Shown here piece after piece: positions 1 to 64,000 of a stretch of DNA of 64,000 nt (its first letter is position 1; each line of letters starts with the position of its first letter). A model generated the notes under the pieces. The model ran no database searches and was not told the DNA's origin. It worked only from the letters and a program-made list of their open reading frames with translations. The translations under genes were made by a program, and so were the position numbers. The DNA is from Basidiobolus meristosporus CBS 931.73 (taxonomy: Eukaryota > Fungi > Basidiobolomycota), in the NCBI GenBank assembly GCA_002104905.1, contig MCFE01000147.1, positions 1 through 64,000 of the forward strand, in the 5' to 3' direction.

Positions 1-10755: not shown

Positions 10756-12714
10756 ATGACTGTATTGCTCGAGGACTGTTACGCCGAACCACCAAAGGTG
10801 CTTACTATTGCAGGAAGCGATAGTGGAGGGTACTTTTTATCTGGTTACTTCAACATCTTGCAGAGCTCTGATGTCCTTTTCTTAGGGGTGCTGGTATCCA
10901 GGCTGATTTGAAGACTTTTACTGCCTTGCAAGTGTACGGAACTTCGGTCATTACTTCAGTCACCTCTCAGAATACAGTTGCAGTGGATGGCATACAGGCA
11001 CTACCCTCTGAATTTGTAGGCCAACAGCTCAATGCTGTGCTCTCTGATATCGGGGCTGAAGCAGTCAAGACGGGTATGTATATCTCAAATACAAAGCAAG
11101 GTGGTTTATTGAGCATTTCTTTCTTCATTAGGAATGCTCTTTAATAGCGAAATTATCGAAGCAGTTACAAAGATTTTGGGGGAATTCGCACTCAGCAAAG
11201 AACTTAAGCTGGTTGTTGATCCGGTGATGGTCTCGGCTTCTGGCTCTACTCTGGTTAATCCCAAGGCTGTGCATGCAATGAAACATACCCTCACTCCTAT
11301 GGCCCAAATACTTACGCCAAATATTCACGAAGCGGAATTACTGCTCTGTACCGAAAATGAGCCCAGAGTCACCAATACAATCCAAACCTTGGAAGATATG
11401 ATATCCGCTGCAAAAGAATTGACAGCCCTTGGCCCACGTATTGTGCTGGTCAAAGGTGGTTCAATCGCGTTCGATAAGAACATGAAGAAAGTGGACATTG
11501 ACTCGACTAGCGAGCCTCTCTTTGTCGTGGATATTTTTTATGACAAGGAATCCAACGAGCTAGTTGAATTCAAACGAGAATTCATCAGAACCAAGAACAA
11601 CCACGGAACAGGATGTACGCTTAGTGCTGCTATTGCCGCTGGCCTTGGTAAAGGGTTAACAGGTAAAGTAAATAGTCTGTAGCTGCCATCAAGCTGATTT
11701 ATTGACGGCCATAATCAAATCTAGCGAAGGAGGCTGTTGCAAAAGGCATTGAATACGTTCACTCAGCAATACAGACAAGTTTTACTGTTGGCCACGGACA
11801 TGGCCCATTGAACCACTTCCACGGACTTGTCAAGCTCCCACTCCCTCAGTAAGAATACAGCCGCAGCACATTACAATTCAAGTAATATGACTAATACTTT
11901 CTACTAGCCCATCCACCCTTGAACCACACCCATTAAGCAACTACCTTATCGGATCGAACCCAGAATTGTGGCATGAATACACCCATCATCCCTTTGTGCA
12001 GCAAATGGCCGACGGAACACTTCCTCGAGAGTCGTTTATACACTACATCAAGCAAGACTACATCTACCTTCAGCATTATGCACGCGCAAATGCTTTGGCC
12101 AGCTATAAAGCCAGCACTATGAGCGAAATTGCAGCAGCTGCACAGATCGTAGTTCATATCGCAACTGAAAGTCAACTTCATGTCAAGGTAAGATTGGATG
12201 CCCTACAGCGGTATTGTTGCATAGCTAATTCACCATTGGTTAACAATCATTCAGTACTGTGAGCAATGGGGCATAACCTACGAGGATATTTTAAATACCG
12301 AGGAGAGCATGCAAAATGTTGCCTATACCCGTTATGTGCTGGATAAGGGCCATTCCGGGGGTCCATTGGACCTTCAGGTTGCGTTGGCACCCTGCTTACT
12401 TGGCTACGGTGTTATTGGGAAGCGTTTGTTTAACGACCCCAATACCAAAAGAGGCATGTCTGGACATTCGCTTGGCTGATTCTCGCTAGCTAACATTACG
12501 GACGTGTATAGATGGAAATCCTTACTGGCCTTGGATCCGAAATTACGCGGAAGACGACTATCAACAGGCCTGTCAAGCCGGGATGAGCCTCATGGAAAAG
12601 TACGCGGTCAGATTGGCCCCTTCTGCACATCGTTTGGCCGAGTTGGTGAAGATATTTAACGAGGCAACCAAGCTGGAGGTTGCATTCTGGCAAATGGGGC
12701 TGGACCGAAGCTGA
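10756..12714 (+). CDS. THI20: Bifunctional hydroxymethylpyrimidine/HMP-P kinase + thiaminase II (TenA) fusion, ~6 introns
   Basis: [91 protein letters not shown]; TenA part [52 protein letters not shown]. Confidence 0.93.
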
Positions 12715-13175
12715 GTATCTAATTCAATCAATAAATTCATCATTGTTGGAGCATTTTCGTAAATACATGGTGCTGGTAAAATACCTCATCGTTGCATCAC
12801 CAGCGAAATTTCCGATCGTGACTGTTAGTATCCTATCAGGTTGGTATTGGCAGATTAATCACTGTCAAATGCCAAGAATCCGATGTATTTAACGTAACCT
12901 ATTGCGGAACATCGGTCTCTGGATGTTAGCAATGCTTCAAACTCATTTCATCAACAAATCTAAACATCGTCATCAAGCAAATATTAAACACAGAATAGGA
13001 TTAATTGGTTATTCGAATACCTTTAGCCAAGAAGTCTTGCCATTGGCTGATGAATGATTTCTCGAGACTCCCCACACTAGCTCTTACGTAGATTATAAAT
13101 CTTCCTTGTGGTTCAGAACCTCTCAATAATCCCTTTCCCCTCGCGTAATTCACCTCCAACAAACACATAGCCTCG

Positions 13176-15581
13176 ATGGAAGCCAGAAAATTTATCAAGA
13201 AGTACCCTCAACTGGACTTCAACGATGTTGACCAAATCATTCGTCAGTTTGAGTAGGTTTTTTACTATGTTATTGTACCTGTGTTTTATGGTTGCTAACA
13301 GTTGTACCCAAGAAACTTTGATATGGATGGCGATGGTGTCATCGACCAACGCGAACTCTATCAAGCGTGCCAAAAATTAGGCCAGCGATACACCTATGAT
13401 GAAGTACGTGCGGCTATCAAAGAAGTTGATTTCAGTCGTGATGATGCAATCGATCTCGAGGAGTTCTTTGAGGTACCAGGTCATTATTTATTGGGCAACC
13501 AAGCGCACTCTTTCTCATGCCTCATTTTAGGTCGTAGCCAAAATGAAGGATGGCCAACAAGTCGCTCCAGTTTTCGCTGGAATCATGAACAAAAACGTCA
13601 TTACCGTCAAAGGAAAGGGCTCCGACTCTGCCCACTCCATCAACGAAGACGAGAAAGCCGAGTTTACTACCCATGTGAACCAGACCCTGGCAGAAGACCC
13701 GGACCTTGGAAACAGACTGCCTATTGATCCCGACACTATGCAACTTTTTGATGAATGCAAAGGTAACATCCCACTCCTAGAGGGGTTTTCTGATGCATAA
13801 CTCACCCATTTCTTGTAGATGGTTTGATTTTGTCCAAGCTTATCAACAGCGCATCTCCCGACACTATTGATGAGCGTGTATTGAATGTTGGGCGCAAGTT
13901 GAACACATTCCAAATGACTGAGAACAACAATCTCGTCATCAACTCTGCCAAGGCTATCGGCTGCAACGTCGTCAACATTGGCTCGCAAGATTTAATTGAG
14001 GGTAGAGAACATCTCATCTTGGGTCTTATCTGGCAAATCATCAAGATCGGCTTGCTCGCCAAGATCGATATCAAATTACACCCTGAGTTGTACCGTTTGC
14101 TCGAAGAAGATGAAACTTTGGAAGATTTCCTCAAACTTCCCGCTGATGCCATTCTTCTAAGATGGGTAAACTATCACTTGAAGGCTGCCAACTGGCATCG
14201 TCAGGTGAAGAATTTCAGTACTGACGTCAAGGTAAGTGCTTTGGACAAGTAAGCATCGCATCGCGGTTGTATTGGCAATAACCGTTGCTCCTCGTAATAA
14301 CGCTAGGATGGTGAAAATTACACTGTCCTGTTGCACCAACTCGTTCCTGACCAATGTCCACTCTCGCCTCTCCAAGAGAGGGATCTCTACCAGCGTGCTG
14401 AAATGGTTTGTGCTAATTTCCGTCCCATCGTTATTGGGTCCCGATTTCCTAACGTGTATGCATTAGGTCTTGAACAATGCTGAAAACATCGGTTGTCGCA
14501 AATACCTCACCCCCAAGACGCTAGTTGCTGGAAATCCCAAGTTAAACCTGGCTTTCGTAGCCTATTTGTTTAACACCCATCCAGGCCTCGCACCCTTGAC
14601 TGAACAAGAGAAGACCGAATTGGATGAATGGCTTTTCAACTCTGAAGGCGATCGTGAAGCTAGAGGTATTTTCTAGATGCCATCCACTGCATCGTAACAC
14701 GCTAATCGACTGCTATTTTACCAGCATTCTCCCTTTGGATGAACAGTCTGGGAGTTGATCCGTTCGTCAACAATATTTTCGAAGATCTTAAGGTTTGTAT
14801 GATACGAAAGTTACTTGATTGAACTGACTTCCTAATTCCATACTTCTTAGGATGGTTTGGTTCTACTTCAAGTGATGGACAAGGTGAGCCCTAACCTTGT
14901 CGAGTGGAGAAGAGTCAATGCCAAGAAGCCAGTTGTCAGTCGCTTCAAGCAAGTAGAAAACACCAACTACGTTGTCGATCTTGGGAAACAGCTCCGATTC
15001 TCGCTTGTTGGAATCCAAGGAGCCGATCTCACCGACGGTGTCCCTACTCTTACACTAGGTACGTAACAAGACTAGTAATCGAGCACTACACTGCATCCAC
15101 TAATATGGCCCAATTTAGGCCTTGTATGGCAGTTGATGCGCGAGCATATCATCCGTACACTCCAGTCTTTGTCTAAGAACGGCCGTGAAATCACCGATAA
15201 TGATATGATCAGGTGGGCCAACAACACTGTTGCACAAAGCGGAAAGCGTACCAAGATGACCAGCTTCAAGGACTCAAGCCTGCACAACAGCTTCTTCTTC
15301 TTGGATCTTCTCGATGCTATGCGCCCTGGAGTAGTAGATTACTCCATGATCACCAACGGCTCCACCGGTAAGTGAAAGCGAGCTTGCGTGGCAATCCAGT
15401 TCACTAATAACAAGGCTTGCAACTAGAAAATGACGCCAAATTGAACGCCAAGTATGCCATCTCGATCGCACGTAAACTCGGCGCCTCTATCTTCCTACTT
15501 CCAGAAGATATTGTTGAAGTCAAGCCAAGAATGAACCTCACGTTCATTGGCAGTTTGATGGCTTTAGACCGCCACAACTAA
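13176..15581 (+). CDS. SAC6: Fimbrin/plastin (EF-hands + four calponin-homology domains), multi-intron
   Basis: [26 protein letters not shown]...[117 protein letters not shown]. Confidence 0.96.
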
Positions 15582-16978
15582 GTTTTGAGTTGGATAGAAT
15601 ATGTTCATGGAAAACCCCTTTATAAATAACTCCTCACCCTGTTTACCACACTATCACCTCTACAATAAATCAATGTATATGTTGGGACTCTGAGATCGAA
15701 TATCTAATATAGCAATGGATGCATGGAACTTTAAATGAATATCTATAAATATATGCACCCTAACCATAATTGCTTTCACCAGCCACCCAATCATTGATCA
15801 TGAATCAGAAAGACGATCAAGCGCAGAACAATAGTTCTCCATCTCGGTCTACCAATCGGTTGGAAGTCGCAAGCAATAAAGTCTAACAATGGCTGTTACA
15901 CACCGTTGTTGTTTGCCACGAATGCCATATATACTCTGTGTTACATCCCACCATGCCACTTGATCCCCCGGCCATGTGATTGGAGGAAAATGAGCCATTG
16001 AGGTTGTGCTCGGTGGAGAGAAATCCGAGCCTAAATCTCCGAGGCTATGGCAGAGGGTCATATTGGGTGATGCTTGTGGCAGGTTACCACTTCTCGAGGC
16101 TTTTGGGATTCCGGTTGACACATTTCCCCACGCGCTCCTTCCAATCTACTGGAATGATTCTCCTTCCCCATTGCCGTTACTCCATCCTGCATTGCAAGTA
16201 CGTTAACTCGGATCTCTGAGGCCCCTTTGTAGTCGCCATTTTATAGTTGTCGGGTAATCTGCGAGCTGCGCATGTATGCTCGCCGTGAGAACATGGGATT
16301 CAGAAAATAATCGCAATATTGATGTGAAACATGGCTTGACTTAAATGACTATTCAGGTCTTAGATACGGGATGCGGTGTCTGCGCTGCCCACATCCTGTA
16401 CCTCCGTTATGTCCATTCTCCGCTGGAATTGAAACATTCGATCGATGGTGAGCTAGACGGATTCGTTTAGTAGACATGGATAGAAATATATATGTTTAGT
16501 TCTCCGTCGCCATTCGTCCCATGCACACACGGCAAAACCCAGCTGGCAGAATTCAGCGAGGGAGATCTGCCTTTTCCTGAATTTGTTCCATGTGTCACAC
16601 GAAATGGGTTTGGCAACTGTGGATTGCTGAGAAGATTCTTTTCAGGGTTAATACATGCAAGGGTTAGCCACTCCAATCAAGGATATCTATTCCAGGGCTA
16701 GGGACTGGCGAGCCAATCGCTCCAGGTGTGTTACATTACTAAGGTTGAGCGAACGCTCGAAATGAAAACCAAGATTGATTCTCTGAATAGTTAACCCGAA
16801 TGGTAATAGTAATCCATCTCATGGTGAACTCAAGTCACAAGCCGTGTCTTTTTTTCCACCACGTCAAGTCACACTGACTCATGTGACTCCTCCTCCTGCC
16901 ATATTTAAGCGGGGCGAACTATCCCATCGTACCGCACAAATACCTAGCTCTCGAGTTGTTTTATTAATACACAGATTC

Positions 16979-18880
16979 ATGCCCATTCCTTTCCGAAACA
17001 CTTCTGCCTTTTGTAACTTGTCCTCAAGAGCCACCTCCGCTCTTGCTCGTTCCAGCAGAGCGGGCGCTCCGTTCCCCAGACTTGCCACCTCTGGGAATAG
17101 GCAACTGGCTCACCACAGGCTTGCCAATTATAGTGCTCAGGTTCGTAATTCCTCAACCACCACCAAAGTAGGCAACGATGCACGCTCCCGTTTGTGGCCA
17201 GCCGTCTTGTACGGATCTGCCTTCACGGCAGGTGTTGCTACTGTTTCCTTTATGAGCTCGTCCTCCAACACCTCCTATGCCGAGGCAGGTGTGCAGGACG
17301 GTGTTGCCCCTAATTCGCTGACCAGTGATCCCAGAATCGGGGTCAAAAACAAATCCACCTACGACCTGGTGGTTTCTCTATTGGTGTATAAGATGTGCAT
17401 GATGACCACCCTGGTTGAATGGTCACCCAAGCTCATCGAGCTTTGCGAAAAGCTCCACATCACCGGGCCTGCATACTGGTTCATTAAGCATACTTTCTTC
17501 AACCACTTCTGCGGTGGCGAGAACCAAGATGAGATTGCATCTACCATGGACAGCTTTAAATCTGCTGGGATTGGCTCCATCCTGGATGTTTCCATTGAGG
17601 TGGATCTCGATAAGCTTCCCGAGGCGGAGACCCCTGAGGCGGTTCGGGCCCTTTGGAATGACCGTGCGGACCAAGTGGCCTCCTTGTTGAAGGGATCAGT
17701 CAAGGCTGCTAGCGTAGAGCCCAACAGTTTCTCTGCAATCAAGCTGACCCCTTTGCTTTCCCCGCTGACTCTCCAGAAGGTTTCCTATAACCTTTACAAC
17801 CTCAGAGCTAGCTTTGTTCACGAGGATGGCGACAAGGACGGCAGACTCAACAAGGAAGAGTTTGCCTCGGTCATCAAGCAGCTTCCTGGAGCCAAACAAT
17901 CCGACCTTGGCTCGGTGATAGACGCTCTTTTCGAGAGAGCTGACGTTCACCAGCAGGGCTCCATTGACTGGATTGATTTCTCAAGATCCCTTTCCCTCGA
18001 AGACCCCCTCTCAAGACCGCTGTTCATGGGAGAGAGTAACAAGGAGCCATCTTCAGAAGGGGCAGCCGCCTTTGTCCCATTGAGCAGGACCGAGATGGAG
18101 GACTTCGATCTCTTCATGGGACGTGTTGTGTCCATCTGCGAATACGCGCAGGAAAACAAAGTCCGTCTTATGATTGATGCGGAGCAGTCATACTTCCAAG
18201 ATGCCATCGATTATGCAGCCATGGAGGTTAGCCAGCGCTACAACCAAGTTGGCCAAGAGTCCGGACCCCTTGTATTTAATACCTATCAGATGTACCTCAA
18301 AGACAGCACCCGCAAGCTGATGAACGATTATGAGCGTTCGCAACGCCAGAACTTCACTTTCGGTGCCAAGCTTGTCCGTGGTGCCTACATGGTGACCGAG
18401 CGCAAGCGCTGTGAGAAACTGGGAATCCCAGACATCATCAACAACACCATCGAGGACACTCACCAATGCTACGACTCGGGAGTTGCCTTTTTGTTGGACC
18501 AAATCAAACCCACTGACACCCTGAGCAGCACCCCTGCCGCCTTCATGGTCGCCTCACACAACAAGGACTCCGTAGCCAAGACCTGCGCCGGCCTGGAGAA
18601 GCGCGGTCTGTCGCCCAAGACTGACATGGTTATGTTCGGTCAGTTGATGGGTATGAAGGACGGACTCTCCTATGCCCTGGGTGCCAACGGATACAAGATC
18701 TTCAAGTATGTACCATACGGCCCAATCCACGAGGTGGTTCCATACCTCATTCGTCGTGCCCAGGAGAACTCCAGTGTTCTTGGTGCCGCTCAGGAGGAAT
18801 ATGACGTGATCTTCGCTGAGATCAAATTCCGCCTTTTCGGGCAAGGCACCAAGATTCCTGTAGAAGTCAAAACCGCCTAA
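16979..18880 (+). CDS. PUT1: Mitochondrial proline dehydrogenase with EF-hand insertion, intronless
   Basis: HFCGGE, GIGSILDVSIE, AIKLTPL, VRLMIDAEQSYFQDAID, VFNTYQMYLKDS, FGAKLVRGAYM..ER, MVASHN, FGQLMGM, YVPYGP..EVVPYLIRRAQEN. Arg/Ser-rich presequence from ATG 16979. EF-hand loops EDGDKDGRLNKEEF and DVHQQGSIDWIDF. Confidence 0.95.
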   Translation: MPIPFRNTSAFCNLSSRATSALARSSRAGAPFPRLATSGNRQLAHHRLANYSAQVRNSSTTTKVGNDARSRLWPAVLYGSAFTAGVATVSFMSSSSNTSYAEAGVQDGVAPNSLTSDPRIGVKNKSTYDLVVSLLVYKMCMMTTLVEWSPKLIELCEKLHITGPAYWFIKHTFFNHFCGGENQDEIASTMDSFKSAGIGSILDVSIEVDLDKLPEAETPEAVRALWNDRADQVASLLKGSVKAASVEPNSFSAIKLTPLLSPLTLQKVSYNLYNLRASFVHEDGDKDGRLNKEEFASVIKQLPGAKQSDLGSVIDALFERADVHQQGSIDWIDFSRSLSLEDPLSRPLFMGESNKEPSSEGAAAFVPLSRTEMEDFDLFMGRVVSICEYAQENKVRLMIDAEQSYFQDAIDYAAMEVSQRYNQVGQESGPLVFNTYQMYLKDSTRKLMNDYERSQRQNFTFGAKLVRGAYMVTERKRCEKLGIPDIINNTIEDTHQCYDSGVAFLLDQIKPTDTLSSTPAAFMVASHNKDSVAKTCAGLEKRGLSPKTDMVMFGQLMGMKDGLSYALGANGYKIFKYVPYGPIHEVVPYLIRRAQENSSVLGAAQEEYDVIFAEIKFRLFGQGTKIPVEVKTA

Positions 18881-19215
18881 TGCAATGTACACCTTTTACC
18901 CTGCTCCCCCTTTCCCCCACCCTGGCTATTAGAATTTAGCGCTCATCACACTTGTATATTCTCATTTCGACCTAGCATCCCAACTAATACCAATAAAAAG
19001 TCCCCCATCCACCATAAGCATCACCTGACCCCAGCCACATCGGATCCCGGAATTCTCCATAACCTTATACTTGGCTTTATTAATTAGTCTCGCAACATGG
19101 TTCCTAACCGCCAGCGATGCTCAGCCAAAGTTCAACATACAATGGGCATTTATTAGCTAATAGGAACAAGGAAAAGGGCACCAAAGAGAAGATATATGTG
19201 CACTATGTATAAGAC

Positions 19216-19730
19216 CTAATATCGTGGGGCTGGGCGCTCATTTGATTTTCTGTCCTCCCTCCTGTTTTCCGAGTAGCTTCTATTCTCTCCCCAGCGATCT
19301 CCGTCGCGGTTTCCATACGAGCCACCCCTGTAGCCTCCACCACCATTTCGGTTGTTGTGACTTTGGCTGTGGTTGTTGTTGTTGTCATACCGCCGGTTCT
19401 GGTTGTAATCTCCTTGGTAGCCATGATGGTTGCCTCCGGATTGCCTCGAGCCCCCTGAGTAATCGTTGCGCCGGCCACCCCCACCATAGTGGCCACCTCT
19501 ATCTCCACTGTTGCGATCATAACGTTGGCCCTCGTAGCCACCCCGATGACCGCCTCTGAAGCGCTGGAAGGTGGGTTTGGGGACGCTCTGGAAGGTAGGT
19601 GGAGGGATGTTCGATTCTAGAGGGGTTTCTTTGTATTCCGGATCGGCATCTGTGATGCAAGTAAAGCAAGGATAAGCAGCGCGTTCAGACAAGGGTGAAG
19701 TCCATCCAACTCACCAGTGTATGGGTCCAT
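19216..19730 (-). CDS. 149-aa RGG/Gly-Asn-Tyr-rich low-complexity protein of unknown function
   Basis: Exon 19730-19715 (ATG GAC CCA TAC ACT G), GT-AG intron 19714-19650, exon 19649-19216: MDPYTDADPEYKETP...FRGGHRGGYEGQRY...NNNNHSQSHNNRNGGGGYRGG. Upstream exons cannot be excluded. Confidence 0.6.
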
Positions 19731-20116
19731 GTTTCTTGAAGTGATGAGAGGTGTGCAGTGCTGATTTTCAAGGGATTTAATCAAAAAATTCAAGTAAATC
19801 GCATCAATATCTGGTGCATATAGGGCCTCAGCAATCCCAGGCAATCTACTAGCCAGCTGGTGGTGGAGCCCAAAGAAATACATGGTCAGTCAGGTGATGT
19901 ATCCTACAATGTAGTTCTGTGTCAAAAAAAAAAGTGTAACCGAGTTAGGTACGTGTACATTTATTAATGTCAACGGGGCAAAGCTCACTCGATTCGAATT
20001 TATCCCTCCCTCTTTTTGACCTTCCTTCCTCGTGTTTCTCAACAATCCCCCTTTCCCTCTTTCCTCTCTGGAACCAACCTTAAAGTTTATTTCTACTTCC
20101 CCTCACCGAAAGCACT

Positions 20117-21129
<1,013 letters not shown>

Positions 21130-21496
21130 ATACGCAAGTAATTCGTGCCCGAGTCCGCCTGTCCTAGCCAACCCAACCTTATTTGAAGAGCGTTTTCTTG
21201 ACATCCCTTCTTTCAGTGGCATTGCTTTGCGTTTTCAAGACTGTCTTCCATTCCACAACATCAAGTCTTATTAATTCCATTAATCATATTCCTGTCTTGT
21301 TAGAATCCATTTCGTTTAGCTGTGTCCTCATGATAATCAGTAAACACAGTAAATGAAACAAATTCCACCGAATCCCATTTGAATTCAGGGGATTTCGACG
21401 GCGAATGAATCATCGCCCATTCCTGATCCTCCTCCTGATCCCCTCTTTTTCCCTTGGTGCTTCGATTAAACGTCTTTTCAATTTTGTCTCTGAATC

Positions 21497-22174
21497 ATGT
21501 CTAAAGTCTGGGTTGTGTTGAGATCGGTTGAGAATGGCGGCCATTCAGAGACGAAAGTGGCAGGGGTATTCAGTGTGTATGAAGATGCGTACACCACCGC
21601 CATCAAGGAGATTCTACATTGGTGCGAGGAGGAGGCTGGCATCGAGGGGAAGGACATCTACTCCTCGCTGAAAGTGGAAGAATGTGAGTTGGTTAAGGTG
21701 GTTTCCTACGGGAACAGGATCCCTCTGAATGTTGAGGAGTTCCTCCTAGCCGCTGCCTTGGAGAATCTTTCCGAGTTGGCCGAAAGCCTCTACCAGCAGA
21801 AGCACTCCGGCGGCGGAAACTCCAAAGGCAAAGGCGTAGAGACCAAGCCGGAAGAGAAGCTCGTTGGGAAGCTGGTACGGTTTACGGTGACCTCCCATCT
21901 AGTTGACGTCTACGAGGCGGATGACGAGGATTATCAGCTTCAGGCCACCCCGGAAGCGCCAGACGAGCATGAGCTCTCTGGGGGAGAGGGGGATGAGGAT
22001 GACATGGAAGATATCGACAGCGACCTGGAGATGGACGTGGACGAAGATGAACTCAACGGGCTGTTAGAAGATCTCGAGCACGGGCCCGAGGAGTTGTTGG
22101 CGATGGCCAGCACGTATAGAAGTGCTGAATCCGCCTCAACCGCTCAACCCAGACCTGGCTCCTCCAAATCCTAG
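21497..22174 (+). CDS. Hypothetical 225-aa intronless protein with an acidic C-terminal tail
   Basis: Clean ATG-TAG ORF with coding-like composition; D/E-rich tail. No confident family. Confidence 0.7.
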   Translation: MSKVWVVLRSVENGGHSETKVAGVFSVYEDAYTTAIKEILHWCEEEAGIEGKDIYSSLKVEECELVKVVSYGNRIPLNVEEFLLAAALENLSELAESLYQQKHSGGGNSKGKGVETKPEEKLVGKLVRFTVTSHLVDVYEADDEDYQLQATPEAPDEHELSGGEGDEDDMEDIDSDLEMDVDEDELNGLLEDLEHGPEELLAMASTYRSAESASTAQPRPGSSKS

Positions 22175-23030
22175 TCATCGAATAAATCACCATTGACTCC
22201 GGCGACAGGAGCCTTCCGTGTAACATACATCAGTTTTGTTGATTGTTTATCGAAAAAGATGCGCAATAAATTCATTCCCATCATTCACTTGATTTGCCAG
22301 GTGGAAGACCCAAGGTTGCGCTTATATAAAGCAAACTTCACCGCTTGACGTCACTCGGTGCATGGAAGCTAAAAATATGAGGGGCCACGCGAGATGGTAG
22401 ATAAGGTTGTGGAATGGAAGCAGAACGGGAAGCAGAACGGGAAGTGGTTGTAGCGCTTCGAAAATAGCACAGAGCGTAGCATGATTTCTGATGGGTACAG
22501 TCAGCCCATCCACCTCAGTGGCGAGCGGGAGAGATACCACCGAGAGTTAATTGGGCTTCGGGGGATTCTCCTGGGAGCGGTGATGGTCAATACGGCTGCT
22601 TATGGTATACAATGGCTCGGCGGATAGAGTTGGGTATATATACGACACGGCCAATTGCCGTGATCAGGAAGCCGGTTCTGCTCAATCATCTCCGATTGTC
22701 CGAGTCAAGGAAGTTACCATGGTTTTGATCATCAAATGGCCAATCCAGGGTACGAGCCACCAATAGAACTAGCTTTGCGGTCTCATATGAATGGGATTTT
22801 GCATGATACGCGCCATTGAATGCTTCAGCATATCACGCGCCTTTGAATGGCATTGCTACTTCAAAATCGAGCCTTATTCTGGCTGGCTGGGGACTGGGGA
22901 CTATAAAACTCTCGACGGGACGGCCTGACTCGAGCAATCGATTGTAGGATTTGTCTTCCCTTGTCCGAACCCATTTTTATTGCATGCCCCCCTCTGGCTC
23001 CTGATCTCTCCACCCACAAATCCCTCCTCC

Positions 23031-26000
23031 ATGGACCAGGCTTCTCTCGCCTTTTGCTTAGCCCAGCCGGCCGTGCGCAACTCGCTCTGCGACAGTGTCG
23101 AGTTCCTCGGCCTCCCTTTGAACAAGCTCAACGTCCTGTGTGACCGGGTTGTGGAGAACTGCGCATATCAGCTGCAATCCTCCGCACTGGACAACGACCT
23201 CATGTCCCCGAATGGGCACTCTCACTACGTAGTCTTTCTGTCCGGTCCGTCCCTCCAAGTTATATATGCCCAAAGATCCATCCTTCAAAAATACCCCTCC
23301 GAGGTATGTTGCCCGTGCGCCGCCCACCCCTTCCCTTCCTCGCTAACCCTTGTCCGCAGGCCTCCGTTTTGTACAAGTTCATCACCAGCGATAGCTTGAC
23401 GTTGGATGGAGCCGTCAAATCAGAATTCCAACTGAAGATAGACGATATCATGCGACTGCGAAACGTCATCATCGAGTTTCCCGACACCGACTCGCGATCA
23501 AGCACCCAGCTCAACTCCGTGTACATTAGCATCCAGGGAAAGCCTGATGATGTGGAGGGGGCGCGTATAGAGTTAGTCACTTTGATCGCTGCTGCGGTAA
23601 GCTTATTCCTGGCCTTCGATTTGGTGCAGAGCCTAACCACCATCCCAGGATGGATCACATGTAGAAAAGCTTCCAATACCAACCCAGCTGATCAACCTCG
23701 TCTGCGGCGTCAAGAGCACACTCATCAGAGCGCTGGAGCAGGAGACCAACACCAAGATCCACCTCCCGCGGTACTACGGCAATCTGCTGGATACGCACAC
23801 GCTCGACCACCATGGGGACGTCCTTGTGGTTGGGGAGAAGGCCAACACCCTGAAGGCAGTCGAGGCCCTCGCGCAAAGCGTGCAAATGGCTGTAAGTACA
23901 GCGCAGTGGCTGCATGTTTGTGAGACGTTCCTAACCACTTCCAACAGAAGCGCAATCTGGTGACCCGGCAATTCCCATTGCAGCCTCGAAAGCTGGACTG
24001 GCTGCCGATCCTGAAGTATCAAGAACTCCTTAACACCATGGAGGACCATGGAACCTCCATCATATTCCCCTCCGCCGACTCCAAGAAATCCTTCATCTGC
24101 ATCTGCGGCCAGAACGAGCACGATATCTCAAGGACCATCAAGGGAGTCACCCATATGGTAATTCCATTTACCGGCCCACGTCGTCTTTTGATTGGCTCTC
24201 ATCTAAAACATCGCTTCAGACCAGTGATGTGTTCTCCGGGTGGCTATGGCTCGAGAACAACATCCCCAGCAGCCAACCGATCCAGCTGCCCGCCCAGCAC
24301 CAACTGAACGAGCTGATATTTAACATCTGCAAGGCATCCAGAGCAGAGATCAAATACCAGAACTATTGCTTTGAAATCTCCGGCCAACCGGGCCCGCTGC
24401 GAGACGCCCTGCGATCGCTCGAGCGGGAGTTCGCATTCAAGGTAAGCCCGTTGATCCATTGCCAGGCTCAGGAATTCGCTGATGATCTCACCTTCGCCAC
24501 AGCTCTTCCAAAAGGAGTGCAAGGCCCAAATCGAGTTAGCCACCGAACACCGCGAGTTCATCAGTGGCAAGAAGAATGGGAAGGTCAACAAGATCATGAA
24601 AAGCACCAACGTGAAGATCGGTTTCGAGAACGCCAGCGATTCCACCTTCTTTATCAATGTGTACAGCCCTCAGTGCACGAGAACGCTGAATGGACTGGAG
24701 CTCCTACAGGTATGTGGACTGCCTGCTGGCATCCTACACAAATTGACTAACGCCTAAGCCGCCCGCCCTTGAAGGAGGAGTTGCCTGCCGAGTTATCCTT
24801 TTTTGTCCCCGAAGCCTATCACAAACGGATCATCGGCGTGGGTGGCAAAAACATTCAGAGAATCATGAAACAATACGGGGTGTACGTCAAGTTCTCCACT
24901 GCCGAAGAGTTTGCTACGCAGGGTGCATCAGCTGACACCGGTGACAATGTGGTTGCTCGTACGCCAGCCAAAAACGTCATCAATCTGTTCAATTTCAAGC
25001 AAGCCATCCTTGACATGGTAGAGAACGGAAGCAAGGACAAGGATTGGTACAGCGACCCTGGGTTCAACTCCAGGGCAGCATCGCCCCAATCCATGAGCAA
25101 GGTTAACGCAAGACACGATTTGAGCTACCATCAGAACATCTACGACCTGGGTGACGCCCAGGCATTGACTGCATCGGTGCGTGAGCGAAACACACAACCA
25201 CACACTTCATGGACCTGTTCTAACGTGCTATATTTTTAGGAGCCAATCATTGAAGAGGTGTGCATGACACTCCCGTTGTCATCCATGGTTACTGCCATCG
25301 TCAAAAGCAGCTACTTCCAAGAATTGGTGTGGCAGATCAAGAGCGATTTCAATATTTCCTTGACGACCATTGAAGAGCACCCCTCACTTGCTACCATGCA
25401 TCACCCGAACGACCTGGGCTCCTGCGCATTTGTATTCCAGTGCGAACGACGGGATGCCCACAACTTGCCACAAGCACAAAAGCAACTTCGAGACTTCCTG
25501 GAAGCGTCCCAAATTGCATCCATCAGCCCCGTTGGATATGGAGCCTGCGGTGGTAATGACAACCCATTTAGACGCACATCCATGAACCCAACTCCATCCG
25601 TTCCGGAGCTCCGAAAAGCTCGGGATACCCGAAGCTATAGCCTCTTCGACCTAGACGCCAGCGGTGTATTTCAATCCAACACCCAACGACGCAATACCTA
25701 TACCAATTTGGATATGCCGAAGTACCAACAGCCACCGCCATCAACCGTAGATCAGTCGTCATACCACCATCGTAGGTATTCTAGTATACCTTTAGACCGA
25801 AATATCTCGCAATCATCCCCGCAAATTTCTGCCAGCCCATGGAACACCTATGACACGATAGACTGCGCCACTCCACGTAAGTTGCTCTTCGAACTAGTTG
25901 GGTGCAGGCATGGAATTGACCGGTTTTTTAGGGCCCAACAACGATGCCAATCGCGCGAATATCAAGGCCAACCCCGATCGAGGGGGCTGGACCAAGTCTG

Positions 26001-26104
26001 ATCCATTTTTTCAAACGCCTGGCCCCACTCCGACCAGCAACAGTAGTGGCCGTACCGGAAGAAGAGGACCCTCCTCGCTGTACTCCGGATATTACGGCTT
26101 TTGA
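23031..26104 (+). CDS. Multi-KH-domain RNA-binding protein (Bicaudal-C/Mug60-like), many short introns
   Basis: KH motifs HREFISGKKNGKVNKIMKSTNVKIGF and ELPAELSFFVPEAYHKRIIGVGGKNIQRIMKQYGVYVKFS..GDNVVARTPAKN. Exons are separated by ~55-60-nt GT-AG introns; Ser/Pro-rich tail. Confidence 0.82.
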
Positions 26105-26726
26105 TGTAAAATGCCAACTCGAACGGGTACTTGTAAGAATGGAAATCCGCAGTTACAAATTGTAAGATAGCATCCTTGAACGACCGAATACCACTGTTTC
26201 CTACTTGCGTCCTCGTCCTCGCCCTCGCCCTCCTCTACCCTCGGCCCATCACCCCCCCCGACATCTCGCTGATATGCACAGGCACATCGCTAGTTGCACT
26301 GTAACCACGTCCACATCTGCTCGTTAGCCATATTCCAGTCGTAGCAACAGGCCAATCCCCTCGCCAGCTGATAGAAAGGGATCACCGAAGCGCCCCAACC
26401 TGCGACCCACCCAACGCACTAGTTTTATGTATTATCCTTCGCTTGTTGAACATTTATAGAGCGTATCTTACCAAATGTATATTAATAAATTAAGTGGTTT
26501 ATCAGAGATACGCAATTCAGGGATGTCTGTCACGGTATGATGGCCTCAGGCACATGACAAATCATCTGGGAATGCTGAAGGGACAGATGAAAAATCTCCA
26601 TCATTCATCCACCATTGATCCGTAGGGGGTGGGGGGGCGGATTGAGTGAGCGCCCTAGACGGCTGGCGGAATAAAAGCCGCCCCTTGCCCACAACAGGAA
26701 TCTCCATGCATTCTGTGCCCGCGACC

Positions 26727-27630
26727 ATGGACGTCTTTTCTTTCACTAATGGTACCTACCGGGGTATAGAGGATCCCGAAGTCGTCCTTCTCAACCGGGT
26801 GGTGTACTTCTACCTTCTGTTCCCGGTGATTGTCGTGGTCGCCTCGTGCGTCCTAACCTCACCATACGGTAAGTGCAAAGAGAGCAGCGGCCCTTCTCCA
26901 GGACGAGACTAAACCCAGACACTTCGTGTATTGTACACCGACAGGGATGCTCGCGAACAACGTGCCGTTTGGTCGAGTGCCAGGGAAGCTTGGGTGGGTG
27001 GTCATGGAGGCGGTGTCCCCCCTCATCTATCTGCTGTGTTTCTTCGTCCCTTCCTCCACCCAGTCCCCACAGCCCACCATCGCCGGTTACTTTTTTCTAG
27101 GCCTCTGGCTGGTGCATTACATCAACCGTTCGTTCGTCTCCGTCTGGCGGTCCCCCTACCGCTCCCCCATACCGGTGGTCGCCTGTTTGTGCGCCATCTT
27201 TTTCAACACCGGCAACGCCTACATGAACGGCCGGTGGGTGGCGGTGTTCGGGGAGTACCCGGACCTCTACCTCACTCGACCGAACTTTCTCCTCGGCACC
27301 GTCCTGTTCCTCGTGGGCTTCCTCGGGAACATCCGGGCGGAGAACGTCCTCATGAACCTCCGTCGCAACTACACCCCCGGTAAGGATAAGTCGAAGTACC
27401 GGATCCCCCGTGGCTTCCTGTTCGAATACGTCTCCTGTCCCCACTACTTCTTCGAGATCCTCGAATGGTCCGGCTACGCCGTGGCCACCAACTCCATCCC
27501 TGGCGTGTTGTTCGCCCTTTGCACCGCGGCCAATCTGATCCCCAGGGCGGTCCAGATTCACCGGTGGTACCAAACCACCTTCAAGGACTACCCGAGCACC
27601 AGGAAGGCAGTGATCCCGATGATTCTGTAA
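26727..27630 (+). CDS. 3-oxo-5-alpha-steroid 4-dehydrogenase (steroid 5-alpha-reductase/DET2-like) membrane protein, 275 aa
   Basis: Exons 26727-26868 and 26945-27630. PYG..., GW.VME.VSP, WLVHYINRSFV, FNTGNAYMNG, NIRAENVLMNLR, YRIPRGFLFEYVSCPHYFFEILEWSGYA, NLIPRAVQIHRWYQTTFKDYPSTRKAVIP. Confidence 0.92.
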
Positions 27631-27665
27631 CCGCGACCGTACCTGTATCCACTCCACCATCCAAA

Positions 27666-27668
27666 CCA

Positions 27669-27701
<33 letters not shown>

Positions 27702-27712
27702 GTCACTGCCAC
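27666..27712. repeat. (ACTCTC)n hexamer microsatellite between convergent 3' ends
   Basis: Tandem actctc units grading into actgtc/actgcc. Confidence 0.8.
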
Positions 27713-27825
27713 TGTCATTGCCACTGGCATTCCAATATTCGTTGGTGGTGTTGTGAAATAGACTCTTTATAGAAATGAAAATGTGAAATTGGTTCCAGTA
27801 CAAAAATCCCCGCGAATTAAACATC

Positions 27826-30800
27826 TCAATGATAATTGGTTTCCATGGTATTATACGAAGGGTTGAGGTCGACGGGCCCGTTCTCCGGCTCGTAGTAATC
27901 GTAGGTGATGGCGGGGGAGCCGTTCACGTCCCCGCTCCCGCTGCCGGCATACTCCTCCTCGAACAGATCCTCCGCGCAGCACAGCAGGTACTCCACCACC
28001 GCGTTCTTCCGCGCCGTGTCGTAGAATTCCTGGCTGGGATCCAGGTTACGCATGAGCGTGGGCCCGAACACCACCGCCAAGTTCTTGGTCCCCATCAGGT
28101 TCACCGACTCGTAGGCTTGGACCCTGCGGAGAGACTGGTTAGCCGGAGGCTGGTGGGGCGTTTCGGGTTGCATACGTACCGTATTAAATGCATGATCAGG
28201 TATTTCAAGGTGTCGTAATGTGCCTTCGGTAAGTGGCTGAGGATCACCTTGAATTGGGCCAATCGCTCTTCCTCTACGTCGATATCTGTCGTTGTTGGGT
28301 AGGCGGGTGCAAAGGGGGGGGCGAGAGGAAGCAGAGAATGTTAGTACGCTAGCCCAAAGTTTGGACGCGGTTCGGGTTGATCTTACATAAGGCGTCCATG
28401 AAATCCTTGTATAGGTCATAAGTGAGCAGAGGGATCGGGAGTTCCCGGAAGTACTGCTTCACCACGCTGGTGACCGCGGTGATGTCACTGAACTCCTCGG
28501 GATCTCCCAAGTTGGGCAGTGGCCCTTCCCCACTCGCCGCACGTGCCAGCGCGCTTTGAATCTCTCGCATCTGTGAAGTGGGCCCGGATTTACGGTAGAT
28601 ACCTTCGAGCATGATGCCTGACCAAAATTGTTTAGCACCTATTCCCAGGGCGATTTCCTCCGCACGAACAAGCACTCACCTCTCATCTCCACCGCGTCAA
28701 TACACAGCTCAACGACGATCGGGATCTCTCTGCCTTCAAAGCGTAGCTGCTCCTCTAATTCATTTCCAAACATGTTGACTACTAGGTTGGGGGTGGTTGG
28801 AGGAGAGGGAAGGGAAAGGGGAGGGAACCTGATGAGCGCTCTGGCCTCGTCACCACTCGCCAACGAAACCATCTACTTACCTCCTTTGGCGGCCTGAATG
28901 TGCCCCGGACAATCGTACGCGGCCACGCCCGCACACTTCGTATGGCTGTGGAAGCCGCATACTACAAATCGATCAATCTTAATGTGGGGTTCAGCATGGA
29001 TGACTCGGGGCGGAACTTACGTTGGCATCTCATCTCTTTGTTCTGTAGGCCCCACATCTTTTCGCCGCAGTGGTCGCATTTCAGCGGTCGGATGAAGGTG
29101 TGGGTGACGAAGGTATGCGCCTTGTTGCTCACCTGCGAGTTGCTGTTCGACTTCTTGTACTTGACCTTGGGGTTGGAGGTGGGTGGCGTGTTGTCCGGGT
29201 CTAAGAATACCCCGATCGGGTTAATGCTGATGCGGGTGGGTGGTGGTGTACGTGCTCGACTTACCCGACTCTCTTTCCCCGCTGTTCGAGGGTTGGGTGG
29301 GGGGTTTCCCCTTCGATTTGAATGAGCTGCCTCCCATCCACTTGAACTTCTTGGACTCCTTCTTTCCATCCGACTTGGGTACGTCCAAGGCATGGTTGTA
29401 CCCGGGGGTGGCTTGGTACTCGCCCTCGTTCATCTGCGGGGACTCGTTCTCTTCGTAGGAGATGGTGAGCCCCTGGTTGGCGTAATCCACATCCCTGTAT
29501 TGGTTGACCACGGCCGATCTTCTACGCAGCTTGTCGTCACTAGGCTTCTCTAGAGGGTAGTTGAAGGAGGGGGAGAGGGGCTCCACCAATTTCGGCGGGG
29601 AGGTGACGGGTGGGTTGGGGCTCGCTTCGGCGTAGTTCATCGATTCCAGGTAGCCGTTCGACAGGATCAAGAACGATTCCCGCTTTTTCTCGTCCGGTAT
29701 GGTCAAGCTAAGGGAGATAGAAGGGATGAATGGTCAGGTGGTGGCGTCCATCGCGTAAAGATCTCCCCCCCCACCCGGGCTTACCTGTCCAGCTCGGTCT
29801 GCTTCCGCCGGGAGAGCGAGTCGAGCTCCGTGTAGAGGCCCTCCTTCTGAAGCTGCAGCTCCCGTATCACCGTCTCCATCTCCTCTTTCTGCACCGAGAG
29901 GTGCTCGATGTTGTCCGAGAGGATTTTGTACATGTTCACCGCCTCTTTCTTCTGGTTCGTGTATTCCTCGTGGGATTGTAGGAGGACGTCCCGCTCCGCC
30001 TCGAGGCTCTTGTATTTCTCTTCCATCTCCTGGCGTAGTCGGGCCTCCTTGAGAAGATCCTCCCTCACCTGTTCCAGCTGCTCCACCAGCTGTCGGTTCA
30101 ACGCCTAAGAACAAAGGGTTAGCGAATCCGCTCGACCGTTTTCCCAAGGTCGGGCACGAACCTTCAAGGAGACCACCTCGGAAGTGACGTCCGTGGAGAG
30201 ATCGCCGTTCTCCTCGAGCCCGGTAGGAGTCGAGCTCTCGTCCCTGGGTTTCTCGTCATCCGATAGGATGGGTGACAAGGGGGTGCTCTCCTCGGCCACG
30301 GTCGGGTTCTCCTTCCCTACCTGGACCTCACGCACCCCTTTGATAATCTCGTTGATGTTCTCCTCCAACACCTTATCGTCCACAAACGGCAGCGGCGGAA
30401 GGGTGGGCGGCCCTTCCAGACGGTTGTCGGAGTAGGACCGGGGTGGCATCATGGACTGGCGCTTTCTGTGTCTGCTTTTCTGCTCGGTAGGGGTACGAAG
30501 GGAATGGGAGCGGGTGGGTCGTTTGGTGATGGAGGAGCTACGGGTAGGTGGTTCGAAGTGGGAGGGGTTGAGGTGCGTGGGTGATCTGGTGGTTGGGTCA
30601 GAGTCCGAGTCCGGGTTGGGGCTGGCATTGGGATTGGGATTGGGATGGCTGTTGGTGCCGTTGTTGGCTACGGGTGGATTGGGTTGGGTATGCTCATCGG
30701 ATATGGGAGCGATCGACTTCTACACGAATGCATACATGGTTAGTCAGAATGCGAATAAATCCCCCCTCATTCCATTGAACAACATGGCGTGGTCAACGGT

Positions 30801-31474
30801 TCATTGAACTGGAACGATACCAACATCTGTGTCTGGCGTCGTCTCTTCCTTCGATGAAGGGTCGGTTTGATGGCATTTGGGGCATTCTAAGCCCTGTAGA
30901 TACGGGTTAGAGTGGAGGAGATGGGTGCGGGATGGAAGGTGGGCTTGCCTGAGGGGTGAGGAAACATTGGTTCGGTTCCAGCGGCTGCTGACAGGAGGAG
31001 CACCGGAAGCAACGCTGGTGGTACGTCCGGCCTTCTTTCTCGCCTAGATAAAGGTTGGGTGAAAGGGGTGGTTCAGTGAGTGGAGCGTCAAAGGGAGGGG
31101 CCTGCTTCGAGTAAGGAGTTCCCGGACACCGGGCGCCATACCTGAGAGCACCGCTTTGTCGAGGATGGGCGTTTTGCACACCTCACAGATGTGCGAGCAG
31201 CTTTCACAGACGGGCTGGTGGTTCAGGATGAGGATGTTGGAGTTGGTTTGAAACGCGGAGCTACAGCTGGAGCAGCGAAAGCTGTTGACAAGAAGTGTAT
31301 GTCAGTCGCACTGCACTGAAAGGTTAACGGTCGCCAGTTGCAACCCCGCCCCCTCCCAGGGGTGACCTACCATTTTACATGCCAAACCTGATCATCCAAC
31401 GTGATGACATTTCCTTCGTTTATCACTGAGCCACAGCCGGTACAATGCTCGTCTTCAAGCTCATAATCCGCCAT
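27826..31474 (-). CDS. Rho GTPase-activating protein with N-terminal LIM domains, coiled coil, C1 domain and C-terminal RhoGAP (Rga1/2-like)
   Basis: MADYELEDEHCTGCG..WHVKCFRCSSC..CESC.HICEVCK..YHQRCFRCSSC; coiled coil 29781-30101; C1 HTFVTHTFIRPLKCDHCGEKMWG..CQ; GAP EIPIVVELCIDAVEMRG..EGIYRKSG..DITAVTSVVKQYFRELPIPLLT..NLMGTKNLAVVFGPTLMR. Confidence 0.92.
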
Positions 31475-31724
31475 CTTTGGGCCAGTCTAGTGTCAGGTGG
31501 TACTTCGATTGGAAAAACGACCGGTTTCCACACACTCGGAAAAGGTAACGTGGAGGAAGGGTAGGGAAGGTAGGGAAAGGAAGGGAGGGGTAGGTATCGG
31601 GAACGGTCCGCTTGGAAGAACGTCTCGGGTGGATGAAGTGGAAGAGGTTGATGAGGTAAGAGCTGGTCTTGTGAAACCCCAAGGATATGCTTAAAGGAGA
31701 GCTAGGGCAAAAATTAAGTGCCGC

Positions 31725-31805
31725 TATCCCTATTCCTATTCCTATTCCTATTCCCATTCCATTTCCATTTCCATTTCCACTCCCATTCCCATGCCCATTT
31801 CCATC
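31725..31805. repeat. (CCTATT)/(CCATTT)n hexamer microsatellite in the divergent RhoGAP-WTAP intergenic region
   Basis: Visible tandem hexamers; they generate spurious IPIPIP/FHFHFH ORFs. Confidence 0.8.
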
Positions 31806-32190
31806 CCAATCTCAATCCCTATCTCAAATCTCGATCGCGGAAAACGTCTTCCCCTCTGGCAGAAATCATCGGCTTCTTGGTGGATCAAGATGCAGCAGGT
31901 ATTGTTGGGTAGGGTTGCATGGGCATCTAGCCCAAGGCAGCTGGACTGTGGTTAAGCCATTCACGCCACATCAACAAACCGAACACAAGCAATTTTTTCG
32001 TGGGATCCAGGGAGAAATCGATTCGAATAAGTTGTTCGGCCATTGGGAATTGGACTGGTTACCATGTCTTCCGATAAACCCTCTCGAAAACGAGCTTACC
32101 CTGGTACGTGGTGAATACCCTCAGCGTCTCGCCTCGCTCTACCCTCCGGCTAACTTTTTTCGCCTTCAAGGGGAGCCGCCTTCTTCAGAG

Positions 32191-33108
32191 ATGGAGAATA
32201 AACGGGTAAGCCCGTTAGGGGTTTGTCATTGCCCGGCCGTCACCAACCGTTTTCCTTCCCACAGCACCGTGGCTCGTTTCACGCCCTGGACAATGCTCAA
32301 CAACCAGTAACCGAGATCGACCATTCGGAGGCTCCTTCTCCTTCGCGAGAAAAGCAGGCCCAGGTCGGGTCGGATGATAAATGCAAATGTCCCTCGGGAG
32401 ACGAGGATATCGACAATACTCTGGTATGTTGGGGGGGGGTGGACATATACACAGACTCACTGGACGTTTCGCTGATATTCCTGTTGATACCAAGGAGGAC
32501 CTCCAAACATTGGCCCAGAACCTCTTGCCCGAAACATACGACATTAAACGGAAGTTTCTTGACCCTACCATCCATGCTTTATTCACGTCCATGAAGAAGG
32601 AGTTGGAGAAGAAGGCGTTGAAAATCCTGCAGTTGACGGAGGAGCTTGAGGCGGTGAAATTCTCACCATCCAGGTAAATCCGCCACCCTGGCCAACCTTT
32701 CCCACCCTACTCATCCCACCCATATCTAGTTTGACTGGGAAACGTCTGCTGGCCAAGTGTCGCAGCCTGCAGCAAGAGAACGAGGGGCTGGGCAAAAGAA
32801 TGTGCCAAGGCCGTGTGGCCCAGTATGAGCTGGAGATCTCCATGCAGAGGAAATTGATCGACTCGTTAAAGGAAAAGATTCGAGGTAACCGTACCGTCAA
32901 CGCCAATAACCCCAATACCAGTACCAACATCACTAACCCATTCCATTCCATCGCATCACCAACCCAACCCCCTTCAGAATCTGACCATTGGATCGAACAC
33001 TTGGATACGGAGGTAGAGTCCTTACAATCCCGACTACTAAACCTACAATCCCGAGCGGATGCTTGCTCGAACAATCACCCGCCCAATACCACCACAGAGC
33101 CACGCTAG
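32191..33108 (+). CDS. WTAP: WTAP/Fl(2)d/Mum2 family m6A-writer regulatory subunit, 4 introns
   Basis: FLDPTIHALFTSMKKELE..LTEELEAVKFSPSSLTGKRLLAKCRSLQQENEGLGKRMCQGRVAQYELEISMQRKLIDSLKE..WIEHLDTEVESLQSRLLNLQ follows the WTAP pattern LDPAINL.F..MK.ELE..EL.AWKFTPDS.TGKKLMAKCR.L.QEN.ELG...SQGRIAQLE. Confidence 0.9.
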
Positions 33109-33140
33109 AACCACCACCGGTCATTGAACGAAATCACGGT

Positions 33141-33985
33141 TTATTTGGGGGGCGGTCTTTTGTTTCCTTTGGCCTGCCCTCTGCAGGGGGTTCTCTGAGT
33201 CGACGAACGAGCGGACGAGCCCGAACCCGAACCCGACCCCGGTTTCCCGTAGAGCTTCGGGTTGGCGAAAACCTTCTTGAGCTGGTCCAGCAGGGAATTC
33301 CATTCGACGTTCAGAATGCCCGGCCGCGGTATGAACGCGTAGTCAAACCCTAGACGCAACGTAAACAAACCAAATAAACCTCTCGTTCGTGAAACGGTTC
33401 GATGCGCGCTTAGTGAAGTCCACTCTCCCCCGCTCCCGCTCCCGCTCCCTCCCTCCTCGACACACTACCCCTCACTCACCTGACTTCGCGTGCTCCGGCA
33501 TCACCTTGATCGTGGCTTGTCGCATGCGTCGACTCACCTGGTTTCGTACCACCGCCAGCTTGCTCACCCGCTTCTTGGAGACCAGATAGGTCACCCGGAA
33601 GGTGTTGATGGGTTTTTGGGTTTTCCTGGGTCGGGAGAAAGGTTTAGTCGCTTGAAGTAGGGTGGGGAAGGGAAAGGGGAAAGGGAAAGAGAAAGGTAGG
33701 TGGAAGTGGAAGCAGAGGTGGAGATGTGCGTGGATGTGGATGTGGACGTGGACGTGGACGTGGCCATGGTTAAGGACGAACCGACCTGCTCAACACCGTC
33801 TCGTTAAACTTCCAAGGGCGCGCCTTCAAGCTGAACAGGTCCGTGTGGATCTGGTAACCCTTTGCGCTCATGAGCTGAGGGATGAAATCCCCCGACACGT
33901 GGTGCAGCTGTTTCGCCCGACTCACGAAGGTCGGAAAGAATCCCATCTTGCCGATTCCAAGGGAGAATTTTCCCGTGGTGACCAT
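33141..33985 (-). CDS. rnpA: Bacterial-type RNase P protein subunit (RnpA-like), 184 aa, two spliceosomal introns, probable mitochondrial targeting
   Basis: Exons 33985-33786, 33625-33480 and 33349-33141 total 555 nt in frame: ..TFVSRAKQL..SAKGYQIHTDLFSLKARP..FRVTYLVSKKRVSKLAVVRNQVSRRMRQAT..AKSGFDYAFIPRPGILNVEWNSLLDQLKKVF. This is colinear with RnpA (R.G.TVAKK..AV.RNRIKR..RE..D.V..A+.G...L...L.K.). Confidence 0.85.
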
Positions 33986-34319
33986 GATCTAATCTCTGTC
34001 TTCCCCCCCCCCTACCTTTTCTCACCGCTCATTGGGTGGCTCCACCTACCAGATTTCTCGGGATCCATTTCATTCCGCCTGATCCTACCAGTAGGTGATC
34101 TTGAATCGAGCCTCCCCGTAGCATTGGTTGCCTGGTCAAAGGGGATCTTTAGTACCAAATGGTTATGTTCAGTCGTTGTGGTGAGCTCTTAAAGGTCTGA
34201 CATACCACTAATCTACACACCGACGGTCAAATATCACCCTGGACACAGGCATCTGGTGAACAGATAATGGCATACAAGGGCTGGTGGCTTGGCTAGGCAG
34301 GTTGGATGCCCATCCGTAC

Positions 34320-34488
34320 TGTAAATGAGAACTTATCTAGTTTTCATGTTCTGGGTATCTGATATTTTGGTGAAAATATTCTAAGTAAATCCGACAAGGA
34401 ATTTGGTCAGTATTTTCTAGGATTTGTAGTAATCTAAGTGACTAAGTTGGGTGAATATTTAGGTGGAATTATGAATTTTTACATACAA
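34320..34488 (-). mobile_element. Partial Copia-A LTR marking the right edge of the gene island
   Basis: Matches ttttcatgttctgggta...gtgaatatttaggtgg of 40412-40761. Confidence 0.7.
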
Positions 34489-34871
34489 CAACAAGAGTAC
34501 TCCCAGCATGAGCTGAGACATAAAAGGTGGCCAAACCAGCAAGTTTTTTTTGGTGGGGGGGGGTATGGCAACAGAATGCATGTACCAATATTACATCAGA
34601 TGCTCTAGCTTCTGTCAGGATGCAACAATCTATCAGGGTTGTAGGTAGGTTGGTTGGTAATCATCACTGGGTTGGGTCATTTTTCTCCTTGGAGGCACCA
34701 CAATCATCCCTGGCAACCATTGGCTGGTTTTGTTGTAAATTCTAGTATTTACACCTAGATATTCACCTGATTTGGTCACTTGGATAATTGCCTACAGATC
34801 TTAGAGAATACTAGCCAATTTCCTTGTCAAGATTTACTTGTAGTATTTTCACCAGAACACCAGGTACCCAG

Positions 34872-35547
34872 TGTTGTATCCAAGAGAAAAGTGTAATAAA
34901 ACTCTTGAATGGTTGAACTGAACCTAAGTGATAACTAAGTGCAGAATCTTAGAATTGTCAGTGAGTGGCAGAAATATTAGCAGAGGAATTCTGGTCTAAT
35001 ATTGGTCTTGTATATAGCTGGGTATGGCTATAAAGGCAACAGAGTTGGTTCTCTAGGCAGGATAGGCTTGGTGTTCTTGGGTGTGCTAGGTATGCTAGGC
35101 ATGGGCAGAAACTAGAACACAATTGTTGAGTCCTTAATTTTGTTGAGATGCACACAAACCAAAAGGTTCAGTAAGCTTTATTTATACTCTTTTGATCAAG
35201 TTGAATTAGTAAGTGCCAAGAGACAGGACTAATTGGAATCTGTTGGGGTGTTAATAGGTGCATAAGATAAATGAAAGTTGTATTATTAATCAGCTGATGT
35301 TTTGGCAACTGCTGCGTTGTTGAATAGATCTGAGATGACTAATCACCTGGGAAGGCTTGGTATATAAGTTTATAATCTAATGGTCACATGAGAATTGATA
35401 AGGTGTGACAGCTAATGATAGATTCTGAGATGAGATAAAATAAACCATAACTGGGATTAGTTATGTTTGGGTTAGGGAAAATCAGATAGGGTACTAGATT
35501 TTATAACAGAGTAAAATTAGCTAAGTTTTAAATGTTACTGCACAACA
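34872..35547. mobile_element. 676-bp solo LTR of an unrelated family inserted in the Copia-A LTR
   Basis: TGTTG...CAACA ends; 5-bp TSD cccag (34867-34871)/tccag (35548-35552); interrupts contiguous Copia-A LTR sequence. Confidence 0.72.
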
Positions 35548-35560
35548 TCCAGGCATGTAG

Positions 35561-35909
35561 TGTTGTAAAAATTTGTATTTCCACCTAAATATTCACCTAA
35601 CTTAGTCACTTAGATCATTACCTTCAAATCCTAGAGAATACTGACCAAATTCCTTGTTGGGATTTACTTAGAATATTTTCACCAAAATACCAGGTACCCA
35701 GAACATGAAAATTCTCAAAGTTGTCCAAACAGCCCCAAACTTTGCACACATGTTCTTGGGACCTTCCTTAACCTATTCTACGTGTTTGTAATGCCAAGAC
35801 CAGGTAAAAATATAAATATTACTTTTACATTCAATAAATCATTAAGTGAAAACCACATAATCTACTTGTTCTCCCAATCACTTCCAATATCTCCAAGACT
35901 CTTACAACA
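35561..35909 (+). mobile_element. Copia-A solo LTR inserted inside an older Copia-A LTR
   Basis: Full 349-bp TGTTG...CAACA LTR; near-TSD tgtag/tgaag; the host LTR resumes at 35910. Confidence 0.85.
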
Positions 35910-37183
35910 TGAAGTTCCTCAAGTTGTCCAAGCAGCCCCAGACCTTGCATATATACTCTTGGGACCTTCCTTAGCATAGAATGCATGAATCTTTTTGCCA
36001 AGCTCATGTAAAAGCTTAAATACTAACTTTACATTCAACAACTCATTAAGCAAAAGCCATGTCTTCCACTTGTTCTCCCAATCACTTCCACTACTACCAA
36101 GATTCTTGGAACAGGCTGTGTGCCCCAAGCTGCTCCACTCTGGAATGTCCAACACTGCTATCACTGGAATCCCCCCCTTCTGCTGAAAAGTTGGAAGGAT
36201 CTAACTATCAAGTGTGGCAGGTGAAGATGAAGAATCTCCTGCATGAAAGAGGCCTATGGGACATTGTCACTGAAGAAGAATATCCTCCTAAAGGTACAGG
36301 GAAGAAGCCCTAAAGTACCAGAAGAAATAACTAAGTGCCTCTAACTACATTTGCCTTAATGTCAAAGACAAACTGATAACTCAATGATCAAGAGCAAAAA
36401 TGGCAAAGAGTACTTGGAATGCTTTAGAAGTCACTTGTAGGTCATGCTCAGCTGCTCAGAAGATGTATATTATATGGAATACACTTTACTATCAACATGC
36501 TGCCAGGAGAAAAAAATGAAAGATCTTACTAATAGAATTACCCTGTTGGTTGATGCAATGGAAACAGTGGGTGTACCAACTACTGGTAAATATGTGATAG
36601 TAATTCTCCTGAATAGCCTGAAAGACAAGTCTCAGGGCCTTGTTTCAGCCCCGGAGTCCAGAGCTGAAGATTTGGTCATGTGTATGGTAGGCTCCTGGGT
36701 TCAGAATCAAGAAAATCAAGCATCAATCAAAAGGAAGAAGACACCTCTTTAATAAGCAATAATAGAGAACAAAGGAGGTACTTAGACCCTCAAAAGGTAA
36801 CTGTAACCTGTCTTGCAGTTATAGCAAAAGGAAAGGACACATATCAGACTGGTACTTCAAAAAGCGAGTTAACCAGCAGAAAAAGCCTGAATATGGAAAT
36901 ACTACAACAACTGAAGATATACTATTGATATATGCACTAAACATGACCACAAATAAGGATTCTCAGTTGTTGTATATTGACTCAGGAGCATCTCAACACT
37001 TTACACACCAAAAAAAACTCTTTACCCAACATCAAAAAATTCACCTAAGAAGGTGTTCATGGGCAACAGTAGAATACCTGATGCAGTTGGAGAAGGAACT
37101 ATCCAAGTTAATAGCAGAAATAGTGAAGAAAGCCACACACTGACCTTCTAAGAAGTACTCTATGTACCTGAAATAATCAGAAG

Positions 37184-38600
37184 GTTTTACCCAAACAAAA
37201 GGCCCTAATAAGGTGTGTGGACTTGGAAAATTGTGGTATGGGCTTAAGCAGGCACCTAAAACATTGTATAACAAGATTGTCACATATCTACAGGAGACTG
37301 GATTCATTTGTAGCACTACAGATCAAATATATAAATGAATCAGCTTAAGAGGGAAATGATTATACTGGCATTTTATATGGAAAACCTAATAATAGCTACA
37401 AGGGAACATGAGGTACTTAACCAGACAAAATCTGACCTTGTGAGCAAGTTGGATATGAAAGATCATGGAAAATTGAGCTATTTTCTTAAAAGTAAAGACA
37501 TATTTGACATATTTATGCCAAATATTTTGCTAAATCAGTCTAGGTACATCAGGGACAATCTTAGATGCCTCAAATGGAAATTGGCAGCCTGCAGCAGCAC
37601 TCATGGATGATAACTAAATTTTGAGCATATCTAAGTATGTTTTGAATCTAAACTGCTCAAGTATAGACCAATACTCTCCCTATCAGTTAATAGTTGGTAG
37701 CCTGAGTTATCTTATGATATCTACATGTCCATATACTGCAGTAGCAATGGCAGTAAACAGTCAATTCTTGCAGAAATATGGATCTGATCAAATTACAGCA
37801 GTTAAGTTAATTCTCAGATTTCTGCAATGTGCCAAACATATGGTTCTGGAAGAGTACAGAGTAGCTCATAAGTGAAACGTTAATGGCTATAGTGACTCAA
37901 ATTGGGTAGGGATCTGATTGATATATTTCTCTCCTGCAGGTTATGTAATTATATATGCTGGTGCAGCTGTTACTTCAAATTGTAAGAAACCACCAACTGT
38001 GGCACTCTCCACAACTGAGGCAGAGCACATAACTGCCAATAATGCAACTAAGGAGGCTATATGGCTACACAAATAGCTGAAGACTGAGGGCTTTCAGATA
38101 AAAAAACTTGTATTCAGAAAGATAACCAAAGTTGTATTTCATTAGCTAGAAATTCTATTAATCATGCAAGAGCTAAGCACATAGATAAACAACACCACTT
38201 TGGGAGGTAAGCTGTAGAGAATGACTAAGTAAAGTTTGTTAACTGCACAACTACCAAATGGTGGCAGATATACCAGCAAAACCACCAGCCAGGCCAAAGT
38301 TTGAAAATATTACTATGAGATTGGGATTATGATATTATTTAGTTGAGGGGGAGTGTTGAAATATTGGACTATTTGGTATCATTCTATAACTAAGTATTTA
38401 ACAGCTGTAGACTAGTCTTAATCACTGTAGAACTTATTTACAGCCCCAACTATGTCACCTTTTTTCAGATTTATGATCATATGACTATCCCCCTATAGTC
38501 AAGATCAAATTAGCACTTTTACTTGATGAGAAACAATTGTGATGATCCTGCCAAAAGGCTGTCACAGAGTTAAAGCCATATGACTAAGAGGTATTGATCT
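37184..38600 (+). mobile_element. Copia family B 3' portion (RT/RNase H remnants, PPT GAGGGGGAG at 38345-38353, LTR from 38354); LTR end approximate
   Basis: LWYGLKQAP, PTVALSTTEAE, HARAKHID remnants. PPT/LTR start tgttgaaatattggacta is shared with minus-strand copies at ~52827 and ~63652. Confidence 0.75.
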
Positions 38601-39960
38601 AGTTGGGACACCTTGCAAAGACTATTGAAAAATAATTGCACTCCATATTTCAAAAAAAATGTAGTCAAAATTTTTCATTACAAAAGTACATGGTAGCATT
38701 TGATTGGTCCACTGCCAATTCTCTCACTTTCTGATCCTGGACACTCATTCACCTCCTATGTTTGTGTACATTGATTAGCTATCACCACTTCTTCACACTC
38801 CTTACTTCCTGACTTAACCAATTCTCTAACTCTTCAGGCATACAAATTGATTTATATCTGTTGAAACTTCAGTTGTACCTCAATTGCCAATTGTATTGGC
38901 CTACACAGGTCTCTATACCCAACACTAACATTAAGCCCAACCCCACACCCAATAAGTAATACCATATAAATACACCATTCAATAAGTATTTCTGATATAA
39001 AGCCCATTTTCCATGACTTTGGCAAGAACCTTGTGGCTTTGTGCCACTGTTCATTCACTGGTTCCCATATTTCCTGGTCTTCAGCCAGCACTGCAAGGGC
39101 TAGCACCTCATCTGCCAGTCTTTGCAATATTCAAGTGCATTTTCTTGAGCACTGCTCATGAAGATGTGCTGCAACCTCTTGGTGTGCCTGTTAGTGTCCC
39201 AAAATTCCACTCTAGGCATTGTGAAGGTCTTTTGAGTTGTTGACACTGTTGCTTTGTCTGTTGTTGGGATCTCCACTCTTTCTTCAATTGAGGATGTGGG
39301 GGTAGTGGTAGATCAATTGCTTTTCTCTGCAAACTCATCTACCTCATAGGAGTGTAGCTCAGCTGGTTGCACTTCAAACTCTTATGAAAACAGCTATTGT
39401 CTTATTGGTAGTTCTTCTTTGACATTGTGAGATTTAGCCTGTTCTGGGCTTTTGGCATTAGCTGGCAAGAGCTGCAGATTTTTTCTTTTTCATTCATATA
39501 GGCGCATTGTCTCCCCTATGAAAAATAATTTGGTCCTGCAGGTGGATCCAATCCAGATCAACCGTCAAGATCCGATTTAGAGACCGCCATAATAACAGCA
39601 GCTTGGAGTTAGTGACCCTTCTAACAATTTTATGCCAAGATCATGATGGTGTTTTGCTAATTTTACAACCAAATAATGGGATAAAACTTGACAATATTTT
39701 ATTGGTGCTGTTACAATATTTGCATGGTATTGTTGCTGCCTTTCAGCGCTCTATAACAATTTTAAGTGGATCCAGTTGGCCAGGACATCCAATTGCCTTA
39801 TATGGCAAGAAACTTGACGGTATTTTGATGGCCTCACAGCAAGACTCTGATAGCATTATATTTGCAGTATGATGGCCTACCACTGGTTCTGTATAATGCT
39901 ACCATGCCAATTTACCAAATGGTATTTCCTTTTTCTACCTCCCCTTGTGCAATTCATATA

Positions 39961-42900
39961 TGCTGTAAAAACTTGTAATTCCACCTAAATATTCACCTAA
40001 GTTAGTCACTTAGATCATTACCCTCAAATCCTAGAGAATACTGACCAAATTCCTTGTCAGGATTTACTTAGAATATCTTCACCAAAATACCAGGTACCCA
40101 GAACATGAAAATTCTCAAAGTTGTCCAAACTGCCCCAAAATTTGCACACATGCTCTTGAGACCTTCCTTAGTCTATTTTACATGTTTGTGATGCCAAGAC
40201 CAGGTAAAAGCATAAATATTACTTTTACATTCAATAAATCATTAAGTGAAAACCACATAATCTACTTGTTCTCCAAATCACTTCCAATATCTCCAAGACT
40301 CTTACAACAGGTTATGACCCCCAAGCTGTCACTCTCTGCAATGTCCACTACTGCTATTACTGGAATTCTTCCCTCTGCTGAAAAGTTGGATGGATCTAAC
40401 TACCAAGTGTGTGTTGTAAGAGTCTTGGAGATATTGGAAGTGATTGGGAGAACAAGTAGATTATGTGGTTTTCACTTAATGATTTATTGAATGTAAAAGT
40501 AGTATTTATACTTTTACATGGTCTTGGCATTACAAACACGTAGAATAGGTTAAGGAAGGTCCCAAGAACATGTGTGCAAAGTTTGGGGCTGTTTGGACAA
40601 CTTTGAGAATTTTCATGTTCTGGGTACCTGGTATTTTGGTGAAAATATTCTAAGTAAATCCCGACAAGGAATTTGGTCAGTATTCTCTAGGATTGGAAGG
40701 TGATGATCTAAGTGACTAAGTTAGGTGAATATTTAGGTGGAAAATACGAATTTTTACAACAGTGTGGAAGGTGAAAATGAAGATGCTGCTACAAGAAAGA
40801 GGCCTTTGGGATATTGTCATGGGAGAAGAATGTCCTCCTAAAAACATGGGAGAGGAAGCCTTGAAGTACCAGAAGAAAGAACAAAGTGCCTTTAACTGCA
40901 TTTGCCTTAATGTTAAAGACAAATTGCTAATTCAATGCTCAAGAGCAAAAACAGCAAAGAATGCCTGGAAGGCATTAGAAGACACCTACCAGTCATGTTC
41001 AGCTGCTAAGAAAATGTATCTGAGACAAAAATTCCTTACTACAAAGATGCTGCCAGGGGAAGATATGAAAAATCCAATTAACAGAATTACCCTGCTGGTA
41101 GATGAGATGGAATCTGTGGGCGTACCAACTACTGATGAGGATGTGATAGTTACCATCCTGAATAGCCTAACTGACAAGTTTCAGGGCCTTGTATCAGCCC
41201 TAGAGTCCAGAACTGAAGACTTGACCTGAAATTACATATATGGAAGGCTCCTGGATGAAGAATTAAGAAAATCAAGCGTCAACAAGAAGGAAGAAGAAAA
41301 TGCTTTAATAAGCAATGATAACCAACAAAGGAGGTACCCAAGACCCTACAAAGACAACAGCAACCTATTTTGCAACTACTGCAAAAGGAAAGGACACACA
41401 TCAGACCGGTGTCTCTAAAGGAGAGATTATCAGCAAAAGAAGCCTGAATATGGAAATGCTGCAACAACTGAAGATAGACTATTTATATCTGCACCAAATA
41501 TAACCACAAAAAGGATTCTCAGACGTGGTATATTGACTCTGGAGCTTCTCAACTCTTTATACATCAAAAAGAACTTTTTACCCAATATCAAGAAATTCCA
41601 ATTACAAAGGTTTTTATGGGTGACAATAGAACACTTGATGCAGTGGGAGAAGGTACTATCCAAGTAAACCTTAGAAGCAGTCAAGGAAGCCATACACTGG
41701 CCTTTAAAGAAGTACTCTATATATCAGAAATAGTTAAGAACCTACTCTCTGTAAGCAAGGCCACAGCAGAAGGACTCCTTTTCAGTTTTGACAATTCTGG
41801 ATGCAGGATCACTGATCAAAATGGTGCTCATATTGCTTTGGGCATCAGAGATCAGAATCTATACAAGTTGACTTATATTCCATCATATTTGGAAGCCAAT
41901 ATAAGTAACTTAAATGAAGAAACACCAATGCTTTGGCACAGGAGATTTGGGCACATCAATTTTGATTATTTGCGCAAAATGATCAAAGATCAGCTAATTT
42001 CTGAAGTAAAAATTGATCCCCCAGCTAATGTGGAGCACTGTGAAGCCTGCTTATATGAGAAACAAGCCAGACAACCGTTCAAGAGCTCTGGGTTAGCCAA
42101 AACCAAGAAAAAATTAGATCTAATTCACTCAGATCTGTGTGGACCTATGCAAAATTTATCCTTAGGTGGGATGAGTATTTAATCACTTTTATTGATGATT
42201 ATACAAGATACGCATGGTTCTACCTCATGGAGTGAAAGGAAGCAGTTCTGTCTAAGTTCAGGGAGTTCAAAGCCATGGTGGAGAGAGAAACTGGTCAAAA
42301 AATCAAGAAAACATGCTCTAACAATGGTGGAGAATATACCGCAAAATTCTTCATCCACTTCTACAAATTTCATGGGATAAAGCAAGAGACTACTGTACCA
42401 TACTTCCCACAGCAAAATGGAGTAGCAGAACATGCTAACGGAGCAATAATTGATACGGCAAGATCTATGATCCATGATCAAAAATTATCCTGAGATTTTT
42501 AGACAGAATTAGTTGCCACTCTTGTGCGCCTTAAAAATAGGAGTTAAAGCAGAATACTTCGTGATTCTACTACATTTGAAGCATGGCATGGATACAGACC
42601 AAGTGCAGAACATCTAAGAATATTTGGGTGTACAGCATATGCCAAAAAACTGGCCAGAAATCAGTCAAAATTTGAGCCAAAAAGTGTAAAATGCATATTG
42701 TTGGGCTATTGCAATGAGAGTAAGGCATACAGACTCTACAATTCCAAAGCAAAGAAGCTGATAAAGTCCAGGGATGTGTTGTTTGATGAAAATGCAAAAT
42801 TTTCACAAAAAATGACATCACATGATGACAAAAATCTGATCTCAAATCACCAATTGTCAGGATTGAATCAGAGCAAAACAATGAAAATCTTTTCACTCTA

Positions 42901-44996
42901 GAGGACTCTACAACCGTGGTTCAGCCAGAATCAGTGCCCAGGAATATCCCAGAAGTGATCATTCCAGTATCAAATGCCCAGAGATCCAATTGGACAAGAA
43001 ACAGCCCAAATTACTATATCAATGAGGGTACAAACTTAGCCTATGCCTATTCAGTCCATATTGATGAGCCCCAGACTGTAAAAGAGGCCCTAAATAGCCC
43101 TCAGACAAAGCTTTAGAGATCTGCAATGACTGAAGAATATCAGGCCCTGATGGAAAATCAAACTTGGGACTTAGTCTAATTACCATTCAACCAAGAATCA
43201 ATTGGATGCAGAATGGTCTTCAAGACAAAATACAAGGCTGATGGTACAATTGAAAGATACAAAGCAAGACCTGTAGCCAAAGGATACTCTCAAACAAAAG
43301 AACTTGACTATACTGATACCTTTGCACCGGTAGCCAAGTTTAATTCCATCAGATTAATATTGGCTATTGCAGCCCAATATAAGTTTTTTATTCATCAAAT
43401 GGATGTAAGAACTGCATTTTTGAATGGAGAACTTGATGAGGGCGCGTATATGGACCGGCATAATGGGTTTGTTGAAAAAGATAACCCCCATTTGCTCTGC
43501 AAGCTTAAAAGTCACTATATGGTCTCAAACAATCACCAAGAGCCTGGAATTGCAAGATAGATTCTTATTTGGAATCTTTGAGTTTCAAAAGGAGTAATGC
43601 TGACCATAGTATATACTATAAGCCAGATAGAGCAAATTCAGTTCTATTAGCTCTATATGTGGATGATCTTATTATAGCCACCAATGACCTATAAACATTG
43701 GAAGAGACTAAATCCAGCCTATTTAAGGAGTTCAAGATGTCCAATCTAGGAGAACTTAATTACTACTTAGGGATTAAGTTCTCCATAGACAGAAGTACCC
43801 AGACTATCACCCTAAGCCAATCCAAGTATATTCAAGATGTACTAAAGAAGTACAAAATGGAAGACTGTAAACCAGCAGCTACCCCAATGGAGACAAACCT
43901 TAACTTGGTCAAAACTCAACCAAATCAAGAGAGCTTGGTGCCATCTGAAAACTTTGACTCTCCTTATCAATCTATGGTCGGCAGTCTGATGTATATTATG
44001 CTTGGAACACGTCCAGATATCTCATATTCAGTGGGAGTTGTCAGCCAACATAATCAGAACTATGGATCTGATCATATTGCAGCAGTTAAGCAGATTTTTA
44101 GATACCTAAAAGGAACTGCTGATATCTGCTTAAGATACACTTATAAGGATTCAGAACAGGATCTTGTGGGATACTCTGATGCTGATTGGGGACAAAATTT
44201 AGAAGACAGAAGATCCACCAGAGGATACACCTTTCTTTACTGTAAAGGAGCAATTTCATGGAATTCAAGAAAGCAACCAACTGTAGCACTTTCTACCACA
44301 AAGGCAGAGTACATGGCAGCCTGTGAAGCTACAAAAGTAGCAATGTGGTTAAGAAAGCCTTTTACAGACTTGGGCCTATGTCAAAAAACGCCTATTACTT
44401 TATTTTAAGATAATCAAGGATGTATACAATTAGGTGGAAATCCAACTTTTCATGCTAGAACCAAACACATAGAAATTAGACATCATTTCATACGTGAAGC
44501 TATAGTGAATAACTTAGTTTGCTTAGTTTACTGTCCTACAGATGAAATGATTGCAGACATATTCACCAGAGCATTAGCTAGGAACAAGTTTGAATAACTT
44601 AGGTCAAAATTAGGACTAGTCAGTATGAACATATAGCTGAGTGGGAGTGTTGTAAAAGTTTGTAGTTACACCTAAACATTCACCTAACTTAGTCACTTAG
44701 ATCATTACCCTCATATCCTAGAGAATACTGACCAAATTCCTTGTTGGGATTTACTTAGAATATTTTCACCAAAATACCAGGCACCCAGAACATGAAAATT
44801 CTCAAAGTTGTCCAAACTGCCCCAGACTTTGCACACATGCTCTTGGGACCTTTCTTAGCCTATTCTACATGTTTGTAATGCCAAGACCAGGTAAAAGTAT
44901 AAATACTACTTTTACATTCAATAAATCATCAAGTGAAAACCACATAATCTACTTGTTCTCTAAATCACTTCCAATAAATCCAAGACTCTTACAACA
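39961..44996 (+). mobile_element. Full-length but defective Ty1/Copia retrotransposon (family A)
   Basis: 349-bp LTRs 39961-40309 and 44648-44996; PBS ggttatgacccc; gag with CNYCKRKGHTSDRC knuckle; WYIDSGAS protease; LWHRRFGH; LIHSDLCGPM integrase; YVDDL RT; GYSDADWG RNase H; PPT gagtgggag; TSD atata/atatg. Many stops and frameshifts. Confidence 0.96.
40412..40761 (-). mobile_element. Inverted Copia-A solo LTR inserted in the gag of the same family
   Basis: Perfect TSD GTGTG (40407-40411/40762-40766). Removing it restores KLDGSNYQVWKVKMKMLLQERGLWDIV. Confidence 0.95.
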
Positions 44997-47119
44997 ATAT
45001 GTTCCACTGTAAAATTACCTTTCTATATTTGCTTACCAACTACTACCTTGGGTTTCCCACATATAGTTTGAATCAAAAAAACTATGGCCTCCTGCTTACT
45101 AACCTTTACAGCACGCACACCTGCCGCAATTGACATAGCTCTATCACCTCACTTTATAGCTTTTTAGTGTGATACTTGCAAAGCTGCCATATACCTTGTA
45201 CGACTGGTGACATATACATCTTGCAAATGTATACTTAGTTGTTGCCACTTCTGCCATGAATACCTCCTGAATATCTGCAAAGAACTTCTCAATATTTAGC
45301 CAATATATTCCTTCTGCCTGCTGGATTCTAGTCCCCCTTATAGGTGCACTCTGGCTTTTGTTTGTGTGAATTCCCTATTGAATGGTGTAGAAGTTGGCTT
45401 GTGACTACAAGAAATCTGGCATATCTTGGTGGGGTTTTCCTGATAAAAAATAGTTGCTTGTTGCGCCTAACCAAACCTTGCATTACTTAACTGATTACCC
45501 ACACATTGGGGCTGCTTAGCTTCTTAATGCCATAGGCATAGGTGTCTCCATGTGCACATTTGTCCTCAGTATTTTCCAACTCTTTCTGGCTGTCCTCCAT
45601 GTGCCAACTCATCACATCCATGATGGACTTGAAGGTAATATTCATGATGAGATTAGGATATGGTAGTAACTACAACTTGACCTGACTTCCTATCTCCCCA
45701 CACATCTGCTCCATAGGAAACTCCCAAAAGGTGAAGCAAGGCCCAATGTTTGCCACACACTGTGCAAGATGGAGTAGAGAGTGGATACAGTAGCAGCGGA
45801 GATCTATGCGTTCAGCTTTATGTTTGTAGTATAGCCACTCAAATCCCAATACAAACTCCTTACACAACAGCTGTAGATGCATCAGGTTGGCATTGGTGAT
45901 CTGCTTCTGGATAAATATTCCTACAATGTCCACATATGACTCCAAATGCTTCAAATGTACTCTTGGTAGAATTGGCTTCAGAACACCACTTAAATAAATA
46001 CATATCCAGTTCATCCAGTCTTTGCATTTGTATTGTTACATATGCATATGAATATTAATTGGAGCCTGTGAGAAGTACTTAAGGTAGCGGATACTCTGTG
46101 AAATCTTGCTGACTCTTTCAAATTTCTCCGGTATCTTGAAGGGCTCATTTAGCTTGAAATGCCCCATGTACAATTTGGTCATCAGTATAGGGATATTGTT
46201 GAAAAGCAAATGCATTGCTCCCGGTGGAAAGCTTTTGCTTCAATAGATACACTCTATCTTAAGTATCTACAGTTTCCAATTGATTCCATATTCCAGCCAA
46301 TGGCTTATAGCTTGCCAACTTTGCTGCAATTGCATACTTACTTTGGTACATTCTCCCTGTGGAAAGATGATGTTGTTAGTGCTGGTGTATGGGTAATAAT
46401 AATGTGTGTGGGTTATGGAGTGAATCCCCTGGATCTCACACATTTGGCAGCAATACCATTCATTGTACCTGGAAAAACCTGCTATCATGCTGATGGCTGG
46501 GGTATCTCCAATGCAGATATTAATAGGTGCTATGGAGGTGTTTAAGTCCAAAGGGCAAAATACAGCCAACACTTCTCAAGTGTGAGTGTGTGTGGGGTGT
46601 TCACTGGGTGCAATAACCTCTGGCAAAAGCTTGCTAGGAATACTGGGTCTTTGGTCTAATCTAATGTGAAAGGGGATAAAGCCTCAAGCTTGTCAAGGGA
46701 AAACTATTGAACTACAATCCCCAACTTAGTTGACATCTTAACAAAAGTTTATAATGGCTTTGATGTCCTTTGATATGACAATGTACTAAAGCTTCCAAAG
46801 TCAAAACAACTGTAAACTCCACCAACAGAGACTTGATAAAAATGCAGCTTTGACCAATAGTTACAAAGACTGAAAAGTATCTTTGCCTGTACAAGAACAA
46901 ACTTGGGAAAACAATCAAATATAATAAAATATACCTACTCTGAGTATTCCTCACAAGTAGTGCCTCCAAGGTCAGTTGGCGGTCAGAATGGTTTCCTGGG
47001 AGTATTGTCAGGTCTGAGTCAGAAAGTAGTGGTAATAGGTAGCGGTGATCTCACTAATCAATAAGTTGGAATATTGGAAGAGGGATGATTTATTTTAAGG
47101 GATAGCAGAAATCATGCAA

Positions 47120-50100
47120 CAGTCTCACTGACAGCTGGATCTACACCACTGTCAAGCCTAGATAGCTACTGGTATTCATTGCTGGATGAGTTTTGTATGA
47201 TATGAAGTGGGATACTAGTACATGACTGTCATGTCAAAGTACACATTATTATCTGTATTGGGGATATGCCAGCCTGCAGCAATACAGCTGGCTTCTCTGC
47301 GCACAATGGATTGTATTGCTTGCAAGTTTGTGAGATCCAAGGGATCTACTCCAGAAGTCATATACAATAGTATTATACAAGCACAAGTAGTATGAATATT
47401 ATCTTACTGCAGAAAGAGCATAGAGAAGTTAGCATGCATTTGCAGCAAAGCCTGCATGCCATAAGCCATTGGCCAGAATATGGAATTAATTAAAAACCAG
47501 CAATACTAAAGAAAGAGGGAAACCATTGGAGCAAAAGCTTTCCTTGAAGAGCAAATACTTTGCTCTTCAATAATATCCCTATAGTAATGTCCATATTGTA
47601 TGTGGGGCGTTTCAAGATGCTGAGGAAGTATGAAAGAATTACCAAGATATTGCAGAGTATCTGCTGCCTAAAGTATCTCTTACAAGCTCCAATCAATATT
47701 CATACTCATAAGCAACAATACAAATGCATGGACTGGTTAAACTGAATAAGAATATATCCAAGTGGCCTTCTGAAGGAATTTCTACACATTGTACATTAGA
47801 AGCATTGGGGGCCATATGTTGATATTGTAGGAACATTTTCCCAGAAGAAGATCACCAATGCCAGCTAAGCACATCAACAGCTCTGACGCTTGGAGTTTAT
47901 AATGGGATTTGAGCAGATGTACAACAAGCATAAAGCTGAATGCATGGATCTCTGCCACTACTGCATCCGTTATCTACTCAATCTTGCTTGGTATGTGTGG
48001 AATATTGAACCACGCTTCATCTTTAGGGTGTATCCTATGAAGTGGATGTGCATGGAAATAGCAAGACAAGTCAAGGCAGATACACTATTATATCTCAATC
48101 TCATCAAGAGTATTACCTTCAAGTCCATGATGGATGTGATGAGTAAGCACATGGAAGACAGCTAGGAGGAGTTGGTGAATACTGAGGACAGATATGCAGA
48201 TGGAGACACCTACTCCCTGGGTATTAAGAAGCTAAGCAGCCCCAATGTATGGGTAGTCAGCTAAGTAATGTAAGGCTGGGCTGGACCCAACAAGCAACTA
48301 ATCTTTACCAGGACAACTTTACAAAAGCATGCAGGGTTTCACCTTGGCTCAAACCAATATCTACACCATTTGATACCAAATTCATAAAAACAACAACCAG
48401 AGCATATTTACAAGAGGGACTAGAATCCAGCAGGGAGAAGGAATACACTGTCAAAGTACCAAAAATATTTTGCACATATTCAACAGGTATCTGCGGCATA
48501 TGTGGCAGCAATCAAGTGCATGTTTGCAAGAAGTATATGTTGCCAGCAATACAAGGCAAATAGAACCTTTACATGTTTGCCACTGAGAAGTGTGGTAAGG
48601 AAAATTGTTCCATTTCAACAATATCCCAAAACCAATATAGGACTATTTCTTTATTTTGCTTTTTGCTATTGCAAAACACAAATGAAAGATCAAGAATTTT
48701 CAACATTGAAGTACAAAAGCTCAAGACCCAAGTAAGCAATCCATCCACAAATTTTATTTCATGCAGAACATGAAGTGGCCAACACATTTGCATATTGCAG
48801 CTCCTTTGCAGTGGTATTTAAGGAGCCATGATCAAAAGAGTCCAATCGCCATATTTACTAGGCCTCTATGGCTAGGATTACTATGATGACTTTGATTGCA
48901 TATAACTTTTGCACTAGCTGATCAAATGATGTGATATTCTCACAGGAGCTGCAACTATGTATAATCTGTATTACTGAAAGATTACAGTTTTGTATCATGT
49001 GCATTGCTTGCACAAATATCTAAAGGCTTTGATCCTTTAGAATTTTCATATATATGACTTCCTCAGCTAAGAATAAAGGAGTCTTTCTTTCCAGAGTCTT
49101 GACACTACATTTACAAGTTAAGAGGTTATAAGGCTTCCCCTGCAGCACTTGCACTGTTGAGTACTCTAACTTTGATTGGTGCTACATCAGTAAAGAGATT
49201 GCATGGCTCACCAGAATCCAATCTAAGTTCCAAAAATAAACCACTTCTTTGTAGGAAAAGTCCCATCTGGGAAGCTCCTTGACTCAGCTTCAGCACCTTT
49301 AGACACCCCCTTTGGTCTCAAGACCCATTTAAAGACCCCTCAGAAATCTGCAGTAGAGGAGAGAAACACTGCCTATAGTATATTTTGAGCATAAGATTCA
49401 GGATGTTAGTGAAAGCCCTATCCTATTTCAGTATATCAAGCTCCCCATAAAATGTATGAGTAGTAGCATACTGAAAGTAGTTACATAAAATTGATTAGCC
49501 TTTGCATTGCATAAGAGCTCCAAACTAATCTTAATACAAGAAAACAGCAGCCATAAAGCTGAGGTGATAGAGGTTTGTCAAGTGCAGTAGGTGTGTGTAT
49601 ATGTAAAGGCTGGTAATCAGGAGGCCATAGTCTATTGATCTAAACTATGCGTGGAATACTCCTGGAAGTAGTGGGTAAGCTTATAAGGATAGGTGATCCT
49701 ACAATGGAATATATGGCAGTGAAGGGGAGGTAAAAAGGAAATATCATTTGGTAAATGGGTATAGTAGCATTAAAGAGTACCAGCAGAAGGCTGCTTTACT
49801 GCTGATATAGTGCCAACAACTGCCTGCATCAAGGCCATCATTATGCCATCAAGTTCTTTCCATATATGACATCCACATGTACTGACTAGTTAGGTGTGCT
49901 CAAATCAGTGTAGGCTGCAATAAAGCTGTCAAAGCACCATTAGAATCCTGTCAAAGAACCGCACAAACACTGTCAAGTATGTTACATAGATTTTGCAATA
50001 GAATCAGCAAGATTCTGTTACAATCCTGTTATAACATTGTGAGCAGTGCCTATGATTCCAAGCTGTCAACAATATAATGGCCTCTCCCTGGGACCTTAAT

Positions 50101-50150
50101 GGCTGATCTGGATTGGATACAGCCATAGGACCAAGTTAATTTTCATAGGT
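47120..50150 (+). mobile_element. CACTA copy 3, older and more decayed, interrupted at ~48590-49545
   Basis: Aligns to 2198-4294 with many substitutions; ends at ttttcatagg. Confidence 0.8.
48590..49545 (-). mobile_element. Decayed retroelement (Gypsy-like RT/RNase H) fragment within CACTA copy 3
   Basis: Interrupts CACTA homology; only weak RT-like remnants are readable. Confidence 0.4.
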
Positions 50151-50275
50151 GTAACTCCAAACAAGACAATACTTATACTTATATGCAAGATTAAACCAAG
50201 GCGTTGTGGTGGTGTAGAGGTACTCCTGGGAGAAGCTACACAACTCAAGGTGTGTGAGGTGTCTGATGGGTGCAA

Positions 50276-51011
50276 TAGACTTGTTCCATTGGATAGTGCC
50301 ACATTGAGCCATGAGTGCCAAATAATGCCATAGTGTGCCAGGGAGGCCAAGTGGGCCTATGCTTGGCCACAGAGTGTGAAACATAGCTCTGCATCTTCAT
50401 GCAAAGCAGCCCCTGTGTTTCACCCATTGTGCTGGAGAAAATCTATTTTTTGACCTTTTTTTGTGGATCAATGTTGTGCAGGATATGATAGAGCACAAGC
50501 AGATTGAAGATATGCATCTGGTACTCAATACCCATGGCACTCTAAATCTAGCTCCTGTAGCTTGTATCATGTCACAAAAATGAATGGCACTATCTTGGTC
50601 CACTGGTACTCTCTGGCACTATATTTAAATATTAGCCCTAAAGTAAGATCTATACAAAGCACTTATAGTGCCAGATAGTACCAGTGGACCAAGATAGTGC
50701 CATTCATTTTTGTGACATGATACAAGCTACAGGAGCTAGATTTAGAGCGCCATGGGTATTGAGTACCAGATGCATATCTTCAATCTGCTTGTGCTCTATC
50801 ATATCCTGCACAACATTGATCCACAAAAAAAGGTCAAAAAATAGATTTTCTCCAGCACAATGGGTGAAACACAGGGGCTGCTTTGCATGAAGATGCAGAG
50901 CTATGTTTCACACCCTGTGGCCAGGTAGAGGCTCAATTGGCCTCTCTGGCACACTATGGCATCATTTGGCACTCATGGCCCAATGTGGCACTATCCAACA
51001 GAACATGTCTA
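50276..51011. repeat. Long inverted repeat: ~348-bp arms (50276-50623 and 50664-51011) with a 40-bp spacer
   Basis: Almost identical 68-aa translations on opposite strands (50397-50603 minus, 50684-50890 plus), confirmed by reading the reverse complement. Confidence 0.95.
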
Positions 51012-52399
51012 ATAACCTCTGTGTCTAAACTGCTGGTGTCATTGTCAATATGTCACTATAATAAAAGCTCCTGCTTCTCTAGCTTCCTAGATGCTCCAAG
51101 TGTCTCCAAAGGCCTCTGTGTGTCTTGTGCACTACCCTGAAAAGCTCATTGATGTCAGGTCTGAGATGTACTGTTGAAGGCAGGTGCAGTGATCAACTGC
51201 TAATCAATAAGGTAGAAGTGTTACTGATAGAAGGGATGATTTATTGATGAGGGATTGCTTTCCCTTAAATACTTGTCCTGATTGCCAAGTGATTACTAAT
51301 GACAAGGTTCTAGAAGATTCTAGGTATCAGTGGAATTCTTGATGACATCACTATGAGCTAAAAATATGCCAAGAATGTCCTGGAAGGTTCTAAAAGGCAC
51401 AGCACTCTCAACCAATCAGGAATCAGTAGGCTGAAACCTGTGCAACATAGAAATACCATATATGGTATTGAAATGGTAGGGATGGTAACACAGACTTAGG
51501 TCATGTGTCACGGGTACTGACGCAGGTACTTGCCTTATATAGATACATCTACTGATCACAAAGCTGAATAACATCTGGGATAACTAATGCTAATAACTAA
51601 TCAGGGTAAACATCATATGGGGATAATACTGATAATATGGGCAAAAGAAGAATGGGATAATACTGATAAGATAAAATATGGATAAGTATATCATAATGAC
51701 TATATGAATAGACTTGTCTGTGGGAGGTATGTTTACCCTACCACAGTGTTGTTCAGGCAGTTTGGTGCAGTGGCCACAAGGATTAATGCAACAGCCCAGA
51801 GAGGTCACAAAACAATCATAAGCTAGAATGAGCAGATAACAACTATAGGGCAGTAAATATCATATATAGTGAATGTAGTGACTGTAATGTAAAGAATGTG
51901 CTTATGTAGCTTAGTGCTGCAGACCAGAATTGAGCCCTGTCCTAGTGTAGTGGTAAATCAAACTTTGTAGCATCTTAGAAGCATAACCTGATTGCTCAAA
52001 TGTAGGACCACAGAATAACCAATCATAGCAAGGAAGGAAGAGGATGTATTGTGCAAATCAATGCCCAAAAATCCAAAGCCATTATATCTGTGAAGTAATG
52101 GAGTAAGGTTATTACACACACACTATTATTTGAGTAGATGTAAATAGTCAAGCATGCAATGATTTAAAGGGTAGCATACTGTGAATCAACAGAGACTGAA
52201 GGACAAGCATAGTTCACCTGATCTGTTAGTGAACAATATCCAGGATTCAAGGTAGCAAACATATCTTGGGCCATCATTATTATGTTTAAGAATTGACTCA
52301 AGAATAGATGACTTCAACACTAGAAGAAGCACAAGAGAGACATAGAGCACAATCAGAGGCTTCCTGTCATGTCAGGTAGTCATAGCAGTGCTTGTAAGG

Positions 52400-54050
52400 T
52401 GGAAGTAGGCAGAAATGGATGCCCCAGCTCAGTATTTGTTGGGTAAATAGCATAGTATTGCTATTGAAATTTAAGAAGTGTTTTGGGTATAAGCAACCTA
52501 TCATGTATCAGTTGCAACAGTTGAACTGTTATTTATTCAAGAAGAAGCTGAGTATTGATAGCCTTGTAGAGGTGATACAACTGAACCCAAGTTAGCAGGG
52601 CTTCTCTATATTCACAAACATTATTTAACAGTTTTAGGGCTAATGCATAATGTTTGCAAGAGTTCTAATTTGATTGTGACCATAGGGGAGTATATGTAAT
52701 ATCATAAATATTGGAGAGAGTAGCAAGGCTAAGAATGTATATGAATCCTACAGTGACTAGGACTAGTCCAGATTTGTCAAGTAAAGCTTTGCTGCTGAAT
52801 GATACCACATAGTCCAATTTTTTAGCATTCTTCCTCAACTAAATAATCTCTCAATCTCAATATCTCTCTGAGATTCTCAAGCAGTGGCCTAGCTAGTGGT
52901 TTTGTCAGTATATCTTCCATTGTTTTGTCAGTAGGATAGTAAGCTAGCTCTACTAAGTTATTTTCTACAGCTTCCCTCACAGAGTGGTCTTGTATATCTA
53001 TGTGCTTACCTCTGGCTTGATTAGTAGGACTCCTAGACAATGAAATACAACTTTGATCATACATGTTAATACAAGTTGGCTCATCTGAGCTAACTACAAG
53101 TCTTTAAATAGCTTTTTTTAACCATATGGCCTCCTTAGTTGCTTGACAAGCAGCCATATTTTCTGCCTCAGTTGTGGAAAGCACCACAGTTGGTTGTGTC
53201 TTACAGTTGCAAGTAATAGCTGCTCCAGCCAACAAAAATACATTCCTAGTGGTAGAGCATCTGTCAATTAGATCCCTACACCAATTTAAGTTCTTTAGCC
53301 ACTAGACATTTGCCTATTAGTTTCTTCAGAGTATTGCAGATCCATATTAGCAATATCTGGAAGATATCTGATGATTTGCTTAATGGCTGCAATTTGATCA
53401 GATCCTTAATTCTGCATGAGCTGACTGAGTATTCTTACCCCCTGTACTGTACCTAAGCATGCAAAACTGTCAGTATATCAATCTACCAGCCATTGACTCA
53501 TAGGGAAAATCTTGGTCCATATTTAAGCTGTTTTCTCCCAAAATTAGCTGATATTTGCTCAGCCTTGAATTATTGTCTATAGGGGTTGGTGCAGGCTGGC
53601 AATTTTCCATTTTGAAGCATCTAAGATTTTTACTGATATACTCAAGCTGATGTAGTACAGCTTTCTGTGTGGGCATGTTAAATCTAACCTTAACTCAAAC
53701 AAACAGCTCAATTCTCTGAGATCAATTATCTCAAATGTGCTGAAACGATCTAATTTTGTCTGTTTAAGTGGCTCCCTGTGACTTGTGGTAATTATTTGGT
53801 TGTCCCCATAAAGTACCAGGATAATCATTCCATCTTTAATCTATTTCACACATAAACTGTCATTTGTAGTGCTTTGAAGGAGCCTAATCTTTTGTAGACA
53901 TGTGTAAATCTTGTTACACTATGCTCCAGGTTCCTGCTTAAGCCCATACAGCAGTTTTCTAATTCTTCACACCATGTAGGAGCCTTTTAGATTGGTAAGA
54001 CCTTATGTTTGCTCCATATATATAGTTTCTGGCAGATCCCCATGTGGCCC
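52400..54050 (-). mobile_element. Copia-B 3' fragment (RT/RNase H remnants, decayed PPT, LTR starting at 52827); LTR end approximate
   Basis: ARGKHIDIQDHSVREAV, KMENCQPAPTP and LYGLKQ remnants; LTR start shared with 38354. Confidence 0.78.
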
Positions 54051-54149
54051 ATGGAGAATGACTCTCTGTAATGATTTTGTCTTTTAACAAAGTTTCAATT
54101 GTCTCTTTATATAGTCTGTGTCAACTTTCAAGTTCCTATAAGCTTTTTG

Positions 54150-55600
54150 CTTGCTGGGGTATTTGTTGGCAAGGTGGATTTGGTGATATACCACAGTTAT
54201 ATGACCAATTACTTCTTAGGGAATACTTAGGAAGGCAGGCATATTCCTTCTAGGAGCTTGTCTTGTAACTCAGGCAGTAGACTGGGGTCCACCTCTAGTA
54301 TGGGGAGTTCTTCTTCTGGTTCCTTGTTTGTAGGTGGTCCTAGGTTGTTTCCATCAACTTCCTCTAGGTTTAACAATGGCACTCCTCTAGGCAATGTTGC
54401 CATGTGTTGCCTGTTGTTAAACACTACACACTTCAGACTTTGCGGTTCAAATCTTGGCAGTATACATACTTTTGGGGTCAAGATTCCTTCCAGTTGCTTG
54501 AATACCTTTGTTGCACTTATCATTCTTCCACCTGTTGAATAAGCTATTTGTGTCCCTAATGAGATCACTGTCTCACTGGTTGGTGGTATTTTGATCACCT
54601 TTTGTGTGATGATCAGAGACTGCAATGGTTTCACCACTTTGATAGTCACACTGTTGCTACATTCCTTGCTCTCATTGGTGATATGAGTCAGTAGGATACT
54701 CTTGTATCCCACCTGAGCTCAGATGCACTGTAGAGTATGTCAATCTTATGTTGGATAAACCAACTCTTGCCAATGAGTAATTCATTGGCTGCTATGGGTA
54801 GAACCACAACATCTTGGTGTATATTCAAGTTGCCTAGCCAAATGGGGCAACTGGGCACCTCCCCTACTGTTGTGTCCATTTAGTCATTTGCTAGCCATAC
54901 CCACAAGGTGTCATTGGGGACTATATCTAACTTTAGATATTTGCTAATGACTCAGACATGATCAACACAGAGGATCCTGTGTTGATAAGGGCAAGAATCT
55001 TCTGATTCTCTATACATACCTTTACACATAGACCCTTATTTGGTTCTTGTAGGACTGTCTGGTTGACATAAATGGTTGTTAACACTTCAATCCCTCTATC
55101 AGTTCCTTGACTAGAGCTGGGGCACTTCCCAGCAAATGGTTATTTGGAGGTTTGCCTTGGTTTGCTGTAGAATCTTTATTTTGGGGAATAGGCCATGGAA
55201 AGATATACTAATGTTCTTTGTTTGCATCAACACTTCTTCCCAAGGCTCATTCCATACTTCTTCACCTAATTCCACATTCTTTCCTCTGACAGAACCTCTA
55301 CTACAGGTTCCTTTGCCTCCTCTCTAGCGCATCTTGTAGGCTTCTTCTAGTGCATCCCAGCTGTCTTTAACTGCATCTTCCAACCCATGATGTCATGGCC
55401 ATACTGACCCTTCCATATATCTTGCAAATTCCCTTACTTTCTTAACACTGTCCCATCCTGTATCAACTGCAACTCTATCAAACTTATTGAACGACTCAAG
55501 GGCTTTCTCTCTCTTTCCCTTGTATGTTTTTAGTTGGATTGTAGTTGTCATTACCTCACTTATGCTTATTTCTGCAGAGACAACACCAAATATGTGGGTT
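54150..55600 (-). mobile_element. Decayed Ty3/Gypsy gag-protease region of another family
   Basis: ILALINTGSSVL (decayed D-T-G protease motif), VVVLP....LLIGKSW, and the protease-RT spacer ORF 54227-54712. Confidence 0.55.
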
Positions 55601-55879
55601 ATTACTGACTCTGCTTGGTGAGTGGGAGAGCTTGTAGGTCAAGTCAGTACCACTTGGCTCAGAAAAGCTTCCAATAAAAGGTACCAAGGTAATAAAGACT
55701 TGTGTTTATTCTGTCCAAATCTTGTTGTTCTCTCATTTGGTTCAATTGGATATATATATGTCACTTGGAGGGCTTAGATAGTAGATAATGTGTTATAAAA
55801 TAGGCATGAGAGCAACTTACTATTATGGTAAGTGCTCTAACTAAATAAGGGCAGGAATAGGAGGGAGGATGTGTGGGGG

Positions 55880-56400
55880 AATCATAGGGAGTACACTGAG
55901 GAACTTTTGGTAGGACTCTGCAGAGAACTCTTGGGCAAATAGTGGGTACTACATTTAATACTCACACAGAATGCCTTACATTTGCCAGAATAGAAGTGCC
56001 TCTGTCCTCTTGATGGTCTGATAATCTTGACTGGGAAGATATGAATAATATTCCTGGTATGGAACCTGTGGCTAAGCACTTTGGAATATGAAAGTGTATT
56101 GGACCATCTGAATATAGTATTCCAAGCCTGCTCTAAGTCATTTGCACCCTTTGCTAGGGGGTTCTCCACTGCTGTCAGCTGGGAATGAAAGCTTCCAGGA
56201 CTATTGTTACCATGGATGGGGAGATGAAACCTGATAGGGCAATAGTTCTTGTAATAGCAGAGAAGCTTAACAAGAGATCTCCTTGAGTAGATTGGGGTTG
56301 ATGGTCCACAGTACATGGTATGGATCTCCTCTAATGTGTCAAAGGAAATCCATCGGGAGTGATGGGATTGATGAGAAAAGACTATTCAAATGAGTTAGTC
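55880..56400 (-). mobile_element. Decayed retroelement integrase-like fragment
   Basis: EEIHTMYCGPS remnant resembling the start of a Gypsy integrase zinc-binding region; CpG-poor. Confidence 0.35.
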
Positions 56401-56999
56401 ATATCAAATTGGTACATGATCAAATACATGTATACAAATTGATTTGGAGCAATCAGCTTAATGTATCTAATTTTCCATTCATTAAAATCAAATATTTATC
56501 AATTGCTATGTATCCAACATTATGTTACAAAAATCATCTGCAATCAATGACTTGATAATTTTATTGGTGATGAACTCACAACTCTGTAATCAAATAGGAA
56601 ATCTTCAATTGATGTGATTTGATCTATGTCTATGCAATCCAAGATGTTTTATGCAGAACATACAGAAAATTCAACAACCACATTGTTTTCATATATGACA
56701 AGGTTGATGCCTATATATTGCTGCCTAAGTATTCCAGTCTGTCACTATGATCCCTATACAAGTCTTGACTCATCTTTAGTTCAACCCAGCAAAAAACTGT
56801 CTCCCTGCTCAGAAGCATGGTCTGGACCAAAATAATCAATGATGGATCTGGCTTAGTATTTGTCTAATGATTGTAGTATGCCCTAAATGTCTATGTTGAG
56901 CCTTCATACATATACTTGGGCATTGCTGATTAATCTAGTAGAGCTGGATACCTCAGAGAGTTGACTGCAATGGAAGAATCCTAGTAGAAAGCTGTAACA

Positions 57000-59900
57000 C
57001 AGGTTCTACCTCAAGATGCCAGTGTTCCATCCTTCTTCTTCACAAAAAGTACTGGTGCTCCCTAAGTTGACTTGTTTGGTCTGATATATCCTTGCTCCAG
57101 TAGCTGATCTATTTGTCTCTTCATCTCTTCCAACTCTAATGGACTCATTCTGTAAGGTGTCTTACTCACTGAAGGGCTATCTCCTGTTTCAATGGCATGA
57201 TACATATCTCTGACTGGTAGTAGGCTTGTTATGATCTGCCGCTTGAATGTTCAAGTTAGATCAGTTTTTGGTCAAATCAATTAGTATATGTTTAGGTTAT
57301 CAGTATATCAGTATTATCTATGAAATCAGTAGCATTAGTCAGCAAATGAATCAGCAGATCCTTATCAGACAGAAATAGATATATTAAGTAGGATCTTATT
57401 GGGTGATGATGATGCTATCAAATGAGTCATCAGCCACAACCTACATTAGGAAATACAATTAGTCAGCAATTGATCTGGCAAAATGTATATAAGGAGCTGC
57501 TGGAACCTCAATAAAAATCAGTTCAAGTTTTAGTGAATACAATACTAGCTAAACTCTCTATTCCTCTACAACTCTTATACAAAGACTTGTAGCATTGGTA
57601 GCAGCAATAACCAGAAACCTCCCTCCTGAAGAAAGAAGAAACCACCCTCAAGATGTCAGACAATCAAGAATGGAAGAATGCCATGCAGCAAATCCTGGCC
57701 CAACAGCAACAGTTACTCCAGTTCCTCAGCCAACAGCAACAAGGAATGACTACCATGGCTCAGAACCAGCAAAGCCCTGTTAAGAGCAACTTTAGTGTGA
57801 AGGTCAACCAGTACCGTGGCAGAGTCAATGAAAACCTGGGAACTTGGCTCTTTCAGATTGAAGAAGCTTTTAAAGCTAAAGGAATTGCTCCAGAAAGCAA
57901 GTTGCATTATGCGGCTTCTTACCTGGCAGATGCAGCTTTACAGTGGTACCACAACAAGATCAGGTTGGCCACTATGATGGGATGCTCTACAATCTCTACC
58001 TGAGATTAGTTTGTGTCGGAAATTCAGGATGCTTCTGAACCTCCACACCAGCAGACACTACTAAGAAGGAAGTTAAAGACACTCAGACAGAAAGGAATGG
58101 TGCAAGAATACATCTATGAGTACAGATGTCTACTTGGACAAATTGAAAGAATGGACCCCTTGAATCAAGTTGAATACTTTATTGATGGGTTGAAAGAAAG
58201 TACTTGCAAGGAAGTGAATCACCAAAGACCTCAGACTATTGAAGAAGCCATCAATATTGCCATTGACTATGACTCAGCTATATTTGGAGCTGGGAAGGCT
58301 ACAGTGACCAATCAGGAAGGCTACAGTGACTAATCAGAAAGGCTACAATCATTATGAAAGAAGACAATCAGAAGCAGTACCAATGGAAATAGACACTATG
58401 CAGAAGAATCCTACCTCAGAAGAATGTAAGAAGAAAGGACTTTGCTTCAATTGCCACCAGCAAGGACATATTGCAAAGTACTTCCCTCAGAGAAGAAATG
58501 GACACCAGCCAACAAGAACCTTTAACCATATTGAGTCCCATGAACACAGTAATGTGGAAGATGAGCTTGAAGAAGACTTGGAACTCACCTTCCATATGAC
58601 AGAAGAGTACTTGTCCTAAATGACCTCAAACTCAGGGAAGTTATTGTACTTGAATGGAGTAATCAATGGAGTACCTGCCAAGATCATGATTGACTCAGGA
58701 GCATTGCATGAGTACATGTTGGAGCAATTTGCCTTGAAAGCTGGAATCAACTTTGAACCTACCAAATCAACTTCAGTCTCAACAGCTGATGGGAACTCTC
58801 ACATAATCAACCATATTACTCATCCAGTAAGAATGAAGATCAATGACTATGAAGAAGACCTACAGGCTTATATATTTGGGAACTGCAAGTTTGACCTTGT
58901 ACTTGGAAAAACCTGGCTATTTTGTTGTAATACATCAATCAACTGGAGAACCCATGCTACTCAGATCCAAAAGGACAACAAGACCCATGACCTATTACCT
59001 GCCAGGCTGGATTTTAGCTTGGTCAATTCCAGTATGTGTGAGACAAGTGAGCTTAGTAAGACCCAGTTCTGTAGAGCACTTAGAAAAGGTACCCAGATGT
59101 TCCTCATGGCGGTATTTCAGGGGGATTCCTCTACCCCAGAACCCCAGCAGGTCCAGACTCTCTTGAAGAAGTATTCAGACGTGTTTCCAGATGAGCTTGT
59201 AAGCCTACCACCAGTCAGAGATGTGGATCATGCCATTGACACAGGAGATGGCCCTCCAGTAAGCAAGACACCTTACAGAATGAGTCCATTGGAAATGGAG
59301 GAAATGAAGAGACAAATTGATCAGCTATTGGAGCAAGGATACATCAGGCCCAGCAAGTCACCCTGGGGAGCACCAGTGCTTTTTGTGAAAAAGAAGGATG
59401 GAACACTTAGGATGTGCATTGACTACAGAGCCCTGAACTCAGTTATAAGTACCCCATACCTCGGATTGATGAGCTTTTGGACCAACTTAATGGAGCCACT
59501 ATTTTCAGCAAGATTGACCTCATGTCAGGATACAACCAAATTGGGGTGAAACCAGAAGATATTCCTAAGACAGCATTTAGGACCAGATATGGACATTACG
59601 AGTACTTAGTCATGAATTTTGGCCTCACTAATGCCCCTGCAACATTCATGATGCTGATGCAGACTGTCTTTCAGGAGTACTTAGACAAGTTTGTGATAAT
59701 CTACCTAGATGATTTACTGATATACAGCAAGACAGAAGAGGATCACTTGGTGCACATTGAAAAGGTCTTGAAGAAGCTAAGAGAGAACAAGCTTTATGGC
59801 AAGCCACCCAAGTGTGATTTCTTCAAGGAACATGTAGAATATCTGGGACACATAGTGACTAGCACAGGAGTAACCTTAGACCCTGAGAAGGTTGAAGTTA

Positions 59901-64000: not shown

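Follow-up and report, generated by a model that had tools for sequence, protein, structure and literature searches.

Reviews describe bacterial RnpA as absent from eukaryotes save for a few algae and one jakobid, and nuclear RnpA has been described by function in prasinophyte algae and by sequence in the jakobid Andalucia godoyi (PMC4919922, PMC7050145). The protein of the prasinophyte Ostreococcus tauri, whose organelle genomes encode bacteria-like P RNA, works with organellar P RNAs and complements a rnpA mutant of E. coli (Lai et al. 2011, as cited in PMC4919922 and PMC7050145). The RnpA of A. godoyi is divergent, nuclear-encoded and mitochondrion-targeted, was proposed to be the partner of the bacterial-type P RNA encoded in the mtDNA, and was interpreted as an ancestral trait of mitochondria kept in scattered lineages; the same paper counts RnpA among the features that eukaryotes have lost or show in a highly punctate pattern, and mentions no fungal example (PMC7050145). 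The nuclear-encoded protein of the RNA-based mitochondrial RNase P of Saccharomyces cerevisiae is Rpm2p, a 119 kDa protein found in budding yeasts only (PMC3790967, PMC3287206), and PRORP is absent from fungi (PMC10941002).

In a 64-kb stretch of the Basidiobolus meristosporus CBS 931.73 genome, referred to below as the window, we identified a nuclear, intron-containing and transcribed gene for a bacterial-type RnpA. Its product is colinear with bacterial RnpA/C5 proteins (PF00825, TIGR00188; structures 1a6f, 1nz0, 6d1r and 3q1q) over the whole fold of about 110 residues, with which it shares the DF motif of helix alpha1, the SKK strand, the A-V-x-R-N-x-x-x-R-R-x-x-R helix and the D-[YF]-x-x-I strand. 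Unlike the bacterial gene, it is nuclear, is interrupted by spliceosomal introns and does not lie beside rpmH, and the fungal protein has three additions: a loop of 13 residues that separates beta2 from beta3, the NPKLY motif and a C-terminal tail that is basic and rich in Gly and Ser. The bacterial RNR motif reads RNQ in B. meristosporus, and the partner RNA and the activity are putative. The likeness to the algal and jakobid proteins, both nuclear RnpA homologues as well, is one of description; the algal protein has been functionally shown and may serve plastids, whereas the fungal one is known from sequence and may act in mitochondria or elsewhere, and A. godoyi belongs to a different supergroup from fungi. 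With Rpm2p the fungal RnpA would share the role but has no relation in sequence or fold. Our literature searches returned no report of RnpA in fungi, although a mention in comparative surveys of 2005/2015 is possible, and the family appears to be undescribed in the searchable literature though visible in databases.

Gene model, transcript and start codon

The gene lies on the minus strand (33985-33141) and consists of three exons and two introns. Exon 1 (33786..33985) aligns with the N-terminal RLKxRxDF...G...FVL part of bacterial RnpA and encodes helix alpha1 (SGDFIPQLMSAKG, 33895-33857) and the DLFSLKARPW strand (33841-33812). Intron 1 (33626..33785; 160 nt, GTCGGT...CCCAG) is in phase 2. 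Exon 2 (33480..33625; 146 nt, 48 aa alone) encodes strand beta3, FRVTYLVSKK, and the RNR-motif helix, SKLAVVRNQVSRRMRQA (33564-33514), and is followed by the phase-1 intron 2 in codon Gly116 (33350..33479; 130 nt, GTGAGT...TCTAG). Exon 3 (33141..33349) contributes strand beta4, GFDYAFIPRP, helix alpha3 with the fungal NPKLY motif (33308-33249), the basic low-complexity tail (33248-33144) and the stop codon (33143-33141). As the preliminary description had proposed, removing two GT-AG introns gives an open frame of 184 aa. Joining 33985-33786, 33625-33480 and 33349-33141 confirmed a 555-nt frame of 184 codons plus stop with all the quoted motifs present, and the splice dinucleotides are in place (GT at 33785/33784 and AG at 33627/33626; GTGAGT at 33479 and TCTAG ending at 33350). 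The first in-frame ATG (33985-33983) is preceded, two codons upstream, by an in-frame TAG. The longest single ORF at the locus has at most 75 codons, so the gene exists solely as a spliced model. Both introns are longer than those of the orthologues (160 and 130 nt vs 50-83 nt) and are packed with simple repeats, of the CCACGT/CCACAT type in intron 1 (33659-33776) and of the GGGAGC type in intron 2 (33420-33470).

No run labelled as RNA was found, and transcript evidence came from a public run of contigs (X3, 27 Mb) which is labelled 'DNA?' but behaves as RNA, as three GT-AG introns of the plus-strand neighbour gene are removed in it. In its contig record 15, position 33624 is joined straight to 33785 with 0 mismatches, which is exactly the removal of intron 1, and the letters of this intron are present in the DNA runs X1 and X2. 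The contig ends at 33948, after which it continues into adapter sequence. The removal of intron 2 was not seen in this record, the one RNA contig that covers the gene. The expectation that cDNA would be spliced as modelled thus holds exactly for intron 1 and not for intron 2, which is kept in the sole contig and is the weakest point of the gene model. Reading through intron 2 meets an in-frame TGA after two intron codons, and the translated product would end after KSGE, without beta4 and alpha3.

The same contig runs the RnpA-like gene together with the neighbouring WTAP-like gene; the stop codon of the latter is at 33108, 33 nt away from the stop of the former. This WTAP/Mum2-like gene (PF17098; 32373-33108, plus strand) converges on the RnpA-like gene so that their transcripts overlap tail to tail, and its introns 32423-32493, 32672-32727 and 32883-32975 are spliced out in the RNA contig. 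Since the contig joins both genes and their stops are so close, the 3′ UTR of the WTAP-like gene must cross exon 3, and it has probably supplied the unspliced path over intron 2.

Comparison with Basidiobolus ranarum showed that pS between the two species is saturated (about 0.9-1.0), while pN amounts to 0.10 in exon 2, to 0.22 in both exon 1 and the exon 3 core, and to 0.58 in the tail. By these estimates the gene is under purifying selection. The B. ranarum frame opens with MAFFNTLV... (L039:1457), and there is no ATG between this point and a stop 11 codons upstream. This Met corresponds to the second in-frame ATG in B. meristosporus (33944..33946; MGFFPTFV...), Met14 of the 184-aa model. 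Codons 14-25 after ATG 33946 (LHH[VI]SGDFI.QL) carry 9 synonymous and 2 non-synonymous changes between the two species and are therefore coding, and the first ATG (33985) is not conserved in B. ranarum. The first ATG is thus doubtful and the true start is probably the second one, just inside the end of the RNA contig at 33948, which would give a product of 171 aa and not 184 aa. The public B. ranarum model K7432_013422 (P0127, 141 aa; JASJQH010001325.1) begins 25 codons too late; the constrained frame opens 25 codons earlier (L039:1457-1531) and includes helix alpha1, and the public model is therefore truncated.

The choice of the start codon matters for the argument, made in the preliminary description, that the acid-free first 30 or so residues point to mitochondrial import. 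Counted from Met1, the first acidic residue is indeed D33, with 4 K+R in the first 30 residues, but this count depends on the first ATG. From Met14 the N-terminus is colinear with bacterial RnpA from the first residue (M...RLKxRxDF vs M...QLHHVSGDF) and has no extension, and the presequence argument therefore loses force for B. meristosporus. N-terminal extensions of 60-70 aa are found in the orthologues of Syncephalis fuscata, Rhizophagus irregularis and Cetraspora, and their starts are basic, hydroxylated and acid-poor.

Identity as a bacterial-type RnpA

Several lines of evidence agree with the initial identification of the protein as RnpA. Exon 2 alone passes the PF00825 profile with 25.7 bits (E 1.2e-5, profile positions 39-74; gathering cutoff 22.3) and scores 23 bits against TIGR00188, for which the cutoff of 38.35 applies to the whole protein; its sole PDB sequence match is an RNase P protein. 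The spliced product scored 78 bits over residues 37-145, spanning all three exons, against a local HMM of 107 bacterial-type RnpA sequences, a score somewhat favoured by the retrieval of these sequences with the fungal profile. The fungal orthologues score 42-49 bits against PF00825, with P0127 at 45.4 bits over profile positions 25-107. Against TIGR00188 (cutoff 38.35) the scores are 38.5 for P0127, 38.0 for Syncephalis plumigaleata and 29-37 for the other orthologues.

The RNR-motif helix of B. meristosporus, AVVRNQVSRRMRQ (33564-33514), follows the pattern A-x-x-R-N-x-x-[KR]-R-x-x-[RK]. All columns that are invariant or at least 90 % conserved in 117 sequences (R39, K46, A53, V54, R56, N57, R61 and D80 in P0127 numbering) are present in the B. 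meristosporus protein, which also conserves the Phe of the alpha1 DF motif. Its RNR motif has Gln in place of the second Arg (RNQ), where the other fungi have RNR or RAR, and in Glomerales and Rhizopus the Asn is replaced by Ala.

The predicted structures of the orthologues were in line with this identification. The AlphaFold model of P0127 (pLDDT 84.6) aligned to RnpA structures with TM 0.6-0.71, and that of the S. fuscata core (pLDDT 91.4; elements H7-15, E20-22, E26-32, E51-56, H66-87, E92-98 and H107-120) reached TM 0.82 and rmsd 1.9 A to B. subtilis 1a6f, the best value among the models. Significant PDB fold matches of the orthologue models were bacterial RNase P proteins only, and 30/30 of the Swiss-Prot fold matches among those listed were RnpA. 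The models thus support an RnpA fold for the orthologues, a result that is supportive and not independent as the input alignments held bacterial RnpA.

Orthologues, shared introns and origin

The profile search recovered full-length relatives, all with PF00825, from B. ranarum (P0127), S. fuscata and S. plumigaleata (P0004, P0005), Rhizophagus clarus, R. irregularis, Cetraspora, Funneliformis and Acaulospora (P0128-P0131, P0135) and Rhizopus microsporus (P0145); a phmmer word search with P0005 returned nothing beyond P0005 itself. The preliminary view that few eukaryotes have nuclear RnpA needs widening by these homologues in Zoopagomycota, Glomeromycotina and Mucorales, A. godoyi being a further eukaryotic case (PMC7050145). 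P0127, which was annotated independently, aligns without gaps across both junctions of our model (...ETVL[ST]RKTQ... and ...EHAKSGFDYAFIPR...).

Five annotated orthologues from three lineages (B. ranarum, S. fuscata, S. plumigaleata, R. irregularis and Rhizopus microsporus) were mapped as exact spliced alignments, and all have an intron at the codon and phase of intron 2. This shared phase-1 intron sits in the codon before D-[YF]. The exon with the RNR helix is exactly 150 nt long in B. ranarum, both Syncephalis species and R. irregularis, and the upstream intron of these four is in phase 1, 4 nt upstream of intron 1 in B. meristosporus. Here the whole intron has slid, with both donor and acceptor 4 nt downstream (33626-33785 vs L039:1614-1676), so that the CCAG which opened the exon ancestrally now closes the intron, exon 1 has gained GCAG and the RNR exon measures 146 vs 150 nt. 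The slide leaves the protein length the same with a single change, Thr to Ser, and the moved junction is backed by the RNA contig. Placing intron 1 at the position used by the other fungi was rejected, as there is no AG at the needed acceptor and the contig fits the modelled junction with 0 mismatches.

In public protein collections, a 58-aa ORF fragment (P0001) is the sole record of the B. meristosporus gene, which is thus apparently missing from public annotation. The fungal homologues in databases carry precomputed PF00825 matches under names such as "hypothetical protein", and an ESM Atlas cluster of 77 members, 82 % of them with PF00825, is made up entirely of Zoopagomycota. The best AFDB cluster match, A0A1R1WYN4 (32 % identity), is auto-named "Ribonuclease P protein component". 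Longer uncharacterised AFDB proteins also match the RnpA-like model with E 1e-5 to 1e-6 (A0A427XU57, A0A0H2RSI7, A0A067PA87, U4L8Z4, A0A2V3ILM8, A0A7R9T508 and A0A7S1TKG6). Some of these may come from Dikarya, a red alga and marine protists; if so, the family would reach well beyond early-diverging fungi. Two metagenomic proteins, P0002 (residues 55-78) and P0003 (residues 30-59), have in-frame insertions exactly at the positions of intron 2 and intron 1, respectively. Judged by position only, a prokaryotic gene caller has probably translated straight through short introns at these places, and P0002 and P0003 would then be genes of uncultured fungi filed as prokaryote-style ORFs.

The surroundings of the gene are eukaryotic. 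A neighbour ORF shares 99 % identity with SRD5A1 as annotated in B. meristosporus CBS 931.73, and the 154-kb scaffold also carries the WTAP/Mum2-like gene, a RhoGAP gene and a copia-type element. The ORFs of this retroelement (GAG-pre-integrase, Pol beta-barrel, RVT_2) lie at 41616-44408 on the plus strand, about 8 kb from the RnpA-like gene. Just upstream of the gene we noticed an inverted pair of a repeat of about 150 bp (34341-34487 and 34731-34871), with further copies at 35561-35711, 39961-40111, 40610-40761, 44648-44798, 4634-4760 and 62614-62676. Its word depth in the DNA runs is 745,318 vs 167 in the single-copy flank (about 4000x), so it is a very abundant element, perhaps a MITE, a TIR or a piece of an LTR.

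The phylogenetic tree held 111 sequences, and its 11 fungal rows fell into one group (SH-aLRT 92). The internal order of this group follows taxonomy, with one subgroup each for Basidiobolus, for Syncephalis and for Rhizopus together with Glomeromycotina. The group adjoins a set that contains all labelled Alphaproteobacteria, Rickettsiales and Micavibrio; the joining branch is weak (support 15), and the bacterial sample is biased, having been picked by similarity to the fungal profile with a single peptide pattern. The best bacterial genome matches were likewise Micavibrio, Alphaproteobacteria and Rickettsia. The shared intron and the single fungal group place the gene, with at least one intron, before the split of Zoopagomycota and Mucoromycota, and indicate an old gene inherited vertically in fungi. 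An alphaproteobacterial (mitochondrial) origin of fungal RnpA is consistent with the data: a fungal family with an ancient intron that groups by alphaproteobacterial RnpA would most simply derive from the mitochondrial ancestor, with the gene moved to the nucleus before the lineages split.

Possible role and alternative readings

We consider it fairly probable that this vertically inherited, nuclear bacterial-type RnpA is the candidate protein of a mitochondrial RNase P based on a P RNA encoded in the mtDNA. Its most likely role, as we infer from the established knowledge of RnpA (summarised in PMC4919922), would be that of protein cofactor of a bacteria-like mitochondrial RNase P. Three points from the literature lead to this reading: fungi lack PRORP (PMC10941002), Rpm2 occurs in budding yeasts only (PMC3790967), and rnpB is encoded in some zygomycete mtDNAs, namely those of Smittium, Mortierella and Rhizopus (PMC3630166, table 1). 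The protein would enter mitochondria, where the RNR-motif helix would bind the catalytic domain of the bacteria-like RNase P RNA encoded in the mtDNA, and the complex of the two would act as the mitochondrial RNase P, cleaving polycistronic transcripts at tRNA 5′ ends. In the window no P RNA was found (Rfam, no RNA family matched), and our literature searches found no paper linking Basidiobolus with rnpB.

RnpA is a bacterial protein family and Basidiobolus is said to have received many bacterial transfers, so we considered that a bacterium might have donated the gene to Basidiobolus recently, or that the assembly is contaminated with bacterial DNA. Either is hardly credible for a gene with two spliceosomal introns, one of them confirmed by RNA, which stands between eukaryotic genes on a 154-kb scaffold and has orthologues with the same intron in other fungal phyla, all fungal sequences forming one group; the earlier dismissal of contamination on the grounds of introns and fungal neighbours is borne out. 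The retained intron 2 raises another alternative, in which the gene is a decaying or poorly expressed relic that normally keeps this intron and makes a non-functional product cut short after exon 2. The sole transcript contig, with its TGA two codons into the intron, speaks for it. However, the exon 3 core is as constrained as exon 1 (pN 0.22 in both, against saturated pS), exon 3 aligns with orthologues in three lineages and the position of intron 2 is conserved. The contig is moreover merged with the WTAP-like gene, the 3′ UTR of which probably gives the unspliced path, and contigs retain the commoner path and drop the rarer variant. For these reasons the retention of intron 2 does not refute the gene model, and we regard a relic as improbable.

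A more serious question is whether a true RnpA homologue works, or works solely, with a P RNA encoded in the mtDNA; its partner could instead be another RNA or an imported nuclear P RNA, or it could serve in other mitochondrial RNA processing. Rhizophagus, Funneliformis, Cetraspora and Acaulospora conserve copies, and the mtDNAs of Glomus/Rhizophagus and Gigaspora have no rnpB (PMC3630166). Glomeromycotina thus keep a well-conserved RnpA-like protein despite mtDNAs without rnpB, and the two do not strictly co-occur. In the arbuscular mycorrhizal fungi, the gene has five exons and a long N-terminal extension (P0128-P0131, P0135; L040:3001-3927). A different partner would also fit with the lack of a clear presequence on the Basidiobolus protein, with the fungus-specific 13-residue loop, NPKLY motif and basic tail added to the bacterial core, and with the Asn to Ala change in the RNR motif of Glomerales and Rhizopus. 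Yet the RNA-binding helix and the fold are strongly conserved, and the protein is also present in taxa with a bacteria-like mitochondrial rnpB, i.e. Rhizopus, and Smittium if the top AFDB match is from there. Highly reduced rnpB genes are, besides, easily missed in mtDNA annotation. On balance we hold a different or additional partner to be possible but rather unlikely, and prefer the reading of the protein as cofactor of an mtDNA-encoded P RNA. As a tentative and less likely extension of the preferred reading, alphaproteobacterial RnpA may have been kept in the nucleus throughout early-diverging terrestrial fungi as a subunit of a bacteria-like mitochondrial RNase P; in arbuscular mycorrhizal fungi the protein would then pair with an imported or unrecognised P RNA, or would have turned into an RNA-processing factor that does without one. 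If true, mitochondrial RNase P would take a hitherto undescribed form there.

The presence of RnpA in fungi with rnpB-less mtDNA, namely arbuscular mycorrhizal fungi, which have no PRORP, raises the question of how tRNA 5′ ends are cut there. For early fungi in general, fungal RnpA is the best candidate for the protein partner of the RNA enzyme that trims mitochondrial tRNAs. Among the proteins of RNA-based mitochondrial RNase P in fungi outside the budding yeasts with Rpm2, there is now a candidate subunit that is small and easily expressed, and the RnpA family provides one more marker of what the fungal mitochondrion has inherited from Alphaproteobacteria.
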